Below are positions 1 to 64,000 of a stretch of DNA of 64,000 bases, piece after piece. The DNA is from Escherichia phage T5. The translations under genes and the position numbers were made by a program. Below the pieces are notes generated by a model. The model had not been told where the DNA came from and made no database searches. It was given only the letters and a program-made list of their open reading frames with translations. Numbering within the stretch: position 1 is the stretch's first letter; each line of letters begins with the position of its first letter. The stretch lies in the sequence record AY692264.1; one strand, 5' to 3'.

Positions 1-123
1 TGTCCACTGCCTCCGGCGAAAATACTTAGTCTGCTAACCGCCACCCCCGTTACTATTACCATGCTAACTGTTTCACCCTGCAACCATTTTAATTGCAGGG
101 TGAAACAATTTCAACTTTAATTA

Positions 124-858
124 TTACGCAACTTTTAATTTCTCAATATATTGTTGCGGGCTGCAACTATATTCTGCGCGTTCTTCTTCGGTCATACCTT
201 CCCAACATAATTGCAGGCGGTCGGCTAGGAACTGATAATCATTATCATCCTCAAGAGATTCATCAATAAAGGTTTCACCTATCAATGTCACGCCGATTGA
301 TAGAATATCATTAACGGCTTGTGCGTCCAGCGTTTTAAATCCGTATGACGCTGCCGCTGATAGCACGCCTTTATGATCATCAATCATTGTAAAATCAGCG
401 TTCGGATATAATTGTTTGAATAGCCCAAAATAGTAACTTTTATAAACTGCGTCTTTGCTGTGGTATATCTCGCTAACTTTATCAGCCTCAAAATATTTGT
501 GTAGTGTATCGCGGGAAAATACACGGATATTACTATCACCACGACCGCGCAACCCTTGTTTACGCAAATAATAATAGTCCGACTTGCTCATTAGTCGAGC
601 GGTGCAAATAATGTTTAAAGTATTTGCGTCATTCATGCACTGGCGCATATATGTAACAAGGGGCAATAGTGTATCTTGCATTATTAAATCATGTTTGCAG
701 GCTTCATTTTTATACTTATTTAAATCTAAATTGCCCTCGCTATCAAAGCAAGGCGCTACACGATGAAACGAATTAATGATAGTGCCGTCCAGATCCCAAA
801 TCATGACGCGGGAAATATGCGGGAAATTACGGGTAATATTCGTTTTAACTTGATTCAT
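124..858 (-). CDS. dmp: HAD-superfamily phosphatase, probable 5'-deoxyribonucleotidase (dmp-like)
   Basis: 244 aa ORF with HAD motif I (WDLDGT) near N-terminus; first gene of pre-early block upstream of A1/A2 as in T5. Confidence 0.6.
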   Translation of the reverse strand: MNQVKTNITRNFPHISRVMIWDLDGTIINSFHRVAPCFDSEGNLDLNKYKNEACKHDLIMQDTLLPLVTYMRQCMNDANTLNIICTARLMSKSDYYYLRKQGLRGRGDSNIRVFSRDTLHKYFEADKVSEIYHSKDAVYKSYYFGLFKQLYPNADFTMIDDHKGVLSAAASYGFKTLDAQAVNDILSIGVTLIGETFIDESLEDDNDYQFLADRLQLCWEGMTEEERAEYSCSPQQYIEKLKVA

Positions 859-938
859 TTTGTTACGTTCTCCATTTGAGGGATTAGATTAATTCAGCAT
901 TACCCGCTATTAAATAGCGGGTAATAATAAATTAACTA

Positions 939-1334
939 TTAAAGGCCATACGCTAGCGCATCAGCGATAAAACTAACATCCTCGCCCGATACGCTGGAAC
1001 GAATGCCAGCGCATGTATACACCTTTGCGCTCATTAGCTGATCATCAAGGCAAGCGGGGCAAGGTGCGACTACTGCGAAAGCTAAACCGGATTTTACCGC
1101 GTCAATAATGATTGTTTCCTGTTTCATAGTGTCAACATAAACACCTTTTGCTTTAATATGGCTTGTTAGTTTGCCCTGCATATATGCAAACGTTGTAACT
1201 TGCATCGCGTCATTGAAATCTAATAGCTCATCAATAACGTGACCGGCCTCGACGTGATAACGCTGACCATTAGAATAAACCAGAACAATAGAAGACTGAG
1301 CGCGATCGAATGGGATACGGTTAGATTTAGCCAT
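939..1334 (-). CDS. hypothetical pre-early protein
   Basis: 131 aa ORF co-oriented with pre-early block. Confidence 0.45.
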   Translation of the reverse strand: MAKSNRIPFDRAQSSIVLVYSNGQRYHVEAGHVIDELLDFNDAMQVTTFAYMQGKLTSHIKAKGVYVDTMKQETIIIDAVKSGLAFAVVAPCPACLDDQLMSAKVYTCAGIRSSVSGEDVSFIADALAYGL

Positions 1335-1370
1335 GTTTATAACTCCAATTAGTTTAATAAGGGATTTAAT

Positions 1371-1649
1371 TTATTTGCTAGCTTCAAGACTTACAACAAA
1401 AGCGAGATTTGTTTCTTTCCATACGTCAGGAATATCATTTTCCTGTAAATGGTCTTTCGCTTCATACTCATTTTCAAAAGAATAAAAATCGCCGGACTCA
1501 ATTATATAAATATGCCCGTTTAGTTCATTTTGATAAATATAACAATTATTATCTTTTAAATTGCGGTATACAGTACCATGCCGTAAAACATCAAGCGACC
1601 ATGTATCAGCGGTGTTTTTCATGCTGGGAAGATTAATTTTAATAGCCAT
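1371..1649 (-). CDS. hypothetical pre-early protein
   Basis: 92 aa ORF, tight spacing with neighbours. Confidence 0.4.
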   Translation of the reverse strand: MAIKINLPSMKNTADTWSLDVLRHGTVYRNLKDNNCYIYQNELNGHIYIIESGDFYSFENEYEAKDHLQENDIPDVWKETNLAFVVSLEASK

Positions 1650-1705
1650 TTAATTTAGCTCCTGTAATAGCGGCTATATCTCAAGCCGCTAGGGGAATAA
1701 TTTAA

Positions 1706-3376
1706 TTACGCAAAGAATTTACCATTCTTAAAGTCAATCAAAGTGCGTTGACCGTTTGCATAGGTAATAATATGCGTTTGAGTCCAGCTAGACGCGCCAA
1801 CGTTGTAACCCATGTCCAGACTACCAGTCACGCCAGCGGTATAAACGCCGCCGTAAATGCTGGCGGTGTGGGTGTGTCCGGTGTTTAATTTGCCCAATTT
1901 CTTAAACTGTTTCGGGTTGCCACGGCTCCCGTTAATGCCGTTGTGACCGTGTACGCCGCATTCAATGCCTGCAATCTTGAAAGATTGGTCAGTGGTCAGG
2001 AAAATGGCGTTAAATTCACAGCCTGCAACCTTGCGCAGCGCATAATCAAGCACGTTAAAAGTATCGTCTTTTTCTGCAATAGCTCCATAAATCGCAGCAT
2101 TCAGGCGGTGATATAGTTCCGCGTTTGCTGGGTCGTCTTTAATGTTAGCATTACGATCATCTAACCAGCGGGATAGCGCCAGATCATGATTAGATTCAAC
2201 AATGATTGTTTGAGAAAAATCACGCTCCATTGATTCCAGTACGCGCCCCGTATCGATAAGATCATCTAATACCTTATCACGTCCGGCGGCATATTGTTTC
2301 GCTAGGAATACGCCAGATGCGCGGTTGTGATGGTTGCGTGATGTAAAATCATGCACGTCGTGTACAAACTGATATTTTGGTTTAAGAATATCAACAAGCC
2401 CGTAGGTGTCACCATGCCCCCAAGACGCAGCGGCGCACTCCTCATCTAATTTTTCAGCGTGAATGTCGCCATATTGTAAACCTAAAACGTGCCCCGTTGT
2501 TTCATAACATCCGGCAGGAGTGGCGCAAGTATTCAAATCATAAAACACGCCGCTCTCGTCCATCGTTTCAAGCTGGCGCACAAAAAACTCACCGTCCTCG
2601 TCAAACTCAACAATAAGCGCACCGAAGTTATGCAGCGCCTCGGCCTTTTGTCCTGCTTTCTGCTGGATGTAATTTTTTAGCGTTGCCGTTCCGGTTGAAT
2701 ACATACGGCGCACAATTTCACCTTTTAAAGCTGGCACGCTTTCGGCGGTGATTTTAGCCGCTCCAATTGCTAGACCTTCAAGATTCAGCGCGGTTGCAGT
2801 TTCAGCGAATCCAGAAAGCGGATAATCTGCGGTGGGTAAAACGTTAATTTCAGCCATGAAAGCAAATCGGCGATTATTTAAAAACACGTTTTTATTGCAG
2901 ATATATTTGTCAAATGCGGAATCGTATCTGATACCGTCGGCGCCCTCGCCATTTTGAAAACCGTTTTTGTTATAGATAAACTTGCTAACCAGCAAATCAG
3001 CGCCGATAAATTGGGCGTATTGTTCAAGTGAGGCTAAAAAGTTTTTATGCGGGAACGTATTATTCTGAATCGATGTAATAATAAAGCGTTTACCTTGTTT
3101 TACTTCCCATTGCTCAACCGTGCTAGAAACAATCCCCGCCGCTTCTGGGCGCTCATCGTTTTTAATGGCTTTTGCTACTTTCGCCGCTTTCGGTTTCGCT
3201 GGTTTATTTGCTTCCAGCCAGTCACAAATTGCGGTAGAGTGTTTTGTTGTATCGTAAACCATTTTTGAAATATCGTCGCAAACTTCCAATTTAGTAGCGC
3301 GCAGACGTTTACCGTAGAAATTAAAGTCAGCGGCCATTTTCAGGATAACGGTTTGTTTTTCTGCGGAAATAACCAT
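1706..3376 (-). CDS. A1: A1 protein, calcineurin-like metallophosphatase-fold nuclease
   Basis: 556 aa, same length as T5 A1; metallophosphatase motifs GDIH, GNHD-like, GHTH; followed by 135 aa A2-like ORF. Confidence 0.7.
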   Translation of the reverse strand: MVISAEKQTVILKMAADFNFYGKRLRATKLEVCDDISKMVYDTTKHSTAICDWLEANKPAKPKAAKVAKAIKNDERPEAAGIVSSTVEQWEVKQGKRFIITSIQNNTFPHKNFLASLEQYAQFIGADLLVSKFIYNKNGFQNGEGADGIRYDSAFDKYICNKNVFLNNRRFAFMAEINVLPTADYPLSGFAETATALNLEGLAIGAAKITAESVPALKGEIVRRMYSTGTATLKNYIQQKAGQKAEALHNFGALIVEFDEDGEFFVRQLETMDESGVFYDLNTCATPAGCYETTGHVLGLQYGDIHAEKLDEECAAASWGHGDTYGLVDILKPKYQFVHDVHDFTSRNHHNRASGVFLAKQYAAGRDKVLDDLIDTGRVLESMERDFSQTIIVESNHDLALSRWLDDRNANIKDDPANAELYHRLNAAIYGAIAEKDDTFNVLDYALRKVAGCEFNAIFLTTDQSFKIAGIECGVHGHNGINGSRGNPKQFKKLGKLNTGHTHTASIYGGVYTAGVTGSLDMGYNVGASSWTQTHIITYANGQRTLIDFKNGKFFA

Positions 3377-3417
3377 AATAATAAAACTCCATTAAAGGGA
3401 TTAAAAAACGTTTGTTA

Positions 3418-3433
3418 TTGGCAATATTGCCAA
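3418..3433. promoter_or_regulatory. perfect 16-bp palindrome TTGGCAATATTGCCAA upstream of A1
   Basis: exact self-complementary 16-mer about 40 bp upstream of the A1 start codon; adjacent hairpin AACGCC-N9-GGCGTT at 3438-3459. Confidence 0.5.
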
Positions 3434-3472
3434 ATATAACGCCTTGAATAATAGGCGTTATAATTTGCAACA

Positions 3473-3670
3473 TTAATTTAAAGGCATAAGGCTAGAACTA
3501 ACACCACAAGCAACGGCGGCAATAAAACAAATCAGACCTAAACGCTTTGCTAACTTAGATTTACGTTTAAAATAATACGAATCTAAATCATTTTGAAAAT
3601 AAGCGAACAATAACGAGGCCGCCATAATAAACAAGCCTAGAATGAGGGATTCAGTAGGGTAAAAGATCAT
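3473..3670 (-). CDS. small membrane protein
   Basis: 65 aa ORF with two hydrophobic segments. Confidence 0.35.
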   Translation of the reverse strand: MIFYPTESLILGLFIMAASLLFAYFQNDLDSYYFKRKSKLAKRLGLICFIAAVACGVSSSLMPLN

Positions 3671-3726
3671 TTTAAAACTCCAGTCAAAGGGAAATTATAG
3701 TGGGGAATATTCCCCACTAATTAAAT

Positions 3727-4134
3727 TTATTCGCCTGCGGCTTGTTTTACTTCATCGGCAACGCCTAACAGTTGCGCCACGGCGTCCAGCGTTTCCAATT
3801 TTGCACTTTCCAGTGATGCCAGATCGTCAGCGTCTTTGATAATACCGGAATCGATGGCATGTTTTGCAATCACACGCACGTAGTGCGCTTTGCGGATAGA
3901 ACTGCCGCCGCCAACCTTGCGAGGTTTATCGCTTTTCTGATACGCTTTCGCGCTGGTCAATTTTGAGCGAACAGACACGGGAGAAGCCGCGCCAACTGCT
4001 TTTGCAATCTCTTTTAAACCGTCGCTATTTGCGAAATCTAAACCGTTTTCATTAATTAACTGCTGGTACATGGAAACAGCTTTCTGAGTGTTTTCTTCAT
4101 TCCAAGCGAATTTTGCGGTTTTAGCGTTAGTCAT
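3727..4134 (-). CDS. A2: A2 protein (DNA-transfer associated, pre-early)
   Basis: 135 aa ORF immediately upstream of A1 in transcription order, matching the T5 A2-A1 arrangement and size. Confidence 0.65.
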   Translation of the reverse strand: MTNAKTAKFAWNEENTQKAVSMYQQLINENGLDFANSDGLKEIAKAVGAASPVSVRSKLTSAKAYQKSDKPRKVGGGSSIRKAHYVRVIAKHAIDSGIIKDADDLASLESAKLETLDAVAQLLGVADEVKQAAGE

Positions 4135-4170
4135 GATGTAACTCCTGTTTATTTAATTTAAGGGATAAGA

Positions 4171-4218
4171 TTAACATAATGTTAATCGTTATATCCCCCG
4201 AACTACTAGGGGATATAA
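4171..4218. promoter_or_regulatory. palindrome TTAACATAATGTTAA plus 10-bp inverted repeat TTATATCCCC/GGGGATATAA
   Basis: seen directly between A2 start and upstream ORF stop; candidate operator or terminator hairpin. Confidence 0.4.
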
Positions 4219-4229
4219 AAGTAACACTA

Positions 4230-4481
4230 TTACGCTACGGCTTCCCATTTTTCGTTACGCTGGGCAACCTTTACAACGTCGCCGGATTTAACCCGAACGT
4301 TGTAAACAGTTTTTCCGTTGTTACTCCGTTCCGTTTCAGCGTATACCGCATCAATTACATCAAACGGCATAAGCGCCGCGCCTTTAATGCGTTCGGTTTT
4401 TCCGGTTACCTCATCCGTTTTAGTAACGAAAGGGATAAAAACGGATTGACCAATTTTTGGCGCAGTAGTAACGTTTTGCAT
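4230..4481 (-). CDS. hypothetical pre-early protein
   Basis: 83 aa ORF. Confidence 0.4.
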   Translation of the reverse strand: MQNVTTAPKIGQSVFIPFVTKTDEVTGKTERIKGAALMPFDVIDAVYAETERSNNGKTVYNVRVKSGDVVKVAQRNEKWEAVA

Positions 4482-4683
4482 AATATAAACTCCAGTTTAT
4501 TAAGGGGGATTGTTCCGCATTACCTGCTGTAAAAGTAGTGGCAGGTAATAAGCAACAATCCGCTCGCCAATATAATCAATTTAAAGAACTCCACTCAGGC
4601 CGCTATATCCCAGTTAGGGGGCGGGACACATTATGGTAAGTGCCGACCGTCATATTTTATCAAGTTATCGCTCTCATCGAACT

Positions 4684-4974
4684 GGGTACATCTTAAAGCC
4701 TATCGGCTAGGGTGTCAAACTATTTTTTGCAGTTTTTTATGATTTTCTTTCAAGTCAATCATAATGTTTCGCCAGATCATTTCCAGACCTTGCTGGCGGC
4801 CTTTCTTGTACTGCCTAAATCGATATTTTACCGATTGCTGGGCTATTGTCAACAATTTTTTAGTAGTACCATCTAATTTTTTAGCTGGTTTACCAGTGAT
4901 CAATAAAGTTTGTTTCATATCGTCGATTCCTTATAATATATAAGTTTACCGCCGATAGACTTTAAGATGTACCC
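4684..4974. repeat. 24-bp inverted repeats (23/24 match) flanking a 243-bp segment
   Basis: GGGTACATCTTAAAGCCTATCGGC at 4684-4707 and its near-exact reverse complement at 4951-4974. Confidence 0.6.
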
Positions 4975-5410
4975 AATTTTTAAAGAGCGTGGCGGTAAAC
5001 TTCCCGCCGTGTAGTTCGTCATTGCCGCCCTACGAGATAAATAATAGGGGATACCCAAAAATGGCGCAACCTTATTTTTGTAAAGAAACGTAAAGAAGGC
5101 AACACGTCCGGCGCTCACCTAAGTTTAAAGGAAACGGGCGCGCGAATACCATAAAACCTAGCAGGTTGGCAAGTAATTTTTTCCTTTATATTTGCCTTGC
5201 CCTAGTTGACAAATCTTAGAAAGCTCGTGGTGACGATAAACGGGTTATCCCCTTATGATGGGATGCCTGAAAAATTTACCGCGTCAGAAAGCGTTTTAGG
5301 CGGCTTATTTTCGATTTAACAAATATTTAACAAAAGCAAAATTGAAAAATAGTTGGAAAAGATATTGACTTTTAAAAATCAAGACTAAACGAGTTATTTT
5401 ATAAAATTAA

Positions 5411-5929
5411 TTAATTGACAATTCCAAATTCAGCTTTTTTAGTTTCTACCCATAATAATAACTCTTGTAAATCATAACCTGATTTACTAACACTTTTGTT
5501 ACTAGTAGGATCTTTAACTATAGCGCGCAAATAGTTTCTTCCGTTATTATCAACTCTAGAACCATTATAATAGATATGCTTAGGCAACTTATTAGCACGC
5601 TTATAATCTTTCTTGTTATTCATATTCTGCTTATGGTCTACTAAGCGAAGATTATTAATGTTATTATTAGCACGGTTACGATCATTATGATCGATTGTTA
5701 GATTGCTATCAATCTCACCATTAAATAATACCCATATTATTCTATGCACTGCGTATTGTTCGCCTGCTAACTTTACTCGATAGTAACCTGTGTTACTATA
5801 ATGCCCTGCAATATCACCCACCTTACTATTACCTTTCTGTACTTTCCATCTTAGAAATGATGGGGATGTTTCATCATAATAAAAGTTATCATTAGCAAGC
5901 GAATAATCTATATCTTTAAATAGACCCAT
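5411..5929 (-). CDS. HNH homing endonuclease
   Basis: 172 aa; HNH-type motif ...DHNDRNRANNNINNLRLVDHKQN... Confidence 0.65.
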   Translation of the reverse strand: MGLFKDIDYSLANDNFYYDETSPSFLRWKVQKGNSKVGDIAGHYSNTGYYRVKLAGEQYAVHRIIWVLFNGEIDSNLTIDHNDRNRANNNINNLRLVDHKQNMNNKKDYKRANKLPKHIYYNGSRVDNNGRNYLRAIVKDPTSNKSVSKSGYDLQELLLWVETKKAEFGIVN

Positions 5930-6186
5930 TGTTATAGTTTCCTTATGTTATTAATTTAATCTCTATTATATTATATCAAAACCATTAGCAAACTACCTAA
6001 TGAGTTTTTCAGGTTTAATTAGCAGACTCATAATCACTTTAAAATCCTATTAGCCAACTAACTATATTTTGTTATATAATAACTGCATAAATTAGTTAGT
6101 GAGAAACACTATCATTTAAGTTATCCACAGCCTTATACATTTTGTAAATTAACTTGACACAATAGGAAGGCTTTATAGCACTTTTA

Positions 6187-6228
6187 CACAGACTTATCCA
6201 CAGGTTATTCCACTGTATAAATATACAG
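6187..6228. repeat. DnaA-box-containing repeat, left copy (inverted relative to 9411-9460)
   Basis: TTATCCACA boxes at 6121-6129 and 6195-6203; 16-mer CTGTATAAATATACAG at 6213-6228 identical to 9411-9426. Confidence 0.6.
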
Positions 6229-6443
6229 GGTAAATGGAAAACATATTATAATGATGCCCAAAATAAGCGGCCTAAAACGCTTTCTAACGAGCAAAACGCT
6301 ATAGGGTAATATTAAAGTAAAGCCTCAACGCGTCGCCCTGGTGGCTTCGCCGTGTTTTGCTCTTTACTATACCGCTGCGCGGTTAGCATAAAACTAGGCG
6401 CTAGGCAAGGAAAATAAAAAGGTAAAATAATATTTGCCTATGC

Positions 6444-6473
6444 TAGAAAATTACCTTTATCATTCACTCACCG
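6444..6473 (+). promoter_or_regulatory. candidate sigma70 promoter for plus-strand module
   Basis: TTGCCT, 18-bp spacer, TATCAT upstream of ORF 6495. Confidence 0.3.
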
Positions 6474-6494
6474 ATTAACGAGGGAGGCCAACAA

Positions 6495-7505
6495 ATGCGG
6501 CTATATAAACCAGATAACGCAACCGTCTTAAAGGGCGCCTTGCGCAACCTGCTGGATGGTAGCAGGACAACCAGCATTAAACATTTTATTAACAAGGCTG
6601 AAACTATTCACCAAAACTTTTTTAATGATTATGATGCCTATGATATGGATAGTTTTCTACCCCTATATAAGCAGGGGGCAACGATTATCTTATATAATCG
6701 TGATTGCCATATCTTTACGGGCAGGGGAGCGGGGCCGGATACTGATTTTATTGTTGCGCAGGGTAATAATATCGTTGCGTATCATAGCAATTCAGGCCGT
6801 CAATCATTTAATATAAATAATTTTGAGCTTGTTGGGCTTGAATTAATAAACGGACTTTCTAGCCTTGAGGGATTTTTAGATGTTATCTGGAAGTATTTAT
6901 CTGCTGGATGGCATAGACCTGATAGTGATGGATCTCAATATACGGCTGTAATGGCTTTTGATGGCGACGGTAATTTTTTATTACCATCGGAATTATATCC
7001 GTATGTATATAATGAGCTAGTACAAGAAGCGGGTTTTATTTTCTGGAAAGATGAGAATCAGATCATTGACAACACGGAAAAACATGCTGTAAATTCTAAC
7101 ACTCAAAGCGTTAACACTCAAATCACTGAAAACAAAGGAAAAAATGCCATGACCAAGATCGCTAATATCGTTGCCGCTAATAAATCCGCCGTTGTAAATG
7201 CTGCAAAACTGGAAGCGGGCAAAATTGCATTAACTCAAATCACGAAAGTAGCGGCTAAAAAAGCACCATTTATGATTAAAGGTTATATTGATACGCCTAT
7301 TGGTCGGGTAGTTATTGCTAACCTGCTGAGCGTAGCGGTTGACCAGTACGCCCCTAGCAACCAAAAGGCGAAAGCGGTAGCGGGTGCAGCTATGGAAGCG
7401 GCTATGCTAGAAATGGTGCAAAGTTTTAACATCGCTGAAATGATTGATGAAATGGTGAAAGGTATTGATATTTCTACTTTTACCGTTAACACCGAAAGCG
7501 AGTAA
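6495..7505 (+). CDS. hypothetical protein
   Basis: 336 aa ORF with GGAGG RBS; C-terminal Ala/Lys-rich region. Confidence 0.55.
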   Translation: MRLYKPDNATVLKGALRNLLDGSRTTSIKHFINKAETIHQNFFNDYDAYDMDSFLPLYKQGATIILYNRDCHIFTGRGAGPDTDFIVAQGNNIVAYHSNSGRQSFNINNFELVGLELINGLSSLEGFLDVIWKYLSAGWHRPDSDGSQYTAVMAFDGDGNFLLPSELYPYVYNELVQEAGFIFWKDENQIIDNTEKHAVNSNTQSVNTQITENKGKNAMTKIANIVAANKSAVVNAAKLEAGKIALTQITKVAAKKAPFMIKGYIDTPIGRVVIANLLSVAVDQYAPSNQKAKAVAGAAMEAAMLEMVQSFNIAEMIDEMVKGIDISTFTVNTESE

Positions 7506-7533
7506 TAATTAACCTAATGTAAAGTTTTGTAAA

Positions 7534-7560
7534 GGTCGCCATAATCGGCGGCCTTTTTTG
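7534..7560 (+). terminator. rho-independent terminator
   Basis: GGTCGCC-N5-GGCGGCC hairpin followed by TTTTTT. Confidence 0.55.
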
Positions 7561-7590
7561 TTATAATGCCTTTACACCGTTTGAGGACGG

Positions 7591-7854
7591 TTGAAAATTT
7601 TCCCAAAATTTTGGAGGCTTAAAATGGTTGCTTATTCTTCTTCTGACGCTCTTTTCACTGGAAAAGGCTGGGTATCAAATCGCTGGATCATTCAAGAAAT
7701 GGTGCAGGAGTTCGGCATTGCTAAAACTTACACTACCATTCAGGCGCTTTATGATAATGATCAAATCGATCAGCAAACGGCGGGCTTTTTGCTGGATACC
7801 CTGAAAGCGGAACACTGTACTAAAAAACAAGCCGCCAAAATTGTTTTAATGTAA
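7591..7854 (+). CDS. hypothetical protein
   Basis: 87 aa ORF. Confidence 0.45.
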   Translation: MKIFPKFWRLKMVAYSSSDALFTGKGWVSNRWIIQEMVQEFGIAKTYTTIQALYDNDQIDQQTAGFLLDTLKAEHCTKKQAAKIVLM

Positions 7855-7903
7855 TTAATAACGGGGCGTTACTTTCGCCCCACTAACTAGGGGAGTATTA
7901 CAA

Positions 7904-8083
7904 ATGGTTATTTTTCGAGCTATTCTGGCAGGTATCTTGGGCGCTATTCTGACCCTTTTTGCTACCGCTTACGGTATTCAAGATTCTTATTGTGGTTTAG
8001 TAAATACTAAACCTATGGTTATTATTGGCGCGGGTATCGCTGTATTTTCTTATCTGCTGGGCTGCATGAATAAAGGAGAATAA
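7904..8083 (+). CDS. small membrane protein (59 aa, below ORF-track cutoff)
   Basis: read manually: GGGGAG RBS then ATG; two predicted TM helices (MVIFRAILAGILGAILTLFATAYG...). Confidence 0.4.
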   Translation: MVIFRAILAGILGAILTLFATAYGIQDSYCGLVNTKPMVIIGAGIAVFSYLLGCMNKGE

Positions 8084-8085
8084 AA

Positions 8086-8298
8086 ATGATCCGCAACGTT
8101 TCTCTTGCTCGTTCAAAGGGTTTTAAGCTGGTGGATGTTAACACATTCGAGCGGGAAGATTGTAAAATCGAATATGTAGCACGTAATAAAAACGCCTTTC
8201 GTGTTACAGAAAAGAAATTTGATAAGCGCGGCAACGTGATAGCTGAAACGGTTAAACATTTTGCCACCTTTTACGCGGCTTTTCGTGGAGTGTTATAA
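8086..8298 (+). CDS. hypothetical protein
   Basis: 70 aa ORF with AAAGGAG RBS. Confidence 0.45.
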   Translation: MIRNVSLARSKGFKLVDVNTFEREDCKIEYVARNKNAFRVTEKKFDKRGNVIAETVKHFATFYAAFRGVL

Positions 8299-8299
8299 A

Positions 8300-8644
8300 A
8301 TGGTAATTTATGAAGGCAATCGCTTTGTTGCTATTTGCCGACCGGGATTATTAGCAAACTACTTAAATCAGGTGTCACCTGAATATAAAGGCGTCATTAA
8401 TATTTATGAGGGCAAGGCGCATTATAAGATTAATGCGGTCGTTGCCCGTGAATTAGCATTTCAATTTTTGACTTTCGCATCTTGTGATATTCAGGTCATG
8501 GGTGAAGCGTTAATTGCAGAAAATGAAGATGATTTTATTAATATCTTCCGCAAGGTATACACCGAGCGCCTGATAATGAAAGGCGCATATATTCAGTCAA
8601 CTGCGGAAAGTATTGAAACAGCTTTCAGAAAGGTGGCGCAATGA
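8300..8644 (+). CDS. hypothetical protein (start adjusted to internal ATG)
   Basis: ORF 8261-8644 in track; ATG at 8300 directly follows upstream stop. Confidence 0.4.
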   Translation: MVIYEGNRFVAICRPGLLANYLNQVSPEYKGVINIYEGKAHYKINAVVARELAFQFLTFASCDIQVMGEALIAENEDDFINIFRKVYTERLIMKGAYIQSTAESIETAFRKVAQ

Positions 8645-8953
8645 AGCTATATATTTTCGTTGGTAATGTTGAGGCTGCGAATGATTCCGCTGGTGGCGAT
8701 AACGTTCGCCACTATTGGCAAAAATATATTTACTAGGGTTATTATGATTACACTGATTTGCGTTAAAGCCGAAGGCGACACGATAGCGCGAGAAGGGCAA
8801 AAATATAAAGCCCAAAAAGATCAATTACTCAAAACAATTGAGCGTTACAAAATACCCGATCTCAAGTATTCCGTAGTAGGACGCGATGGGATTCTAAGGG
8901 CGACACTTGAGAACGCTATCTTTGAGATAGTCAACTAATAACGGGGCGTTATT

Positions 8954-9157
8954 ATGAGCAATAAAATTATTGTGACCAAAACTACCACAATGGTAGACGT
9001 TTTTTATGTGCCCGATACGCCGGAGAATCGGGGAGCGGTCGAGCGGGGCGAGTATGATAGCGTTATTTATGATGCCGATGGTTATTATCAGCATTTGGTC
9101 GATTCCTACGGGGAAGAGGAGAAGATCACGCATCGATTACCCGAGGGGGATTTATGA
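8954..9157 (+). CDS. hypothetical protein
   Basis: 67 aa ORF. Confidence 0.4.
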   Translation: MSNKIIVTKTTTMVDVFYVPDTPENRGAVERGEYDSVIYDADGYYQHLVDSYGEEEKITHRLPEGDL

Positions 9158-9272
9158 AACGATGGTTTAATCACTGGTATAAACGGTTTTTAGTACGGCA
9201 TCGCAAGTCTAGACAGCAAGATGATTGGCGGGAAATGGCAAAGCGTAACAATTGCCCACTTCTCTGATAACC

Positions 9273-9297
9273 GACGGGGATCAGCTCCCCGTTTTTC
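9273..9297 (+). terminator. rho-independent terminator
   Basis: ACGGGGA-loop-TCCCCGT hairpin followed by TTTTTC. Confidence 0.6.
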
Positions 9298-9410
9298 ACG
9301 CCTCCAGTTAAATCCCCCTTTGTTTTAGTATCCCCATCAAAATTAAACGCGTTAGAATGCGATCTAGGACGTTTTAGGCATATATTAGAATTATTCACTG
9401 CGTAGGAATA

Positions 9411-9515
9411 CTGTATAAATATACAGTAGGATAACCTGGGGATAAGTCTGTTGATAACGCTTCAAAATGGCTAGGATTTTGTCAAGGCGAATCGTGCTGT
9501 TGATAAGTCTGTGGA
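9411..9515. repeat. DnaA-box-containing repeats, right copies
   Basis: CTGTATAAATATACAG at 9411-9426; GATAAGTCTGT(T/G)GATAAC at 9441-9458 and 9493-9510; TGTGGATAA DnaA box at 9507-9515. Confidence 0.6.
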
Positions 9516-9547
9516 TAACTTAAATAACAGTGTTTCTCACTTCCGTT

Positions 9548-9730
9548 TTTAAATACGAATCATTATCATTCGTATTCCGCTTTTTAAATGAGAATCATTC
9601 CGCTTTTTAAATGAGAATCATTTCACTTCCTGAATAGTTCTCATTCCCTTTCTTAAATGAGAATCATTATCATTTGCATTTCACTTTTTAAATGAGATTG
9701 ATTCTCATTATCATTCGCATTCAGGCGAGC
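9548..9730. repeat. direct repeats of about 19 bp (TTTTTAAATGAGAATCATT), about 5 copies
   Basis: seen directly; irregular 22-43 bp spacing; no regular spacer structure. Confidence 0.6.
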
Positions 9731-9749
9731 AGGGCAATTGCCCTGCGCT

Positions 9750-10500
9750 TTTGTGCAAATCCGACATTTGCCCCCATGGATTACGCGTGGGCGTGTATGT
9801 GCAAATCCGACAATTTTTGGTAGTGTGCGAATCCGACCCGAAAAATTTTTATAGTGTGCAAATCCGACAATGAATTTTCCCAAAAACTCCAGCAATCACG
9901 AACTGCGTTCGAATCCTGTGGAATTAGCTAGAGTATGTGCAAATCCGACATGTGTTGAGATGTGCGAATCCGACAAGATTTTTGTGACTTCGATGGGAGG
10001 GTGTGTGATTGTATGGGTTTGAGGGGAAGATGAGAGAGCGAGAGAAATTTGGGAGGCTAGAAGGATATGGGCGCAGGATTGGTGCGGAGCACCTGATTTG
10101 CGGGGATTTTGGGGAAGAGTTGAGATAATTTGGGAAGATTTGAGATAGGTGCAGAAAAAGTAAAATTTTATTAGCTAAAGGGGGCAAAATAGCTTGACAA
10201 GTGAAAATTTCTGTGGTTCTAAAAACTCAGGCAATCATGGGCCTTCGGCCCGAAATAATGCTGCTATTTTCAGGAGAGTAAGAGTTCCTAAAAACTTAGG
10301 CGTTTGTGCAAATCCGACCATAAATTTCTAGAAACACAATGTGCAAATCCGACAGTAATTTCTGGAAATGTGTTTTCAAAAAATGTCTTCTAGAAATAAC
10401 CGCCCTCCCTATAACCGCCCTGTATTAAACCGCCTATTGCTGGAGTTTCTAGGAACATGAAAACTGCCCTAGAGTATGTGCAAATCCGATGAATATTTTT
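9750..10500. repeat. array of about 9 copies of 14-bp motif TGTGC(A/G)AATCCGAC, all same orientation
   Basis: copies near 9754, 9795, 9822, 9853, 9938, 9961, 10303, 10331, 10478; extra copy inside ORF at about 12151. Confidence 0.65.
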
Positions 10501-10850
10501 GTGTGATCCCTAGAATTTATACTTATCAATTTCCTAGAAACTCAGGAGTCTAGAAGAAAGTGTTGTGCCATCCTAGCAGATGAGCGGCAACAGGTGTATC
10601 ATCTTGAATGTAAATTATATGGTCAAAAGTTTTACTTTTATTTTAAATATAAGATCCCCCAGGGTTCTCATATAGAGCTTTGCCCCCGCCAGAAGGTCTC
10701 GTGATGTTTCTAGTAATTTATATTAAATTACTTATTAACTTGTCCTATCGCTCCGTATCCTCCGCTACAAGTTAGTAATTTTAAATTACTGAACCACCAC
10801 ACCTTCTGTGTGGCAACTCTAAATGGTTAATTCTATTAACTCATAGAGTT

Positions 10851-10879
10851 ATGATAACATACATTTAGCTATCTGTCAA
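10851..10879 (-). promoter_or_regulatory. sigma70 promoter (TTGACA-17-TATCAT) firing into noncoding repeat region
   Basis: minus-strand read TTGACAGATAGCTAAATGTATGTTATCAT; no ORF over 20 aa downstream for several hundred bp. Confidence 0.5.
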
Positions 10880-10935
10880 CGAAAGTTTGTATTTGAGTCT
10901 CGGTACAGGTATTGTGCACCGAGATATGCAGAGTA

Positions 10936-11820
10936 TTATAATAATTCTTGGTATGCTTTTTGATACGCCTCAGTATCTGTAGGTGTATCTTTTGCTAACG
11001 CAATTAGTTCATCTGTTATCTGAACATTCGTACTATAACGTTGGTGGAACTCTTCTGGGATTTCTAGGTATCTATTTATGAACGCTGCAGCAAGCGGTGT
11101 AACTAACCCAATTTCTAGGGATAACTTAACTTGTTTCTCATAAATTAAATACTGAGAATCAGATGGGATTGGTGGGGTTACATCAACTTTTTCTGGTTCT
11201 TTTTCTGGAAGCAATGGATTGTTATACAATGCTTCATCTGGAAGCACAGATTTACGCTCTTTAAATATATAAGTTTCTAGATCCGATGCTTTAGATCCTG
11301 AGTAAACAGCGAAGATGCTAGCTTTACCTTGTGATGCCCTAACTGGTAAATAGTTAGTTGGGTAACTCCTTAATGCATCATGGAATGGACTTCCTGAGTA
11401 TTTGTATGTATCCCCATAGAGATCATCAATATTCATTCGTTCATCTTCAAAGATATGGAAAGAGCTAAATGATGGGATGGTGAAGTATTCCATCTGTAAC
11501 CCATAAACTAAGAAACGATGTGCATATGCGCTAATCTTTAAGACTGTGAATGCTTTCTCACCTTCTTTATAAGAATTGCCCTTTGAAGTAACTTGATAAC
11601 GCTTACAAAACATCTCTACTAAACGTTTCTCATTAATATTGAGTGAGGAATATAAACGTCCATTTAGCCCTAGAAGGGCATCAAACATAAATGCTAACTT
11701 ATCTTTTTCTTCTTGAGACAGTTCTGGAAATGGTAATACTTTGGCATTAGGAACATTATTGTTCTCTTTAGGTTTTGTTTTACCAGCATTTTGTCTTAGT
11801 TTATCTTTAAAGTTATACAT
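10936..11820 (-). CDS. hypothetical protein
   Basis: 294 aa ORF. Confidence 0.55.
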   Translation of the reverse strand: MYNFKDKLRQNAGKTKPKENNNVPNAKVLPFPELSQEEKDKLAFMFDALLGLNGRLYSSLNINEKRLVEMFCKRYQVTSKGNSYKEGEKAFTVLKISAYAHRFLVYGLQMEYFTIPSFSSFHIFEDERMNIDDLYGDTYKYSGSPFHDALRSYPTNYLPVRASQGKASIFAVYSGSKASDLETYIFKERKSVLPDEALYNNPLLPEKEPEKVDVTPPIPSDSQYLIYEKQVKLSLEIGLVTPLAAAFINRYLEIPEEFHQRYSTNVQITDELIALAKDTPTDTEAYQKAYQELL

Positions 11821-11901
11821 TATTTATCTCTCATTTTTTAAGGTCTGGATGACCTTCTTTTTATTTTAGAGCCTCCGTAGAGGCTCATGTATTAGGAATT
11901 A

Positions 11902-12510
11902 TTAATCCTTTTTATTCTCATTAATAACAGCTCCTAGTGCTTCAAGGATAGTATCATTTATACTCCCAGGCCTAAGATTATTAAAGTGAGTAACATAGAT
12001 GGGACTTTTAAAACCTTCAGTATCCACAGGTGCTACGCTTTTCATGTCAGATTCAAAAGCTTCTTGAGTATGTTTCAATTGTGCAGAAGGTCCATAATCT
12101 TCACCAACTCGATATGAGGAATTATTTTCTATAACGCCACCGCATGGAACATTGTGCAAATCCGACGTTATTTTAGGACTGTTCCACATTGTAATTGGCC
12201 CCGATTGCCACGGATCTCGAATAGTCACAGGAGTACTAGGACGGTTAACCTCAGTCTTCACAAGCTTATAACCAGCATCGATTAGTGTATTAATTAGATT
12301 ATCAGCGGGAATACGAGCCTTGCCAAAAATCTTACGAGCGTTGTTGAGCCTACCTTCAAAATCTTTACATGCTTTAATATTAGTGTGTGCAAAGGTTAGC
12401 TTCATAGATTTGAACTGTACGGTAGCAGTTAAATCTTTAAAAGCATAATCCCACGTATTCAGTTCATGATCTGGTACTACTTGAATAGATTGCTGTGCAT
12501 ATAAAGTCAT
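11902..12510 (-). CDS. hypothetical protein
   Basis: 202 aa ORF; contains one copy of the 14-bp motif. Confidence 0.5.
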   Translation of the reverse strand: MTLYAQQSIQVVPDHELNTWDYAFKDLTATVQFKSMKLTFAHTNIKACKDFEGRLNNARKIFGKARIPADNLINTLIDAGYKLVKTEVNRPSTPVTIRDPWQSGPITMWNSPKITSDLHNVPCGGVIENNSSYRVGEDYGPSAQLKHTQEAFESDMKSVAPVDTEGFKSPIYVTHFNNLRPGSINDTILEALGAVINENKKD

Positions 12511-12695
12511 TATTTATTCTCCAGTTTGTCTAACATCTTATGAGCTGCTAGGTTATATTGTTTAAGTTCACGATTAAGGATTTGGTTCTCACATTTTAGT
12601 TCTAGGTTCTCCTTGTTAAGGAGATGGCAGATTAGTAGAAGTGCTAGTATAACTAGCAGAGAACCTACGAGCATTAAAAGAAAAAGAGTTTCCAT
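12510..12695 (-). CDS. small membrane / coiled-coil protein
   Basis: 61 aa, N-terminal TM helix, overlapping start-stop. Confidence 0.4.
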   Translation of the reverse strand: METLFLLMLVGSLLVILALLLICHLLNKENLELKCENQILNRELKQYNLAAHKMLDKLENK

Positions 12696-12928
12696 TATTT
12701 AATTCCCATGTAACGTTTGAGATACGTGATGAAGTCTTCTGTTGTATGTTCTACGCTACCCTGAACCACAAACAACTTTAAAGCCTCACGCTGTAATTTA
12801 AGAGCAGCTAACTCACCACGTAATTTTATTATATCTTCCGCTAGTTCTCTAGCTCTGCGCATAATAGCAAATGATACAAATGTTACAATAAATAACATAA
12901 CTGCTAAAATAATTACTATGATCTCCAT
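12695..12928 (-). CDS. small membrane / coiled-coil protein
   Basis: 77 aa, N-terminal TM helix then coiled-coil. Confidence 0.4.
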   Translation of the reverse strand: MEIIVIILAVMLFIVTFVSFAIMRRARELAEDIIKLRGELAALKLQREALKLFVVQGSVEHTTEDFITYLKRYMGIK

Positions 12929-13206
12929 ATTAACATCCAGCTCTTATCGTATATTTGGGCATGTTCTACTAATTCATTTATCGATGTAGAATTATCGTAG
13001 ATACCCTCTAGTAAACGTTTTCTGTCAAATTTATCAACCAAATACTCCGCGCCATTTATCACTACCCTATACAGCTCTGGAACTAAAGGATGTTTGTTTG
13101 GTATTGGGCGACTACCTAAGTCTATTTCGTTTTTACCCCACTCTGTTTTAAACAGTCTGTTGCTAAGTGCTGCTAGTGGGTTTGACCATACAATATAGCT
13201 ACTCAC
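12916..13206 (-). CDS. hypothetical protein
   Basis: 96 aa ORF. Confidence 0.4.
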   Translation of the reverse strand: MSSYIVWSNPLAALSNRLFKTEWGKNEIDLGSRPIPNKHPLVPELYRVVINGAEYLVDKFDRKRLLEGIYDNSTSINELVEHAQIYDKSWMLIWRS

Positions 13207-13643
13207 TATTTATCTCCATTCTTAGCTTTGAAAACTTATTATACCAAACTATATGATTATCGTCAATTACAAATTTATGGTAACATGCTGGTACGGTATA
13301 AGTTCCATAATCCGTGACACGCTGCACAACCTTGTGTGCGCACAGTCGACATCCATGACCCTCTAAATGAGATCTAGCAGTTTGCCAGTAATAACCCTCA
13401 TGGTCTGGACAATAAATCTCTACTTGTTGCTGCATTGTTTTATAGTTTACACGCTCATACCCAAAGAAAGCCCCGTGAGCTGCAATAGCTTTCTTGATAA
13501 ATATAAGGTTTAGCGCTTCTTGTTGAAAGTCGGGGTGTAGTTGCTTAATCTTAGTTCTATTAATAGATCCATCCGATTTGATGAACCTATTTATTGGAAA
13601 GTTGTTAGCTTCCTCGATTAATAGTTCATTTACTTTCTCTCTC
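13199..13643 (-). CDS. hypothetical Cys/His-rich protein (start adjusted)
   Basis: track ORF 13199-13747 overlaps upstream ORF; internal Met (MREKVNELL) at 13643 fits; CPDH...H..GCRLCAH motif. Confidence 0.4.
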
Positions 13644-13646
13644 ATA

Positions 13647-13850
13647 TTAGATACTCTCACAGTTAAGGTAGAAACATTCGTAAACATCTCCAGTAAACTC
13701 TTTATCTTGTAGTAAACACTTAGCTTGGTCTTCCGGTACTCCAGCATCTAATAATTGTTGTTTACTTGGCTTTTCAGCGAATACTTTTACAAAATACTCA
13801 CCATCCTGATTATACTCATTTATATCTCTGGTAAGGACATATACTTGCAT
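13647..13850 (-). CDS. hypothetical protein
   Basis: 67 aa ORF. Confidence 0.4.
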   Translation of the reverse strand: MQVYVLTRDINEYNQDGEYFVKVFAEKPSKQQLLDAGVPEDQAKCLLQDKEFTGDVYECFYLNCESI

Positions 13851-13863
13851 TTGAAGTTCCTTG

Positions 13864-13898
13864 AAAACATAAAAGGCCAGAACAATTAAGTCCTGGCC
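13864..13898 (-). terminator. rho-independent terminator (minus strand)
   Basis: GGCCAGG-loop-CTGGCC hairpin followed by T-run on minus strand. Confidence 0.5.
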
Positions 13899-13906
13899 TC
13901 CTAAAA

Positions 13907-14278
13907 TTAATGAAGTTGTTTACCACTTCGTAACATAGTGGCCGTTTCCATAAGACCTAGCGTAGTATCACGCTTATTGATCTGTTTACCAAGTTCATCG
14001 GTACGTTTACCAATGTAAGCGTTAATAGCCATATTCATAGCTGTAGCGAGATCTTCTTTGGTTATCTCTTCATCATCTAAAGCTAATTTAGCCAAAGAAT
14101 CAAATGTGCTAGAGAGTCCTATAAGATCTGAGGTTTCTCCAGCCAAAATAGGATTAATATTATCTACTGTTACTTCTAGCATGGAGTTGACAATATCTTC
14201 ACCATCTATTAGACCAGTTTCAATATTACTCTCCCACTCCTTCATCTGCTCCAATAATGGATTTTTCTTTTCTGTCAT
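13907..14278 (-). CDS. hypothetical acidic protein (start adjusted)
   Basis: track ORF 13907-14344; internal Met reduces overlap with upstream ORF. Confidence 0.4.
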   Translation of the reverse strand: MTEKKNPLLEQMKEWESNIETGLIDGEDIVNSMLEVTVDNINPILAGETSDLIGLSSTFDSLAKLALDDEEITKEDLATAMNMAINAYIGKRTDELGKQINKRDTTLGLMETATMLRSGKQLH

Positions 14279-14687
14279 GGTAGAGGTTTCCTGTGTCAGT
14301 CGGTAAGAAGGATGATTGCGTTTTAGGTGGATGTTGCTTAGCAATCCAGTTAAGAATCAGCACGCGACTAGGAACAATATCGGTGTTATACCAAAAATCG
14401 TGAACCCATTGACGAGCATCTTCAAACTTACCAAATTTATATGCTTTCTTAAACAATTCAAATCCAAAACAATCTGGTGTAAAGTCTACTTCGCGATATT
14501 GAATTACTTTAGAACCAGTTAGGTCTTGGATCGCTGCATTAATTTCTGTATGCGAGAATTTTGTTTCATGAAACTTATTAAAGAATCGGTAGTTGAAGCG
14601 TCCGTTCGTTTCGACAAATAACTGGATGAAGAGATCGTTAAATTGGTTATCAAACCAGTAATTTTGTAGTTGTTGTAGTGCTGTCAT
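14226..14687 (-). CDS. hypothetical protein
   Basis: 153 aa ORF. Confidence 0.45.
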   Translation of the reverse strand: MTALQQLQNYWFDNQFNDLFIQLFVETNGRFNYRFFNKFHETKFSHTEINAAIQDLTGSKVIQYREVDFTPDCFGFELFKKAYKFGKFEDARQWVHDFWYNTDIVPSRVLILNWIAKQHPPKTQSSFLPTDTGNLYHDRKEKSIIGADEGVGE

Positions 14688-14884
14688 TTACGAACCCCGT
14701 TAATTGCCATAATGATGCCTTCGTACATAAAAGGAAGTAACCCAGAAGTATAGAATATATTTTCCGTTATTCCTAGATGCCGAAAAAGTATATTAAACAA
14801 TGCTGTTAGAAATACAATCTGAGGCAGTAATACAAAATACTCAGTTACAATCTTTGGTGCCTGATAAACAAGACGTTTTACCAT
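14684..14884 (-). CDS. small membrane protein
   Basis: 66 aa, hydrophobic. Confidence 0.35.
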   Translation of the reverse strand: MVKRLVYQAPKIVTEYFVLLPQIVFLTALFNILFRHLGITENIFYTSGLLPFMYEGIIMAINGVRK

Positions 14885-14983
14885 TGTTTTTAAGTCTCCT
14901 TATTACTTTGGCCTGCTCCACAATAATGAAAACTGCGAGTACTAATAGTGCTATTAGTCCCGCAGTAATTGGTACTAGATCAA

Positions 14984-15361
14984 TCATGGGAGACGCCATA
15001 CGTAATTAGCTGTCTGTAGGACTTCGGAAACATCATCATGTTGCATCACTACAGACGTTGGAGAGTAACTATTCGCCAGTTCTGTACGAACCATCTCACG
15101 TTCTTCTCCAGTTTCAATATTTTTAACAACCACCTTCATTTTGAGAGGTGTCAGTTCAGAGAGCGGTTTCCAAGAGTCCTCAATTGCAATTCCTACCTTT
15201 TTCTCGATTACCATGAGAACTTCTAGTGTGTCATCTGGAATACTAATATTATTATTTACAAACTGTAACAGCTCATGCAAAGTATTTAATTCGTTAAAAT
15301 TAAGTTTCATCTTTAAGAATATCCTCAACCATATCACAGGACTGTTGTAATTCGTCAGCAA
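14984..15361 (-). CDS. hypothetical protein
   Basis: 125 aa ORF. Confidence 0.45.
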   Translation of the reverse strand: MLTNYNSPVIWLRIFLKMKLNFNELNTLHELLQFVNNNISIPDDTLEVLMVIEKKVGIAIEDSWKPLSELTPLKMKVVVKNIETGEEREMVRTELANSYSPTSVVMQHDDVSEVLQTANYVWRLP

Positions 15362-15545
15362 TGCGCTTAATATCGGTCTTCGTCACTTTACCGATTAACA
15401 TCACCAGTAACATAGAAAGTATAATAAGTGGGACTGGAATAACAAATAATGCTACCTTAGCTATATTCTTTGGTGTCCATGTGTGATACTTAGTAACTAG
15501 AACTCCTACCACGATTAGGTAAAATGCTAGAATAAACATCATCAT
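15300..15545 (-). CDS. small membrane protein
   Basis: 81 aa, two TM segments. Confidence 0.4.
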   Translation of the reverse strand: MMMFILAFYLIVVGVLVTKYHTWTPKNIAKVALFVIPVPLIILSMLLVMLIGKVTKTDIKRIADELQQSCDMVEDILKDET

Positions 15546-15823
15546 TTTTTAATCTCCGTGATTATCTGTGTACGCATTACTTTAGCAGGTAATTTACTAT
15601 TCCCAACTATTGCTTCTATATTATTTAATTTTTCCTTAAGAATATCCGAGCGTCTTTGTGCTAATTCAATATCTTGCTCTTGCTCTAGTAACCGGTGATG
15701 TAGCCCATCATTAGTAATGAGCATACTTTCCATGTTTTTTCGTGCGTTTACAATCCCAATAACTCCACCAATCGCTACTAGCGTAGTAAGAATTAGTAAT
15801 CCAATAAGAATTTCAACCAACAT
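15542..15823 (-). CDS. membrane-anchored coiled-coil protein
   Basis: 93 aa, N-terminal TM helix. Confidence 0.4.
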   Translation of the reverse strand: MLVEILIGLLILTTLVAIGGVIGIVNARKNMESMLITNDGLHHRLLEQEQDIELAQRRSDILKEKLNNIEAIVGNSKLPAKVMRTQIITEIKK

Positions 15824-15986
15824 TAAATATCCTTACATTTTTCATTGTTTGGAACTAGTTTACACATCTCCACATTTAACTCGTGGATAGAATTGTCTAG
15901 TTCTGCTAAACGTGTGTGAAGAGAAACTATACTATATATTAATACCCCTAAAAGGAATGATAGCATAAAAATGGATATTCTTTCCA

Positions 15987-16256
15987 TTATTTCTTACCTT
16001 TCAGTTGCTTAACTTCACGCTCAAAAGATGCTGCACGACGTTCGGCAGTCGCTTGATGCTCTTTAGCAAAACGTGCTTCTTGTTTCGCTAAGTTAAAGGC
16101 CATAGCGTTCTTGTTTAGAGAATCATACATCTTTTTCATTGCCGGAATAGACATCTTCATGAGCTGGCCCTCAAAACCCTGCATGTCGAGGAGAATTGCC
16201 AGAACGTTAGCCATTTCATTTTTAGTCATGTTTTCCATTAGAATTTCCTCTCTCAT
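15987..16256 (-). CDS. hypothetical protein
   Basis: 89 aa ORF downstream of promoter at 16271. Confidence 0.45.
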   Translation of the reverse strand: MREEILMENMTKNEMANVLAILLDMQGFEGQLMKMSIPAMKKMYDSLNKNAMAFNLAKQEARFAKEHQATAERRAASFEREVKQLKGKK

Positions 16257-16270
16257 TAATTTATGAACTT

Positions 16271-16299
16271 ATTATACAGAATTTTAAGGCTTAAAGCAA
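16271..16299 (-). promoter_or_regulatory. T5-type early sigma70 promoter (TTGCTT-17-TATAAT)
   Basis: plus strand shows ATTATA at 16271-16276 and AAGCAA at 16294-16299. Confidence 0.7.
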
Positions 16300-16316
16300 C
16301 TGAATTTTTTAATTAC

Positions 16317-16748
16317 TTACCAATCGTTAACAACACCAGAGAACTCAGAAGCAAAAACTTTCTCAAATTTTTCTGCAATTTCAGGATGATCTTTACAGAT
16401 TAACTCAATACATGCTTCTGGAGTCATTCCTTCGTCTTCAGGATCACCGTAATATTTGTCCCAAAGATCATCAGGGATGATGTGCTCTGCCAAATCTTGG
16501 AAAGAAATTAACTGATAACGTTCTGCCTCCTCGGGGATAAGGATTTCACAAAGATCTTTATCTATATCACTACGGTAATCAGCAATTAGCAAGGCATTGC
16601 AAGCATGGCACTCCCAGACCATCAAGCGTTCAGAAATAGGATTAGACTTATCCTGAACGTAGGACTGAAACAGGGTTCGGAAAGTAGCTTTAACTTGTTC
16701 AAACTTATCTGCTGCTGCGAAAACTAGAGCTTTATCAACTTTGTTCAT
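16317..16748 (-). CDS. hypothetical acidic protein
   Basis: 143 aa ORF. Confidence 0.5.
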   Translation of the reverse strand: MNKVDKALVFAAADKFEQVKATFRTLFQSYVQDKSNPISERLMVWECHACNALLIADYRSDIDKDLCEILIPEEAERYQLISFQDLAEHIIPDDLWDKYYGDPEDEGMTPEACIELICKDHPEIAEKFEKVFASEFSGVVNDW

Positions 16749-16778
16749 TTTGTTTCCTTCTCATCAATTTATAAAGTA

Positions 16779-16807
16779 ATTATACAGAAACTTAAGCATT
16801 TTAGCAA
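16779..16807 (-). promoter_or_regulatory. T5-type early sigma70 promoter (TTGCTA-17-TATAAT)
   Basis: ATTATA 16779-16784 and TAGCAA 16802-16807 on plus strand. Confidence 0.7.
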
Positions 16808-16915
16808 ATAAAACTTTTAATTAAAATACCTAGTCCTGTACCAATAGCAATACAAATGATTATAAGTATTGCTACTGCTTGTATGACTCGTTTAATAATA
16901 GCCTCAGCTATATAC

Positions 16916-17437
16916 TTAGACATTTAACATCCAGCTAGTTTTATCATGAGAAGTATACTTACCACTCATAATGTCTTCCAGTCGTACTGGTGATTTTGCA
17001 TACTCTACACAAACGTTAATATAGCGAGAGTCTCCCATTAACTCAAAATGAGTATGCCCGTGTAAGTTCTTCTTGCCCCTTAACTCTTCTGGATGTACTG
17101 GAGCATGGGAAAGCCAAAAGTTTTTATACTTAACTAGGGATTGTACATTATCTACTACTCCTACTAAGTCTTTGAAAGATAACCTTTCTCGTTCTAAGTC
17201 GTGGTTCCCCAAAACTAACGTAGTTCTAACATTACTAAAGAGTTTTTCGAATTTCTCCAAACCATCCCTAGATACAAATGCATCCCCTAAAATATAGAAT
17301 ACTGTACGCTTATCTTTCATGGATATAATAGTATCCATAATAAATTCATCATGCTCTTCCATAGTAGAGAAGATTGGCCTGAATTTAGTAATATTTGCAT
17401 GCCCTAAGTGGAGATCGCTCCAAAAGCAGACTTTCAT
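16916..17437 (-). CDS. calcineurin-like metallophosphoesterase
   Basis: 173 aa; motifs SDLHLGH, GDAF, GNHD, GHTH. Confidence 0.7.
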   Translation of the reverse strand: MKVCFWSDLHLGHANITKFRPIFSTMEEHDEFIMDTIISMKDKRTVFYILGDAFVSRDGLEKFEKLFSNVRTTLVLGNHDLERERLSFKDLVGVVDNVQSLVKYKNFWLSHAPVHPEELRGKKNLHGHTHFELMGDSRYINVCVEYAKSPVRLEDIMSGKYTSHDKTSWMLNV

Positions 17438-18312
17438 TAAAGAATCCTCTGTATGCCACAGCTATCTTCTCGAAGCGTGGTAAATGTTGTGATTTTCCCA
17501 GTTTCATCATTAACTTGCGCAACCGTCAACTGCCCGTTGAAAACACCGCCAGTATCTAGGTAAACACGATTCTGGTATAAAATAGGGTAAGGTACTCCGG
17601 TATGTCCATGAAATACAAAGTCTACTCCATTAACTGGAGGTACTTCTACCATGTATTTTTCTTTAAACTCAGAATAACGCTGGAAATACGGGTGTTCCTC
17701 ACCATTTTTAGACAAATGGAGGCCTATTTCTTGGATTACATCTCGATCCCATAAGTATGGTTCCACATGGTACCCAGGATGGTCATGTGGGTCTTCCTTA
17801 GCTGCTTCTACTTGTGCAATAAGGTTATCCCATACTGGGGTTTCTACTTCGTTACCACATTCTTTGTACGTAAAAGGTACACCACCATGAACAACACCAT
17901 ACTTCTTGCCACGATGTTTAACAGTTAGGAATACTGGAAGTTTTTCAGCCATGTCTTCGGCAATATTTTTAATGGTATCTGCATCTAGTTCATTCATAGC
18001 CCATATACCACCGTTATACATCCAGTTAGCCCAATCTCCTACAATCATAAACTGGTCATGATTTCCACGAACGCTACAGAAACGTGGATTATATAAGAAT
18101 TTAGCTAGAACTTGTAGATTCTGCGTGCCTCGGTCAATTAAATCCCCTACACATACAACGCAATCTTTCTTACCGTTATAGCCAGCTAATTGTAGAGCAT
18201 CTTCTAGCAAATCGTTGCACCCATGAATATCTCCAACAAAGAATAAGTTAACATCATCAGGTACTACTAGTGTTTTATGTACATTAAATTCTTTTTTCAT
18301 AATTATTCCCAA
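17437..18312 (-). CDS. serine/threonine protein phosphatase (PPP family, lambda-PPase-like)
   Basis: 291 aa; GDIHG, GDLIDRG, RGNHD motifs. Confidence 0.75.
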   Translation of the reverse strand: MGIIMKKEFNVHKTLVVPDDVNLFFVGDIHGCNDLLEDALQLAGYNGKKDCVVCVGDLIDRGTQNLQVLAKFLYNPRFCSVRGNHDQFMIVGDWANWMYNGGIWAMNELDADTIKNIAEDMAEKLPVFLTVKHRGKKYGVVHGGVPFTYKECGNEVETPVWDNLIAQVEAAKEDPHDHPGYHVEPYLWDRDVIQEIGLHLSKNGEEHPYFQRYSEFKEKYMVEVPPVNGVDFVFHGHTGVPYPILYQNRVYLDTGGVFNGQLTVAQVNDETGKITTFTTLREDSCGIQRIL

Positions 18313-18548
18313 ATAACATTTAAAATAGTTGTACCATAATTATTTGATAGTTTTAGAGTATAACCCTCTTTATTGAGGGCTTTTATAGCTTCATAACTAA
18401 TTTCGTCACGATTAAGCTGTACAAAAGAACCTCCAATCTCTACAGAAGATACTATCCTCCGCTTAACCCATCTATACGTTTTCTTTCTGCTCTTGAGAAG
18501 AGCAGCTCTATTAACTCTAGATAAACGTTTTGCTTGCTCTGCTAACAT
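18303..18548 (-). CDS. hypothetical protein
   Basis: 81 aa ORF downstream of promoter 18576. Confidence 0.4.
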   Translation of the reverse strand: MLAEQAKRLSRVNRAALLKSRKKTYRWVKRRIVSSVEIGGSFVQLNRDEISYEAIKALNKEGYTLKLSNNYGTTILNVIWE

Positions 18549-18575
18549 TTAATCCTCCTATCAATCTATACAAAT

Positions 18576-18604
18576 ATTATACCAAAATTTTTAGCTGAAA
18601 GCAA
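18576..18604 (-). promoter_or_regulatory. T5-type early promoter (TTGCTT-17-TATAAT)
   Basis: ATTATA 18576-18581, AAGCAA 18599-18604. Confidence 0.7.
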
Positions 18605-18605
18605 G

Positions 18606-18638
18606 TAAAATAAAAGCCTGATCCGCTAAGATCAGGCT
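18606..18638 (-). terminator. rho-independent terminator (minus)
   Basis: AGCCTGATC-loop-GATCAGGCT hairpin with T-run on minus strand. Confidence 0.55.
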
Positions 18639-18645
18639 TGGTTTA

Positions 18646-18936
18646 TTAATCCTCTGGATTATCATCCAGGAAATTTTTAATGGCTTCGTGCATAGTTTCT
18701 TTACGAAGCTGACGTCCAATCAAAATATGATTAGCTTCTACTCGACCATTAGGTAATCGATCTGCCAGAACTACTACAGGAACTTGGCGTACACCAAATT
18801 TCTGCATTAATTCTGTATTATCAGTCTCTTTATGGATTTCCAAATTATAGTCATTGACTACTTTATCAAATACTGGCTCAAACATTTTGCAAGGATTGCA
18901 AGTGGAACCTTTTAATAGGTATACTAATTTACTCAT
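18646..18936 (-). CDS. thioredoxin/glutaredoxin-like protein
   Basis: 96 aa with CNPC redox-type motif near N-terminus. Confidence 0.45.
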   Translation of the reverse strand: MSKLVYLLKGSTCNPCKMFEPVFDKVVNDYNLEIHKETDNTELMQKFGVRQVPVVVLADRLPNGRVEANHILIGRQLRKETMHEAIKNFLDDNPED

Positions 18937-19360
18937 AGTTATTAATGGCCTCTAAGAAGTTTTTCATAGTTTTTACGGTTGCGGTGCTCAGATCAAGATT
19001 TACACCCAAACACTCGGTTAATGCTTCCTGATAAGGAGCCTTTAATCTGCCTTCTGGGACTTCTACCTTCTTATATTCTTTATTTTTGACCTTTTTAATC
19101 ATAGTCTCTAGTACAAGAAGCGGTAATTTAGCACCTTCAATATCAGTACCCAAAAGTTCAGTTAAAATTTTATTAAGATCAAGACGAGTTAACTTTTTGC
19201 CCTTAGACATAGATGCACCTACCTTTGTATCAATAGATTTTTCCGCTTTCTTTTCGAGCTTTTTGTACTCAGGAGAGTCATGATCACGGAGTGCAATGTT
19301 TAGCTCGTAATGTGGTATACGAAAATGTTCCGCCATTTGAGTGTAGAAACGATCAGACAT
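18929..19360 (-). CDS. hypothetical protein
   Basis: 143 aa ORF downstream of consensus promoter. Confidence 0.5.
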   Translation of the reverse strand: MSDRFYTQMAEHFRIPHYELNIALRDHDSPEYKKLEKKAEKSIDTKVGASMSKGKKLTRLDLNKILTELLGTDIEGAKLPLLVLETMIKKVKNKEYKKVEVPEGRLKAPYQEALTECLGVNLDLSTATVKTMKNFLEAINNYE

Positions 19361-19393
19361 AATATATACCTCTCTTAACTAATTTATGTATAT

Positions 19394-19422
19394 ATTATAT
19401 AATAACTAGGGCTAAAAGTCAA
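19394..19422 (-). promoter_or_regulatory. sigma70 promoter (TTGACT-17-TATAAT)
   Basis: minus-strand read TTGACTTTTAGCCCTAGTTATTATATAAT. Confidence 0.7.
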
Positions 19423-19435
19423 CTACTTTTTTATC

Positions 19436-19852
19436 TTAATCTACTACATGTATAAATCTTTTCCTAACTAGATACATAGTTATTGGATAAATTGAGTACA
19501 TAAGTATCGGGGAGAAAAGGGTGAAATACGCTGTAACTCCCCCAGCTAACATCAAAGGTATTAATGCTAGAGTAAGGGCCATAAGAACCATACCGAATGA
19601 AACAGCCAAAGCTATGGATATAGGATTCTCTAGTTCCATCCATAACCAACAATATTTCGTATCTCTATGGCAATTGCATTTACAAACACCGAATGAACCC
19701 ATAATTATATACTCTAGTACGTGAATAACCTTTATTAATAAGCTATTTCTAGTAGTTAATGCAAGGATAGTAAAGACTATCATTAAAACGAATACCACTA
19801 GACTTATTTTCCAGATACCTAGCAGCATCATAGTGAATAGTTCTGCAAACAT
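19436..19852 (-). CDS. polytopic membrane protein (lysis-associated?)
   Basis: 138 aa with 3-4 hydrophobic helices, adjacent to endolysin. Confidence 0.4.
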   Translation of the reverse strand: MFAELFTMMLLGIWKISLVVFVLMIVFTILALTTRNSLLIKVIHVLEYIIMGSFGVCKCNCHRDTKYCWLWMELENPISIALAVSFGMVLMALTLALIPLMLAGGVTAYFTLFSPILMYSIYPITMYLVRKRFIHVVD

Positions 19853-19893
19853 GGCTTTCTCCTATCTTCAAAAAATTATTAAAGCCCCCTTTG

Positions 19894-19919
19894 CCTAAAA
19901 AGGCGGGAGTACTCCCGCC
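19894..19919 (-). terminator. rho-independent terminator (minus)
   Basis: GGCGGGAGTACTCCCGCC hairpin followed by T-run on minus strand. Confidence 0.6.
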
Positions 19920-19930
19920 TAAGTTATTAA

Positions 19931-20344
19931 TTAAACTAGTTCGACATGACCGCCATCATAGGTACCACGTTTTATTTCATCGTGATAGTCTCCCGAAGCA
20001 TTCCAATCAGCACCAAAACGAAGTTTAATGCCTAGTTCTTTACCAGCTTGTTCAAAAGCCTTTTTAACTGCCCAAAATGCTTCCAAGTCATTCCAATCAA
20101 TTTTGCCATTAATATACGGAGCAAAATCAATAGCATCCCCAGTAATATGTTTGCTTTTACTAGGATCTTTTAGAAATGAAGTGCCATTAGCAATGTTCTG
20201 GGCACTTTGTGCTACTGTACGAATACCTTGCACGATTGTGAAATCATACGGAGATAATTCTAAAGCCCTACGAGCTACTTTTTGTAGTTCGGGCTTAACG
20301 GTGGCTAATTGTTTTTCGCTATTTTTACCAAATTTAAAACTCAT
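19931..20344 (-). CDS. lys: endolysin, zinc L-alanyl-D-glutamate peptidase type
   Basis: 137 aa, same size as T5 endolysin; H..D...H metal-binding pattern (HITGDAIDF ... GGHVEL). Confidence 0.7.
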   Translation of the reverse strand: MSFKFGKNSEKQLATVKPELQKVARRALELSPYDFTIVQGIRTVAQSAQNIANGTSFLKDPSKSKHITGDAIDFAPYINGKIDWNDLEAFWAVKKAFEQAGKELGIKLRFGADWNASGDYHDEIKRGTYDGGHVELV

Positions 20345-21051
20345 ATTGACCTACCTAAAGATCTCTGTTGTGGGGAACAGAGCTTTGTTAAGTATTCCTT
20401 AAATTGTTCTGAATCGGCAATATCTACTGGTTTATCTCTCCAAGCAATACCAATATACCCAGCATAGATATTGTTTAGATTGAAATACGGACACGTGTAA
20501 ATATAATTAAATATTACGTTTTTAAACGAAGGGATATCTTTCCCCATATATTTATTAACCTTTACAGTTAAATCCGAAGCATAGTTAAAGCCTTCTAGGT
20601 GACGTCTGTATAATTCAGACGTTTTATTTACTGCTTTATCGGCCAAGTCAGCCCTATCTAATTGCGCATTGCTTTCCCATGCAATAATGTTAGAGTAATC
20701 ATTAATGGCATCGGGTTTATACTTGACGACAAAAACAGCATCCGCACCCGTTTGAGAAAAGAGTACCATGCTCTTTTCTCTAGCTACATTAGGAAAGTTA
20801 TCTATCCTTTGAGTTTGAACATCCTGTAGAACCGCAGACGTGGAGAAAGTCTTTAAGAATGACATCACCTCACTAGTATTACTAACAAATAAGAAAATAA
20901 TGACAGCAACTAAGATAGTTAGCAGACGTTTAAGAAGCGATGCTGGGTCTTTCGCTTCTTGGAGCAGTACTGTTAATAATTGTAAGAACTTTTCCAATTT
21001 GTAACCTCCTCTAACCAGTACCATTATACTAATTTTGGAGGAAAATTTCAA
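20341..21051 (-). CDS. putative holin / membrane protein upstream of endolysin
   Basis: 236 aa, N-terminal TM segment, start overlaps lys. Confidence 0.4.
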   Translation of the reverse strand: MKFSSKISIMVLVRGGYKLEKFLQLLTVLLQEAKDPASLLKRLLTILVAVIIFLFVSNTSEVMSFLKTFSTSAVLQDVQTQRIDNFPNVAREKSMVLFSQTGADAVFVVKYKPDAINDYSNIIAWESNAQLDRADLADKAVNKTSELYRRHLEGFNYASDLTVKVNKYMGKDIPSFKNVIFNYIYTCPYFNLNNIYAGYIGIAWRDKPVDIADSEQFKEYLTKLCSPQQRSLGRSI

Positions 21052-21153
21052 TGGGTTTTTAAATGTTACACTTGGAGCATAAAATTATGTCGTTGTCAAG
21101 AAGAATTTTAGATAAAAGAAAAGCCAGGGTACTTAACCCTGGCTTAAAATTAC

Positions 21154-21753
21154 TTACTCTTCATTGTGCTCCCCGGATTGAGGTAACTGCGCTTTATTGT
21201 ATTGCTCAGATCGATATTTTGCCAAGATTTCGATACGCTTATGAATTTCCTTGCTATCTAGATAGATATTTTTGTTGTCTTTTACCATCTCGTCGATTTC
21301 ATCTATTGAGAAGAACGGATAGTAGACATCTAGCATCATATCTTCTACGAACTTGTTGTAAGATTCATAGGCTTTCTTGATTTCTTGACCTTTCTCACAG
21401 AACCCGCCAGAGAACGTGTGTCCCATTAACGTAGCATGTGGATGTACTACCCATCCATGACAAGATAGGAAAATTGTGCAGTAAGCAGAAGCACTAGGAC
21501 CAATCAGGTGTCCTATAACTGTTCCACGGCAATTAGCAATTAAGTTAGATAACTGTGCAGCAGTATCAACATAACCACCGGGGCCATTAATCATCAGATT
21601 AATTTCGTCGTCCTCATTTGCCTGCATAAGTACCATTGATAAATCACGGTATTCATCCGGCGGACCAAGTTCTTCATCAAAGAAAAAGGTATACTCATTA
21701 GATTGGCGAATGGAGTGGAACAGGTTAGTCTTTTCTTCTTTTTTATTAGTCAT
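21154..21753 (-). CDS. ClpP-like serine protease
   Basis: 199 aa; INGPGGYV and GPSASAYC motifs resemble the ClpP catalytic core. Confidence 0.6.
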   Translation of the reverse strand: MTNKKEEKTNLFHSIRQSNEYTFFFDEELGPPDEYRDLSMVLMQANEDDEINLMINGPGGYVDTAAQLSNLIANCRGTVIGHLIGPSASAYCTIFLSCHGWVVHPHATLMGHTFSGGFCEKGQEIKKAYESYNKFVEDMMLDVYYPFFSIDEIDEMVKDNKNIYLDSKEIHKRIEILAKYRSEQYNKAQLPQSGEHNEE

Positions 21754-21765
21754 AGCGATCCTTGA

Positions 21766-22518
21766 TTATCCAACTAGTGGTTCTAGCTCTAAGTCACAGA
21801 AGTTATACATTTCTAGTTTAAGGTTATTGATACCATCGAATTTATTAACTAATTCGTGAGTGATATATTTTGCAGGAATACCACTTTCAGATGGATGATC
21901 TGATTTAATAGTGAACTTCTGCTCAGCGGGCACTACATTTACTAGTAAAGAATCCATATCTAAATGGTTCGTCTCTCTGAGTAACTCTCCTTCATTGGGG
22001 AATCTCACATCTGTTATTACGGCGACATCTGGGTCGTCTTTAGCGATGGATTGCTCCAGAATTATGAGCCAAATGCGTTCATGTACCAGCTGCCTTCCTA
22101 GCTCCGTTCCTACGAGCTGTAACATTTTTCTCGGAGAAATAAATAAACTATAAAGTCCGTCTTCTTTATTCTCTGAGATAAGTTGTTGAGGATTAAGATA
22201 TTTTTCCTCAAAAATCGGCCAAACGTACGAGAAGTCTTCAAACTTATCGATACCGTATTTAAACCATACGTCTCTAGCTCGCTCCAATTGAGATTGTGTG
22301 ACCGTAAACCATTGGTCAATCTCTTTCCCCCTGCGCTCTCCTAGAAACTCTGGAGTTACGCCGAGGATTACGGATGCAAGTTCATAAACGGGCTTAGCAA
22401 AACTGTAACGACGGGATAAACACGTTGGATACGTGTCATTACACCAATCGATAATTAATTTTGCAACGGTATCTTTTCCCGAACCAGCTTCACCATGTAA
22501 ACCGACTAATACTGACAT
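21766..22518 (-). CDS. dnk: deoxynucleoside monophosphate kinase
   Basis: 250 aa, Walker A GEAGSGKDT at N-terminus. Confidence 0.6.
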   Translation of the reverse strand: MSVLVGLHGEAGSGKDTVAKLIIDWCNDTYPTCLSRRYSFAKPVYELASVILGVTPEFLGERRGKEIDQWFTVTQSQLERARDVWFKYGIDKFEDFSYVWPIFEEKYLNPQQLISENKEDGLYSLFISPRKMLQLVGTELGRQLVHERIWLIILEQSIAKDDPDVAVITDVRFPNEGELLRETNHLDMDSLLVNVVPAEQKFTIKSDHPSESGIPAKYITHELVNKFDGINNLKLEMYNFCDLELEPLVG

Positions 22519-22871
22519 TAATCTTTCCTATTGTTAATTGGTGGATAATATACTAAACAACGTTTTTCTTGCAAATCTTGGCGGTAGAAGCAAACCATAC
22601 TTGTCAGTCGTGAGATATAAGAATATTCTGCCTCACGGCATTTTGCCAACATATTCCAATCTTTATATGGTACAACAACTACTACGCCATCTTCCCCATT
22701 TGTAGCTAATTTCTTTTCAAACTTAAAGTCAAAGCTACAAGGTTGAAGCCCTTTAGGCCAATCTACGTGAGCTGTTGGTAGCTCATGTGTAGGTTCTGGC
22801 TTTATTTCTTGTGCACAGCCTGTGATTGTGATTGCGGCTGCGAGCAGTATTCCAAGTTTCCAGTTAAACAT
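22518..22871 (-). CDS. lipoprotein, candidate o-spanin
   Basis: 117 aa; signal peptide with lipobox ITGC; overlaps 3' end of upstream TM/coiled-coil ORF. Confidence 0.4.
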   Translation of the reverse strand: MFNWKLGILLAAAITITGCAQEIKPEPTHELPTAHVDWPKGLQPCSFDFKFEKKLATNGEDGVVVVVPYKDWNMLAKCREAEYSYISRLTSMVCFYRQDLQEKRCLVYYPPINNRKD

Positions 22872-23245
22872 GCTAATCTTTCCTCGAACTCCTTACTCTG
22901 CTTTTTAGCAATTAATGTAACCAATCCAGGCTTTGCAGCTATAATATCTTGACGACTAAGTGCCTTATCAAGCTGATTAATTTTCTTGTCTAGATCTGCT
23001 TGCGAAACATTATTCATTGTGAAATACTGATTCATTCGAGTCTCACGAAGTTCACTCTCAGCCCTCACATTATTAAGGGAGGTTTCTAGAGAAGAGATCT
23101 TTTTAGTAGCTACTGCAAGATCGCCTGCTAGAGTCTCAACCTTATTAACTAAGTGATAAGCACCGAATCCTATGCCTATCGCTAGACCTGCTCCCAGGAT
23201 ATACATCTTGTTATTCCAAACTAAGTCTACAAACCATTTCCGCAT
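22802..23245 (-). CDS. TM plus coiled-coil protein, candidate i-spanin
   Basis: 147 aa; N-terminal TM helix then long coiled-coil. Confidence 0.4.
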   Translation of the reverse strand: MRKWFVDLVWNNKMYILGAGLAIGIGFGAYHLVNKVETLAGDLAVATKKISSLETSLNNVRAESELRETRMNQYFTMNNVSQADLDKKINQLDKALSRQDIIAAKPGLVTLIAKKQSKEFEERLACLTGNLEYCSQPQSQSQAVHKK

Positions 23246-23742
23246 TAGCCTGTACTCGCAAACTCACCGTGGAGTTCTTTGAGTTTGGTATCCCGCCATT
23301 TTATAGCCTCTTCCAAACTCTTAAGTGTTTTCGAAACTTGCTTACCATGTTTGGTAATTCTTACTTGGTAAGTCCCATTTGTTTTTCTATGGATATTTTT
23401 AACGCCTAAATGGTTATCGCTTCTTACTTTTTGGTTACAAGCGTTATCAGATCTTGTAGCAGGCCTTAGATTCTCAAATCTATCATTAGTTGAGTCTTTG
23501 TCCTTGTGATCAACTATTTCAGGCCATTCTCCAGTATGCCATGCATAGATTAATCTATGTGCCCCTATAGCTAGGGAACCATTATATAGTTCAACTACTC
23601 TATGCCCTGTACTTTGTCTAGATCCTGCTACTGTTCCGGCGAATATCTTATTAAAATGTTCGTCCCCTTCCCTGGGTTTCCAGATAAGATTACCATCTTC
23701 TTGGTAATCGAACATTCTTCTTAGCTCTTCCTTACTGATCAT
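23245..23742 (-). CDS. HNH homing endonuclease
   Basis: 165 aa; HNH motif (HRLIYAWHTG...VDHKDKDSTNDRFENLR). Confidence 0.65.
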   Translation of the reverse strand: MISKEELRRMFDYQEDGNLIWKPREGDEHFNKIFAGTVAGSRQSTGHRVVELYNGSLAIGAHRLIYAWHTGEWPEIVDHKDKDSTNDRFENLRPATRSDNACNQKVRSDNHLGVKNIHRKTNGTYQVRITKHGKQVSKTLKSLEEAIKWRDTKLKELHGEFASTG

Positions 23743-24437
23743 CTTTTCATATTCCTAAAAGAAGTAACAGTATCAAATCCATGTGCAGCTAAGCGATCCT
23801 TATCGGAAATCGTAATAGTATTTGGTTCACCGGTTCCTAACACGCCCCAGATATATTGCTCGATCATCTGGTGCAAACGGTATAAGTTACTTTCAATTTC
23901 TTGCCACGGAATACCTGACTGATGGAAACGAATGTTAGTCTGAATCACGAAGTTACGAACATCATCGTTATCGTTCTTCTTGATACCTTTCACATACGCA
24001 ATCGGTACACGCAGTTCGGACAAGATACGTTCTGCTTTAGGTTTTGCTTCAACGAGCAAATCACGCATTGTTTCACGAACATCTCCACGACTCTTATCCA
24101 TTAAGTAGGAGCGAGCATGCAACCCCATCTCTTCCATTTTATCGAACATAGTGTCGAGGTCGAACGTTTTGAAGCTAAATGCTGGATGCCAGCAGTACAG
24201 CTCGTGCAGCCAGTAAACTTCACCTGCAACAAACAGTGGGTTTACAAAGTATTCGAAGTCGCCACGGAAAGATAGTGAACCCTCACGAAATACTTGGCGA
24301 GTATGCACAATGTTCTTTTCTGCATCATCAGTTACCTTAACCAGTAACTCTTCAGTTTTACGCTCCCAAACACGATCGGGGTCAAACAAACTGTTCTGCA
24401 AATCATACACATCTGCAAATTTAGAAATGATTCTCAT
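23739..24437 (-). CDS. hypothetical protein
   Basis: 232 aa ORF. Confidence 0.55.
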   Translation of the reverse strand: MRIISKFADVYDLQNSLFDPDRVWERKTEELLVKVTDDAEKNIVHTRQVFREGSLSFRGDFEYFVNPLFVAGEVYWLHELYCWHPAFSFKTFDLDTMFDKMEEMGLHARSYLMDKSRGDVRETMRDLLVEAKPKAERILSELRVPIAYVKGIKKNDNDDVRNFVIQTNIRFHQSGIPWQEIESNLYRLHQMIEQYIWGVLGTGEPNTITISDKDRLAAHGFDTVTSFRNMKR

Positions 24438-24468
24438 ATTTAATCCTCTTGCCTCAATCTATGAATAT

Positions 24469-24497
24469 ATTATACAAAAGTTTGGGCATCTATGCAA
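24469..24497 (-). promoter_or_regulatory. T5-type early promoter (TTGCAT-17-TATAAT)
   Basis: ATTATA 24469-24474, ATGCAA 24492-24497. Confidence 0.65.
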
Positions 24498-24510
24498 CTA
24501 AAATTTTATT

Positions 24511-24548
24511 ACAAAAATAGCCCAGTCGCAAAAGTGCAGGCTGGGCTT
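24511..24548 (-). terminator. rho-independent terminator (minus)
   Basis: AGCCCAG-loop-CTGGGCT hairpin with T-run on minus strand. Confidence 0.55.
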
Positions 24549-24591
24549 TGTCATTATTTGCTTTTGCTAGTAAGTTGACTTAGTGTCAATC

Positions 24592-24972
24592 TTATGTAAT
24601 ATTAGTTTCTCTAGCTTTGCGTAGTACCCCTGCATTTCTCCATAGCTTAATATCGTCCACTGTTTCTTTATAAGGAGCTATGGTAAAACCTAGCGGGCCA
24701 GCACTAAATAATCCTAAGAATCCTATTGCACGCATATAGAATAAACATTCTTCACCTGTCATTTCTTCAACTGCTTTTCTTTGTTTTTCGTTTTCAAACT
24801 CGTGCTCCTTGTTGTCTATACGAAGGTGTTTAATGAACCATTCAGCAGAATATTCATCTAAGTGTCTAAGTATAGCTACTGCATACCCGGCGCCAATTAA
24901 AAACCAAGTGGTAACAAGAATTAGTACTATGGTCATATCATCTCCAGTTAAGGTCAGCGACCAACTCACCAC
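24592..24972 (-). CDS. membrane protein
   Basis: 126 aa, N-terminal TM helices. Confidence 0.45.
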   Translation of the reverse strand: MVSWSLTLTGDDMTIVLILVTTWFLIGAGYAVAILRHLDEYSAEWFIKHLRIDNKEHEFENEKQRKAVEEMTGEECLFYMRAIGFLGLFSAGPLGFTIAPYKETVDDIKLWRNAGVLRKARETNIT

Positions 24973-25046
24973 TTACCGCACTAAGGGGCACGACTCCCTT
25001 ATCCGTAACAGTTGCAGGTGACGCAACTCGGTCCTACGCGAGTTCT

Positions 25047-25331
25047 TTAGTTATTCTGCATTTCTGCTTTAAATTTTTTCATATTACGAGTTTTTCTGTA
25101 ATAGAAAAATACAGATGCTGGTCCTAGCAGAATATCCATAATAAATATTGCAGCTCTAGCACATCTTAGCAGCGTTTTATCGTCAAGAGGTGGCAGGTCT
25201 GATGGACGTGTTTTATGCGCAACATACAAGAGCACATCTTTATTCTTAGAGATGAATAAATCATCTATTAGGCTGTAGATAGCAACTACAGACCCGATAA
25301 CAAACCAAAGAGCAAATGGAGAGATAATCAT
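25047..25331 (-). CDS. membrane protein
   Basis: 94 aa, two TM helices. Confidence 0.4.
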   Translation of the reverse strand: MIISPFALWFVIGSVVAIYSLIDDLFISKNKDVLLYVAHKTRPSDLPPLDDKTLLRCARAAIFIMDILLGPASVFFYYRKTRNMKKFKAEMQNN

Positions 25332-25657
25332 TTCAGATCCTTTTCACTAATTAAAATATTTGTAAATAGTGGAGTATTTCCTAAACTCATGGCTGGTCCA
25401 AATGTATTCATGGCTACCCATAACTGCACGGTTATCATACCGTCTTTAATCGCCGGATCTTTATACTCCTCGATACGTTTCTTGGCAAAAGCAACTATGT
25501 CTGGATTATTTTTATTTTCCTGAATATAGTCATGCCAAAACTGGGTATTCTCACTACGTAGGAATGTTAAAATATCCTTAGTTGCTGGAATCTGCACTGT
25601 GCTGTTGATGTTTAGTCTTTTCACGTTCTTCTCTCTGTTATTCTTTAGGAAACCCAT
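25328..25657 (-). CDS. hypothetical protein
   Basis: 109 aa ORF. Confidence 0.4.
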   Translation of the reverse strand: MGFLKNNREKNVKRLNINSTVQIPATKDILTFLRSENTQFWHDYIQENKNNPDIVAFAKKRIEEYKDPAIKDGMITVQLWVAMNTFGPAMSLGNTPLFTNILISEKDLK

Positions 25658-26150
25658 TAAACTCTTCGATGACTGCTAGAGTTCCGTGCAATTCTAATCG
25701 TAATCCATTAGCTTTGTATACTGCAGATTCTAAGTCTTCATAGTTAAAATAACCACCAAATATATTATTTCCCGTGGAATTTCGCACCATTACTTGCCAT
25801 TTCTGTGCCTTTGTACTCCAAGACACACCTAAGTATCCAGAGTTACTAGTGGATTTACGATTTCTACTATTTTCTTGTCTGTTAGATTCTCTAAGATTAA
25901 CCCATCTGTTATCCGACCTAATCCTATTAATGTGATCAACTTCCTCTGGAAGTTTACCTGTCATATATAGGAAAGCTAGTTGTTGTGCATAATATGCTTT
26001 TTTATCAAGCCTTATTTGGATATACCCATCAGACCTTAACGTGCCTGCAAATGCACCTACCTTTAGTCTACCTCTTAGGATTTTATTAGTAAATTGTCCT
26101 GTCTCAGGATTATATTCTAGCAGTTCTTTTAACCTTTCTTGAGTAATCAT
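25638..26150 (-). CDS. HNH homing endonuclease
   Basis: 170 aa; VDHINRIRSDNRWVNLRESNRQEN motif; paralogous to 41331-41855 and 61574-62107. Confidence 0.65.
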   Translation of the reverse strand: MITQERLKELLEYNPETGQFTNKILRGRLKVGAFAGTLRSDGYIQIRLDKKAYYAQQLAFLYMTGKLPEEVDHINRIRSDNRWVNLRESNRQENSRNRKSTSNSGYLGVSWSTKAQKWQVMVRNSTGNNIFGGYFNYEDLESAVYKANGLRLELHGTLAVIEEFNGFPKE

Positions 26151-26554
26151 TCTTCTACTTCCACATCACAATCATAACGACAAGTAAACGAGTCAGAATT
26201 GTTGGAACGTTGGGTAGTAATATTACCGTTACGCTGAATGGTAATAGCTGGAGTAGAGAAGTTTTTATTGGTCATAATTTCTATATTACCATTACGCTCC
26301 CTTACTAATCTGACTTTACCATATTCAGTAATGATGCCATTTTGTTGGACTTTAACATTACCGTTTTTCATAAAAACTTTGGTAGATGCTAGAGAACCGA
26401 AACTAACTGCCGAAACCATCAGTGCAACAATAAACTTATTCATCATGGTCTTCCTCACTACAGTCACGGCATACATCATAATCGTTGAAGGAATGTTCGT
26501 GAGCTTCACACCACCAAGAACAAGAATCACAGAGGAATATTTCGGTTTTCTCAA
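26147..26554 (-). CDS. secreted or membrane-anchored protein
   Basis: 135 aa with N-terminal signal or TM segment. Confidence 0.4.
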   Translation of the reverse strand: MRKPKYSSVILVLGGVKLTNIPSTIMMYAVTVVRKTMMNKFIVALMVSAVSFGSLASTKVFMKNGNVKVQQNGIITEYGKVRLVRERNGNIEIMTNKNFSTPAITIQRNGNITTQRSNNSDSFTCRYDCDVEVEE

Positions 26555-26717
26555 GTGCTTGGCCTAAAAGATCATCAGCTTCCCCAGCAGTAATCTTCAA
26601 TCCACATACATCTGCCACACGTTCTTTAATTAAGCGACCTGCCCCATGATAAGACATGCAGGTTCCAACAACACTATGCTCGACAACGTGAATGGCACAG
26701 TCTAGACGAGTTTTCAT
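26436..26717 (-). CDS. Cys-rich small protein
   Basis: 93 aa; multiple Cys/His; 3' overlap with downstream ORF so one of the two may be miscalled. Confidence 0.35.
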   Translation of the reverse strand: MKTRLDCAIHVVEHSVVGTCMSYHGAGRLIKERVADVCGLKITAGEADDLLGQALEKTEIFLCDSCSWWCEAHEHSFNDYDVCRDCSEEDHDE

Positions 26718-26747
26718 TTCAAACCTCCCTCATCAATTTATATAAAT

Positions 26748-26776
26748 ATTATAACAAGAAAAGAGAGGTTTAGCAA
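26748..26776 (-). promoter_or_regulatory. T5-type early promoter (TTGCTA-17-TATAAT)
   Basis: ATTATA 26748-26753, TAGCAA 26771-26776; flanks nearly identical to promoters at 28626 and 32030. Confidence 0.7.
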
Positions 26777-26793
26777 ATGAATTATTTCAGAAA

Positions 26794-27141
26794 TTAGTCG
26801 TAGCACCACCATAACCCACGCTTACGCATGTCATGATCGCGATTATAGTCGTAATTTTCTGGATCTTTCATCACGCGGTGGAGTTCTTGACGATTACCTT
26901 GACGAACCATTTTATTAGAATGCCACTTAACACTCTTACTAACAGAACTCCAGCTATAACCATCCTTTTTCTCATTACGAATGGTTGCTTCTTCCATTTC
27001 TTGTTCTACCTTATCCCAGGATTTAGCATAAGTAACACGAATCCAGTAGCCACCCGCTTTGAGGAAAGTATATTCCTGGGTGTAATTAGCTTTAGACTTC
27101 CACCACTGATCACCAGATTGTTTACGATAAGTACGGCTCAT
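26794..27141 (-). CDS. hypothetical protein
   Basis: 115 aa ORF. Confidence 0.45.
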   Translation of the reverse strand: MSRTYRKQSGDQWWKSKANYTQEYTFLKAGGYWIRVTYAKSWDKVEQEMEEATIRNEKKDGYSWSSVSKSVKWHSNKMVRQGNRQELHRVMKDPENYDYNRDHDMRKRGLWWCYD

Positions 27142-27226
27142 ATTACCTCCATTAAGTCTTTTAAATTAACCTAATGTGGATGAATTTTATTATACATAAA
27201 TTATTTACCTATATACAGAAAAACCC

Positions 27227-27261
27227 CAGACTACTTATTCAATAGCTGGGGTTTGTTATTA
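27227..27261 (-). terminator. rho-independent terminator (minus)
   Basis: CCCCAG-loop-CTGGGG hairpin followed by TTTTT on minus strand. Confidence 0.55.
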
Positions 27262-27262
27262 A

Positions 27263-27577
27263 TCACAGATCGGGGTGCTTATCTTCTAAACAGTCCGAGC
27301 TAATATATTCTCCGGATCCTACGAAGCCATCAAATTCATCATTTGAAATATCCGTAATCATTGCTTCCATTTTCCTAATCTCCGAGGTTTTCATCCCTGC
27401 TTTACTATTCTTAAAGTGTTTGCGAGGATTCCCGCACATCCAACAAGAACAGATACAAGGAGTAGTAGTGATAATACCTAACCGTTTAGGGCTTTCTTCA
27501 TGTGGGAAGACTGTCCAGTATTTCTTGCGGTTGTTCTTCACACGTTGCCGGTGATGACGTCTTAATGCTCGATCCAC
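27263..27577 (-). CDS. Cys-rich small protein
   Basis: 104 aa; TPCICSCWMCGNPRKH motif. Confidence 0.4.
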   Translation of the reverse strand: MDRALRRHHRQRVKNNRKKYWTVFPHEESPKRLGIITTTPCICSCWMCGNPRKHFKNSKAGMKTSEIRKMEAMITDISNDEFDGFVGSGEYISSDCLEDKHPDL

Positions 27578-27658
27578 ACATTTCTCCTAAAACTTGGGAG
27601 ATAAATGGAGTTTGCTCGACTACCTTACGTAGTTCGTAGAAACTGTATCCAAGCCCCA

Positions 27659-28027
27659 TTACATCGCCTGAGTAAATGTACGACTAATAACGTCGTTCTG
27701 CTGTTCACGCGTCAGTGCGTTAAAACGCACAGCGTACCCTGAAACACGGATAGTTAATTGAGGGTATTTTTCAGGATGTTTCTGTGCATCCAAAAGCTGA
27801 TCACGACTTAACACATTGACATTTAGGTGTTGACCACCTTCAATTTGAGGGGCGACTTCCACTTTGACTTCACGAAAGGATTCGGGGTCAAAATGAGGTG
27901 TAATACCTTCTAGATCTTCAACTAGAACTTTTTGTTTAAGTTCACCATCTTTAGAATATAATTGAATAATCTGATTATTATGAACAATATTAATTACGCC
28001 AGATTTAAGATTTTGATACGCTTTCAT
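27659..28027 (-). CDS. hypothetical protein (start adjusted; N-terminal 25 codons of track ORF lie inside a tRNA)
   Basis: internal Met MKAYQNL preceded by AGGAG RBS. Confidence 0.45.
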
Positions 28028-28040
28028 TAGATCTCCTGGT

Positions 28041-28116
28041 TGGTAGTTAGTAGTGGATTTGAACCACTGTAGTCGCTCCGTATGAAGGAGGTGCATAACC
28101 ACTCTGCCAACTAACT
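28041..28116 (-). tRNA. tRNA, anticodon CAU (Met or lysidine-Ile)
   Basis: manual cloverleaf: acceptor AGTTAGT/ACTAACT, T-arm AGTGG-TTCAAAT-CCACT, anticodon loop TTCATAC, CCA encoded. Confidence 0.6.
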
Positions 28117-28212
28117 ATTATGTTTTACTAGGCTAAGTAAGTATTCTTTGTACTCCTTAGACCAACTAGCTTTTTTAAACTTTCCTGGACGCATAGTCTT
28201 AATTCCTAGATT

Positions 28213-28289
28213 TGGTACTCCGGGAGGGATTTAAACCCCCGATCTCTCGGTTATCAGCCGAGTGCTTTAGATCGCTAAGCTACCGAAGT
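28213..28289 (-). tRNA. tRNA-Ile (GAU)
   Basis: acceptor pairing ACTTCGG/CCGGAGT, anticodon stem CTCGG/CCGAG with loop CTGATAA; atypical T-loop TTTAAAT. Confidence 0.55.
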
Positions 28290-28304
28290 ATTAAAATATT
28301 TACA

Positions 28305-28595
28305 TCACACACTGTCTAAGTAAGAAGTATAATGGAACTTAGTTTCTCCAGCCTTATCTACTTCTACCTCAGTTCGAGGTACTTGACGAACCACACCATA
28401 AATCATCTTATATCGGATGCCTCTAGCTGGTTCATGATCTTTTGGAAATACTTGTTTGACCGTTACTACTTTATACCCTTCACGCGGTGTTAACACAACT
28501 ACTTGATCACCCTCTTTGATTTTCCAAGAAGATGGAAATTCATAGGTGTATCTTTGGCCACCAGTTTGGAATACTACAGAAAGATAACGTTTCAT
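28305..28595 (-). CDS. hypothetical protein
   Basis: 96 aa ORF downstream of promoter 28626. Confidence 0.45.
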   Translation of the reverse strand: MKRYLSVVFQTGGQRYTYEFPSSWKIKEGDQVVVLTPREGYKVVTVKQVFPKDHEPARGIRYKMIYGVVRQVPRTEVEVDKAGETKFHYTSYLDSV

Positions 28596-28625
28596 TTGGT
28601 TTCCCTCTCATTAACTTATATAAAT

Positions 28626-28654
28626 ATTATAGCAATAAATAAGAGAGAAAGCAA
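28626..28654 (-). promoter_or_regulatory. T5-type early promoter (TTGCTT-17-TATAAT)
   Basis: ATTATA 28626-28631, AAGCAA 28649-28654. Confidence 0.7.
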
Positions 28655-28669
28655 ATGAATTTTTAAGTT

Positions 28670-28744
28670 TGGTGCTCCCACTAGGAATCGAACCCGGTTC
28701 AGATGCTTATAAGGCAACTGCATCACCAACAATGCTTTAGGAGC
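28670..28744 (-). tRNA. tRNA, anticodon UAU as read (Ile-like)
   Basis: acceptor GCTCCTA/TGGGAGC, D-stem GCAT/ATGC, anticodon loop CTTATAA, T-loop TTCGATT, CCA encoded. Confidence 0.5.
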
Positions 28745-28911
28745 GATGATCCCGTTATTTCAACGGGATTTCTTTTTCAAATACAGGGGATTTATCTGAC
28801 ATTACTGTCATTGCCAACTGCTGAAGAAACTCGAAAGTTAGCTTTAAACGTTCTTCGCCTAATTCAATCTCAACGTATTTCTTTTGTTTGTCAACCTTTA
28901 ATTTTAGGTTA

Positions 28912-29163
28912 TCAGCCATTAGAGAGTACAGTACTGGTAGTTGGCAATACTACAGATGAAGCAACAGTGTTTAAATGCTTTCTCCAGTCTAGGTTAAATT
29001 GTTTTCGAAACTCTTCATAAGGTTCTTCTGGATAAAAGCTAAAACCTCCTTTCTCATCATTCAGGATAACAGAGCCGTCAGTTTGTTCATATGCTCGATA
29101 TGTTTCTCCAATAATGATAACTCGCTTATCAGTACTTTTATTACGAAACTCAAAAACGTGCAT
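28912..29163 (-). CDS. hypothetical protein
   Basis: 83 aa ORF. Confidence 0.4.
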   Translation of the reverse strand: MHVFEFRNKSTDKRVIIIGETYRAYEQTDGSVILNDEKGGFSFYPEEPYEEFRKQFNLDWRKHLNTVASSVVLPTTSTVLSNG

Positions 29164-29179
29164 AGTGTTTCCTTAAAGT

Positions 29180-29255
29180 TGGAGCGGCTAGAGGGAATCG
29201 AACCCTACTCAGCGAGGCTTGGAAGGCCTGCGACACAACCCGTGTGCTTAACCGC
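29180..29255 (-). tRNA. tRNA-Gly (UCC)
   Basis: acceptor GCGGTTA/TAGCCGC, anticodon loop CTTCCAA, T-arm GGG-TTCGATT-CCC, CCA encoded. Confidence 0.55.
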
Positions 29256-29262
29256 GATTATT

Positions 29263-29340
29263 TGGCAGGGGATATTGGATTTGAACCAATGATCTCGACT
29301 TCAAAGGCCGAAGCTTTAGGCCAAGCTAAGCTAATCCCCA
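29263..29340 (-). tRNA. tRNA-Gln (UUG)
   Basis: T-arm ATTGG-TTCAAAT-CCAAT, anticodon stem TCGGC/GTCGA with loop CTTTGAA. Confidence 0.5.
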
Positions 29341-29346
29341 ATTGTT

Positions 29347-29422
29347 TGGCAGAAGGTAGTGGGTTCGAACCACGATCAGTGGTTTCAGAGATCCCAGCCT
29401 TAACCGACTTGGCTAACCTTCT
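29347..29422 (-). tRNA. tRNA, anticodon unresolved
   Basis: perfect acceptor pairing AGAAGGT/ACCTTCT, T-loop TTCGAAC, CCA encoded; anticodon arm could not be folded cleanly by hand; 5' end overlaps HNH ORF 3' end. Confidence 0.45.
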
Positions 29423-29981
29423 TCTTAATACTTTTTGGATCTTTACCTGTTAAGGATTTATAACGTTTACGTAGTCCGTTATCAGATAATCCTAACTCTT
29501 TTGATGCTTTAACCCATGAATAGTTTATTACCCAATATTCTATTTGCTCTGCTGTAATATCAGGGCTACTCTTAGGTTTACAATCAAAACAAGTTTTAGA
29601 TGAAGAATTTATTTGTTTATTACAGTAAGGGCATTTATTACCACCTATTGTATGTCCTCTTTCAACTGTAGTTTTTATTCTATGATCTTGCTTGGTCATG
29701 ACTACTAGATTATCTAAGGAAAAATTCAATTTATTCCTATCTTTGTGATCCACTTCTAGCTCAGATTCTAGTGAAGGTAAATCTTTAAATACTCTAGCTA
29801 GTAATCTATGTAATACGATAGAGACATTCTTGCCCTGTTCATAGAATGTTACAAACGGATATCCTGCACTACCTAAATGATGTGTGAGTAATTTATTACT
29901 CTTGGTAGAGTAAACTTCTCCATATGGAGAGATTAAGTATTCGGGATATTCCGGAATTACTTTGAAATTTTCTAATTTCAT
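29400..29981 (-). CDS. HNH homing endonuclease with C-terminal HTH-like domain
   Basis: 193 aa; HNH motif EVDHKDRNKLNFSLDNLVVMTKQDH; paralog of 31025-31609. Confidence 0.65.
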   Translation of the reverse strand: MKLENFKVIPEYPEYLISPYGEVYSTKSNKLLTHHLGSAGYPFVTFYEQGKNVSIVLHRLLARVFKDLPSLESELEVDHKDRNKLNFSLDNLVVMTKQDHRIKTTVERGHTIGGNKCPYCNKQINSSSKTCFDCKPKSSPDITAEQIEYWVINYSWVKASKELGLSDNGLRKRYKSLTGKDPKSIKKKVSQVG

Positions 29982-29982
29982 C

Positions 29983-30183
29983 TTATTCTACAGGAACCGT
30001 GGCGATTGGCTCAGGTTCTTCAAGGCGCTTACCTTCATGATCTACTCGAATGACTCCGCATCCTTCGCAAACCACAACTGCACCATAACCTTCTTTGACT
30101 TCGGCTTCTGTAATCAGACCAGATAAGTCACCAGTATCTCTGCCCCACATATCAATGGAGCATTGTTTGCAGAAATCAGCCAT
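29983..30183 (-). CDS. small zinc-ribbon protein
   Basis: 66 aa with two CxxC pairs (CKQC ... CEGC). Confidence 0.4.
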   Translation of the reverse strand: MADFCKQCSIDMWGRDTGDLSGLITEAEVKEGYGAVVVCEGCGVIRVDHEGKRLEEPEPIATVPVE

Positions 30184-30208
30184 ATTTTATTTCCTATTTA
30201 AGTTAATT

Positions 30209-30285
30209 TGGGGTGGCTAGTGGAATTCGAATCCACATAGGCCTGATTCACAATCAGGATCATTAACCAATTATGATATAGCCAC
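30209..30285 (-). tRNA. tRNA-His (GUG)
   Basis: acceptor GTGGCTA/TAGCCAC, D-stem TCAT/ATGA, anticodon stem CCTGA/TCAGG with loop TTGTGAA, T-arm GTGGA-TTCGAAT-TCCAC, CCA encoded. Confidence 0.75.
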
Positions 30286-30514
30286 AATTGAAAACTCGCA
30301 GGGTTAGCGAAACCATCCTCAATTAGCATGTTCTAGAATACTAATCAAGTTATCTCCTATTGCACGCAGCTCAAGACGAGTACGAATTTTCAATTGTGGC
30401 GGCTCTCAGAAACTCTTCTATTCTAGCCCCAGAAGCTTACCCCCGAACGCATGTCGGGAAAGTCTTTCCAAGCGCATCAAATAGCACCGTTACACTTTGA
30501 GCCATTGATATATC

Positions 30515-30599
30515 AAGGAACAGAAGGAGTTGAACCTTCACGAGATAGACCATTTATCTCAACCGCTTTTAAGGTATATTTCTAGGAGTGGATGTTCCT
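30515..30599 (-). ncRNA. tRNA-like element, long-arm type, fold unresolved
   Basis: T-arm GAAGG-TTCAACT-CCTTC and acceptor pairing AGGAACA/TGTTCCT seen; D and anticodon arms not resolved by hand. Confidence 0.3.
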
Positions 30600-30654
30600 A
30601 GTAAACCTATTCGGCAGTCCCGTCTACCAATTCCGGCATATTCCAAGAATTTTT

Positions 30655-30828
30655 TATAAACCAGCAGAAGCCTCATTTAAAGCATCAACAATAGCTTCAC
30701 GCTGGGTCATTCCATACCCAGTGGAGTCTAGGTGAGGCAAATAGGCTGCCCATCCATTATCTGTTTCATGAAGGCATGCTTTAAATTTTTTACCGTCCTT
30801 CATTGTTACAGTAACTGTTTTGCTCATA
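30655..30828 (-). CDS. small protein (57 aa, below track cutoff)
   Basis: read manually; AAGGA RBS then ATG (MSKTVTVTMKDGKKFKACLHETDNGWAAYLPH...). Confidence 0.35.
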
Positions 30829-30847
30829 AGGATTCCTTATAGTTAAT

Positions 30848-30937
30848 TGGAGGAAGGTAATGGAGTCGAACCATCACCGTATCACTACAGCGGGCTAGTT
30901 TTCAAGACTAGTTGCGTACCACTACGCCCTACCTTCC
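30848..30937 (-). tRNA. tRNA-Ser (UGA), type II
   Basis: 90 nt; acceptor GGAAGGT/ACCTTCC, anticodon stem CTAGT/ACTAG with loop CTTGAAA, long variable arm, T-loop TTCGACT, CCA encoded. Confidence 0.65.
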
Positions 30938-30944
30938 ATTTGTT

Positions 30945-31038
30945 TGGCGGAAAAGATGGGAGTTGAACCCATAAGGCAATATTGCTATTACTCAACCGAT
31001 TTCCAATCGGGTTTAGTCGCCAGTCTATTTGCTTTTCC
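30945..31038 (-). tRNA. tRNA-Ser (GGA)-like, type II
   Basis: acceptor GGAAAAG/CTTTTCC, anticodon loop TTGGAAA, variable-arm hairpin GCAAT/ATTGC, T-arm ATGGG-TTCAACT-CCCAT; unusually long (94 nt); 5' end overlaps HNH ORF. Confidence 0.45.
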
Positions 31039-31609
31039 GTTGTTCTGTTAATACTTTTGGGCTTAATCCAGTTAGTTTAGTATACCTCCTGCGCAAAGTG
31101 GACTCTGATACTTCTAACTCTTTAGCTGCCTTAACCCACCCCATTAATAAAACCTTTTCAGTTATGTCGTCTAAAGACAATTCTGGTTTTATCAACCTTC
31201 CTGTAGGTTTTGGCTTACAATTTGTACATGTTACAGATCTCTGAAGCATTAGACTCCCACATAGGGGGCAAGGTACTCTACTGTCAGACCACCCATTATC
31301 TTTATTAGTTTTCCTCTGATGTTCTATTTTTGATAGGACTTGAAGATTATCTTTAGATAGATTCAGTCTATCTCTATCCTTATGATCTACCTCTAATTCA
31401 GGGTCAAATAGATTATATAAGTCCCCAAATACATGAGAAATAATTCGGTGTATAAGTACAGAGGTTTGTTTACCATTTATCTGTAATTTTACAGCAGGGT
31501 ATCCATCAACTATATATCTTGATAAAACTTTATTAGTAAATGTAGAGAACACATCCCCCGCCTCATTTACTAAATACCCTGGTGCATCTTTTATTGGTAC
31601 AAACTGCAT
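31025..31609 (-). CDS. HNH homing endonuclease with C-terminal HTH-like domain
   Basis: 194 aa; ELEVDHKDRDRLNLSKDNLQVLSKIEH; paralog of 29400-29981. Confidence 0.65.
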   Translation of the reverse strand: MQFVPIKDAPGYLVNEAGDVFSTFTNKVLSRYIVDGYPAVKLQINGKQTSVLIHRIISHVFGDLYNLFDPELEVDHKDRDRLNLSKDNLQVLSKIEHQRKTNKDNGWSDSRVPCPLCGSLMLQRSVTCTNCKPKPTGRLIKPELSLDDITEKVLLMGWVKAAKELEVSESTLRRRYTKLTGLSPKVLTEQRKSK

Positions 31610-31626
31610 ACATAAATCCTATGAGT

Positions 31627-31711
31627 TGGTGGGGCTAGGGAGACTCGAACTCCCACGCATTTAAGCTACGGAATCTAAGGCCGTATTGTCTACCAGTTCC
31701 AGCATAGCCCC
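31627..31711 (-). tRNA. tRNA-Leu (UAG), type II
   Basis: 85 nt; acceptor GGGGCTA/TAGCCCC, anticodon loop CTTAGAT, T-arm GGGAG-TTCGAGT-CTCCC, CCA encoded. Confidence 0.65.
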
Positions 31712-31716
31712 GAATT

Positions 31717-31791
31717 TGGTGGACAAAGAGGGACTCGAACCCTCCCTACCAGATTGCAAGTCTGGTGTGCTCCCGCTGACACTATTCGCCC
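31717..31791 (-). tRNA. tRNA-Ala (UGC)
   Basis: acceptor GGGCGAA/TTTGTCC with G-U pairs, D-stem GTGT/ACAC, anticodon stem CCAGA/TCTGG with loop CTTGCAA, T-arm GAGGG-TTCGAGT-CCCTC. Confidence 0.7.
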
Positions 31792-31990
31792 AAATTATTT
31801 AGTTTACTAAGGCTATTAGCTCGGCGTAACTACAGCACCTTCGCTTCAAGCGGAAGGAACCGCGTCATCTCGCAAACCCAATACACTATTCAGTTGCCGC
31901 TGAATCTAGTGGACTAATCTAGAACTTCTCCCAAATCGTAGGGATCGTGCTTTTTGGCAGCCAGTCCTAGGTCGAGCTAATACCTTAGTG
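31792..31990 (-). ncRNA. unassigned structured segment (candidate stable RNA or tRNA-operon leader)
   Basis: about 200 nt between promoter 32030 and tRNA-Ala with no ORF over 12 aa; hairpins CCTTCGC-TTCAA-GCGGAAGG and CTAG-N9-CTAG. Confidence 0.3.
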
Positions 31991-32029
31991 AACTATGATG
32001 GGGATTTCTCCTCATCAATTTATATAAAT

Positions 32030-32058
32030 ATTATAACAAGAAATTAAGCATTAAGCAA
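32030..32058 (-). promoter_or_regulatory. T5-type early promoter (TTGCTT-17-TATAAT) heading the tRNA operon
   Basis: ATTATA 32030-32035, AAGCAA 32053-32058. Confidence 0.7.
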
Positions 32059-32083
32059 CTGCGTTTTTGAAATTTCTTGGACT

Positions 32084-32157
32084 TGGTACTCGGTGATAGA
32101 ATCGAACTATCACAACCGCCGTGTAAAGGCGGGGTTCTCCCATTATACTAACCGAGC
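32084..32157 (-). tRNA. tRNA-Val (UAC)
   Basis: acceptor GCTCGGT/ACCGAGT, anticodon stem CCGCC/GGCGG with loop TTTACAC, T-arm GATAG-TTCGATT-CTATC, CCA encoded. Confidence 0.7.
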
Positions 32158-32164
32158 AAAAATT

Positions 32165-32242
32165 TGGTGGGTTGCACAGGACTCGAACCTGTAACCTATG
32201 GTTTAAAAGACCAGTGCTCTAAACCAGTTGAGCTAGCAACCC
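32165..32242 (-). tRNA. tRNA-Lys (UUU)
   Basis: acceptor GGGTTGC/GCAACCC, D-stem GCTC/GAGC, anticodon loop CTTTTAA, T-arm ACAGG-TTCGAGT-CCTGT, CCA encoded. Confidence 0.7.
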
Positions 32243-32410
32243 TTAGTAACCATTATATACTTCTTTAATAGTATGGACTTTCAAATAAAGGTGATTAGTA
32301 CTAAACTCCGCCATTACTTCTTTTTCATTTTTTCCATAATGTGCAAGTAAGGATTTTGATGTATTCTTACCTAAACGTTTGTCACTTACTACTAATCGAA
32401 ATACTTTCAT
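32243..32410 (-). CDS. small protein (55 aa, below track cutoff)
   Basis: read manually; GAGGA RBS then ATG (MKVFRLVVSDKRLGKNTSKSLLAHYGKNEKEVMAEF...). Confidence 0.35.
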   Translation of the reverse strand: MKVFRLVVSDKRLGKNTSKSLLAHYGKNEKEVMAEFSTNHLYLKVHTIKEVYNGY

Positions 32411-32430
32411 TTCGAAATCCTCTATTAAAA

Positions 32431-32508
32431 TGGAAGCGGGTGCAGGAATCGAACCTACCTCTTTCTAGCTTATGAGACTAGCGATCTCTACCAGAGATCT
32501 AACCCGCA
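32431..32508 (-). tRNA. tRNA-Met (CAU)
   Basis: D-stem GATC/GATC, anticodon stem CTAGT/GCTAG with loop CTCATAA, T-loop TTCGATT, CCA encoded. Confidence 0.65.
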
Positions 32509-32514
32509 ATTGTT

Positions 32515-32591
32515 TGGTCTCCAATGAAGGACTCGAACCTTCAACCCCACCGCCCCAAACGGTGTACTCTAGCCAATTGAGCTAATCGGAG
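32515..32591 (-). tRNA. tRNA-Pro (UGG)
   Basis: acceptor CTCCGAT/ATTGGAG, D-stem GCTC/GAGT, anticodon stem CACCG/CGGTG with loop TTTGGGG, T-arm GAAGG-TTCGAGT-CCTTC. Confidence 0.7.
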
Positions 32592-32595
32592 AAAA

Positions 32596-32754
32596 TTATT
32601 TCTTCAGCCACAACATGCTTAATCCTAGCATTGTAAAGCCTGTACTTAATCCTATTACCTTTTCTATCATAGAAAAGTTATCTATGTTAAATCCTACTAT
32701 TACTATAGGGATAACCCAAGTACACATGAATACTGATGCAATTTTATACTTCAC
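32596..32754 (-). CDS. small hydrophobic peptide (about 43-52 aa)
   Basis: read manually; GAGAAGGAAAG RBS, GTG or downstream ATG start; TM-like sequence (WVIPIVIVGF...). Confidence 0.3.
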   Translation of the reverse strand: MKYKIASVFMCTWVIPIVIVGFNIDNFSMIEKVIGLSTGFTMLGLSMLWLKK

Positions 32755-32787
32755 TTAGCTTTCCTTCTCTTCACTTTATAAGATATA

Positions 32788-32815
32788 TTATACAGAGAAT
32801 TAAGCATAATAGCAA
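32788..32815 (-). promoter_or_regulatory. T5-type early promoter (TTGCTA-16-TATAAT)
   Basis: ATTATA 32788-32793, TAGCAA 32810-32815. Confidence 0.6.
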
Positions 32816-32959
32816 CTACATTTTTCATAAATTTACTTATTGTGTAGGCCACCTGGAGGCTACCAACCCCACGGCTGACAAAGAAGTTTGCGAGACTTCT
32901 CTTAAAAGCCAGAATAGACCCGCCGATCTATCGGAACCTACATAATAAGTAAACTTTAT

Positions 32960-33110
32960 AGTGTCATCCTAGACAGGATTCGAACCTGCTATCACTTGTG
33001 CGGACTTACGAGAACCATTCTTTCACTCGAATCGAACGAGCTTCTGCCCTCGCCAAGTTGGTTTCCCCATCAACCACGCTAGAATGTTAGATTGTTTTCA
33101 GTGCAAGAGT
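32960..33110 (-). ncRNA. two T-arm-like motifs without resolvable cloverleaf (degenerate tRNA or structured RNA)
   Basis: GCAGG-TTCGAAT-CCTGT and GCTCG-TTCGATT-CGAGT equivalents on minus strand; no matching acceptor stems found by hand. Confidence 0.25.
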
Positions 33111-33207
33111 CCGAGTCTTGGACACGACCGCTTCGCAAGTACATAGGCAGCTTATCATGAGTCAGCACTTCCGAATTGCTAGCTCCGTGTTCTGCACTGA
33201 AATTTTA

Positions 33208-33555
33208 TTAGTTTAACCGTAAAGTATTATCTACTTCACCATTAATTGTTCGGCACTCCTCTGGGATTGCCGGAGTGGCCTTGTATTCCCACCACTCAGC
33301 ACCATCATATTCCCCACGTTCTAGCCAAGTTCCGTCGGCAAACCATACATTACCATAAAGTAATTGTCCACCGTATCCAGAATCATATTCAAAGTCTAGG
33401 TTATCAAGAAAATCCTCAATATCTTCTTCTGTATAACCTAAAGGTAATACCCAAACTTTTTTATCCCCATAATACCCGAATTCTATTTTAATACACTTAA
33501 CTTCAGAATTAGTATTTTTTAAGGCAAGTAACAGCTCTTCTTTGGCATTACGCAT
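33208..33555 (-). CDS. hypothetical protein (start adjusted; track ORF start runs into tRNA-Asp)
   Basis: internal Met MRNAKEELL at 33555. Confidence 0.45.
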   Translation of the reverse strand: MRNAKEELLLALKNTNSEVKCIKIEFGYYGDKKVWVLPLGYTEEDIEDFLDNLDFEYDSGYGGQLLYGNVWFADGTWLERGEYDGAEWWEYKATPAIPEECRTINGEVDNTLRLN

Positions 33556-33580
33556 AGTATATTCCCATACTGAATTAATT

Positions 33581-33657
33581 TGGCGCGACCGATGGGATTT
33601 GAACCCACATTCTCTCCCGTGACAGGGGAGTACCATTACCAAGCCAGCCCCGGTCGC
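33581..33657 (-). tRNA. tRNA-Asp (GUC)
   Basis: acceptor GCGACCG/CGGTCGC, anticodon stem CTCCC/GGGAG with loop CTGTCAC, T-arm GTGGG-TTCAAAT-CCCAT, CCA encoded. Confidence 0.7.
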
Positions 33658-33666
33658 ATAATTTAT

Positions 33667-33846
33667 TTACTCAGCTTTGAGTTGTGATTTCAACCAGTTA
33701 GTAAACCCCAGCTCAGTTACGCAATCTTTATCAATACGTTGCAGGTCTCCTAGAACCGTACTTAGATGCTTAACTGATACAGCGTCACCACTTTTGCGAG
33801 CAGCTTCAATCAACTCTCGCAGTACATAAAGCATATTCATGCCCAT
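33667..33846 (-). CDS. small protein (59 aa)
   Basis: read manually; start overlaps upstream stop (TAATG). Confidence 0.35.
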   Translation of the reverse strand: MGMNMLYVLRELIEAARKSGDAVSVKHLSTVLGDLQRIDKDCVTELGFTNWLKSQLKAE

Positions 33847-34016
33847 TATTTCATCCCCAATGCTTGGTTAAAAGATTGTTCTGTCATAACTGCTGAAACT
33901 TTGGCGAAATCAAACTTTTTAGGGTTCGTAGTGATCTCAGCAACGTTGGAAGTTTTAACAGTTTTCGTAGTACGAATACCGCGAGTGTTAACACCAATGA
34001 CGATCAAGTTTTTCAT
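33846..34016 (-). CDS. small protein (56 aa)
   Basis: read manually; GAGGAAG RBS, downstream of promoter 34048. Confidence 0.35.
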   Translation of the reverse strand: MKNLIVIGVNTRGIRTTKTVKTSNVAEITTNPKKFDFAKVSAVMTEQSFNQALGMK

Positions 34017-34047
34017 ATTTCGCTTCCTCTCATTAATTTATGAAAGT

Positions 34048-34076
34048 ATTATACAGAAGTTTAAGTATTTAAGCAA
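34048..34076 (-). promoter_or_regulatory. T5-type early promoter (TTGCTT-17-TATAAT)
   Basis: ATTATA 34048-34053, AAGCAA 34071-34076. Confidence 0.7.
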
Positions 34077-34084
34077 ATAAATTT

Positions 34085-34552
34085 TTAAGTTTTAGTGACA
34101 GCAGGCTTATAAAATGTATGTCCCTTAATCTTAGTTGTTTTCTTAAACTTCTTTGTCCAGTATGGTTTATCTTTACCACTATGGAAGTATAAAGCTCCAT
34201 GTGTAGGATCTTGTGGTAAATCAACGTAGTATATCACTCTAGCTAAATTCTTGGCGGTTTGCCAAGCCTCATCGGTTTTATCGACTTTTGGTCTCTTAGA
34301 TACCCAAGAGAACTGGTTAGACTGATATACTACTTTACAGTAGGAATCTGGAAATTTGCCGGAGTTTACACGGTTTTTAGTAACCTGTGCAACCGCCATC
34401 ATTCCCTTTATGCCCTCACCACGACTCTCGAAATAGATATTTTTAGCAATGCAATCTATTTCTTTTGCATCGTGCGATGCTTGACTACTAAAGCTGAAGG
34501 TAAGGGCAGCTACTAAAAGCAAAGCTGCCTTCATTCTTTTTACTCCTGCCAA
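34085..34552 (-). CDS. secreted SleB-like cell-wall hydrolase
   Basis: 155 aa; N-terminal signal peptide; NIYFESRGEG ... QVTKNRV ... YQSNQFSW resembles SleB/Hydrolase_2 signature. Confidence 0.55.
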   Translation of the reverse strand: MAGVKRMKAALLLVAALTFSFSSQASHDAKEIDCIAKNIYFESRGEGIKGMMAVAQVTKNRVNSGKFPDSYCKVVYQSNQFSWVSKRPKVDKTDEAWQTAKNLARVIYYVDLPQDPTHGALYFHSGKDKPYWTKKFKKTTKIKGHTFYKPAVTKT

Positions 34553-34857
34553 TCGTATTCAATACGATTGGGGTTTTCTTTGTATCCCAAGTCAAGCAAA
34601 TCATTACGCATAGTTTGCTTAGCTACGGGATTCGAGGTTACTAGTACCACTTTCTTTGGTCTCTGCCCAAATTCTAAAAGTAAACGAAGAATTTGATAAC
34701 CTTCCATACCATCTACAGCCAAATCGTTATCGAAATAAACAAAATGGCCAGTGGTATCAGTTTTATTCAGAAACTCGATAGCGGCTTCTGGGGTTCGAAT
34801 GATAATGTCCATTCCGTGAAGATTACGCACATCATCAATCAAAATATGAAAAGTCAT
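34540..34857 (-). CDS. hypothetical protein (possible receiver-like fold)
   Basis: 105 aa ORF; weak resemblance only. Confidence 0.35.
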   Translation of the reverse strand: MTFHILIDDVRNLHGMDIIIRTPEAAIEFLNKTDTTGHFVYFDNDLAVDGMEGYQILRLLLEFGQRPKKVVLVTSNPVAKQTMRNDLLDLGYKENPNRIEYDWQE

Positions 34858-34887
34858 AATAGCCTCGTTTCATCAATTTAAAAATAT

Positions 34888-34916
34888 ATTATACAGAAAA
34901 CTTAATAAATTAGCAA
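34888..34916 (-). promoter_or_regulatory. T5-type early promoter (TTGCTA-17-TATAAT)
   Basis: ATTATA 34888-34893, TAGCAA 34911-34916. Confidence 0.7.
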
Positions 34917-35299
34917 ATACATTTTTAAATTGTGAAACTAGTAAACCGATAAACAGCCTAGAGGCGCCACAGGCCATATCTTACGAGCCATGTACCTTTG
35001 ATCTAGGGTTTGAATCATCAACGAATACTTTGCATCTTTTAGCTTTAGAAGTTTAGAAGTTTGAGTTCTTTAAACTTTTCAGCTTTCATACTTAAATGTT
35101 GATCTTTGAAGTTGTGTCGGTAATATCAACGACTTTTTGTTTTTACGTGTCAGATTAAATGTCTGATGTAATAAACATAATCTCCAATAGATTATACTTT
35201 ATAGTATGGTCAGCGGTCTTATTTAACCTCGTATTTCAACCGCTGCTGCGAGGTAAGATGCTTGGGCTTTCGTCTACCGATTTACTAGCTTTTAAATTA

Positions 35300-35938
35300 T
35301 TACTCTACTTCAATGAAGGTAGAGGCATTAGACTCGGACAGAACAAAGTCAACATTTGTTGCAAAGTCCTGGTATTCCTCGTCATGCTGTTTAATCAGCT
35401 TCTCCAGTCCCAGCGGATCAATCAAGAATGGAGTATTCTTGAGTTCCAACAGGTTGAGCTGCATTTTAACTTCATCTTCGGAAGTTTTCTTATCGCGGGT
35501 AGCCATGCTATCCTGCAAACGCTCATATTTAGCATCAAACTGTGCTTTCTGCGTATTAAACTTAACCGTAGCGGCATGGAACTGCTTACGCATATTAGCC
35601 AGCAACTGAGCTTTAAGCTCCATAGAACGCTTAGCTTCAATTGCTTCTGCAACAGTCATTTTACGAGAACCGATCTCAACGATCGTTTCTGCGTTGCTCT
35701 TAATCAGAGCAGCTTTGATACGATCACGCTGGGACATCATATCCAGCAGAGACTGGAAATCAGTCTTAATACGAGTAGACAGGGCATCTACTTCGATTGC
35801 GGCGCCAACTACAACCTGGTTTTTATCCTTACCTTCACCAACAGCGATCAGAAGCTGTTGTTCAGTAGCTTTACGGATTTTAGCTTCCAGAGATTTGATG
35901 GTTGCCAGAGCACGAGTTTTAGAAATACGAGTGGTCAT
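35300..35938 (-). CDS. coiled-coil protein
   Basis: 212 aa; chosen over antisense plus-strand ORFs on operon direction and residue composition. Confidence 0.5.
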   Translation of the reverse strand: MTTRISKTRALATIKSLEAKIRKATEQQLLIAVGEGKDKNQVVVGAAIEVDALSTRIKTDFQSLLDMMSQRDRIKAALIKSNAETIVEIGSRKMTVAEAIEAKRSMELKAQLLANMRKQFHAATVKFNTQKAQFDAKYERLQDSMATRDKKTSEDEVKMQLNLLELKNTPFLIDPLGLEKLIKQHDEEYQDFATNVDFVLSESNASTFIEVE

Positions 35939-35990
35939 TGTTTCTTCCTTATATGAAGTTTAAGATTTGAATTTGTTTAAAGTTGGTCTA

Positions 35991-36173
35991 TTACAGACCA
36001 ATTGCCAGTAGGGTACGCAGAACAGTATCTTTACTGTTATCAATTTTAGGATTAGCACGATTTAGCAGATCAAAGATTTTCTGGACACCTGATTGACGTT
36101 CAGCCATACGACGGATACCCAGATTACGAGTAGCTTTCTTACCATTTTTACGAACATTTTTAGATACTGGCAT
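35991..36173 (-). CDS. small basic protein
   Basis: 60 aa, Lys/Arg-rich; downstream of promoter 36214. Confidence 0.4.
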   Translation of the reverse strand: MPVSKNVRKNGKKATRNLGIRRMAERQSGVQKIFDLLNRANPKIDNSKDTVLRTLLAIGL

Positions 36174-36213
36174 ATTTGTTTTCCTTTTGTTGTTTTCTCA
36201 AATTTATGAATAT

Positions 36214-36242
36214 ATTATACAGAATTTTGAAGCTGGAAGCAA
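36214..36242 (-). promoter_or_regulatory. T5-type early promoter (TTGCTT-17-TATAAT)
   Basis: ATTATA 36214-36219, AAGCAA 36237-36242. Confidence 0.7.
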
Positions 36243-36243
36243 A

Positions 36244-36945
36244 TCAAATTTTGATTTTTTCGACCATAGCTGCAACACAATAGCTCTCAACTAAGGCATC
36301 GAATGCTGGGTCATGTTTAACTGGGTAGATTCCATAACGAATGGTGTCCATCTTCTCCATCTTAGCTTTTGCCCAGCTAATCCCCTCTGCTTCTAGGTCT
36401 TTGTAGCTATAACCAGCCTGCATCCAGAGATTGCGGAGAGATCGAACATTGCCCAAGTTCCAGAATTTCCACGGAACTATTTCTTCATTGGTTCCAGCAT
36501 GAAACGTATTTGCAGAATAGATAGTCATATCAAATTCTGGGCCGTTGCCATAATACAAAGCATTCTCACCTAGAGCCAACTCCATAATATTTTGGGCCAT
36601 AGAGTAAGCAGCATAGTTAGAGCCGAGTTTATTAGTACAACGATGTTTACCATTTTGGAATGCAATCAGCTTTGGATTACGATCGTTCATAGCTTCCATA
36701 ATATGGAGAGCTGATGGACTATTTTTAGCTTGATCCATCCAGAATGCTAGAGTAGATGCCGTAACTTTAGCTCCAGAATTAAGCTGATCTTGTACATCCA
36801 AAGTAACAAACACTAGATCGGGGTCTTTATCAATTCCATGCATAGCCACAAAAGCGAAAGAAGGCATTGCGATATGAGTAGTACCGCAATCTCCTGGAGT
36901 TCCTAGAGATTCAATATCTAGCATACCAAATGGTTTTACTTTCAT
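36244..36945 (-). CDS. hypothetical protein, possible DEDD-type exonuclease
   Basis: 233 aa; N-terminal FGMLDIESLG resembles exonuclease motif I; weak. Confidence 0.35.
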   Translation of the reverse strand: MKVKPFGMLDIESLGTPGDCGTTHIAMPSFAFVAMHGIDKDPDLVFVTLDVQDQLNSGAKVTASTLAFWMDQAKNSPSALHIMEAMNDRNPKLIAFQNGKHRCTNKLGSNYAAYSMAQNIMELALGENALYYGNGPEFDMTIYSANTFHAGTNEEIVPWKFWNLGNVRSLRNLWMQAGYSYKDLEAEGISWAKAKMEKMDTIRYGIYPVKHDPAFDALVESYCVAAMVEKIKI

Positions 36946-36973
36946 AACTTATCTTTTATTGCGTAGAAAACTA

Positions 36974-37210
36974 TTAAAGAGCTGTCTCTTTAATAGACTC
37001 CCACTTCTTGAGGTCTTTAGAACCAGGAAGCATATCCTCACTGACATCCCAGTTCTCTTCCATAGAGAAGTCAGGCCATTCATTCCAGCTACCTTCCAGC
37101 TCTTCATAACAGGTATTCATTACCTCATGACTAGAAAGTCGTGTATAATCTCTAGCGGATTTATGGGTGCTAGCACGGTTAAAATCATTCTTTGCTACAA
37201 AATTACGCAT
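36974..37210 (-). CDS. hypothetical acidic protein
   Basis: 78 aa ORF. Confidence 0.4.
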   Translation of the reverse strand: MRNFVAKNDFNRASTHKSARDYTRLSSHEVMNTCYEELEGSWNEWPDFSMEENWDVSEDMLPGSKDLKKWESIKETAL

Positions 37211-37252
37211 AGTTTCTCCAAAATATGAGGGGCTTTCGCCCCTATTTATCTA

Positions 37253-37768
37253 TTACTTCGCTTTACGCTTGCGAGCTGGTTTAGCAGATTTACGAGCAGA
37301 ATCGCCCGTGAATTTAATCCCTACACCGTAGCACAGAGCACGAACGTTATCTTTGCTATACTCTACACCGAAGATATTTGGCTTAACAGAACCAAACTGT
37401 CCACGAGCATCACGCAGTACATCTGCCGTTGGTTTACGCTTCTGGTTAACTGCTTTCTCATAATCTTTCATGGCCATGCCATTACGAGAGAACAATTCAG
37501 CTCCAGCATTGAAACTCAGTGTTACTGGAACAGATTTGTGACCATAACCCTGTACATAGGTCACAAGGCGGGCTACAGAACGAGTAGCATTCTTAGCCTT
37601 CGGCTTTTGACGAATCGGAGCCGGACGATTCAGTGCCTGTGCAGCTTGAGCATCAGTAGGATGCTTGCGCAGGTGGCGTTCCAGACGAGCTTTGCGGTTA
37701 GCCTCAGTCTGCGGGAAAGTTTTAACTGTAGTAGCTGCTTGAGTTTTTGCGTTTTTCTGCTTAGCCAT
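37253..37768 (-). CDS. basic, probably nucleic-acid-binding protein
   Basis: 171 aa, strongly Lys/Arg-rich at both termini. Confidence 0.5.
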   Translation of the reverse strand: MAKQKNAKTQAATTVKTFPQTEANRKARLERHLRKHPTDAQAAQALNRPAPIRQKPKAKNATRSVARLVTYVQGYGHKSVPVTLSFNAGAELFSRNGMAMKDYEKAVNQKRKPTADVLRDARGQFGSVKPNIFGVEYSKDNVRALCYGVGIKFTGDSARKSAKPARKRKAK

Positions 37769-37806
37769 TATTTGTTTTCCTTTTTGTTTATCAATTTATG
37801 AAGTAT

Positions 37807-37835
37807 ATTATACGAGAATTTGAAGCGTTTAGCAA
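37807..37835 (-). promoter_or_regulatory. T5-type early promoter (TTGCTA-17-TATAAT)
   Basis: ATTATA 37807-37812, TAGCAA 37830-37835. Confidence 0.7.
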
Positions 37836-37851
37836 ATGAATTTTTTAAAAA

Positions 37852-38130
37852 TTATCTGCCGACCATCTTAGCTTGTTCTTCATCAGAAACGTATTGATAT
37901 GCACCCTTGTTATACGCCGGAGCAGTGCACATCTTCTTACGCTCAATTTCTTCTTGAGCTTTACGTTCACGTTCTGCCAATTCCTCATCCAGATAAACTA
38001 AACGTTGTTCTGGAGGAGGTGGAAGACGTGTTTCTGGCTCACCAATATTAGCCTTTCTTATTTGACGAGGTGATTGTGCACGTTTTCTCAACGGTTTAAA
38101 TCCTAATGAATTTGAGTTATAAATTCGCAT
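37852..38130 (-). CDS. hypothetical protein
   Basis: 92 aa ORF. Confidence 0.4.
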   Translation of the reverse strand: MRIYNSNSLGFKPLRKRAQSPRQIRKANIGEPETRLPPPPEQRLVYLDEELAERERKAQEEIERKKMCTAPAYNKGAYQYVSDEEQAKMVGR

Positions 38131-38157
38131 AAAGCCCTCCTCACTTTCAATACGAAT

Positions 38158-38186
38158 ATTATACTAAATTAGAGGGCTTTAAGCAA
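38158..38186 (-). promoter_or_regulatory. T5-type early promoter (TTGCTT-17-TATAAT)
   Basis: ATTATA 38158-38163, AAGCAA 38181-38186. Confidence 0.7.
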
Positions 38187-38206
38187 GAAGATTTTTAATT
38201 TATTTA

Positions 38207-38695
38207 TCACATCTCGGCCATTTCAGCTTCAGTAATAACTGTGTTACACAATGCATCTACAGCTTCATTACCACTAATACCAGAATGTCCTTTAACCTTA
38301 ATAAAGGTAGGATTAGTATTGTGGAAGTTAATGTATTGCTGGGTTAATTTAAATGCTTCTTGCCAAAGTTCTAGATTAAGAGGAACTTCACCATCTGCTT
38401 TCTTCCAGCCTTTCCTTTGCCAAGAGAACATCCAGCTTTCCATACCATTTTTGCAATAAGCAGAATCAGTATAGATAACAATTGGTCTATTATCTTTTTT
38501 AACTGACCAACGTAGAGCTTCTACAATAGCTGTGAGTTCCATCTCATTATTTGTAGTTTTAGGACTATAACCAGATTTAGAGCCTAAACGATCGTCGTTA
38601 TCATCATAGACAATAAAACCCCAAGCACCCGGGCCAGGGTTGGACTTACAAGCGCCATCTGTATAAACATGGAAAACTGACATTATTTGCTCCAA
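38207..38695 (-). CDS. rnh: ribonuclease H
   Basis: 162 aa; RNase H1 signature (YTDGAC ... ELTAIVEAL ... YTDSAY ... GHSGISGNEAVDAL). Confidence 0.85.
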   Translation of the reverse strand: MEQIMSVFHVYTDGACKSNPGPGAWGFIVYDDNDDRLGSKSGYSPKTTNNEMELTAIVEALRWSVKKDNRPIVIYTDSAYCKNGMESWMFSWQRKGWKKADGEVPLNLELWQEAFKLTQQYINFHNTNPTFIKVKGHSGISGNEAVDALCNTVITEAEMAEM

Positions 38696-38744
38696 TTAAT
38701 AGTTACCCAATAGCCTTCACGCTAATTATGATCAAGTAAAATAT

Positions 38745-38774
38745 ATTATATTTGAAATTATACCTAATAAGCAA
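38745..38774 (-). promoter_or_regulatory. T5-type early promoter (TTGCTT-18-TATAAT)
   Basis: ATTATA 38745-38750, AAGCAA 38769-38774; GCCC-loop-GGGC hairpin at 38791-38810 between thyA stop and promoter. Confidence 0.6.
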
Positions 38775-38816
38775 GTACAATTTCAAATATAATAGCCCCC
38801 GAAAGGGCTATTTGAG

Positions 38817-39656
38817 TTAAGAAGACATCTTAGCTTTAAGAGCTGGGTGAGGATCGTACCCCTCTAAATGGAATGACCAAGCTGCCGTATTATTTTCTAG
38901 TAAGTCGTAAAGATCTACAAATTCTGGCATTACTAGAGTCGGTAGAGGGCGTGGCTTGCGTTTTACCTGTTCTTCTACCTGTTCCATGTGGTCATTATAG
39001 ATATGAGTATCACCGCCACTAAAGATAAGATAACGAGGTTTTAATCCTGTCAGTTTTGCTAATATATGCGTTAGCAAAGCATAGCTAGCAATATTGAAAG
39101 GTAAACCGAGGAAACAATCCACAGAGCGTTGTGTCCATTTAAGATCTAGGTATCCATCGTTACTTACATAGCACTGGAAGCCGTAGTGGCAAGGGGGTAA
39201 TGCCATTTTATCAAGTTCAGCTACGTTCCATGCAGAAACTAGATGTCTGCGGCCATGAGGATTATTCTTGAGTCCTTCAATAAGTTCTAGAATCTGATCT
39301 CGCCCACCAAAGTTACGCCACTGTTTACCATATACTGGTCCTAGATTACCCTTATCATACCCCATACTTATAGCTTGGTCTTCATAATTTGGAGTCCAGA
39401 TGGTCCACTGTCCTTCGTCACGACCAAATGTGAATACACGTAGATCATGAAGATTTGTGGAACCAGACAAGAACCATAAAAGTTCTCCTACTACTGATTT
39501 CCAGGCTAGGCGTTTAGTAGTTACAGCCGGGAACCCTTCACGTAGGTCAAACTTAGCATAGGAATCAAAAATTGAAACTGTGCCCGTTCCTGTACGGTCA
39601 TTACGGGGTTCACCTAGTAAAATTACATCTGTCAAAATTTTTAAGTATTGTTGCAT
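38817..39656 (-). CDS. thyA: thymidylate synthase
   Basis: 279 aa; conserved ThyA blocks including PPCH active-site region. Confidence 0.9.
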   Translation of the reverse strand: MQQYLKILTDVILLGEPRNDRTGTGTVSIFDSYAKFDLREGFPAVTTKRLAWKSVVGELLWFLSGSTNLHDLRVFTFGRDEGQWTIWTPNYEDQAISMGYDKGNLGPVYGKQWRNFGGRDQILELIEGLKNNPHGRRHLVSAWNVAELDKMALPPCHYGFQCYVSNDGYLDLKWTQRSVDCFLGLPFNIASYALLTHILAKLTGLKPRYLIFSGGDTHIYNDHMEQVEEQVKRKPRPLPTLVMPEFVDLYDLLENNTAAWSFHLEGYDPHPALKAKMSS

Positions 39657-40189
39657 TAATAAGTAACCAATTCCTGTACAAATCGCAGGCTGTTATCACT
39701 GTTTGCGCCAACTGCATAGACTAATCGAGTGGATTCATAGTTATAATCCAGTATCATACTATCTAGGTGTGTATCTGCTTCTAGTTTCTGCTCGCTAAAG
39801 ATTGTAGATACAAAAGCACTTTCAATATGCCCATGTTGGTACATTTCTAGAAGAAGATTAGCTCCACCTAGAACTACTGTTTGCTGATCTTTTAGAAAAG
39901 TAGGTAATGTATCACCTATCATTGATATGGGAGTGTAAATATCGTGTGTAATATCATCTGGCAGTGGACGATCAGCACGAATAAATAGGTCAGAAGCCCC
40001 AATCATACGTTCCCTAACGGCATATGGAAGAGCTAAATAAGTACCTGCCCCAATAATAATATTATCAGGATTTAGTACATCTAATTGTGAATAAAAAGCA
40101 TCTAGTTCTTCTTTAAAAGAACCCCAGGGAAGCTTACCTCGGAGGCCGAACTCCCCATTCGGCCCAACTGCATACATTGCTGTAATCAT
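39656..40189 (-). CDS. frd: dihydrofolate reductase
   Basis: 177 aa; N-terminal MI-A-AV-G...LPW motif; follows thyA as in T5. Confidence 0.65.
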   Translation of the reverse strand: MITAMYAVGPNGEFGLRGKLPWGSFKEELDAFYSQLDVLNPDNIIIGAGTYLALPYAVRERMIGASDLFIRADRPLPDDITHDIYTPISMIGDTLPTFLKDQQTVVLGGANLLLEMYQHGHIESAFVSTIFSEQKLEADTHLDSMILDYNYESTRLVYAVGANSDNSLRFVQELVTY

Positions 40190-41331
40190 AGGAAATCTCC
40201 AAATTCATTGCCCAGATCTTTCAGAGTATCAGTAGAGGTCTCAGTTACCTGACCTACACGGTAGGCTGCACCAATCTGGATTTCTTGTGGAGCAGGCTGT
40301 AGAGAAGTAGTATCCAACCAGTTCATGATCCACGGAATAGGGTTTTTAGTGATTACTGGTAAGTGACTAGGCCATTCTACACCAATGTGCATAAATGCAT
40401 TACGCCCCACAAAGTACAAGTATTCTTCTAGAAGTTCTGCATTCAAACCAATCAGACTACGACCTTTGAAGATGAAATGACCCCATTCAATTTCAGTTTT
40501 CAGAGTTTTCAGGAGCTGTGCTGGTGCTTTAGCCACTGCTTCGTCTACCAGATCTTTGTCAAACTGCTGGAACATAATCTGGATGATTGCTTTAGACATC
40601 TGGGTGTGCAGAGCCTCATCTTTAGCAATTAATTGCAGATTTTTAGCAATACCTTGCAGAATATCGTTCTCTGCTAGAGCAAAAGTACATGCAAAGGATG
40701 CGTAGAACTGCATTGCTTCCAGACCGTAGATTGCAAAATAAGCGTCTAATAACTTAGCCTGAGTTTCACGTTTAACTTCAGGGAACTCAGTTTCTGGATA
40801 TGTATTGTCACCACGATGATCACGTACTGCGATGAAATACTGACCTAATTGGTACAGTTCATCGAACAGTTCAACAGAATCTGCGATACGTGCAAATGCT
40901 TCTTGGTTTTTAGTTACAGAATCAATAAATTCTGCTGGATCAGTCAGCACATTACGAATAATATTACTATAAGCACGACTATGCAGGTCTTCAAAATAGC
41001 TCCACTGCTTGAGCATACCTTCCAATTCTGGACGGCTTACAAGCGGCATAATAGCTGCTTCAGGCGCGCGACTAATGAAAGAATCTGTTTGAGTCTGCCA
41101 TGCTAAGTTCAGGAGTGTGATTTCCTGGATTTCACGTGGGAGATTGGGCCATTGTTTCTTATCTGCTTCCAGACTGATTTCAGTTTCAGTCCAAAATTGA
41201 GAGCGAGCTAATAACGCCAGCCTTTCTAGCTCTGGATGGGCTACTCGTACATAATCTGCAATACCAAGAGAATCACCGAGAAATAGATCTTTATTGGTAT
41301 GATCCCAGTTTAAGTTAAGTAAAGTTGTCAT
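40186..41331 (-). CDS. nrdB: ribonucleotide reductase small subunit
   Basis: 381 aa, ferritin-like RNR R2 profile, adjacent to nrdA. Confidence 0.8.
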   Translation of the reverse strand: MTTLLNLNWDHTNKDLFLGDSLGIADYVRVAHPELERLALLARSQFWTETEISLEADKKQWPNLPREIQEITLLNLAWQTQTDSFISRAPEAAIMPLVSRPELEGMLKQWSYFEDLHSRAYSNIIRNVLTDPAEFIDSVTKNQEAFARIADSVELFDELYQLGQYFIAVRDHRGDNTYPETEFPEVKRETQAKLLDAYFAIYGLEAMQFYASFACTFALAENDILQGIAKNLQLIAKDEALHTQMSKAIIQIMFQQFDKDLVDEAVAKAPAQLLKTLKTEIEWGHFIFKGRSLIGLNAELLEEYLYFVGRNAFMHIGVEWPSHLPVITKNPIPWIMNWLDTTSLQPAPQEIQIGAAYRVGQVTETSTDTLKDLGNEFGDFL

Positions 41332-41855
41332 TAGTTCTCCTGTTTATCTGTGTTTCTAAGTAGTGTTGGGTCTTTGGTTATAGAGAGAATTAAAGAATCT
41401 CGATACTCTATCGCCTCTTCTAGAGTTGGGAGAGTTTTCACATATTCTTTTCCGTTAATGGATTTTCTAACTTGAAATCCAGACCCTTTCTTCCGAATAT
41501 TCTTAGTACCCAATATATTGTTTTTACTGGTTTTTCTATTTTGACTATTTAACTGCCAGTCCGCTTCTCTTAGATTAGTCCACTTATAGTTTAGTGAATC
41601 TCCATCTATATGGTCAACCATAACTTTAGGTAAGTTTCCTGTCATGTACAGGAAAGCAATATTTTGTGCGGGATACTTCTTACCCTTGATTTGTATTACT
41701 AAGTCTTTTCGGTTAGGATCTACTGAGTGGGGTTTTAAACAGCCAGCAGGTAGTCCTCTTACTTTATTGTGTACTTCCTGGTTATTTAACCAAGTAAATG
41801 TTCCTTCATCTGGATTATACTCCAGAATCCTTTTTAATTCATCTTGTGTTATCAA
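41331..41855 (-). CDS. HNH homing endonuclease inserted between nrdA and nrdB
   Basis: 174 aa; paralog of 25638-26150 and 61574-62107 (shared MITQE(E/D)LKR N-terminus). Confidence 0.7.
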   Translation of the reverse strand: MITQDELKRILEYNPDEGTFTWLNNQEVHNKVRGLPAGCLKPHSVDPNRKDLVIQIKGKKYPAQNIAFLYMTGNLPKVMVDHIDGDSLNYKWTNLREADWQLNSQNRKTSKNNILGTKNIRKKGSGFQVRKSINGKEYVKTLPTLEEAIEYRDSLILSITKDPTLLRNTDKQEN

Positions 41856-41957
41856 AACTAATCTCCTTAACTAATGGAGATATTATAGCAAATCAGGTAG
41901 CGATTAGCAAGTAAAATTTCAAAGAAAAAGGAGACCCGAAGATCTCCTTGTTTTTTA

Positions 41958-44289
41958 TTATAACTGGCAACCACCAGAAGCACAACCCGCTGCTTCTTCA
42001 CCAGCTCCTCCACCATTCGCAGTGTTGAAGTTTGCGTAGTACCAAGTCTTCCAACCATATTTAACAGCAGTCATGAAATCACGAACTACTACCGGGCCAG
42101 GAATGATTTCATTCTCAAACTTGGTGTAGTCATAGTACATATTAGTACTGATAGACTGGCTGAAGAATTTCTGCATAGTTGCTACCCATTTGATCCATTC
42201 AATACGATCTACATCATAAGCCAGTTTATAGCTCATTAACGTTTCCCAGTCGGTTGCACCTGGAGCAATTGCAATTACTTTATTCACTGCACTACCCTTG
42301 ATAGATACAATCTTACGGGGTGGTTCAATAGAGTTAGTAACCCCTAACAGAACGGAAGAACTTTCTCCCGGCATCTGCGCAGTCAGAACAGAATTACGCA
42401 TACCGTACTTCAGAATGTCTGCACGCAGAGATTCCCAATCCATTTCTAGACCTACGGATACCAACTCATCAACAGTTTTCTTATACGTGTCGATTACCAG
42501 GATTCCTTTGGATGGTTTAGTACGATTAAACCATTCACATGCACCTTGCTCTTTGGCTAGACGTACAGAGGCTTTATGCAGGAAGTAGGACAATTTTTCA
42601 GCTTCACGATGAATCCAGTTACGAGCCTCAATACCTTCATAAGCCAGACCTTCTGCTGCCATTGCACCTGCTGCGTTCATAAGGCCAATACCAACGTTAC
42701 GACGTTTCTTAGCTGTATATTCCATGGTCGGGAACGGATAGTCCTGAATTTCAATAATTGTATCAACGAATTTCAGGAGGATGTAGCAAGTTTTTTCCCA
42801 CTCAGCCAGAGATTCCATGCGTCCAAGTACAACACCACCTAAGTTACACAGAGATACTTCACCAATATCCTCCGGCTTCATTTGATCAAGTTGTTCTTTT
42901 GTTTTATACAGTTCCGTGATATGATGGAACGGGCGTGTAGGTTGAGTAATTTCAACACAAAGGTTTGTCATACGGATCGGATCAAGGAAGTTACCGTGAC
43001 GATTAGATTCCCCGATGTGGTGAGCATACATACGTCCTGTTTCCATTCGGATACGTAGCCAAGTATCTAGGATTTCTTTTGCAGAGACTTTAGGAGCTGT
43101 TGGAACTGTTTTTCCTTCGTGGTCGATCTTTGTAAGAGATGCCACACGTTTCTCCGCTGCCACATAGATTTCTTCAAATTTAGCCTCGTCATCACTATAA
43201 AACGCTTCATGAACTTCTGGAGCATAGAAGTATGACATTAGCGTAATATCTTCATTTTTCAGATAACGTTTTAACAAAAGATTGTTGAAGCTCAGGGAAT
43301 AATCCATCTTATCGATTTTATTCTCATCTGTAGCACGTTGTTGCTTAACCTGCATCAATTGAATGATTTCAGGGTCAAAGTATGGATAAGATACTGTAGC
43401 AGAACCACCACGAGTTTGCTGAGTATTAGCCTTTACTGATCGGTCAATGTGTCGATAATATGGCAGTTTTCCGGAATGCGGGAATGCCCCATTTCGCACC
43501 GGATCAGCAATTGATCGGCTTTCAAGATGATACCCGATTCCCGCTCTGGCTGCGACCATTTTGAAAACGATGTGCTCGGCTGTGTCGATTGAATCCAATG
43601 TGTCAGTGGAATCCACGAGGCAGCAACTAGCAAATCCACGGTCACTAGAGCGCAAGCCAACCAATGGCGGCGTAGGAACGTTGATTTTGTGGAGCGACAT
43701 TGCATTGTAGAGATCGATTGCATCTAGAATTGTCCAGTTGGGTTGAGATAACATCGCCATTGCCATACCCATATAGGCAAATTGCGGAGTTTCGTAAATT
43801 TCGCCAGTTGCGATATTACGACGGGAATACTTATCAAAGAATTGTTTCAATCCTCCGCTAGTGAAAAGACGGTCACGATCATGGTCAATAACCTGATTCA
43901 AAGCCTCAAACTGCTCATCGGTAATCCATGCACTCATGTCTTCCCATGCACCTACACTAACCATATGATCGTGGAAGAAGCGTAGAGAAGGTGGTTCGAA
44001 GGAATCATAAAGACGTTTACGCATCTGCGCAAGACGTAATTCCTTTGCTGGCACGTCGTATGCTGGATTATCTTTAATAAGACTTTCAGCAGCCTTAATT
44101 AAAGCATCCATCAGAGTATCGGAATCTACAACCCCTTTAGGCAGAGTTTTTTGAGCAGCCATAGTAATGGCAGACCAACTTACATCAACTGTTTTACAAC
44201 CATACTCTGCCCAACCATTGAGTTTTTCAGGAGCAAAGTCTTCTACAGTACCGTCACGTTTAATTACTTTTTCAATGCGATGGCTCATT
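41958..44289 (-). CDS. nrdA: ribonucleotide reductase large subunit (class I)
   Basis: ATP-cone start VIKRDGTVEDF; start set to MSHRIEKV with AGGA RBS (track ORF extends 34 codons further upstream). Confidence 0.85.
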
Positions 44290-44631
44290 TGGTTTTCCTT
44301 TTTATAGTTATCAAGATTTAGGAAATAGTTTACTTTATTCTCAGTCATTTGGCAAATAAAATTTTCTGATAGAAAAGGCCCGAGTATTTTCATACCCAGG
44401 CCTTCTGTGTTGTCAGTCTAGTTTTTGGCCACTTAAGTTCTCAGCAGAATATCTATTGAGGTACTTAGTTCATTATAATTGAAGGGCCGATTTGGATTTG
44501 AGGTTACAATTTTCCACGCTAGGGTAGTCTTAGGACTTTCTTCCCCTTCCTTACGTGTAATCATATTAGCAGCACTCAATGAGGTACGGTGAATTTTAGT
44601 TTTTCGGTGTAGATGTACAACGTTTCCCATA

Positions 44632-45393
44632 TTACACCTTCCCCATGTCTTTAAAAATATCGTAGAATGCTTTAGACTCAGCAGAACGAACGTTATCAAT
44701 TAATTCGATCATTGAGAATGGAGCATTTTCATATTTCTCATAAACTTCCATAAGAAGTGCTAGACCTGAGTCACCTTTAATGTCTTTCTGAGCTATATCT
44801 CCGCAGATAATTAAACGGCAGTCTTGTCCTACACGAGTTAGTAGACAAACCATTGCCTCAACGGAAATATTCTGAGCTTCATCGACAATTACATAGGAGT
44901 TGTTGAAAGTTCTGCCACGAGCATGTTCTATAGCCAAAAATTTAATTTTCTGACGTTCGACATATCCCTTATAGGCATGATCACCGATGGCCCATTTCAT
45001 ACCATCAGCTATTGGCTCCAACCAAGGCTCTAGCTTTTCTGCTAGATCACCAGGAAGCATACCAAGAGACTTACCTAGAGGTTCATTAGGACGTACGAGA
45101 ATCACTTGCTCAATATCTGAGTGAATGTCTACGAGTTCCTGAGCTGCAAGAACAGACGGGATAAAGGTTTTACCAGTACCCGGCTCACCAATACCCACAG
45201 TCACTGTATTGTTCTTGATCATATTGATATATGATTTTTGCTCTCGGTTTTTACCTACTAGGGATTTAGCAACTGGATTAGCGTAATCATTAGAAAAATC
45301 AGCCTGAATTACGTTATTCTCATATTTGTTGCCACGCTTTCTTGAACCATTACGGTTCTCTCTTTTTTGACGTGCTTTTCCCATAAATAACAC
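44632..45393 (-). CDS. phoH: PhoH-like ATPase
   Basis: 253 aa, Walker A GIGEPGTGKT. Confidence 0.8.
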   Translation of the reverse strand: MLFMGKARQKRENRNGSRKRGNKYENNVIQADFSNDYANPVAKSLVGKNREQKSYINMIKNNTVTVGIGEPGTGKTFIPSVLAAQELVDIHSDIEQVILVRPNEPLGKSLGMLPGDLAEKLEPWLEPIADGMKWAIGDHAYKGYVERQKIKFLAIEHARGRTFNNSYVIVDEAQNISVEAMVCLLTRVGQDCRLIICGDIAQKDIKGDSGLALLMEVYEKYENAPFSMIELIDNVRSAESKAFYDIFKDMGKV

Positions 45394-45457
45394 TCCTATA
45401 GTGTACTTCGCTAACAGAGGATCAACAAAAAGATCTTGTTTATCAACTTACAAATAT

Positions 45458-45486
45458 ATTATACCAATATATACAGTAAAAAGCAA
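45458..45486 (-). promoter_or_regulatory. T5-type early promoter (TTGCTT-17-TATAAT) for phoH operon
   Basis: ATTATA 45458-45463, AAGCAA 45481-45486. Confidence 0.7.
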
Positions 45487-45696
45487 CTACAATTTTAAAT
45501 AAGCCTATGATATTGCATTTAAATAAAAAATTTGCTTGCTTTTAATGGGAAATGTGTGGTATTAGATAATCATTTTATACCGCGTACATAGGCGCAGGAT
45601 TATACTATTTTAAGTACAAAATAGCAAATAAATTTTTTAACAATTTGCTAACCTTTTAGCACAGATCAAAATACAACATCTAAGAGAAAAATTATA

Positions 45697-45725
45697 TTGA
45701 CATCTGCCCTTGAATAAGCTATAAT
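45697..45725 (+). promoter_or_regulatory. consensus sigma70 promoter (TTGACA-17-TATAAT) for nrdD
   Basis: exact consensus hexamers; divergent from the phoH promoter, marking the strand switch. Confidence 0.8.
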
Positions 45726-45754
45726 AGTAGTCTTAGTTAGAGAAGGAGGGTATA

Positions 45755-47629
45755 ATGAATCGCAATGATGAACTAAAATACAAGGAAATGCAGTCCTTGA
45801 TTAGAAACTGCAAAGAAATTATTGAGGGTTCTGCTGATGAAGAGCTTCTCTTTAATAATGCGAATAAACCCTCTGAGCGTTTCCCTACACAAAGGGATAT
45901 GCTTGCAGGGGAATTGAGTAAATATCTGATTCTAGAAGAAATGCCAGTTCAGATTCGAAATGCTCATATGATTGGAGATATTCATTTCCATGATGCTGAC
46001 TACGCTGCATTAGGCATGACTAACTGTTGCCTAGTAGCTCTAGAAGATATGTTGAAAAATGGTATGAAAGTTGGTAATGCTGAAATTAGTACACCAAATT
46101 CTATTACTACTGCGGCGGCTATTACAGCTCAAATTATCACACAGGTTAGCTCCCATCAGTATGGTGGTACTTCTGTAGACCGATTAGATGAAGTATTGGC
46201 CCCTTATGTTCGTAAGTCTTATGATAAGAATCATGCGTTTGCAAAACGTTGGACTAAGGATGAAGCCAAAGCATCAGTAATGGCTACGGAGATGACTGAA
46301 AAAGAAGTCTATGATGCTTGTCAGGGTCTAGAGTATGAGATCAATACGATGTTCAACTCTAATGGTCAGAGTCCATTTATTACTTTTGGTTTTGGTCTAG
46401 GAACTTCTTGGGAAGCACGTCTAATACAGAAAGCAATACTGAAAGTACGTATGGATGGCTTAGGCATCAATAAACGTACAGCTATCTTTCCGAAACTGGT
46501 GTTTGTTCTGCGTGATGGCGTAAATATGAAGCCTGGAGATGTTAATTATGACATCAAGAAGTTAGCTATGAAATGTACTGCTGAACGTATGTATCCAGAC
46601 TATATCAGCTATGATAAGGTTGTGGAAGTTACTGGTGACTATAAAGTTTCTATGGGCTGCCGTTCATTCTTAGCTGCTACAGAAGATGGTGAAACTGCCG
46701 GTCGTAATAACTTGGGTGTTGTTTCTGTAAACTTGCCTAGAATTGCTATCGAAGCTGAAGGGAATATTGATCTATTCTTTGATTTGCTTGAGCTACGTGT
46801 GGATACAGCGTTAAAAGCATTGGAGTGGAGAGTTGATCGCTTAAAATACATTCAAGCTAAAGCCGCACCCATCCTCTATATGTCAGGGGCCTTTGGATTA
46901 CGCTTAGGGCCTGATGAATATGTATTCGATCATTTCTATAACCGTGCTTCTGTATCTCTGGGGTATATTGGTTGCCATGAAATGCTACAGTTCATGTTTG
47001 GCAAAGATGTAGATACAATGTCTGAGACCTGCATCAAGTTTGTTCAGCGTGTATTGCAGTACATGCGGGATAGGGTCGATCAGAAGAAGGAAGAGACTAA
47101 GTTAGGTTATAGCCTGTATGCTACACCATCAGAGTCCCTATGTGATCGCTTCTGTCGTCTAGACCGTGAATATTTTCCGGAGCATGAAGATATTCTGTCC
47201 AAAGGATACTACACTAACTCTCACCACCTTGATGTGGAACGTAAAGTTGCTCCTAACGTGAAATTTGATTACGAATCTAACTTTACTCCGATTGCTTCTG
47301 GTGGGTGTATCTCTTATGTAGAACTACCAGATATGAAACGATTCCCAGATGCACTGGAATGGGTTATTAATTATGCTGCTAGTAAGGTTCATTACTTCGG
47401 TATTAATACTCCAGTGGATTCCTGTGGTAAATGTGGATTCTTAGGTGAAACAGTAGCATCCGAAGATGGATTTAAGTGCCCTATCTGTGGTAATCATGAC
47501 CCTGAAACTCTTGAAGTAACTCGTCGAGTTTGTGGGTATCTTGGAAATCCAGGTGCTCGTCCGTTTAACCCAGGAAAACAACATGAGGTTATGGGCAGGG
47601 TGAAACATCAGGATATTCGAGCTAAATAA
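45755..47629 (+). CDS. nrdD: anaerobic ribonucleoside-triphosphate reductase (class III)
   Basis: 624 aa; C-terminal glycyl-radical motif RVCGYLG and Cys-rich zinc site. Confidence 0.9.
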   Translation: MNRNDELKYKEMQSLIRNCKEIIEGSADEELLFNNANKPSERFPTQRDMLAGELSKYLILEEMPVQIRNAHMIGDIHFHDADYAALGMTNCCLVALEDMLKNGMKVGNAEISTPNSITTAAAITAQIITQVSSHQYGGTSVDRLDEVLAPYVRKSYDKNHAFAKRWTKDEAKASVMATEMTEKEVYDACQGLEYEINTMFNSNGQSPFITFGFGLGTSWEARLIQKAILKVRMDGLGINKRTAIFPKLVFVLRDGVNMKPGDVNYDIKKLAMKCTAERMYPDYISYDKVVEVTGDYKVSMGCRSFLAATEDGETAGRNNLGVVSVNLPRIAIEAEGNIDLFFDLLELRVDTALKALEWRVDRLKYIQAKAAPILYMSGAFGLRLGPDEYVFDHFYNRASVSLGYIGCHEMLQFMFGKDVDTMSETCIKFVQRVLQYMRDRVDQKKEETKLGYSLYATPSESLCDRFCRLDREYFPEHEDILSKGYYTNSHHLDVERKVAPNVKFDYESNFTPIASGGCISYVELPDMKRFPDALEWVINYAASKVHYFGINTPVDSCGKCGFLGETVASEDGFKCPICGNHDPETLEVTRRVCGYLGNPGARPFNPGKQHEVMGRVKHQDIRAK

Positions 47630-47637
47630 GCTAATCA

Positions 47638-47670
47638 GCCAGGTTGCTAGTCGACCTGGCTTTTATTTTA
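47638..47670 (+). terminator. rho-independent terminator
   Basis: GCCAGGT-loop-ACCTGGC hairpin followed by TTTTATTTTATTT. Confidence 0.65.
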
Positions 47671-47671
47671 T

Positions 47672-47700
47672 TTGCTTTCAGCTAAAAATATATGTATAAT
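47672..47700 (+). promoter_or_regulatory. T5-type promoter (TTGCTT-17-TATAAT)
   Basis: TTGCTT 47672-47677, TATAAT 47695-47700, then GAGGAGG RBS. Confidence 0.75.
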
Positions 47701-47729
47701 AGATTTATAAATTTGAGGAGGTAGGAATT

Positions 47730-48110
47730 ATGACTTTAAAACCGTATATAGTGGAGTCTACGTGTGGTGGTTTCCACCTGGGTGTGGATGATATTGCTGA
47801 GGCTGTCTTTGCTGCCACAGGTGATTACTCTCATATAGAGGGTGCTGGATACCCCACCGTTATTGGTGATTGGGTGGAAACAAATCTAGATGTATCGCCT
47901 TATAACCCGTATTGCTTGTTTGATGAAGATAGAGATGAGGTAAAGTGTAATCTTGAATTTGTGTATAATAGAGTATTAAAAGTATACCAACGTAGTCCCG
48001 ATGGGTACGAAGATATTACTTGTAGTATTAAACAGTATCTTAAAGATGTATACTCTAGTTTTTCTGACGAAGACCTAGAAACAGTTGCAGTGGAGTTTAA
48101 TAATGACTAA
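47730..48110 (+). CDS. hypothetical protein
   Basis: 126 aa ORF; no radical-SAM CxxxCxxC motif, so not an NrdG activase. Confidence 0.5.
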   Translation: MTLKPYIVESTCGGFHLGVDDIAEAVFAATGDYSHIEGAGYPTVIGDWVETNLDVSPYNPYCLFDEDRDEVKCNLEFVYNRVLKVYQRSPDGYEDITCSIKQYLKDVYSSFSDEDLETVAVEFNND

Positions 48111-48336
48111 GAATGTGAAACACCTTAAATATCGCTTAATCTATAACGGACGTATGGAAACGGAAGAGCTAGCTCAATTAGCTATTAATTCTAATGAGGT
48201 TATGGTGCGTGCGCTAGCAATTGAAAAGTTGCGGGCTTCTTATGAAAGTCGTATTATGGAATTAGAGGAGAAACTTTATGGACTTCTTGAATCAGAAGCT
48301 AAAAGTAGTCCAGAGGGCGAGACTTCTAATCAGTAG
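48085..48336 (+). CDS. hypothetical protein
   Basis: 83 aa ORF. Confidence 0.4.
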   Translation: MQWSLIMTKNVKHLKYRLIYNGRMETEELAQLAINSNEVMVRALAIEKLRASYESRIMELEEKLYGLLESEAKSSPEGETSNQ

Positions 48337-48390
48337 TGGAGTAATTTTACTCCAAAATATTATCTAGGGGTTCAAGAGAGGAATCATATA

Positions 48391-49209
48391 ATGCGTAGGC
48401 TAATTATTATTAGTGGTGCAGGTTTGAGTGTTGAAAGTGGTGTACGAGCCTTCCGTACGGATACTGCTAGTGGTAAAGCATTGTGGGATGATTATGATCT
48501 AGAAGAGGTATGTAATATTCATGCCTTTCGTGGTAACTTTTATCATAAAACCCATATGTTTTACAACAAGCGACGTGAAGAGCTAAAAACTGTTGAACCT
48601 AATCTTGCGCATCTTCGTATTGGTGAATGGTATAAGAAATATCCGGGTCAAGTAGTAAATTTGACTACTAACGTTGATGACCTTATTGAGCGTGCTGGTG
48701 TTCCGCATAGTGACATTCTGCATATTCATGGGTATTTAAAAGAGGTTGTTGTAGCTGACAGCTACAATAGTAGCAATAAACGAGTTATTGATGTAGGGTA
48801 CAATTCTATTGACCCAGATGATTATAAATGGGTTAAACCTAATGTAATCTTCTTTGGTGAGCATGCTCCAGCGTACACAGAAATGTATAATATTTTTGAT
48901 GGTATTACCAGTCAAGATATGATCGTTGTAGTTGGTTGCTCTAACCAAGTAATTAACTTCTACTGGGAATTATTCCCTATTCTTAACCGTACTGCTGCGA
49001 AACTTATGGTAGTTAACTACTATGATAGTGCCCTAGCATCGAAACCAGGCTATCAAGGTATGACTCGTAGTGATATGTACCAACTGGAAGATCGTGGTAT
49101 TCCTTACTGGAGTAAAGGTGCGGTAGATGCTTTCAGTGATCCTGGTTTTATTGCTCGTGTAGAAGCTCATCTAGAGGGTAGACCTTATGTGTCAGGAAGT
49201 AAGAAATAA
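48391..49209 (+). CDS. Sir2-like (sirtuin family) NAD-dependent protein
   Basis: 272 aa; GAGLSVESGVRAFR (Rossmann NAD motif), TTNVDDL, HIHGYL blocks in sirtuin order. Confidence 0.55.
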   Translation: MRRLIIISGAGLSVESGVRAFRTDTASGKALWDDYDLEEVCNIHAFRGNFYHKTHMFYNKRREELKTVEPNLAHLRIGEWYKKYPGQVVNLTTNVDDLIERAGVPHSDILHIHGYLKEVVVADSYNSSNKRVIDVGYNSIDPDDYKWVKPNVIFFGEHAPAYTEMYNIFDGITSQDMIVVVGCSNQVINFYWELFPILNRTAAKLMVVNYYDSALASKPGYQGMTRSDMYQLEDRGIPYWSKGAVDAFSDPGFIARVEAHLEGRPYVSGSKK

Positions 49210-49372
49210 TGAATGGGATATTTTCATAACTGAGTCTGGCACTTGGTGCTATAGATTTGCCTATAGGTTTCCTAGTGTAAGAAAACGGCTGGGATACACA
49301 TATAAAATTATCTACACTACAGATAATATATGGTTATCCTCTGGAGATGAGGGGAAACAGATATGTCCATAG
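49187..49372 (+). CDS. small protein, paralog of next ORF
   Basis: 61 aa; shares G(T/S)WCYR core with 49363-49545. Confidence 0.35.
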   Translation: MCQEVRNNEWDIFITESGTWCYRFAYRFPSVRKRLGYTYKIIYTTDNIWLSSGDEGKQICP

Positions 49373-49545
49373 TTAAATCTGTGTATACACATCCCGATGA
49401 TATATTTGTATGGGCGGATGGTAGTTGGTGCTATCGATGTGAGCTATGGGAAATGGACTATAAATCCGATGACTATGGTGTCATATATGTTGATACAGTT
49501 GAGTATGATACGTTCTTAGAAAGGGACAAAAATGGAAATAAGTAA
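49363..49545 (+). CDS. small protein, paralog of previous ORF
   Basis: 60 aa. Confidence 0.35.
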   Translation: MSIVKSVYTHPDDIFVWADGSWCYRCELWEMDYKSDDYGVIYVDTVEYDTFLERDKNGNK

Positions 49546-50038
49546 TACTCCAATTATTTTTCTAGACATTGATGGGGTGCTCAATTCGAGCATCTCCCAC
49601 CATCATGCACCTGATGATGAAAAGATTTTCTTTGGAAGTGACTGGGTTTTTAAACCGCTTCTCAAGGCTTTTCAGGACTTTATTCGTCCTTCTCCAATAA
49701 TGATTGTTGGGGTATCTTCATGGTTCTCTGTCAGGAATGAGATGGAGAACGTTCAGATTATGACCGGGTTAGGTCTTATAGACCGTTTTCTTGGTACAAC
49801 GGATTTTACTGGTGGTGGGCTATCTAGGGGTAATTCTGTTCTTCGCTTCGTTGAAAAGCATAAGCTCAAACATTGGTGTGTGCTGGATGATGCTGGTGCT
49901 ATGATGTATCAGTATCCAACGGTTATAGTCAATGGTAGAACTGGAATAAATCTTCAAGATTTAAGAGCTGTTAGCTATATGTTAGAATTTAGTCCAGATC
50001 TTGAAATGTGTAAAGCCCTACAACAATTTAAGGTGTAA
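49532..50038 (+). CDS. HAD-like hydrolase
   Basis: 168 aa; HAD motif I FLDIDGVLN at N-terminus. Confidence 0.5.
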   Translation: MEISNTPIIFLDIDGVLNSSISHHHAPDDEKIFFGSDWVFKPLLKAFQDFIRPSPIMIVGVSSWFSVRNEMENVQIMTGLGLIDRFLGTTDFTGGGLSRGNSVLRFVEKHKLKHWCVLDDAGAMMYQYPTVIVNGRTGINLQDLRAVSYMLEFSPDLEMCKALQQFKV

Positions 50039-50040
50039 AT

Positions 50041-50469
50041 ATGTTTAATAATGTATTCTCTAAAGAAGCTAATCCAATATTGGTTAATTTTTGGCGTACT
50101 CTTCCAGCCAACCTGTACAATGAGGCTATTAATGCTCTAAAAATATGGTGTGAGAATAATGAAATCTCCTTTGCTTTTAAAGGCGAGATTGAAGAAGCTC
50201 CCTGTATTGGTTTAATTGTGCAGGTAGAGGATGGTCTTGAAGAGATTGTCGGCTGGAAAGAGTTAGATGAAATGGGCTTGGTTTTTGCATTAAACTATAA
50301 GCTGTTTATGCCTAATAAACACCGTATTGTTGTTAACTATAAAACCAGTGAATCTCCTGGCTTTCAAGTTAATGAACATTACGGTTGGTCTTACTCACCG
50401 GAAGAAGTAAATGATGGTATCCAAAAACTTCGTCGTTTTGGTTATCAAATTCCGGGTTTAACTGCCTAA
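50041..50469 (+). CDS. hypothetical protein, tandem paralog A
   Basis: 142 aa; shares PCIG ... MGL(V/I)(F/V)ALN(Y/F)(K/S)LF ... PGL with next ORF. Confidence 0.45.
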   Translation: MFNNVFSKEANPILVNFWRTLPANLYNEAINALKIWCENNEISFAFKGEIEEAPCIGLIVQVEDGLEEIVGWKELDEMGLVFALNYKLFMPNKHRIVVNYKTSESPGFQVNEHYGWSYSPEEVNDGIQKLRRFGYQIPGLTA

Positions 50470-50478
50470 GGAGGCACA

Positions 50479-50871
50479 ATGGAACAAATATATTGGCGTC
50501 AGATTGATCCTAGTTTGGTGAAGTGTGCAGAGAAGCTGCTACAACGTTGGTTGGGGGTAAGACAAGCCTCCTTCACTTTTCCGGAGCAGCAAATAGACGA
50601 TCCCTGTATTGGTGTTTTCCTATCAGGCTACGCTGGGGAATGGGAATTGGATTGGAATGAATTGTCTGCTATGGGTTTAATTGTTGCACTAAATTTCTCT
50701 TTGTTCCATCCACGTGGTTTGGCTATATGTCGTGTGCCTGATGATGGTTGTTCGCCCCATCTTTTACGGGTGGAAGATGATATTTGGGAGTACACTCCAG
50801 ATACTCTCAAAGAAGCTAAAGAACAGTTAAACCGTGTTGGGATCTATGTTCCAGGCCTGAATGATGAATGA
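50479..50871 (+). CDS. hypothetical protein, tandem paralog B
   Basis: 130 aa. Confidence 0.45.
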   Translation: MEQIYWRQIDPSLVKCAEKLLQRWLGVRQASFTFPEQQIDDPCIGVFLSGYAGEWELDWNELSAMGLIVALNFSLFHPRGLAICRVPDDGCSPHLLRVEDDIWEYTPDTLKEAKEQLNRVGIYVPGLNDE

Positions 50872-50895
50872 TTTTTATTAGCTGAACTCTGATTA

Positions 50896-50922
50896 CCGAG
50901 TCATTTTGGCTCGGTTTTCTCT
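50896..50922 (+). terminator. rho-independent terminator
   Basis: CCGAG-loop-CTCGG hairpin followed by TTTTCT. Confidence 0.55.
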
Positions 50923-50962
50923 GTACTCAAAGACACTGATAGCACCATCCGGAAAATTTTAC

Positions 50963-50991
50963 TTGCAGGATGCCCAAAATCTTGATATAAT
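50963..50991 (+). promoter_or_regulatory. sigma70 promoter (TTGCAG-17-TATAAT)
   Basis: TTGCAG 50963-50968, TATAAT 50986-50991; about 500 bp without ORF follows. Confidence 0.65.
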
Positions 50992-51488
50992 ATTTATATT
51001 GAATTGAGAGACATTAGTAAAAATTGATTTTGCTAATTTTTCTTGTTTACAATCCGCGATACGGAACAGTTAGGCTGCCCCATTAAGGGTTGTTTTAACT
51101 GTTACTAGTGTTTATATTGCATTAGTTAATATTCAATTAAGTGATCTGTGTACCCTGAATTCGGAAAGGTAAATCCAAACCGTGCATATTTAGCTCGTTA
51201 TATAGGCAGAGTTTTATATGGGGGTGCGAACGAAAAGAGCAGCGAATGGCGGCACGTACAGTAGTCACCTACCAATAGGATAGTGAGGACAAATAGAATC
51301 GGCTTAGCGGCCAATGACCTAGGTTCTATTCTGTATATGAGCGAAGAGAGCACAGCACTGAGATATGATAACTTATTCATATTGTTTGATGATAATTGAT
51401 GTTTACGTAAATAGTAGTAATAGTTGTTCTATTCTTTCTGAATAGTCCTAAAGAAAAGATTTCGATTAACCAACACAGGAGTATTGTT
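50992..51488 (+). other. ORF-free segment of about 500 bp (candidate replication origin or ncRNA)
   Basis: promoter-proximal, no ORF of 60 aa or more; inverted repeat AACAGTTA...TAACTGTT; immediately upstream of helicase-like gene. Confidence 0.3.
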
Positions 51489-54275
51489 GTGTTTTCTATC
51501 CTCCAAGGTCACGCCGGATTTTCTCGTGATTTAGCAACAGGTATTTGGCGAGAAATCAAAGCGGAAGATTATACCTTTGCCAAGCGATTCTCGAAAGAGC
51601 ATCCAGAAGGTAAACCAGCTTCTATGCCCTTCAAATTTGATGTAATAGAAGAGCACGACCCACAAAGCCTTGCCGAAATGTTACCCCTCATGAGACGTTT
51701 AACGTCTGACCCTCATATCGTTGCGGTGCGAGGTCGATGTCTCGCACCTAAAAATAATGTGCGACGTAAGAAAGGTAACTTTAATGTATCTAATCCTAGT
51801 AATATTATTGCTATGGACGTGGATGGTATCCTAGATACCGGTGGGTATGACAAATTTAATCTTGTTGGTATGGCCCGCCACATTATTAAGATGTTGAATA
51901 GTATTAGTGAGGATATGTTTCCTCTTGATGCAGGGTTTATTGCTCATGCATCGTCTTCGGCTGGGCTAAAACCAGGTATCCGAATGCACTTAATGCTAGA
52001 ATCTAACGTCAAGGTAACTCAGGGTCAGCTAAAGTTCTTATTTACATCTATCAACGATAGTAGTAAGCAAAAATTTGGTTTTGATATTGCCGACCTAGCT
52101 TATTATTCATCTGTCCAGCTCCACTATTTTGCCGACCCCTTATTTAGCGATGGTATTGTTGATCCGTTTAAAGCGGAGAGTAAGCCACGTCTGGTGTATG
52201 TTAAAGGTTCGAAAGTAAATTTGCCCAATAATCTGGTTGACTATGAAACAACTAGAGGGGAGTTTAAGGAAGGGTTTTATTCTTTACTTGATCAAATTAA
52301 AGGCAAAAAGATTGCTTCTGATAAAGTAGAAGAAACCATCAGCGAGTTAGAAGAGGCTGATGATGGAGTGTATTTGCGTATTATCCCCAAACTATACCAT
52401 AGAGCATTAGAGGATGGTGTTGATTTTGCATGGCTAGAACGTGAGATTAAACCAGCTTTATCTGAATATATTGCAACTAAAGATAACAGTCGTAATATTC
52501 AAGATTACTTTAATAACGGTCGTAAGCAGGCTCTCAAAGCGTTTGTTAATAATTCTAAACGTGAGATTCCATTAAATCTGAAAGGTGTTCCACTTAAGAA
52601 ATTAGAAGTGGATTCTCCACCAGAAGTTCCATACCTGAAGATTAACATTGTGCCCCCAAAAGGCCATATAACATTTGTTAAGGCAAGTCTTGGTACTGGT
52701 AAAACTACGGCAGTAACTAAATGGCTGGACGCAGGTGTTCTTCCAGGCAACTTTTTAGCAGTTACAAATACTAGAGCACTGGTATCTTCAAATGCCAAGA
52801 AATTTAGTGCAGGACAATACGATAAGTCTGTAGATATGCTCAACTTTAAACGTGGAGCTATCGATCGTATGTCCACAACTATTCACTCTTTGCATAAGTT
52901 CAAAAGTTTTATTGGGCAAATAGACACCATTTTTATTGATGAATGTGACGCTGTAATGAATGACCTATTATTCGCCCCTGTTGTTAAACAACGTCGCGAG
53001 TGTATTCAAGTTCTACGTGACATCCTTATGACAGCTAAGACTGTAATCTTATCCGATGGTGATATTAGTGCTGAGACGATTGAAGCATATGGTTCTCTAA
53101 TTGATTTTGATAAACCAGTAGCATTTTATAATCATCACCGTAAAATGCTGTCAAAAGCACACGCTTATGAGTTTCCTGATGAATCCAGTATTTGGGTTGC
53201 ACTTCAGACTTCTCTAGAGATGGGTGAGAAATCTATTCTAGTATCTGATTGTGGCCCGGATGAGCTGAATGAGAAGGGTATGGCACTGCGTCGTAATACG
53301 GGTGCGTTAGTTAAGGAAATCCATTCAAACTCCACCTCAGATGTGGATATTCGACGTATTCTGGATTATACAACTAATGAGCTAATTGATCAACAAATTG
53401 ATTGCTTATTATGTAGTCCATCCGTAACGAGTGGCGTTGACTTTAACTATTTCGATAATGTGTTTGTTATTACTAGAACCAGTAATCAAGCGCCAAACAT
53501 GCGTTTCCAAGCAATCAGGCGCGACCGTGGTGCCCAGAACATCTATTATTTTATTGATAAATCTACGAGTGGATTCTCTGCAGGTTCTGAGCAATATAAT
53601 ATTGATGAAGGTTGGCTGGAGTTAGCACAGCAATTATACGCACGTCGTAGAGAGCTGGAATCTAGAAACTATACTAGTACCTTACGTTATTATTTGCTTG
53701 ATCAGGGTGCAACTATTGATATTTTCAGCGAAAGCTGGGGAACTATTGAAGGTGCTGGTAAAGAATATACAGAAGAGCGAATCAAAGCTATTCTGCATTC
53801 AACTCCAGATTATTGTGCCCCACGTCATGCAGATGCATATGAAGCTAAACTACTTCTTGTTCGCTATTATCATCTTGAGTCTATTAAAGATGTAACAGTT
53901 GAGCATGTCGAACAATATATCAAAGATAAACCGAATGATCGAGCTGCATTCTTCCATAAGATGCACGAGATGTTCTGGGAAGATATTAAGAAGTGTTCAA
54001 ATGTGACCATTAAACCATTCATAGAGGCTCTGAAAGGTAAGAAGAAAGACTTCTTCCTTAAAACAGGTCAGAGTGCCAACCCAAAATATGCTAGAATGTA
54101 TCTTGGTATGATGGGTATTGGTAAGGATATGAACACTGAAAATATTGTAGACTGGTACAGAACCTATTGTAAAATCGAGTGTATGCCAATTCCTTTCAAA
54201 TTCATGACAGAGGAAGAGAGGGCTATGGCAGAAGAAGTAATGTCCGAACTTGGAGCAACTAATGAAGATGCATAA
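51489..54275 (+). CDS. large Walker A/B NTPase, probable SF2 helicase or origin-binding protein
   Basis: 928 aa; GTG start with AGGAG RBS; Walker A SLGTGKTTAV and Walker B IFIDECD. Confidence 0.6.
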   Translation: MFSILQGHAGFSRDLATGIWREIKAEDYTFAKRFSKEHPEGKPASMPFKFDVIEEHDPQSLAEMLPLMRRLTSDPHIVAVRGRCLAPKNNVRRKKGNFNVSNPSNIIAMDVDGILDTGGYDKFNLVGMARHIIKMLNSISEDMFPLDAGFIAHASSSAGLKPGIRMHLMLESNVKVTQGQLKFLFTSINDSSKQKFGFDIADLAYYSSVQLHYFADPLFSDGIVDPFKAESKPRLVYVKGSKVNLPNNLVDYETTRGEFKEGFYSLLDQIKGKKIASDKVEETISELEEADDGVYLRIIPKLYHRALEDGVDFAWLEREIKPALSEYIATKDNSRNIQDYFNNGRKQALKAFVNNSKREIPLNLKGVPLKKLEVDSPPEVPYLKINIVPPKGHITFVKASLGTGKTTAVTKWLDAGVLPGNFLAVTNTRALVSSNAKKFSAGQYDKSVDMLNFKRGAIDRMSTTIHSLHKFKSFIGQIDTIFIDECDAVMNDLLFAPVVKQRRECIQVLRDILMTAKTVILSDGDISAETIEAYGSLIDFDKPVAFYNHHRKMLSKAHAYEFPDESSIWVALQTSLEMGEKSILVSDCGPDELNEKGMALRRNTGALVKEIHSNSTSDVDIRRILDYTTNELIDQQIDCLLCSPSVTSGVDFNYFDNVFVITRTSNQAPNMRFQAIRRDRGAQNIYYFIDKSTSGFSAGSEQYNIDEGWLELAQQLYARRRELESRNYTSTLRYYLLDQGATIDIFSESWGTIEGAGKEYTEERIKAILHSTPDYCAPRHADAYEAKLLLVRYYHLESIKDVTVEHVEQYIKDKPNDRAAFFHKMHEMFWEDIKKCSNVTIKPFIEALKGKKKDFFLKTGQSANPKYARMYLGMMGIGKDMNTENIVDWYRTYCKIECMPIPFKFMTEEERAMAEEVMSELGATNEDA

Positions 54276-54780
54276 ACCAATGCCTCCTATGGCATTTATC
54301 CTAGAAAAGCTTAGGTATGACGAAAGTACCGGGGACTTAATTTGGTTATCTGGCCCAAGGAAGGGAAAGGTGGCGGGCTCCAAAATGAAAACTGGAAGAC
54401 AGTTAGAGTTTACGATAAATGGGGAGCGGACAGCTTACTTAGCCCATAGAATAATCTGGTTTATAAAGACAGGCGAAGATCCTGGGGATAAAACTATCGA
54501 CCACAAAGACGGTGATAGTTTAAACAACTTGTGGGATAATTTACGTAAGGCTACCTATTCCGAAAATGGAAAGAATAAGAAGTGTTCTACTAATTCTACC
54601 GGATTCACTGGAGTTGTAAAACGAGGTAATAGATATATGGCCTACGCTTACTGCGAGGGAAAGCAGCATATTTTTGGTAGACGAGATACCCCGGAAGAAG
54701 CCCATCAGCTATACCTTAGGGGAGTTAAAGAACTGTTTGGTGAATTTAATCCCTCGGAGAGATATGACAGTGAAGAATAA
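54250..54780 (+). CDS. HNH homing endonuclease
   Basis: 176 aa; HRIIWFIKTG...IDHKDGDSLNNLWDNLR. Confidence 0.65.
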   Translation: MEQLMKMHKPMPPMAFILEKLRYDESTGDLIWLSGPRKGKVAGSKMKTGRQLEFTINGERTAYLAHRIIWFIKTGEDPGDKTIDHKDGDSLNNLWDNLRKATYSENGKNKKCSTNSTGFTGVVKRGNRYMAYAYCEGKQHIFGRRDTPEEAHQLYLRGVKELFGEFNPSERYDSEE

Positions 54781-54997
54781 AAAATGGGAAACAAGGAAGT
54801 TTCCAGTAAAAGAACGTAAAGTTCCTGTTTATGATACTTCGGAGAAGCTATGTAGGGTGGTACCGCACAGATTAGCTGGCATCCCTAACATATCCGAATG
54901 GTTACTTAAACAACGGAGGACTAGCGTATCCCTTCGCATAGGGTTTGAGTTAGATAAAGTATATGCTGAACTTTCTTCTTTGCTCAAAGAATCATAA
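54764..54997 (+). CDS. hypothetical basic protein (start adjusted)
   Basis: track ORF 54674-54997 overlaps HNH gene; internal ATG at 54764. Confidence 0.35.
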   Translation: MTVKNKKWETRKFPVKERKVPVYDTSEKLCRVVPHRLAGIPNISEWLLKQRRTSVSLRIGFELDKVYAELSSLLKES

Positions 54998-55006
54998 AAA
55001 ATTTAT

Positions 55007-55035
55007 TTGCTTTCAGGAAAATTTTTCTGTATAAT
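55007..55035 (+). promoter_or_regulatory. T5-type promoter (TTGCTT-17-TATAAT)
   Basis: TTGCTT 55007-55012, TATAAT 55030-55035, then GAGAGGAG RBS. Confidence 0.75.
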
Positions 55036-55066
55036 AGATTCATAAATTTGAGAGAGGAGTTTAAAT

Positions 55067-55771
55067 ATGGCTGGTTCTCGCAGAAAGAAACATATCCATG
55101 AAATCCCGGATGAAGTCTTTAAAAAAGTTATAGAGCATCTGGAAAACGGTGGTACTAAGAAAGCAGCATGTGAAATGCTCGGCGTATCATCCAATCCAAC
55201 TATGGAAAGGATGATTGAAGAGTGGCAAGACCGCCAGATTCAAGTTGCCGAAATGAAGAAAAAGAAACGTGGTACACTCATTGAAGGTATTGAGTTGGCC
55301 AACGTTATTGAACAGTATCTATCTGGCGATTCTTTCGAAGAGATTGCCGATCGTAATTACCGCTCTGTAGCAATGGTTAAATCTGTTCTGGAACGCTATG
55401 GTGCTCTGCTTCGTTTGAACGATATTGTAGATCCATTGAATCCACCAATTATTCCTGATGATGCTGTAGCAGAAGAATTTGAGGTAGGTGAGCTTGTTTG
55501 GGTTCCTGGATACCAGTGTATTGGTGAAATCAAAAAAGCAATGGATAACCCTGTTGGTTGTTACCGTGTTTGGCTTCTATCAGAAGGCAAACAACAGAAC
55601 GTTCATTATATGAATTATGAGCTGGCCTCTGTTAAACACCTGGAAAAGTTAGGGGTTGATGTAAAATCTCTGGGGTATAAATGGACTCGGGAAGAAGTCA
55701 TTACGTTGATTAACGAAGCTGTTAAGGCCGCCTTGAAACTTGATAAAGAAAAAGGAAAACGCCGTGAGTAG
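55067..55771 (+). CDS. hypothetical protein, possible HTH regulator
   Basis: 234 aa; N-terminal region resembles an HTH (TKKAACEMLGVSSNPTMERM). Confidence 0.45.
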   Translation: MAGSRRKKHIHEIPDEVFKKVIEHLENGGTKKAACEMLGVSSNPTMERMIEEWQDRQIQVAEMKKKKRGTLIEGIELANVIEQYLSGDSFEEIADRNYRSVAMVKSVLERYGALLRLNDIVDPLNPPIIPDDAVAEEFEVGELVWVPGYQCIGEIKKAMDNPVGCYRVWLLSEGKQQNVHYMNYELASVKHLEKLGVDVKSLGYKWTREEVITLINEAVKAALKLDKEKGKRRE

Positions 55772-56015
55772 ACTAACTGATTTACTTAAAGATGGGGAAG
55801 TAAAAACACTATATCGTAGAAGCTGGGATAACGATAATAACGGCTTAGTGTTACTAACTTTAGATGCTGACTCGGATGTAGCTACTCAGCATACCTGGGT
55901 AGCCGGTAATTATCCATATAGCGAGGTTGTTTCATTAACAGTATGCGAAGCTATTGCAGACGATTGGGAGGTTGCCAGCATTGAGGGTATGCTCGCTGTT
56001 GGCCTGGTGGAGTAA
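55740..56015 (+). CDS. hypothetical protein
   Basis: 91 aa ORF. Confidence 0.4.
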   Translation: MIKKKENAVSRLTDLLKDGEVKTLYRRSWDNDNNGLVLLTLDADSDVATQHTWVAGNYPYSEVVSLTVCEAIADDWEVASIEGMLAVGLVE

Positions 56016-56032
56016 CTACTTAAAAATTTCAG

Positions 56033-56061
56033 TTGCTTAATCCTACAATTCTTGATATAAT
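56033..56061 (+). promoter_or_regulatory. T5-type promoter (TTGCTT-17-TATAAT)
   Basis: TTGCTT 56033-56038, TATAAT 56056-56061. Confidence 0.75.
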
Positions 56062-56118
56062 ATTCTCATAGTTTGAAAGAACTATTCTGTTTAATTCTTA
56101 ATTAAGGAAATATAAAAT

Positions 56119-56529
56119 ATGACTACTCCAACTCAGTGGACTGATGAACTGTTCGAAAAAATGTCTTCCGAATACGTTGCTCGTATGGAGCAATTCCCAG
56201 AGGATGAACGTCCGGGTGTTAGCATGGAAATTGTTAGCGAAATTGCCCAGGAAAATGGTGTAACTCCGAACGGTTTTCGTATGAAGCTGACTAAAGCAGG
56301 TTTGTATATTAAGAAAGCTGCTGGTTCTACTTCTAAATCTAGCGCATCTACTGGAGAAAAAGCTTCCGGTGGTTCTCGTACCTCCAAAGCTCAAGCCCAC
56401 GCCGACCTTCGCGCAGCATTCTCTGATGCTGGCTTAGCACCAGATTTTCTGGATGATGCAATTATCGACAAACTGACCGGTAAAGCGGCTGCTCATCTGG
56501 CAGAAGCAATCCGAGCTATCACTAAGTAA
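56119..56529 (+). CDS. hypothetical protein
   Basis: 136 aa; Ser/Ala/Lys-rich C-terminal half. Confidence 0.5.
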   Translation: MTTPTQWTDELFEKMSSEYVARMEQFPEDERPGVSMEIVSEIAQENGVTPNGFRMKLTKAGLYIKKAAGSTSKSSASTGEKASGGSRTSKAQAHADLRAAFSDAGLAPDFLDDAIIDKLTGKAAAHLAEAIRAITK

Positions 56530-56565
56530 TTTTAGATAAATCCACCAACAAAAGGAACTATAGCT

Positions 56566-56862
56566 ATGACTAAAGCTGAAATTATTGCACAGTGCGAAAA
56601 ATTTGGTGAGTTTTATCTTCATTACGAGAAACTTCGTCAGAAAGGAACCACGTACCTTCAGGGTACAATGGAATTTGATCCGGCCCAAGATAAATATCTG
56701 GCTGAGCGTATTAAACGCGAACGTATTCGTAAAGCGAAAGATGATGAAATCCTTGTCTTCTCTCGTACTAATGATAGCTTCCGTTTTATTCCTGTCGAGA
56801 AAGTCCGTCGTGTGACTAGCCTCCAATCAGAGTTAGATCGTGCTTCTCCAGTAGGCCGATAA
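56566..56862 (+). CDS. hypothetical protein
   Basis: 98 aa ORF. Confidence 0.45.
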   Translation: MTKAEIIAQCEKFGEFYLHYEKLRQKGTTYLQGTMEFDPAQDKYLAERIKRERIRKAKDDEILVFSRTNDSFRFIPVEKVRRVTSLQSELDRASPVGR

Positions 56863-56872
56863 GAAAACAATT

Positions 56873-56895
56873 AGCCCCTATATGGGGCTTTTTGT
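56873..56895 (+). terminator. rho-independent terminator
   Basis: AGCCCC-TATAT-GGGGCT hairpin followed by TTTTTG. Confidence 0.65.
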
Positions 56896-56912
56896 GTATT
56901 TGGGATATGTAA

Positions 56913-57221
56913 ATGAGCGAACAGGTAAATCAAAACTATGAAGGACACGTTGATGACCAGTCCATCATACTTTGGGAGAAGGAGGGGGAACAAGTAAGAT
57001 TAACAGTATCTGAATTTCGTGGGAATCTATACATGGGTATTCGTTACTGGCTTCTTGATATTAATGATGAATGGTTTCCAACGAAATCTGGCTTCTCTTT
57101 TCCTTACACCCTAGAAACAACATCACAGCTTTTCTATGCGTTTACACAGATTCTTAGCGAATCTGAGGTTTTACATGAAGTACAGAAACGAGCTGAAGAA
57201 CTCAAAGCCAAGAATGCCTAG
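56913..57221 (+). CDS. hypothetical protein
   Basis: 102 aa ORF. Confidence 0.45.
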   Translation: MSEQVNQNYEGHVDDQSIILWEKEGEQVRLTVSEFRGNLYMGIRYWLLDINDEWFPTKSGFSFPYTLETTSQLFYAFTQILSESEVLHEVQKRAEELKAKNA

Positions 57222-57235
57222 TTCTTGGCTTTTTC
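57207..57235 (+). terminator. rho-independent terminator
   Basis: GCCAAGAA-loop-TTCTTGGC hairpin followed by TTTTTC. Confidence 0.55.
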
Positions 57236-57248
57236 TTTATAAATGTAT

Positions 57249-57277
57249 TTGCTTTCAACTCAGTTTTGTTATATAAT
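57249..57277 (+). promoter_or_regulatory. T5-type promoter (TTGCTT-17-TATAAT)
   Basis: TTGCTT 57249-57254, TATAAT 57272-57277. Confidence 0.75.
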
Positions 57278-57308
57278 ATTTATATAAATTAATGAGAGAT
57301 ATAAATAA

Positions 57309-58280
57309 ATGACTAATGTAAAAGAATTTATTAAACGCTGTCAAGAAGCATATTATCAAGGCATGTCTTTAATCTCTGATGAAGAATATGATCGCCTGGT
57401 AAAACGCTTCCCGTTAGAGGAAGAGATCGGGCCTAAGGGTGATATTCCACATCTATATCGTATGTATTCTTTACAGAAAGTTTACTATAACCGTGGTGAT
57501 AAACCACCATTCAATCCTTTAGGTCAGGTGGAAACCGATAAGTTAGATGGTTGTGCAATTTCTCTGCTATATATTAACGGCGAATTTGTTCAAGCATTAA
57601 CCCGCGGTAATGGTATTCTGGGGAATGATGTCACAAGCAACGTAAGATTGCTGAACATTCCTAAAAAGATTTCCCAAAAAGTACCTACTCAAATCACTGG
57701 TGAAGTTCTAATTACAAAAGAAGTAGAAAATAAACGTAACTTTGCCTCTGGTGCTATTAACCTCAAAGATAGCGATGATTTCGTACAACGTATCGGGGAA
57801 GGTGGTTTAATCTTCGTTGCATACGGTATCCAGTGTTCTGCTGAATCTGTAGGTATTACAGAAGCATATTTAAAAGATATGCTTTGGCTAGAGAATGAGA
57901 ACTTCTTAACAGTTGTTAATGTGCGTTCCTTCTTTAAATGGATTCCGACGGACGGTAAAGTTGTTCGTATTAATGACAACAACAAATTCTTCCGTGAAGG
58001 CTGGACTAATAAATTCCCTCGTGGAGCATTCGCTATTAAAGAGGATGAAGAAGGCGAGATTACAACTCTTACTAAAGTTGAATGGCAGGTAGGGGCTTCG
58101 GGTAAAGTAACTCCAGTTGGTTATTTTGAACCGGTAATTATTGATGATGCTACAATTGTTAAAGCAACTCTTAATAACGTTGATTATATTAACTCTCTCG
58201 ATCTAGAGATCGGTTGCCAGATTCGAGTGATTCGTGCTGGTGGTGTAATCCCGTGCATAGTAGAGCGAGTATACGATTAA
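57309..58280 (+). CDS. ligA: NAD-dependent DNA ligase, N-terminal (adenylation/OB) subunit
   Basis: 323 aa; KxDG adenylation motif (KLDGCAIS); ORF ends before the zinc-finger/HhH/BRCT part, which is a separate downstream ORF. Confidence 0.8.
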   Translation: MTNVKEFIKRCQEAYYQGMSLISDEEYDRLVKRFPLEEEIGPKGDIPHLYRMYSLQKVYYNRGDKPPFNPLGQVETDKLDGCAISLLYINGEFVQALTRGNGILGNDVTSNVRLLNIPKKISQKVPTQITGEVLITKEVENKRNFASGAINLKDSDDFVQRIGEGGLIFVAYGIQCSAESVGITEAYLKDMLWLENENFLTVVNVRSFFKWIPTDGKVVRINDNNKFFREGWTNKFPRGAFAIKEDEEGEITTLTKVEWQVGASGKVTPVGYFEPVIIDDATIVKATLNNVDYINSLDLEIGCQIRVIRAGGVIPCIVERVYD

Positions 58281-58423
58281 TACATAACCCTTTGCTACCC
58301 ATCTACCATATCGGAATTATAAAGTGGTTATTGACATTTTCGCCGCTTAGGTATATACTATTATCATTCAGTTGAGGGATAGAAAGTTATGGCGAGGGTA
58401 AGCAAAGTTAGTTAAAATTGTAG

Positions 58424-58452
58424 TTGCTAAATGCTTAAATACTTGCTATAAT
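58424..58452 (+). promoter_or_regulatory. T5-type promoter (TTGCTA-17-TATAAT) between the ligase halves
   Basis: TTGCTA 58424-58429, TATAAT 58447-58452. Confidence 0.75.
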
Positions 58453-58479
58453 ATTTATATAAATTGATAAGGAAGAAAT

Positions 58480-59262
58480 TTGATGAAAATCGAAATTCCA
58501 ACACAATGTCCCTCTTGTGGTTCTAAGCTAGATCTTGTCAACGGACAATTATTCTGTCGTAATAAGTCCAACTGTCCAGCGCAATCAAGTAAGTTAATTG
58601 AGAACTTCTGTACAAAAATGAAGTTAAAGGGCTTTGGCCCGAAAACTATTGAGAAGCTGGAGCTGACGAAGATTTCAGAACTATTTTACCTAACCGAAGA
58701 AGATTTGGTTAGAGCCGTGGGTAGCAAGGTTGCCGCTAAGTTAATTAGCGAATTAAATACTAAAGTTCGCGGAGACATTGACTTTGGTTCAGTTCTCGGT
58801 TCTTTAGGAATCCCTCTAATTGGAGAGGTTGCAGCAAAGAAATTATCCCAAAATTGCACTAGCTTTCAAGATGTGAAGGCTGACGGCAAGGCTGGAGAAA
58901 ACTATAAAGCCTGGCTAAATTCCCCACAAGGCAAGGATGTAATCGAATTACCGTGGAAATTCTCAAAGGGTATTAAGGGTGCTAAAGCTGAGGTCATCAT
59001 CACTGATGGTCTAGTAGCCCAGCCAAATGGAATCACGGTGTGTATTACCGGATCTTTGCAAGATTTTGCAAATCGAACGGATGCAACAAACTATTTAGAA
59101 GGTCTAGGATATACGGTTAAGAAATCCGTTACCAAAGACGTCAAATACCTAATCTGTGAGGATGAATCGAAGCGTTCTTCCTCATCTTATAAGAAAGCCG
59201 AAACGAATGGGATAGAAATCCTGTCGATTAAAGAACTATTGGAGAAAAATAATAATGTCTAA
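58480..59262 (+). CDS. ligB: NAD-dependent DNA ligase, C-terminal (zinc-finger/HhH/BRCT) subunit
   Basis: 260 aa; four-Cys zinc finger CPSCGS...CRNKSNCPAQ, HhH-like and C-terminal BRCT-like region. Confidence 0.75.
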   Translation: MMKIEIPTQCPSCGSKLDLVNGQLFCRNKSNCPAQSSKLIENFCTKMKLKGFGPKTIEKLELTKISELFYLTEEDLVRAVGSKVAAKLISELNTKVRGDIDFGSVLGSLGIPLIGEVAAKKLSQNCTSFQDVKADGKAGENYKAWLNSPQGKDVIELPWKFSKGIKGAKAEVIITDGLVAQPNGITVCITGSLQDFANRTDATNYLEGLGYTVKKSVTKDVKYLICEDESKRSSSSYKKAETNGIEILSIKELLEKNNNV

Positions 59263-60022
59263 ACTGAACTGGAACGTAGAAGGTGTAACCGAGTCTCTGA
59301 AAGCAAAAGCCACTGCTCTGGGTGTTGATGTAATCTCTCAAGAACAAGTAGCTGCTATCGCTGCTGAACTGGCTGCTGAAACTGGCAAAGACGTTACCGC
59401 TCGCTCTGTTGGCTCTAAGCTGCGTAAAGAAGGTTTCGAAGTACAGAAAGCTAACGAAGTACAGAAATCCCCGTGGACTCCTGAGCAGGAAGCTGAACTG
59501 GTTGATTTCCTGAACGCTCATGCTGGTCAGTATACTTATGCTGAAATCGCTGCTGCTGTAGCTGGTGGTCAATTTGGTGCTAAGCAGGTACAGGGTAAGA
59601 TCCTGAGTCTGGAAATGACAGCATCTGTTAAGCCGACCGAAAAAGCTGCCGCTGTTCGTTCCTTCACTCCGGATGAAGAAACTGACTTTGTTAATCAGGT
59701 TGTTGCTGGTGCTACTATTGAAGCTATCGCTGCTCACTTCGGTCGCAATATTAAGCAGATCCGTGGTAAAGCTCTGAGTCTGCTTCGTGAAGGTCGTATC
59801 GCGGCTATGCCGGTACAGGAAACTTCAAGTGCTAAAACTCGTGAAGATCTGCTAGAAGGTCTGGATCTGGTTAACATGACCGTTGCTGAGATCGCTGAGA
59901 AAACTGGTAAGTCTGAGCGTGGTGTTAAATCTATGCTGTCTCGTCGTGGTCTGGTTGCTAAGGACTATGATGGTGCCGCTAAGCGTGCTAAACTGGATGC
60001 AAAAGCTGCGGCTGCTGAATAA
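59255..60022 (+). CDS. abundant-type DNA-binding protein (D5-like) with internal repeats
   Basis: 255 aa; strongly biased codon usage (ctg/gct/ggt/aaa); about four ~50-aa repeats. Confidence 0.45.
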   Translation: MSKLNWNVEGVTESLKAKATALGVDVISQEQVAAIAAELAAETGKDVTARSVGSKLRKEGFEVQKANEVQKSPWTPEQEAELVDFLNAHAGQYTYAEIAAAVAGGQFGAKQVQGKILSLEMTASVKPTEKAAAVRSFTPDEETDFVNQVVAGATIEAIAAHFGRNIKQIRGKALSLLREGRIAAMPVQETSSAKTREDLLEGLDLVNMTVAEIAEKTGKSERGVKSMLSRRGLVAKDYDGAAKRAKLDAKAAAAE

Positions 60023-60040
60023 TCTGGTAAATTAAACCTA

Positions 60041-60072
60041 AGGGGAGGGGGCTATGCTCCTTCCCCTTTTTG
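60041..60072 (+). terminator. rho-independent terminator
   Basis: AGGGGAGGGGG-loop-CTCCTTCCCCT hairpin followed by TTTTT. Confidence 0.7.
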
Positions 60073-60105
60073 CATTTAGAAGGCACGAAAGCGTGCAAAG
60101 GAGAA

Positions 60106-61577
60106 TGACCTTGTTTAACGTGCAAGCTGTAGTGTTGAAGATGCTTCTAGCTTCCGAACAGAAGCAAATAGCATTGGAAACATTCTCAAAACTGCATAAA
60201 GATCATTTTAATGACGCTTTCTCCTCAATTTACCAAGCCGTCCAGAATTATTATAAAAAATATAACACAATGCCGTCCATTGACGCACTGATGCTTGAGG
60301 CTAATAGGAACGCCCGCCTTTCTCAAGCTCTAGTCGTTTTAGCTAACACTCAAATTCCAGAAGTTAGCATGGAACAGGCACTTGAAGTCCTAGAGGCCGA
60401 GTATACACAGGATTTATTCCTGAAGCTTCTAGAAACAGACGTGCTTCAAGATTTAACAATGCTGGATCAGGGAGAAATTCTTAACCGAGTTGCCTCCCTT
60501 CACTTAAAATTAGAAGAGAAAGTAACGAATACTGGAAAAGTATTCAACGCAGATAACATGCGTATTTTCCAGAGAGAAGAAGATACCAAACTGAACTTAA
60601 TCGCTCTTGGTATTTGTAATGAGTTCGACGCTCAAATTGGTTTAGCTCGCACAGAAACGTTACTGCTTGGTGGTTGGCGTGGTACTGGTAAATCCATTAT
60701 CTGTTCAAACATACAGGTTCAGCAATATTTGAATGGAGATATTGCTCCATACTTCTCAATTGAGATGAAAGAACATGAAGTATTTAGACGTAATCTAGCC
60801 ATGTTAGCTGGTGTATCAGCACTAGCAATGCGAAATAATACTCTAGAAGGTGCAGCTCTGTTGAGATTAGCCAGAACTAGAGCTAGAATGTTTAACGGTG
60901 GTGAAGAGCTTTTCGATAACTTCGTTAAACAATACACAATGGCTAAGATGAGTGATTTCTACGATATGGAAAGTAAGCTAATAGAAGGATATGAGCTACA
61001 TACTCCTATGATTATTGTTTATGATCCTGAGCTGTCTATTACAACAGTTGACGTAGAATTAAATAAATTAGTTGCTAGATATGGGGATAAAGTTACAGTA
61101 GCTTTACTTGACTATATTAACCAAACCCGACTTCCAGATTCTAAAACCATTGATATGTATGACTGGAAAGAACAGATGGTTGTTAGCTCGTCTTTCAAAT
61201 CCATCTGCCAGAAACATAACGTGGCTGGTGTAGCTCCTTACCAGATTGATCAAGATGGTAGAACACGTATGTCAAAAGGGATTCTTGATTCCGCAGACAT
61301 GGCTGCTAATCTTAATGCTGCAAAAGCTGATAATGGTCAAGGTGCTATTATGTTTGACTTCGTTAAGACCCGTTCTTCTGATAGCGTGAAGTTTATGCCT
61401 AAAATGAACTGGGAAACCCTGCGGATGGATAACACTACCAACCTAGCAATGGAAGATATATCTCAAATGGAAGCTGAGTTCGTTATCCCTATTGAGAAGG
61501 ATAAGCCGGCTCAATCTAAACGTGCTAAGAAAGACAAAGCTGAAAATTCAACAGGTGAACAGGCCAGCGATATATGA
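60106..61577 (+). CDS. replicative DNA helicase (DnaB/RecA-fold)
   Basis: Walker A GGWRGTGKS; start set to MTLFNVQ with AAGGAG RBS (track ORF starts inside the terminator). Confidence 0.7.
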
Positions 61578-62107
61578 TAACACAGGAAAGGCTAAAAGAG
61601 TTATTTGATTACTCCCCAGGAACTGGGGAGTTTACTAGAAAAGTATCTAGAGGTAATCAGAAAGCTGGTAGTATAGTAACCAGAAAAGACTCTAACGGTT
61701 ATATAATTATTGGTATAGATGGCAAGGATTACAAAGCCCATCGGATGGCTTTTCTATTTATGGAAAATACATTACCGGAAAAAGTAGACCATGTAAATAG
61801 AATACCCTTTGATAATAGGTGGTGTAATCTAAGAGATGCCACAGCCCAGGAAAATAGTAGAAATAAAACCGCATGTAGTAAGTCTGGATACTTGGGAGTT
61901 GCTTGGGATATCGAAAAACAAAGATGGAGAGTTCAGGTAAGAGACTCTAATAGCACTCTTAAAAATGGTGGCAGATTTAAGTATGAGGAGCTAGAGCTAG
62001 CTGTAAATTCAGCAAATATACTAAGGACTAAGTTACATGGAGAACGTGCTGTTATAGAAATTTTTGATACATCTAATTATCCTTCACTGGAGGAGTTAAA
62101 TTCATGA
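61574..62107 (+). CDS. HNH homing endonuclease between helicase and primase
   Basis: 177 aa; paralog of 25638-26150 and 41331-41855. Confidence 0.7.
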   Translation: MITQERLKELFDYSPGTGEFTRKVSRGNQKAGSIVTRKDSNGYIIIGIDGKDYKAHRMAFLFMENTLPEKVDHVNRIPFDNRWCNLRDATAQENSRNKTACSKSGYLGVAWDIEKQRWRVQVRDSNSTLKNGGRFKYEELELAVNSANILRTKLHGERAVIEIFDTSNYPSLEELNS

Positions 62108-62994
62108 GTCGAATAACAGAATTACTTGATCTTAAGGGAATTGAGTATAAAGATACTGGTGGAGATATTTTAATCTGTTGTCTCAATCCAGATCATGACG
62201 ATAAACACCCAAGTTTGCGTATTGACCCTGAAACAGGTATTATGCACTGCTTGAGTTGTGGCTTCGGTAAAGGTATACCGAGCATTTACCATTATTTTAA
62301 TGAGACTCAGTACCGACAGTCCCCAAGGCTATCGCAAGTACGTAAAAAGATTTCAGAGATTAGGAATGGATCAACGAATCTTGCAATTCCTGAATCTGCT
62401 TACCTTTTCGAAGGTGATTTCCGAGGTATAAGTTCTAAGACCTTGAAGAAATATTTTGCTTTCCAACACCAAGCAGACTGGGAAGGCAGAATTGTATTCC
62501 CAATCACAGATGCTGTTGGACGCAATATCCTATTTTTGGGTCGTTCTATAAACAGTTCTGCCCCTCCTAAATACTTAGTAAAACCAAAACAAGTTTCACC
62601 ACCAATTTTTCCTGTACGATATAATACTCCGGTTCTTATTCTAGTTGAAGGCATCTTTGATATGCTGAACCTAGAGGATAATGGTATAGACTATGCTTCT
62701 TGCTGCTTTGGTACACATCAGTTTACTTCGGATAACATTGCAGATAAGTTCAGTCCTTATATTATTGCCGGTGTAAAAATTGTTGTTATCTTACTAGATA
62801 ATGATGCTTCTGGTAATAAAGCTGCACAAGCATTGGCCAAGCTAATTCGTACAAAAACGCGTTTAACACCTGTAGTTGCTAACTTTCTTCTGCCTGAAGG
62901 TAAAGACCCGGGTGACTTAAATAAAGAAGAGATTGATACGTTAGCAAAACGTATTGAAATTTTAGTTGCTGAATCGCTTAAAGATTTGGTATAA
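62104..62994 (+). CDS. DNA primase (zinc finger plus Toprim)
   Basis: 296 aa; N-terminal Cys/His zinc-binding region, Toprim-like acidic motifs (LVEGIFDM, LDNDASG). Confidence 0.75.
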   Translation: MSRITELLDLKGIEYKDTGGDILICCLNPDHDDKHPSLRIDPETGIMHCLSCGFGKGIPSIYHYFNETQYRQSPRLSQVRKKISEIRNGSTNLAIPESAYLFEGDFRGISSKTLKKYFAFQHQADWEGRIVFPITDAVGRNILFLGRSINSSAPPKYLVKPKQVSPPIFPVRYNTPVLILVEGIFDMLNLEDNGIDYASCCFGTHQFTSDNIADKFSPYIIAGVKIVVILLDNDASGNKAAQALAKLIRTKTRLTPVVANFLLPEGKDPGDLNKEEIDTLAKRIEILVAESLKDLV

Positions 62995-63056
62995 TATATT
63001 GGTAAGTTAGAGAAGAAACACTGAAGTTATACTTACTTACCAAGAGGAGATTAAAT

Positions 63057-64000
63057 TTGAAAATCGCAGTAGTTGATAAAGCTCTAAACAACACTCGTTA
63101 TGATAAACATTTCCAGCTATACGGCGAGGAAGTTGATGTATTCCATATGTGTAACGAGAAGTTGTCCGGTCGTTTGCTCAAAAAGCATATTACTATCGGA
63201 ACTCCGGAAAACCCATTTGACCCGAATGATTATGATTTTGTTATACTGGTAGGTGCCGAACCTTTCCTGTACTTTGCAGGTAAGAAAGGTATTGGTGATT
63301 ATACCGGTAAACGTGTAGAGTATAATGGATATGCTAACTGGATTGCGAGTATCAGCCCAGCCCAGTTACACTTTAAACCTGAAATGAAACCAGTTTTTGA
63401 TGCAACAGTAGAGAATATCCACGATATTATCAATGGTCGTGAGAAGATTGCAAAAGCTGGTGATTACCGTCCTATTACTGACCCTGATGAGGCTGAAGAA
63501 TATATCAAGATGGTGTATAATATGGTTATCGGACCCGTCGCATTCGACTCCGAAACCTCAGCACTATACTGTCGAGATGGTTATCTGCTTGGTGTTTCTA
63601 TTTCTCACCAAGAGTATCAGGGTGTATATATCGATTCTGATTGTCTCACAGAGGTTGCAGTATATTATCTCCAGAAAATTCTGGATAGTGAAAACCACAC
63701 TATTGTTTTTCACAACTTGAAGTTTGATATGCACTTTTATAAGTACCATCTGGGACTTACTTTTGATAAAGCACATAAAGAACGCAGGCTCCATGATACC
63801 ATGTTGCAGCACTATGTTTTAGATGAACGTCGTGGTACTCATGGCTTGAAATCTCTAGCAATGAAGTATACCGATATGGGTGACTATGACTTCGAACTAG
63901 ATAAGTTCAAAGATGATTACTGTAAAGCACATAAAATCAAGAAAGAAGATTTCACCTATGATTTAATTCCGTTTGATATTATGTGGCCATATGCTGCGAA
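63057..64000 (+). CDS. DNA polymerase (family A), N-terminal part with 3'-5' exonuclease domain; truncated by window end
   Basis: open frame to window end from TTG at 63057 after AGGAGA RBS; Exo I motif FDSETSAL; not in ORF track because no stop in window. Confidence 0.7.
   Translation, partial: MKIAVVDKALNNTRYDKHFQLYGEEVDVFHMCNEKLSGRLLKKHITIGTPENPFDPNDYDFVILVGAEPFLYFAGKKGIGDYTGKRVEYNGYANWIASISPAQLHFKPEMKPVFDATVENIHDIINGREKIAKAGDYRPITDPDEAEEYIKMVYNMVIGPVAFDSETSALYCRDGYLLGVSISHQEYQGVYIDSDCLTEVAVYYLQKILDSENHTIVFHNLKFDMHFYKYHLGLTFDKAHKERRLHDTMLQHYVLDERRGTHGLKSLAMKYTDMGDYDFELDKFKDDYCKAHKIKKEDFTYDLIPFDIMWPYAA

Follow-up and report, generated by a model that had tools for sequence, protein, structure and literature searches.

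DNA transfer from phage T5 into its host stops after 8% of the genome has entered. Why it does so has been a question since the early 1960s, and the only cis candidate for the stop is a repeat-rich region. What are the repeats that lie there beside the DnaA boxes, and what could read them? The window analysed here (64,000 nucleotides) was 99.9% identical to phage T5, with identical coordinates, and corresponds to T5 bases 1-64000. The repeats of the injection-stop region (Repeat Region 3) are said to have been described earlier by Heusterspreute in 1987 and by Davison in 2015. Neither Fur nor LexA is mentioned in the published descriptions, that of Davison 2020 included, although the 1987 and 2015 accounts may mention Fur. 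The sole published mechanistic proposal invokes the DnaA boxes only, and recent papers state that the region has had no functional study.

Repeat units of the injection-stop region and their conservation

The left terminal repeat of T5, i.e. the first-step-transfer DNA, extends from 1 to 10219 (AY543070 annotation). The injection stop signal (iss) occupies 9140-10149 and is non-coding according to the annotation and the list of open reading frames: T5.017 ends at 9157, the next gene, at 10936, is on the other strand, and no gene is annotated between the two. The array (9546-9722) is located between the end of T5.017 and that of the terminal repeat, inside iss, the one long stretch of this repeat that is non-coding. 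The view of the first-pass annotation, that this is a specialised cis-acting locus, is borne out by that position. The right terminal repeat, outside the window, carries a copy of the array identical to the left one.

To the left of the array are a LexA/SOS-box-like palindrome, TACTGTATAAATATACAGTA (9409-9428), which has one mismatch to TACTG(TA)5CAGTA and is 'palindrome D' of AY587007, and two pairs of DnaA-type boxes on the minus strand. The first pair consists of TTATCCCCA and TTATCAACA, 3 bp apart (9437-9457; also reported in Davison 2020), the second of TTATCAACA and the consensus TTATCCACA (9498-9518). To the right come palindrome J of the AY587007 annotation, GCAGGGCAATTGCCCTGC followed by GCGC (9729-9746), then the annotated major single-strand interruption (7.9% nick, minus strand, 9748/9749) and the plus-strand 14-bp TGTGCAAATCCGAC array. 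Copies 1-6 of the latter ('direct repeat D') lie at 9752-9974 and copies 7-9 at 10305-10490, just past the end of the terminal repeat. The terminal repeat holds the three perfect DnaA boxes and the two LexA-like boxes of the whole window. The calculated shear point of the first-step-transfer DNA, 9618 in AY587007 (80 bases are added to obtain window coordinates), falls at about 9698, within DRE2 and unit 5 (Davison 2020). It had been claimed that the repeats form a distinct family adjoining the DnaA-box repeats and upstream of the 14-bp array, three families in all. Both points held: AY587007 labels the three as direct repeats B (the DnaA-box repeats), C (the DRC family) and D (the 14-bp array), the DnaA-type boxes are at 9437-9518 and the first TGTGCAAATCCGAC copy begins at 9752.

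With up to three mismatches allowed, TTTTTAAATGAGAATCATT was found five times in the 64-kb window, always on the plus strand and within 9546-9703, against 0.12 copies expected by chance; five copies were reached in none of 100 dinucleotide shuffles. The copies start at 9546, 9581, 9604, 9650 and 9685 and carry 2, 0, 0, 1 and 2 mismatches, respectively. An independent repeat search returned the same five as a 23-nt family (spacing 35, 23, 46, 35), and Tandem Repeats Finder a period of 23 bp (4.1 copies, 9574-9668). The 13-nt core AATGAGAATCATT, with at most two mismatches, gave 16 matches in the whole window (4.5 expected), 10 of which, on both strands, are within 9552-9709. The DRC family is palindromic and not merely direct: its repeat unit is the hexamer-periodic palindrome AATGNGAAT-S-ATTNNCATT, and the array, best explained as a set of protein-binding sites, is put together from the 6-bp module AATGNN and from NNCATT, its complement. 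The 'about five direct repeats' initially noticed are thus real, with an inverted half copy in addition, but the description as a direct repeat of about 19 bp missed the hexamer-periodic, palindromic unit present on both strands.

Units 1, 4 and 5 are the longer ones (25-31 bp), whereas units 2 and 3 are half units. Unit 1 (9546-9576), TTTTTA followed by AATACGAATCATTATCATTCGTATT, is a 25-bp 9-7-9 palindrome. Units 2 (9581-9599) and 3 (9604-9622) are perfect plus-strand copies of TTTTTAAATGAGAATCATT, and the inverted half unit AATGAGAACTATT (9633-9645, minus strand) emerged from the core search. Unit 4 (9650-9680) is TTCTTA followed by AATGAGAATCATTATCATTTGCATT, and unit 5 (9685-9721), TTTTTA followed by AATGAGATTGATTCTCATTATCATTCGCATT, is a 9-1-9 palindrome with two further hexamers. 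The five units are nested in two plus-strand 67-bp direct repeats, 82% identical, DRE1 (9534-9600, holding units 1 and 2) and DRE2 (9638-9704, holding unit 4 and most of unit 5). The repeats are therefore the known 'direct repeat C' units within the two DRE repeats of the T5 injection-stop region, which establishes what the element is and where it lies; copies 1-4 of direct repeat C and palindromes E-I of AY587007 (9468-9637; annotation of Wang 2005) correspond to 9548-9717 of the window. Davison 2020, who dates the description of the locus to 1987, reported the two DRE repeats, given as 66 bp, beside the DnaA-box inverted repeat in all 25 T5-like phages compared.

The first-pass annotation had proposed to look for the repeats in related phages, and the outcome did not refute its view. 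The family was present in 39 of 39 distinct enterobacterial T5-like arrays and degenerate in Proteus phages. The order LexA-like box, DnaA boxes, array, nick and 14-bp array was kept in the 39, with one to two exceptions at the LexA or DnaA boxes. It was kept, GCGC nick motif included, at 14 loci from Tequinta-, Epseptima-, Sugarland- and Myunavirus and from Pantoea and Enterobacter phages, as well as in 27 distinct IMG/VR arrays (26 new and one being the right-repeat copy of T5 itself), three of which failed the LexA-box check. The LexA-like box left of the DnaA boxes was exact in 11 of 14 phages and had a single change in the other three. Array, palindrome, CTGCGC and first 14-bp copy were contiguous in all the enterobacterial and Proteus phages examined. 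Array length varied among phages from 127 to 441 bp with the motif retained, and the unit spacings of 23, 29 and 35 bp amount to steps of 6 bp.

Conservation of the array among T5-like phages being established, its pattern tells what is conserved. AATG..AAT and ATT..CATT are near-invariant across genera while their neighbours vary; this also holds for columns on which the choice of the copies did not depend. Among 54 unique units (16, 26 and 12), no compensatory co-variation was found between mirrored variable positions: mirrored dinucleotide symmetry was observed twice in 9-1-9 units (4.6 expected) and eight times in 9-7-9 units (7.4 expected). Selection acts on the motif and not on base pairing.

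Likeness to host Fur operators

The array matches 15-16 of the 19 consensus positions of the Fur box GATAATGATAATCATTATC (NATWAT-type hexamer arrays). When a matrix made from 110 phage copies was run on 220 kb of E. coli K-12, 12 of the 15 top matches fell in classical Fur-regulated intergenic regions, 12 regions which represent 1.6% of the scanned sequence (binomial P = 1.4e-19). Unseeded EM on the 12 E. coli Fur-regulated regions converged on AAATGATAATGATTATCAA. The matrix so obtained scored its own sites at 8-22.5 bits (leave-one-out) and two held-out operators, gpmA and mntH, at 21.4 and 26.9 bits. On the same matrix the T5 array reached 24.2, 22.3, 21.0, 19.8 and 19.7 bits, i.e. the three top matches, and five of the six best, in 64 kb; when the array was shuffled 2000 times with dinucleotides preserved, these scores were never attained. 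In 215.8 kb of unlabelled E. coli DNA there was one match of at least 17 bits, the predicted oppA Fur cluster.

Scores differ between units: 19.8, 14.0 and 14.3 bits for unit 1, overlapping matches of 24.2, 22.3 and 19.7 bits for unit 4, and 17.3, 12.8, 10.4, 21.0 and 13.8 bits for unit 5, in which the same-strand matches are 6 bp apart. Counting against Fur, the two perfect 23-bp copies are half sites of 8-10 bits (8-9 for unit 2, 9.7 for unit 3). Over the array, same-strand matches 6 bp apart were found at 9553/9559, 9657/9663, 9692/9698/9704 and 9690/9696; in footprinted E. coli Fur clusters, overlapping sites are spaced by 6 (or 3) bases (PMC2189734). Positions 9656-9674 of unit 4 are identical to the Fur site of the E. 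coli gpmA promoter over 19 of 19 bases. In a BLAST of unit 4 against 5,426 E. coli genomes, that promoter was the only exact 19/19 match among the matches listed, and the most widespread match was the mntH promoter (29 nt at 86%). The gpmA site is the joint strongest predicted Fur site of E. coli and was confirmed by gel shift (PMC2189734). By these comparisons, the DRC/DRE array is established as equivalent, in sequence, to strong E. coli Fur operators.

Other regulators, i.e. Zur, ArgR, MetR, NsrR, IHF and CRP, fitted the unit less well than Fur in a comparison by consensus sequence. As to promoter overlap or gene repression at the array, a single weak promoter-like match (9/12, 9687-9714) was found, no more than in shuffles, and no gene lies downstream before 10936; promoter function was rejected. 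In E. coli, 83% of the Fur clusters overlap a promoter (PMC2189734).

Outside the array, matches of at least 14 bits to the Fur matrix occurred at 0.84/kb in the terminal repeat versus 0.019/kb in the remaining 54 kb. The two parts have equal G+C, and the enrichment was reached in none of 300 shuffles. A perfect TGATAATCATTATCA Fur-like site was also seen at 230-248, inside the dmp gene, where it encodes ...DDNDY... through Asp and Asn codons (GAT and AAT); it may be a by-product of coding and was therefore excluded from support.

The likeness is weak or absent in some phages, which counts against Fur. The A1-based scan of viral contigs returned mainly close relatives and added Proteus phages and one Vibrio lineage. 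In the degenerate arrays of the Proteus phages the best Fur scores were 16-18.5 bits, and the weak array of Enterobacter phage KKP_3711 reached 15.8 bits. In Vibrio phage Javier (Thalassavirus), the LexA box, the DnaA boxes and the 14-bp array are all present, but an unrelated 16-bp tandem repeat occupies the position of the array (best Fur score -1.2 bits). Vibrio phage D232, whose A2 protein is 39-42% identical to that of T5, has a unit of the same sequence, AAATGCGAATGCTTCTCATT.

Candidate readers of the array

Mutants in A1 and A2 are arrested after first-step transfer, according to the literature, and first-step transfer has classically been reported to be independent of phage protein synthesis. 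It follows that whatever reads the stop signal is already present in the cell or in the virion. We tentatively favour the reading in which the array is a host Fur-binding array at the boundary of first-step transfer, and consider it possible rather than probable. Fur would spread over the intervening half units so as to cover about 175 bp, and the covered stretch would directly adjoin the LexA-type box and the four DnaA-type boxes. Fur, LexA and DnaA might then together build a bulky nucleoprotein complex where first-step and second-step DNA meet, a complex which could help to make DNA entry pause, or could serve to mark or anchor the boundary. That Fur binds, that its binding is the function under selection and that it acts on the pause are all steps that we infer from the operator-like sequence.

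Several points count against Fur. It is physically not obvious how proteins could halt the DNA behind them when the DNA they are bound to is already inside. Expression of the T5 receptor FhuA is highest under iron starvation, a state in which Fur is inactive. The replacement of the array in Javier means that a requirement for Fur is at least not universal, provided that Vibrio Fur recognises the same box as E. coli Fur, as the comparison assumes. The wider proposal is that the enterobacterial T5-like phages carry, where the first-entering DNA ends, sites that bind three abundant host regulators with high affinity (a consensus LexA box, paired DnaA boxes and a Fur operator array of 175 bp), and that the host proteins loaded there, including Fur, would be the trans-acting part of the stop; we regard this as unlikely. 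If it were true, two-step transfer would depend on the iron, DNA-damage or replication status of the host, and hosts mutated in fur, lexA or dnaA would show a changed transfer.

The main rival to Fur is a phage protein such as A2, a reading that we find doubtful. The array would be bound by a phage-encoded protein, most obviously the dimer of the pre-early protein A2, either by itself or together with A1, which is membrane-bound; docking at the boundary would free the pause and start second-step transfer. The resemblance to the Fur box would then be coincidental, Fur and the phage protein both being dimers that read AT-rich hexamers. A2 is essential, binds DNA as a dimer and associates with A1; second-step transfer requires the two proteins, which all T5-like phages conserve, and a palindromic unit fits such a dimer. 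The strength of the motif roughly tracks the identity of A2 to that of T5: it is strong in Epseptimavirus (about 87%) and in Klebsiella phages (about 66%), and the array is lost in a Vibrio genus with an A2 about 41% identical. Moreover, where the Fur box canonically has GATAAT, the phage units prefer GAGAAT or GCGAAT, which makes a different reader of related specificity possible.

On the other hand, A2 is not known to have a specific site. Its putative recognition helix (S..VRSKL) shows the same degree of conservation in Javier, which has no array and retains 14-bp TGTGCAAATCCGAC-type repeats (12/14 identical), so that, if the A2 site is conserved, the 14-bp array suits A2 better. D232, with its distant A2, still has the unit, and the specific retrieval of host Fur operators by the phage motif is left unexplained by A2. 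Finally, a protein made by the phage can cause only the restart and never the stop itself.

That the array acts as an AT-rich spacer beside the DnaA boxes, easy to melt or to bend like the unwinding element of oriC or of iteron origins, and has no important sequence-specific reader, appears improbable. The layout does resemble that of the iteron origins of P1, pSC101 and RK2, with four DnaA-type boxes (9437-9518) followed by 175 bp of low G+C (22-36% over 9550-9700) and by nine direct repeats of 14 bp, and the different tandem repeat of Javier looks as though any repeat sufficed. However, specific bases are conserved across genera beyond AT richness, next to variable positions, and no initiator gene is adjacent, 9158-10935 being non-coding according to the annotation and the list of open reading frames. 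The T5 origins are mapped near the middle of the genome and the replication genes are silent during the pause (Davison 2020). A plasmid or iteron origin proper was rejected: blastn of 9300-10700 against 72,556 plasmids gave no match, and the DNA is that of T5, not of a plasmid prophage.

Proximity to the genome end (10219) and to the 7.9% nick suggests an accessory signal for the terminase or for nicking, i.e. a bending or recruitment site beside the repeats flanking the cut, as with cosB and IHF in lambda; we hold this to be quite improbable. From the right edge of the array it is 27 bp to the major nick and about 500 bp to the end of the terminal repeat, which has 14-bp repeats on either side (9752-9974 and 10305-10490), and the contiguity of array, palindrome, CTGCGC and first 14-bp copy also fits a packaging role. 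The array itself, however, has no known link to packaging, and such a role would leave the specific Fur-operator sequence unexplained. Nick-less mutants of T5 are viable and still inject in two steps, which also speaks against it.

Folding of the palindromes into hairpins or cruciforms that would physically block DNA in the tail or the membrane channel, an idea raised when the T5 region was first described, is highly improbable. The nested palindromes are numerous at the array and 9530-9760, folded as a single strand, is much more stable than its shuffles (-38.5 kcal/mol; z -7.4 for the plus and -5.4 for the minus strand), but the same z-scores are expected from palindromic protein sites, the arms are short (9-12 bp) and imperfect, the absence of co-variation at mirrored positions argues against a hairpin, and double-stranded DNA nicked 27 bp away presumably cannot hold the supercoiling needed to extrude a cruciform. 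A CRISPR array or known RNA family was also rejected, Rfam giving no match at gathering score: the hits to the array, CRISPR-DR34 (21.6 versus 35 bits) and mir-1252 (23 versus 70 bits), were all sub-threshold and at chance level.

Comparison with known systems

The element itself was already known; new here are the definition of the unit, its phylogenetic distribution, the co-variation test and the equivalence to Fur operators. The published accounts list four copies and call the function 'impossible to guess', whereas we count five plus-strand copies and an inverted half copy, recognise a palindromic unit of hexamer periodicity and compare 39 distinct arrays as well as Proteus and Vibrio phages. 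Beside the DnaA boxes, an equally conserved neighbouring family is equivalent in sequence to the strongest Fur operators of the host, and the palindrome flanking those boxes on the opposite side is a near-consensus LexA box. A region whose function could not be guessed is thereby linked to a short list of named, purifiable host proteins. Even if Fur plays no part, the defined motif, the map of its copies and their distribution among phages would allow the stop signal to be mutagenised precisely and the sites of A2 to be sought.

With iteron and oriC origins, the locus shares a cluster of DnaA boxes, AT-rich repeats and multiple short direct repeats, in the same order. It differs from them in that its AT-rich part is conserved by letter and not by composition alone, in that no initiator gene is adjacent and in that the T5 origins are mapped elsewhere. 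Lambda has short repeats and a host-protein (IHF) site at cosB, near the point where genome ends are formed. T5 is similar in having repeats and a predicted host-protein site near such a point, but about 500 bp separate its array from the end, which is flanked instead by repeats of the 14-bp family.

The closest comparison is with the Fur clusters of E. coli, exemplified by the gpmA, mntH, fhuF, fecI and entC operators (Chen et al. 2007, PMC2189734). The T5 array shares with them the 19/19 identity to gpmA and overlapping sites 6 bp apart on alternating strands. It differs from them in being at no promoter and controlling no gene, and in its size: about 175 bp with three strong sub-clusters, against a maximum of 142 bases in E. 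coli (PMC2189734). It is, moreover, carried by a virulent phage, where it adjoins DnaA- and LexA-type boxes.

The repeat array and its conservation

The five direct repeats noticed in the first-pass annotation are real: when up to 3 mismatches are allowed, their consensus matches exactly five times in 64 kb, always on the + strand (at 9546, 9581, 9604, 9650 and 9685), against 0.12 matches expected by chance. Repeat finding and Tandem Repeats Finder recovered the same family independently. The family is also palindromic; its 13-nt core, AATGAGAATCATT, occurs 10 times, on both strands, within 9552-9709, and two 67-bp repeats, 82% identical, enclose the five units.

In a blastn search of the phage collection, 9300-10700 matched Escherichia phage T5 (AY543070, NC_005859) with 99.9% identity and identical coordinates, together with 547 further records, nearly all of them T5-like phages; a BLAST search of plasmids gave no match. 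AY543070 annotates the left terminal repeat, i.e. the first-step-transfer DNA that is first into the host cell (1-10219), an 'injection stop signal (iss)' (9140-10149) and a major single-strand interruption (9748/9749). The last pre-early gene stops at 9157 and is followed only at 10936 by the next one, on the opposite strand, which leaves ~1.8 kb of non-coding DNA around the array. It sits within the annotated iss, between the DnaA boxes and the 14-bp array. The first-pass annotation was right to call this a specialised cis-acting locus.

As an element, the array is already known and named. AY587007 (coordinates 80 lower) carries 'direct repeat C copy 1-4' and palindromes E-I on its bases, with 'direct repeat B' for the DnaA-box repeats and 'direct repeat D' for the 14-bp array. 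In a 2020 preprint (Davison 2020), the region is Repeat Region 3; its two 66-bp DRE repeats enclose the DRC copies, and first-step DNA has its calculated shear point within DRE2 (9618 in AY587007, ~9698 in the window). The preprint reports the cluster as common to all 25 T5-like phages compared and deems the function of the repeats 'impossible to guess'. A 2023 paper on phage BF23 states that experimental studies of these sites are lacking, and a 2026 preprint characterises the region only by its richness in repeats and palindromes.

The homologous stretch was taken from 13 further phages (Tequintavirus, Epseptimavirus, Sugarlandvirus, Myunavirus, Pantoea phage AAS21 and Enterobacter phage KKP_3711). 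The repeats, whose absence from close relatives would have counted against the first-pass annotation, keep the same order in all 13: LexA-type palindrome, paired DnaA-type boxes, conserved ACAGTGTTTCTCAC element, 2-7 units, G+C-rich palindrome, CTGCGC motif and 14-bp array. The full unit is ~25 bp long and made of 6-bp modules (for example AATGCGAATCATTATCATTCGCATT); the count matrix from 110 phage copies reads AATG[A/C][G/T]AAT[C/G]ATT[C/A][T/G]CATT. IMG/VR viral contigs added 27 distinct arrays (26 new plus the T5 right-terminal-repeat copy, which is identical to the left one), each with 6-13 core motifs. Array length varies from 127 to 441 bp across phages and unit spacings cluster at 23, 29 and 35 bp; the arrays therefore lengthen or shorten by 6-bp steps, with the motif retained. 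In the Proteus phages PM135 and Stubb, whose A1 is 43% identical, the layout persists with 2-4 degenerate units, and in Vibrio phage D232 a single unit, AAATGCGAATGCTTCTCATT, accompanies DnaA and LexA boxes. Vibrio phage Javier retains the LexA and DnaA boxes along with six repeats of the 14-bp type; the exact position of the array is occupied by ~5 copies of a 16-bp tandem repeat of unrelated sequence, TCTAGACTTCTATCCA (L027:313-394, on the fetched Javier stretch).

Of the 14-bp TGTGCAAATCCGAC family, nine copies (9752-10490) lie on either side of the terminal-repeat end, and a tenth falls within gene T5.019 (12153-12166). The family is kept at 12/14 bases in Javier (L027:69-296), where A1 is 31% and A2 ~41% identical; for so short a site this conservation is unusually strong, and A2, terminase or a host factor are candidate readers. 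In T5 and at the homologous sites of 15 fetched stretches (L003-L015, L064, L065), the G+C-rich palindrome, CTGCGC (the 7.9% nick site) and the first 14-bp repeat (9729-9765) are contiguous from T5 to the Proteus phages, which suggests that this conserved module includes the nick site. As to the A1 protein (1706-3376, - strand), alignment of the T5 and two Vibrio phage sequences revealed invariant GD.H.E, SNH, GH.G and GHTH motifs, which look like a metallophosphatase (Mre11/calcineurin-like) active site; a Pfam search with A1 gave no match.

Likeness of the array to Fur operators

The likeness of the array to GATAATGATAATCATTATC was first seen by reading the sequence, and was then tested both ways. 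The E. coli K-12 background consisted of 220 kb around 12 classical Fur-regulated intergenic regions (fhuA, fepA-fes, fepD-entS, fepB-entC, fur, tonB, cirA, exbB, fecA, fecI, fiu and fhuE). When it was scanned with the phage matrix, 12 of the 15 top matches fell in the Fur regions, which make up 1.6% of the sequence scanned (P = 1.4e-19). Conversely, an EM motif search started from nothing but substrings of the 12 regions converged on AAATGATAATGATTATCAA; the resulting 12-site Fur matrix gave leave-one-out scores of 8.3-22.5 bits and, for the held-out gpmA and mntH sites, 21.4 and 26.9 bits. Its best matches in the T5 window are at 9655 (24.2 bits), 9657 (22.3) and 9698 (21.0), followed by 230 (20.2), 9551 (19.8) and 9663 (19.7). 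The 200-bp array holds 8 matches of at least 14 bits, 5 of them of at least 19 bits, and none of 2000 dinucleotide shuffles came near these counts; the unlabelled E. coli DNA (215.8 kb) has 8 of at least 14 bits and one of at least 17 bits, the oppA upstream site. That site (L020:940-958, on the K-12 stretch) was the only strong background match of both matrices in the 216 kb; oppA has a predicted 21.5-bit Fur cluster and is not Fur-repressed in microarrays (Chen et al. 2007, PMC2189734).

Same-strand matches in the array are spaced 6 bp, a spacing present in all footprinted Fur clusters (Chen et al. 2007, PMC2189734). Unit 4 (9650-9680) was compared by BLAST with 5,426 complete E. coli genomes: the most widespread match (29 nt, 86%) lies ~40 bp upstream of mntH, and the exact one among the matches listed (19/19 bases) 26 bp upstream of gpmA. 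The gpmA Fur site is the joint strongest predicted in the E. coli genome and was confirmed by gel shift (Chen et al. 2007, PMC2189734); dual repression of mntH by Fur and MntR is credited there to Patzer and Hantke 2001. Peak array scores are 21-25 bits in the other enterobacterial phages, 15.8 in KKP_3711 and 16-18.5 in the Proteus phages; the same scoring found no Fur-matrix site at the array position in Javier. The two perfect 23-bp T5 copies are half sites only (8-10 bits). As judged from these scores, the array motif is a predicted Fur operator of top grade.

Host-type sites elsewhere in the first-step DNA

The palindrome at 9409-9428, TACTGTATAAATATACAGTA, is one mismatch away from the LexA/SOS-box consensus and has the first DnaA-box pair directly to its right. 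At 6211-6230 a weaker second copy stands beside an inverted DnaA-box repeat at ~6.1-6.2 kb; these are the only LexA-like boxes in 64 kb, and such a box is kept in nearly all T5-like phages examined, Vibrio phages included. The terminal repeat contains every one of the window's three perfect DnaA boxes. With the array excluded, the density of Fur-matrix matches of at least 14 bits is ~45 times higher in the terminal repeat than over the other 54 kb, the two being equal in G+C: 8 in 1-9530 (230, 232, 1539, 2954, 3448, 5357, 5876 and 9078) against 1 in 10220-64000, with none of 300 shuffles reaching 8. The presence of LexA box, DnaA boxes and Fur-like sites would fit a platform for host proteins.

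Some of these sites deserve separate mention. At 230-248, inside the dmp gene and ~230 bp from the left genome end, stands a perfect Fur-type 7-1-7 palindrome, TGATAATCATTATCA; it codes for ...DDNDY... and may be a coding by-product, since the Asp/Asn codons (GAT/AAT) spell the palindrome. In Proteus phage Stubb, a 16.5-bit site lies comparably far (255) from the left end. Tequinta- and Epseptimaviruses other than T5 (L003-L010) have an extra strong Fur-like palindrome, GATATTGATAATCATTCTC, ~350-800 bp upstream of the DnaA boxes, with up to 17/19 matches to the consensus (e.g. L008:270-288, L009:33-51); in Epseptimaviruses it immediately precedes the last small pre-early ORF. T5 does not have this palindrome there.

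Candidate readers of the array

First-step transfer is classically reported to be independent of phage protein synthesis, and A1 and A2 mutants stay stuck once it is done. Any reader of a stop signal must therefore pre-exist in the cell or virion, which favours a host protein for any stopping role. As the most likely mechanism, though one that is possible rather than probable, we propose that Fe2+-Fur would load onto the three strong sub-clusters of the array and spread along it, beside LexA and DnaA, the three proteins forming a nucleoprotein complex at the first-step boundary that might contribute to the pause. Three arguments run against such a complex: the array is replaced in one Vibrio genus, a check of the array region found no promoter to regulate, and there is no clear way for proteins on already-entered DNA to halt the DNA behind.

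The main rival, which we regard as unlikely, is that a dimer of the phage protein A2 reads the array. A2 is essential for the restart of transfer, binds DNA and is modelled with a GcrA/Myb-like helix-turn-helix domain, but Javier, without the array and with the 14-bp repeats, conserves the putative recognition helix of A2 equally well, which makes the 14-bp family a better candidate for an A2 site. An origin-like unwinding element and an accessory site for packaging or nicking rank lower, as does a hairpin plug. As single strands, the region does fold far better than shuffles (z of -7.4 and -5.4), but the same would hold for any group of palindromic protein-binding sites. What separates hairpin from protein site is co-variation of mirrored half-site dinucleotides, and among unique units their agreement was not above chance: 2 against 4.6 expected for 9-1-9 (n=16), 8 against 7.4 for 9-7-9 (n=26) and 5 against 4.9 for 9-13-9 (n=12). 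Selection is therefore on the letters AATG..AAT / ATT..CATT and not on pairing, a pattern that points to a dimeric protein reader.

The searched literature yielded no link between Fur and T5, and the array as Fur operators and the adjacent palindrome as a LexA box appear undescribed in it. The model of Davison 2020, where neither Fur nor LexA is mentioned, is built on DnaA boxes alone; the Fur-operator and LexA-box readings bring a sixty-year-old question within reach of a handful of direct experiments.

Follow-up and report, generated by a model that had tools for sequence, protein, structure and literature searches.

The window analysed here, a 64,000-nucleotide stretch of the Escherichia phage T5 genome (AY692264.1), contains a non-coding tract of approximately 1.78 kb at the junction of the pre-early and early regions: no CDS is annotated from T5.017 (which ends at 9157) to T5.018 (which ends at 10936). 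Within this tract is an array of short direct repeats. An earlier note on this DNA had described about nine copies of a 14-bp motif at the junction, co-oriented and irregularly spaced, in a tract without a credible open reading frame. Copy number, orientation, spacing and position are all borne out, and the annotation agrees with the note's judgement on coding capacity, although the 1.5 kb given for the tract is slightly short.

A scan of the window for TGTGC(A/G)AATCCGAC gave nine exact matches and one copy with a single mismatch, all of them on the + strand. The exact matches (TGTGCRAATCCGAC) start at 9752, 9798, 9824, 9855, 9936, 9961, 10305, 10340 and 12153, and the mismatched copy (…CCGAT) starts at 10477. 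Start-to-start spacings are irregular (46, 26, 31, 81, 25, 344, 35 and 137 bp), with gaps of 11 to 330 bp between the 14-bp units. The last of the exact matches, at 12153-12166, is the extra copy that the note had placed at about 12151, inside the open reading frame 11902-12510. Chance expectation was estimated with 100 dinucleotide-preserving shuffles, and the motif was absent from all of them. The complete T5 genome (121,750 bp), put together from the window and two further stretches, was then scanned: the only further copies are the six duplicated in the right terminal repeat and two one-mismatch copies, in tandem, in gene D13 (78935 and 78950). There are no - strand copies in the complete 121,750-bp genome, in which the 8-mer AATCCGAC is confined to motif copies. 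Scatter at chance level, which the earlier note had named as the pattern that would count against it, was not seen; the motif is confined to this locus.

The repeats correspond to a catalogued element, the annotated direct repeat D (DRD) of T5 'Repeat Region 3'. The features 'direct repeat D copy 1-10' of AY587007 are all ten of the window copies, AY587007 coordinates being those of the window minus 80, and the 1.6 kb around the array is 99.9% identical to AY543070/NC_005859 at the same coordinates, which makes the window the left-hand 64 kb of T5. Davison (bioRxiv 10.1101/866236) names these repeats DRD and gives them no function, describes the region as highly conserved among 25 T5-like phages and centres the model on the DnaA boxes. 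The exact motif string had no match in the literature searched. From left to right, the tract and its surroundings contain the following features:

9430-9520, + strand: DnaA-box pairs (left context)
9540-9720, + strand: AT-rich AAATGAGAATCATT repeats (left context)
Between the AT-rich AAATGAGAATCATT repeats and DRD copy 1: hairpin, beside the CCTGCGC nick site
9745-9749, - strand: major single-strand interruption (the 7.9 %/99.6 % nick) at CCTGCGC/T, cut between 9748 and 9749
9752-9974, + strand: DRD cluster I, the first six copies (9752 to 9961)
9975-10195, + strand: 220-bp tract rich in G and poor in C (37% G, 7% C), separating cluster I from the repeat end
10194-10219, + strand: TTGACA-N(11-12)-CTGTGGYTC element, at the last base of which the terminal repeat ends
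Between the repeat end and cluster II: hairpin GGGCCTTCGGCCC
10305-10490, + strand: DRD cluster II, three copies (10305, 10340 and, with one mismatch, 10477), in unique DNA 86-270 bp right of the repeat end
10398-10436: three AACCGCC(C)T repeats, placed after cluster II in the order of the module
10851-10879, - strand: strong leftward sigma-70-type promoter (predicted), TTGACA-17-TATCAT with TG, at the right edge of the tract and aimed at the array
12153-12166, + strand: isolated DRD copy 10, antisense within the early gene T5.019

The DnaA-box pairs and AT-rich AAATGAGAATCATT repeats (9430-9720) make up the classical region of the injection stop signal. DRD copy 1 is 3 bp right of the 7.9 %/99.6 % nick site. 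As cluster I is inside the left terminal repeat, a second copy of it lies 245-467 bp from the right physical end of virion DNA. The G-rich bias of the 9975-10195 tract is also found in GZ8, My1, DU_PP_V and phiR2-01 and is weaker in Slocum; at the right genome end, this tract makes the 3'-ending strand G-rich. A leftward transcript of the tract would be C-rich and G-poor, and as predicted from its composition looks like a Rho loading site. Approximately 350 bp of poorly conserved DNA separates the AACCGCC(C)T repeats, which recur at an equivalent place in GZ8, My1, DU_PP_V and Slocum, from the leftward promoter.

Conservation of DRD and position of the terminal-repeat end

In the annotation of AY543070, the left terminal repeat of T5 (10,219 bp) ends at 10219. 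This end lies at TTGACAAGTGAAAATTTCTGTGGTTC, right of the G-rich tract and between the two clusters: relative to it, cluster I spans -467 to -245 and cluster II +86 to +270. The earlier note had proposed, without choosing among them, a role in the stop of two-step DNA transfer, in the terminal-repeat boundary or in packaging; a tie to the repeat boundary is borne out by position, and each of the three roles is a candidate one.

The same arrangement is found in ten genomes with annotated or deposited ends (T5, phiR2-01, GZ8, Slocum, My1 and a further five contigs that were deposited with both ends), in which the repeat ends between the clusters at a conserved TTGACA…CTGTGGYTC, after the final C. 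The ends read …CTGTGGTTC in T5, …TTGTGGCTC in phiR2-01 (mapped from 2x read coverage) and …CTGTGGCTC in GZ8; that of Slocum is a PhageTerm call two bases earlier than the conserved site, and My1 has a similar TTGACA-proximal site. A sequence recognized by terminase is expected at or flanking the site where ends are generated, and the DRD clusters are so placed in these ten genomes. At least one DRD copy is present on each side of the repeat end in every enterobacterial lineage examined, with 1 to 8 copies per cluster. The exception is Vibrio phage phi 3, where the annotated repeat end is inside a 107-bp duplicated part of the array; its placement may be imprecise.

The two repeat ends of AY543070 differ, the left reading …GTGGTTC (window 10217) and the right …GTGGCTC (genome 121748), where relatives have C; the two terminal repeats are therefore not strictly identical at their very end. 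No DRD array is present at the left boundary of the repeat. Repeats of another family, with CGGAAnnAnnGCGGGAG-type units and a period of approximately 10-21 bp, lie at 111253-111424 of the T5 genome (L004, 2254-2425) and overlap the CDS T5.162. The right terminal repeat starts at 111532, with these units 100-280 bp to its left. These may be the counterpart array at that other repeat boundary.

IMG/VR was scanned for the exact 14-mer, and multi-copy loci were found in T5-like contigs only (approximately 96-123 kb); single matches elsewhere in IMG/VR are at chance level for a database of that size. In approximately 30 T5-like contigs, the number, orientation and spacing of DRD copies are as in T5. 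Among close relatives, the block 9400-10430 is about 90% conserved (0.90 for motif columns and 0.80 for other columns), and because the whole block is conserved, comparison of these relatives does not set the motif apart. The 12-bp core GTGCAAATCCGA is also kept in seven divergent lineages of the Demerecviridae (Tequintavirus, Epseptimavirus phiR2-01, Sugarlandvirus GZ8, My1, DU_PP_V, Slocum and Vibrio phi 3), with flanks that are 52-54% identical or unalignable. Phages carrying the motif include Klebsiella phage GZ8, contig L114, Yersinia phage phiR2-01, Pectobacterium phages My1 and DU_PP_V and Serratia phage Slocum. Vibrio cholerae phage phi 3 has 12 copies in the form GTGCAAAACCGAT, and Vibrio phage VCPH has a more diverged version (AGTGCGAAATCTA / AGTGCGGATTCTA). 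The consensus of the 64 copies from the seven lineages is a-T-GTGC(A/g)AA(T/a)CCGA(C/T)(A/g), in which nine positions are nearly invariant. The loss of positional conservation that the earlier note had allowed for did not appear: place, orientation and number are kept both in the approximately 30 T5-like contigs and in the seven divergent lineages. DRD is an asymmetric, polar element of 12-16 bp, and its two-cluster layout around the repeat end is kept across the Demerecviridae. All arguments from position share one main confounder, the synteny of the module as a whole.

The copy in T5.019, a - strand gene, overlaps the codons TCG GAT TTG CAC AAT GTT. When T5 was compared with 16 T5.019 homologues (down to 50% amino-acid identity), third positions were invariant in 5 of these 6 codons, as against 27% of codons across the gene (approximately p = 0.007 for a pre-specified window). 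The sole frequent change within the motif, TTG to ATG, recreates TGTGCATATCCGAC, which is a variant found among the array copies of GZ8. Since the third positions are invariant and the tolerated change is itself an array variant, the T5.019 copy seems to be selected as a nucleic-acid element. Synonymous conservation of the D13 copies is uninformative, as D13 is 95-99% identical among close relatives; in My1 and DU_PP_V, D13 carries no motif copy, and the two in T5 (78935 and 78950) are probably incidental.

Candidate binding proteins and readings of the array

The conservation and polarity of the DRD copies suggest that they are recognized by a sequence-specific DNA-binding protein, itself conserved and encoded by the phage. 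To our knowledge, none of the Enterobacterales consensus sites (IHF, Fis, the dif/XerC arm, Ter, KOPS and Chi) matches the motif. T5.156 (107934-108416) matches the PHROG 'terminase small subunit' (E = 6.5e-91) and A2 matches the PHROG 'DNA binding protein'. The small terminase subunit (TerS) is conserved family-wide, particularly across its first 100 residues (41-52% identity in phages of Klebsiella, Proteus and Vibrio), as is A2 (36-66% identity in Vibrio, Proteus and Klebsiella phages). These two proteins diverge to a similar degree. Covariation does not choose between them as binders, because the motif itself is nearly constant. Pfam gave no match for A2, TerS, T5.018, T5.019 or A1, and a PDB sequence search gave none for A2 or TerS.

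We tentatively favour the array as a candidate recognition site for TerS (T5.156), at which the right-end cut would be made and packaging would start, a choice made with the balance of probability still against it. TerS would bind clusters I and II of replicated concatemers, placing the large subunit to cut after TTGACA…CTGTGGYTC, and would then remain on the cluster I side, which is the right genome end; by last-in-first-out reasoning, this end would be packaged first. The same terminase complex would also produce, incidentally, the GCGC nick located 3 bp from copy 1, and cluster I in the left repeat would be a passenger of the repeat duplication. Terminase recognition is placed first because it alone explains both the position of the end between the clusters and the copy kept on each side, and because it has close precedents (SPP1 pacL/pacR, P1 pac and lambda cosB) and a lead from sciB to the nick. 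The genes sciA and sciB are needed for single-chain interruptions (PMC3517423), and the start of the T5.156 ORF is labelled 'putative sciB' in GenBank M62847 (1991), a label also present in one Salmonella phage record. Should this label be correct, nicking would be a function of terminase, in keeping with the conserved GCGC nick that lies beside copy 1.

A number of points weigh against terminase recognition. Because the whole non-coding module (1.6 kb) keeps its synteny in every lineage, adjacency to the repeat end could reflect descent and not function. With clusters 86-470 bp from the cut, the layout is broader than that of most pac or cos sites described, and the conserved copy 1.9 kb away in T5.019 is left unexplained. 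At the left repeat boundary there is a different repeat family instead of a DRD array, and in Vibrio phi 3 the annotated repeat end is inside the array, not between clusters. The packaging direction of T5 is itself inferred (one paper states the opposite), and the 'sciB' label is only a putative annotation from 1991.

A broader proposal, which we consider doubtful as a whole, would make DRD a family-wide, polar docking array that sets the right end of the 10-kb repeat, directs the 7.9 %/99.6 % nick through a TerS identical to SciB and is crossed by a host-polymerase promoter as at the T7 junction; or, equally novel, would make it the A2 target that restarts second-step transfer.

Taken separately, A2 is ranked second as the binder, behind TerS, and we think it unlikely to be the answer. 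DRD copies would be bound by the pre-early protein A2 (with A1), releasing a block or ratcheting second-step transfer, and the later copies (cluster II and T5.019) would be met as DNA enters. Relative to the annotated injection stop signal (9140-10149), the array is within it or immediately to its right, and it is also right of the shear point, estimated near 9.7 kb; strict polarity of the motif fits a fixed direction of DNA entry, and the extra copy (12.15 kb) comes later in the order of entry. A2, conserved across the family as noted above, is essential for second-step transfer and binds DNA, with no known target. Its AlphaFold2 model (pLDDT 85, pTM 0.48) has a predicted N-terminal four-helix HTH-like domain, a basic linker (KPRKVGGG…RKAHYVR) that is invariant and a helical C-terminal domain; the HTH-like domain and linker could suit an asymmetric site, and A2 could conceivably read such a site as a monomer. 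This domain assignment is weak, as a fold search gave no significant match (best E = 0.75) and only weak partial matches to small HTH domains. Moreover, should the first-step DNA end near 9.7 kb, A2 would be made before the array reaches the cytoplasm. Binding by A2 requires neither a repeat end between the clusters nor a copy on each side of it, and cluster I is duplicated at the extreme right end, where a restart is not needed. Some small part of the probability, less than that given to A2, belongs to readings other than the five weighed here, a host factor included.

It is improbable, in our estimate, that the motif acts at the level of RNA, with a predicted leftward transcript, running through cluster II, the repeat boundary and cluster I, and the T5.019 mRNA carrying GUCGGAUUUGCACA repeats that bind or titrate an RNA-binding factor, or with transcription of the junction aiding concatemer processing. 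The evidence for such a role begins with the leftward promoter, which is aimed at the array and outscores every other sigma-70 match of the tract in six of the seven lineages scanned; the seventh, Slocum, has an equivalent site. The TG-extended -10 and the array-facing direction are found in all seven. Equivalents of the T5 promoter are at the following positions:

L126, 4381-4410: equivalent of the leftward promoter
L127, 4138-4166: equivalent of the leftward promoter
L075, 3131-3159: equivalent of the leftward promoter
L158, 4817-4845: equivalent of the leftward promoter
L159, 4407-4435: equivalent of the leftward promoter
L114, 11142-11170: equivalent of the leftward promoter

All ten copies, that in T5.019 included, have the same sense relative to leftward transcription, and the D13 copies, which are of opposite sense, are those missing from My1 and DU_PP_V. 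The first ~360 nt of the predicted transcript, immediately after the promoter, fold better than any of 100 shuffles (z = -3.5). Against an RNA-level role, cluster I has no structure signal on either strand (z = -0.33 and +0.92) and Rfam has no match at E < 0.4, results that also led us to reject a structured or known non-coding RNA. Twelve contiguous conserved positions are more typical of a DNA site than of a protein-binding motif in RNA, and the putative Rho-loading-like RNA over 10200-9975 would stop transcription before cluster I. The promoter itself may drive a non-coding RNA or transcription that crosses the junction. It sits downstream of the last early gene and is annotated in neither T5 record.

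Still less probable is that the repeats are iterons of a replication or repeat-duplication origin, bound by an initiator. DnaA boxes (9430-9520), AT-rich repeats (9540-9720) and direct repeats (9752-9974) do follow one another in the order seen in P1 oriR or pSC101. The spacing of the repeats within the cluster, however, is irregular (25-81 bp) and unphased, unlike the usual two helical turns, and there is no adjacent initiator gene, T5.018 and T5.019 being without a Pfam match. These grounds speak against replication-origin iterons, despite the DnaA boxes and AT-rich repeats. According to work cited by Davison, T5 origins are near the genome centre by electron microscopy and the replication genes are absent in first-step transfer.

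The least probable of the five, and by our estimate very improbable, is that DRD copies serve solely as specificity determinants of the T5 nicking system and guide the nickase to GCGC. Three base pairs separate copy 1 from the 7.9 %/99.6 % nick, and a GCGC nick site is kept beside copy 1 in GZ8, L114, Slocum and phiR2-01. The nick consensus alone is reported to be insufficient for site choice, and the D13 pair, at 64.83% of the genome, nearly coincides with the nick measured at 64.8%. However, none of the nine remaining array copies has an adjoining GCGC; the consensus sites at 18.35% and 64.54% have no DRD nearby, by which a nickase guide for all nicks is rejected; My1 and DU_PP_V keep the array and lack GCGC beside copy 1; and the nicks are dispensable while the array is strongly conserved.

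Two further identities were rejected outright. A CRISPR array, which the earlier note had already discounted for want of regular spacers, is ruled out by the unit (14 bp as against 24-48 bp), the gaps of 11 to 330 bp and the context, that of a lytic phage; the only Rfam CRISPR match is outside the array and far below threshold. The reverse complement of the 5' half of the motif (ATTTGCACA) is one mismatch from a DnaA box (TTWTNCACA), but the conserved positions do not fit: invariant positions extend through CCGA, outside any box, the base pairing with the final A of the box is T in only 40 of the 64 copies, and the free N position of the box is an invariant C/G in the motif.

Relation to other systems

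In the pac sites of SPP1 (pacL-pacC-pacR) and P1 (TGATCA/G hexamers, in four and three copies), repeats bound by terminase flank the cut; these boxes, to which the small terminase or pacase binds, set off a polar series of packaging events. The T5 array is analogous to these in that short repeated boxes would likewise stand on both sides of an end-generating cut. It differs in that T5 has exact ends, a 10-kb direct repeat and no headful packaging, in that its clusters span about 740 bp as against 160-270 bp in the SPP1 and P1 sites, and in that TerS binding in T5 is a prediction. The concatemer junction of T7 has flanking arrays of short repeats (SRL/SRR), transcription-dependent processing and pausing of T7 RNA polymerase. 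At the R-sites of lambda cosB and at the T7 junction, as in T5, repeats adjoin the end-generating site, and T7 resembles T5 further in its exact direct terminal repeats and a promoter across the junction (predicted in T5). The motifs and proteins of lambda and T7 are different, the T7 repeats being 7-bp units and its terminal repeat 160 bp, and T5 uses the host RNA polymerase, unlike T7. The iterons of P1 oriR, pSC101 and RK2 oriV resemble the T5 array in being co-oriented direct repeats beside DnaA boxes and an AT-rich region; T5 departs from them in its irregular spacing, the absence of an adjacent initiator gene and origins mapped elsewhere (in the literature cited by Davison).

The element and its ten copies are the same as those catalogued in AY587007 and by Davison (bioRxiv 10.1101/866236). 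The parts of these two sources that were available make no mention of clusters flanking the exact repeat end, of a reach into Sugarlandvirus, Mccorquodalevirinae and Vibrio phages, of synonymous-site constraint in T5.019 or of a conserved leftward promoter. What is added to a catalogued element is a sharpened, testable hypothesis with two named candidate binders, rather than a discovery.

Three questions about T5 date from the 1960s-70s: how injection stops and restarts, how the exact 10-kb terminal repeats arise and why the DNA is nicked. Papers from 2026 still describe the mechanism of second-step transfer as poorly understood. All three processes come together in the 1.8-kb non-coding module, of which DRD is the most sharply defined, family-wide and strictly polar element. 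With a 12-bp core and TerS (T5.156) and A2 as candidate binders, a 'region rich in repeats' is turned into simple questions of binding and mutagenesis; if the proposal is true, DRD would be a cis element that ties together the choice of repeat end, the major nick and junction transcription.

Several smaller observations concern the surrounding DNA. The interruption annotated at 39746-39747 in AY543070 is not at the GCGC consensus, unlike those at 9748, 22336 and 78573, and another consensus nick site in the nicked orientation is present at 107517 (88.3%). In Vibrio phi 3, CTAGAA-type repeats (ATGCTAGAAGTGA, 7 copies) follow the array. A TTCCTAGAAACTCAGG-like motif occurs around the T5 array (9876-9897, 10218-10236, 10285-10300 and 10531-10548) and also at 22337-22355, directly beside the 18.35% GCGC nick site.

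Follow-up and report, generated by a model that had tools for sequence, protein, structure and literature searches.

A conserved promoter and a predicted structured small RNA next to the left terminal repeat of phage T5

The non-coding stretch at the end of the left terminal repeat of phage T5 probably holds an unannotated gene for a non-coding RNA of ~200 nt, headed by a functional sigma-70 promoter, and the RNA is likely to be discrete, stable, trans-acting and recognised by its shape. Escherichia coli RNA polymerase carrying sigma-70 would initiate on the minus strand at a predicted start near 10844 and yield a ~200-nt RNA with a short 5' hairpin, a rod of ~150 nt and a 3' hairpin, most transcripts ending at a U-rich tail with a predicted end near 10640. 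When second-step DNA transfer resumes, it would be this transcription unit that enters the cytoplasm first, and its product would work in trans as a protein-binding scaffold or decoy, recognised mainly by shape and not by base-pairing. We infer transcription in vivo, the exact ends of the RNA and its function from sequence comparison.

T5 is a classic model phage, of which the early programme and the two-step injection of DNA are only partly understood. The region has hitherto been discussed purely as DNA, in terms of repeats, palindromes and DnaA boxes. Positions below refer to the window, the whole stretch of 64,000 nucleotides of T5 (AY692264.1) that was analysed; they are also those of T5 record AY543070.1, in which the 2.5 kb around the site are 100% identical and at the same positions.

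Results

An extended -10 promoter downstream of T5.018

The non-coding stretch is bounded on its left by the end of the left terminal repeat, and on its right by T5.018 (10936-11820, minus strand), the last gene of the leftward early block. The two T5 records disagree by 80 bp on where this repeat ends on its right, at 10139 in AY587007 and at 10219 in AY543070, and neither of them carries an annotated promoter or any other feature at 10220-10935. An earlier note on this DNA had claimed a consensus-like promoter, TTGACA-17-TATCAT, on the minus strand at 10879-10851, just downstream of the open reading frame at 10936-11820. The motif is present exactly there, 56 nt past the stop codon of T5.018 and pointing leftward, and it also possesses a TGn extended -10 motif, with the TG at 10859-10858 on the minus strand flagged as such by the promoter scan (Table 1). 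The same note had described the region ahead as having no ORF over 20 aa, which is slightly too strict in that a 24-aa ORF with a GTG start exists; no ORF of at least 30 aa is found on the minus strand between 10935 and 10188.

The site scores 11/12 and is the top promoter match within 8-13 kb, an interval in which weak promoter-like sites show no excess (15 observed, 15.9 in shuffles). Across the 64 kb, nine sites score at least 11/12 as against 2.5 +/- 1.4 in dinucleotide shuffles. Only two of these also have TGn, where 0.13 are expected, and the other one is the annotated T5 promoter at 13266-13238. The window contains a single perfect consensus promoter (12/12, TTGACA-17-TATAAT), located at 45697-45725 on the plus strand.

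Centred on the predicted start is a 13-bp palindrome which looks like an operator. In the second of the two RNA families described below, its sequence is AATCT-CAT-AGATT, and three positions of the arms covary. Further close copies, searched for as a regulon test, were absent from the 64-kb window. Between the stop codon of T5.018 and the promoter there is also a hairpin, TCTCGGT-N13-ACCGAGA (10890-10916, minus strand), which is invariant in T5-type phages and is not followed by a U tract; it may be the 3' end or a stabiliser of the upstream operon.

Table 1 Coordinates of promoter elements, parts of the predicted RNA and early-class promoters in the window
Feature	Position	Strand	Sequence, basis or conservation
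-35 hexamer TTGACA	10874-10879	-	6/6 consensus match; TTGACA, TTGACG or TTGCAT across 37 T5-like sequences
17-nt spacer	10857-10873	-	Ends in TGT (10859-10857), which supplies the TGn extended -10 motif
-10 hexamer TATCAT	10851-10856	-	5/6 consensus; invariant in 13/13 T5-type sequences, TATAAT in all other lineages
13-bp palindrome AACTC-TAT-GAGTT	10838-10850	-	Its midpoint is the predicted start, the A at 10844, 7 nt beyond the -10 hexamer
Whole predicted RNA, ~200 nt	10640-10844	-	Covariance model R1 matches 10644-10844 (minus strand) at 242 bits
P1, predicted 5' hairpin	10823-10844	-	Minimum-free-energy fold
P2, predicted ~150-nt imperfect rod-like hairpin	10674-10821	-	Fold z -6.8, -6.9; conserved apical loop AGCGGAGGAUACGGAGCG
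P3, predicted terminator-like 3' hairpin	10648-10672	-	UAUGAGA-A-CCC-UGG-GGG-A-UCUUAUA; fold, 7 + 3 pairs
U/A-rich tail after P3, likely 3' end region	10635-10647	-	UUUAAAAUAAAAG; read from sequence
Early-class promoters	16779-16807, 26748-26776, 32787-32815, 34888-34916, 37807-37835, 41882-41910, 45599-45627	-	
Early-class promoter	58424-58452	+	

Conservation of the promoter among relatives

Homologous regions were gathered from GenBank phages, IMG/VR and metagenomes, using the 49-bp sequence at 10560-10608 as an anchor. The promoter was kept in 37/37 distinct T5-like sequences, always on the same strand and 237-274 nt upstream of the 49-bp core. Its form in the relatives is TTGACA, TTGACG or TTGCAT, followed by 17-18 nt ending in TGT and then by TATAAT, or TATCAT in the T5-type. 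Among 12 representative variants, mean pairwise identity was 0.86 in the -35 hexamer, 0.87 in the TGn region and 0.95 in the -10 hexamer as against 0.36 in the remaining spacer, so the last 5 nt of the spacer are held (0.87 identical) while its body varies freely between lineages.

The gene upstream of the promoter is itself variable. In T5-type phages it encodes a 294-aa protein (phrog_8583), for which NCBI and UniRef give the name '33.8 kDa early protein' in the case of T5.018. Many relatives instead have an unrelated protein of ~240 aa (phrog_8993) at this position, sometimes with an HNH endonuclease gene inserted. Neither protein has a match in Pfam, PADLOC or the PDB. The promoter is retained whichever of these genes lies upstream, including where the HNH gene is inserted. 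In three distant contigs, with T5.018 homologues only 44-53% identical, the gene is likewise followed by a TGn promoter at a distance of 66-136 nt. Conservation of the hexamers and TGn, while the spacer drifts and the upstream gene changes, is the signature of a functional sigma-70 promoter, here of the extended -10 type.

A predicted small RNA downstream of the promoter

The ~200 nt past the promoter are nearly invariant in T5-type phages, with a mean column identity of 94-97% which is above that of the neighbouring end of the coding sequence. In T5 this region folds at -63.9 kcal/mol (z -6.8 relative to shuffles) into three successive elements, P1, P2 and P3, with a U/A-rich tail (Table 1). 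The earlier note had offered a non-coding RNA as one product of the promoter, and this option has gained in substance, as a conserved structured unit of ~200 nt directly follows the promoter and has a terminator-like end, the RNA itself being predicted.

In T5 the tail after P3 (UUUAAAAU) is poor in U and misses the rule of the terminator scan, and with this weak U tract read-through past P3 could be substantial in T5. The scan does call the homologous 3' hairpin a terminator in two other sequence classes (F and C), the U tract is stronger in other classes, and in phage HdH2 the 3' hairpin was annotated as a terminator by the depositors.

Short direct repeats bracket the RNA gene, in that the start-site region (10840-10848) and the 5' arm of P3 (10667-10677, minus strand) share a class-specific motif. 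The two copies are CTCTATGAG and CTCTATATGAG in T5, and TCTCATAGA and CTCTCATGA in classes B-G.

Shape is conserved across unalignable sequence classes

Across lineages, these ~200 nt fall into no fewer than eight sequence classes (A to H) that cannot be aligned with one another, and distant relatives add further variants. The predicted layout is the same in every class and is made up of a short P1, an imperfect rod P2 of 125-150 nt, a P3 bearing a run of G, and a U-rich tail. Fold z relative to shuffles lies between -3.9 and -6.9 in all eight classes. Among the distant relatives it is -6.8 in L164 and -3.4 in L167, and a less convincing -1.7 in L165. In 8/8 classes the transcribed strand exceeds its complement in stability by 4-14 kcal/mol, because its G-U pairs become A-C mismatches on the other strand. 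However, the complementary strand of T5 also forms a strong hairpin (z -6.4), hence folding alone does not separate an RNA from a palindrome at the DNA level.

Patterns of substitution give further information on this point. In 13 T5-type sequences, 98.8% of the rod cells were paired, as against 35-43% when the partners were slid, and one-sided changes alternate between G-U and Watson-Crick pairs on the sense strand. Variation within the class is small; the rod shows three compensatory pairs, all from a single lineage split, and its covariation score was reached by 0/500 shuffles. In the P1 of the second RNA family, three of seven pairs have compensatory changes, a count that 2/500 shuffles reach. 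Both of these counts use alignments that were not fitted to structure.

A covariance model (R1) built from nine T5-type RNAs scores 242 bits on the sense strand of T5 and 27 bits on the antisense strand. It also detects full-length homologues, at the expected position and strand, in L167 (E 4e-10), L164 (E 4e-8, 43 bits) and class H (E about 1e-4, 27-28 bits). A sequence-only model made from the same alignment finds L167 alone and misses L164 and class H at E up to 10, hence the signal in these two is structural. When the divergent RNAs are aligned by fitting to the model, 91% of cells pair and 54/69 pairs are doubly changed, against 9-17 when slid, a count that is inflated and of limited weight because the alignment was fitted to the model and the rod is lost when these RNAs are aligned with MAFFT on sequence alone.

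Classes B-G were not detected by the T5-type covariance model; this group is a second sequence family with the same predicted layout. The RNA family tracks the family of the upstream gene, phrog_8583 occurring with A, H, L164 and L167, and phrog_8993 with B, C, F and G. The association could be no more than linkage, or it could point to a pairing of protein and RNA.

The 49-bp core and the repeat arrays

Further to the left lies the 49-bp core (GTGTTGTGCCATCCTAGCAGATGAGCGGCAACAGGTGTATCATCTTGAA, plus strand, 10560-10608), whose conservation, about 94% or more across 422 phage records, far exceeds that of the flanking genes. It has no conserved reading frame, and in class H it contains a +1 indel. 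We considered the core as part of the RNA and rejected this, as no fold is conserved in it (alifold -0.3), and we treat it as a separate element acting at the DNA level. It is probably a protein-binding site in the DNA near the terminal-repeat boundary.

The array of 14-bp motifs at 9749-10498 corresponds to direct repeat D in the published annotation of T5 (TGTGCAAATCCGAC). All nine copies are on one strand; by the bounds of AY587007, six of them fall within the terminal repeat and three beyond it. The nearest copy (TGTGCAAATCCGA, about 10477-10490) is ~355 nt downstream of the predicted start. The earlier note had the promoter transcribing into these repeats; it does point toward them, but the 3' hairpin and U-rich tail are predicted to end the unit ~160 nt before the first copy.

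Other repeats occur in the same region. Palindromic motifs resembling CTAGAAAC are interspersed among the 14-bp copies, and (A/G)GGCGGTT(A/T) is present as three copies with 15-nt spacing at 10397-10435 on the minus strand, the sole matches in the 64 kb. These GGGCGGTTA repeats are seen again past the RNA in L164 and L167, two of the distant relatives. A mirror-image module was looked for at the right terminal-repeat junction and is absent there.

Prevalence and database searches

A concatenate of the eight classes matched 438 phage records by blastn, and the neighbouring gene T5.019 is found in 439. All 438 are T5-like phages of Salmonella, Escherichia, Shigella, Klebsiella and Citrobacter, in which the interval is usually unannotated. 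Salmonella phage BD13 (L015 2514-2705, BD13_187) and several other GenBank records have a 'hypothetical protein' called across the RNA and the core. A small-protein gene was rejected as an explanation of the interval, since no frame is conserved between lineages and the ORFs of the different classes differ in frame, start and length; for the same reason the CDS calls over the RNA are probably spurious.

Scans at E up to 1 against the families of Rfam 15, 6S RNA and phi29 pRNA included, turned up nothing relevant in T5 8500-12500 or in five loci carrying other RNA classes. Mimicry of a host or prophage RNA was rejected after a blastn search of the eight classes against 5,426 E. coli genomes returned zero matches, and an antisense target was rejected as complementarity to the rest of the 64-kb window is at chance level only. 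Short public contigs ending near the RNA were considered as a trace of transcript ends; they end in or just after the core and we read them as assembly breaks.

The literature that we searched made no mention of promoter, RNA, start-site or expression data for this locus, and an older mention is possible. Davison's analysis handles the region as untranslated repeats, and the words promoter and transcript are absent from it (Davison, bioRxiv 10.1101/866236).

Discussion

Alternative explanations

A chance or vestigial promoter-like sequence without function, with downstream conservation of unrelated cause, might be expected in a genome as AT-rich as that of T5, where weak matches in 8-13 kb are no commoner than in shuffles. 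However, a site of this quality with TGn is expected only 0.13 times per window, its hexamers and TGn are kept in 37/37 sequences while the spacer drifts, and it is retained beside unrelated upstream genes and in distant relatives, and we consider the absence of function highly improbable. The promoter could also be secondary to a palindrome that acts as DNA, either as a cruciform or as a protein-binding inverted repeat, for example in concatemer processing. Strong folding is indeed seen on both strands (z -6.8 and -6.4), the left terminal repeat ends on its right at 0.3-0.7 kb from the element in every relative checked, and T7 uses an inverted repeat near its concatemer junction. A DNA palindrome is nevertheless quite improbable here, given that the transcribed strand is the more stable in 8/8 classes via G-U pairs, that in the T5-type a change on one side exchanges G-U for Watson-Crick pairing, or the reverse, on the sense strand, and that the covariance model prefers sense to antisense (242 and 27 bits); it would also leave the selectively conserved hexamers and the U-rich tail unexplained. 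The earlier note had further named transcription-coupled DNA entry as a possibility; in this reading, transcription from the promoter pulls the phage DNA into the cell, as in T7. Apart from the location near the injection stop region nothing favours this, and the geometry contradicts it. The left end of T5 enters first, with a shear point near 9.6 kb (Davison, bioRxiv 10.1101/866236), and the promoter, at 10.87 kb, is located rightward of the injection stop signal annotated at 9140-10149, so that the RNA unit would be outside the cytoplasm during the pause and the first in afterwards. A polymerase leaving this promoter would move toward the left end, that is, toward DNA already inside, and from this orientation and position it could not reel in the remaining DNA as from T7 promoters. 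Second-step transfer, moreover, depends on the pre-early proteins A1 and A2 (Davison, bioRxiv 10.1101/866236), and we give DNA entry an almost negligible probability.

Transcription could instead be the point in itself and act in cis, with a leaky or regulated P3 and with the structured RNA as a leader or attenuator. Leftward read-through over the AT-rich stretch, the 49-bp core, GGGCGGTTA, CTAGAAAC, the 14-bp repeats and the terminal-repeat end would in one form activate or clear a DNA site, such as a replication origin, a site of packaging or terminal-repeat processing, or the proteins bound at the injection stop; in another form it would enter the rightward pre-early operon (T5.011-017) in antisense orientation and aid its shut-off. 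The weak U tract after P3 in T5 is in line with such read-through, as are the ~40 nt of AT-rich DNA and the 49-bp core (422 phage records) directly downstream, with the repeat arrays next, and the convergence of the promoter on the rightward pre-early genes. Promoters beside origin or packaging sites are also known from T7 (phi1.1A/B, phiOR) and T4 (oriF/oriG). Nonetheless, a hairpin and U-rich tail are present in every class and strong in some, with a 14-bp stem and then UUUUUCUUU, and a plain leader would need no 150-nt rod under structural selection in more than eight classes. No same-strand gene lies downstream, the replication origins of T5 are reported to be centrally placed in its genome (Davison, bioRxiv 10.1101/866236), and a role in cis is in our view distinctly unlikely.

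The trans-acting RNA recognised by its shape, which we prefer, is suggested by a shape that was kept while the sequence was replaced many times, and by the lack of a convincing antisense target. What such an RNA might do can be narrowed only tentatively. It may be a fast-evolving, shape-conserved decoy or cofactor made on second-step entry, serving either anti-defence, by titrating a host immune sensor or nuclease, or the processing of the terminal-repeat boundary as an RNA cofactor with a loose resemblance to phi29 pRNA, a proposal to which we attach a modest chance. The anti-defence form would explain the unrelated sequence classes, at least ten in number, found between conserved ends in a variable accessory-gene spot.

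Comparison with known systems

In layout, the closest known system is the PR'/6S RNA/tR' unit of phage lambda, which produces a short constitutive transcript of about 194 nt. Both combine a strong constitutive sigma-70 promoter with a non-coding transcript of ~200 nt; the lambda transcript stops at an intrinsic terminator, and the one predicted in T5 has a terminator-like end. They differ in that the lambda short RNA is a by-product and the Q protein permits read-through into late genes on the same strand, whereas in T5 no minus-strand ORF of at least 30 aa follows (10935-10188), the next annotated genes leftward are on the opposite strand, and no Q-like factor has been identified. A further difference is the long rod predicted for the T5 RNA, which is under structural selection; nothing of this kind is known for lambda 6S.

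In evolutionary behaviour and in its location close to a genome end, the predicted RNA is closest to the pRNA of phi29, a structured RNA of about 170-200 nt encoded next to the genome end and transcribed endward from a strong promoter of the host polymerase. Secondary structure is conserved amid near-complete sequence divergence in both cases. The T5 RNA, however, has no match to the pRNA of Rfam and no link to packaging, for which T5 uses a conventional terminase. Bacterial 6S RNA, a mostly double-stranded rod of about 180-200 nt, is similar to the predicted RNA in size and rod shape. The likeness has relevance in that T5 uses the host sigma-70 polymerase throughout infection (Klimuk 2020, PMC7472727). 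The T5 RNA differs from 6S RNA in having no Rfam 6S match and no large central bubble mimicking an open promoter in its predicted folds.

The promoter shares near-consensus hexamers, and probably also recognition by the host sigma-70 holoenzyme, with PH207 and PN25, which are given as the canonical T5 early promoters (Gentz and Bujard 1985, as cited in PMC7472727), and an ATATT discriminator is present in all known T5 early promoters (Klimuk 2020, PMC7472727). Promoters of the early class in the window (Table 1) consist of an A-tract, TTGCTA, 17 nt, TATAAT and then mostly ATATTT...ATAAATTGATGAGG. The one at 37807-37835 is presumably PH207. The present site, in contrast, has TTGACA, TGn, the discriminator AACTCT and no A-tract, and is on these grounds of a different type from the canonical early class.

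There is also a likeness to phiOR and the concatemer junction of T7, and to the origin transcripts of T7 and T4, as in each case a promoter in unique DNA lies near the boundary of a terminal repeat and faces that repeat, and the DNA ahead of it is AT-rich. Compared with phiOR, the geometry in T5 is mirrored and a conserved predicted terminator stands between promoter and repeat; as for the origin transcripts, no origin or packaging function has been mapped at the T5 site. We would file the T5 unit as a new RNA family of the promoter-to-terminator kind of phage small RNA.

Implications for T5 and its relatives

Our results suggest that the right-hand part of a region viewed as repeats and palindromes holds a promoter-driven, structurally constrained small RNA, as yet predicted, which would add a new gene to a textbook genome. 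The predicted RNA is found in essentially all Markadamsvirinae genomes in our collection and is new both to Rfam and to the GenBank annotations of T5. As part of the first unit to enter after the injection pause, it is a candidate for a role in early host takeover, in anti-defence or in the handling of the terminal repeat. If it does act as a decoy or as a terminal-repeat cofactor, it would be the first functional RNA other than tRNAs to be assigned to the T5 group.
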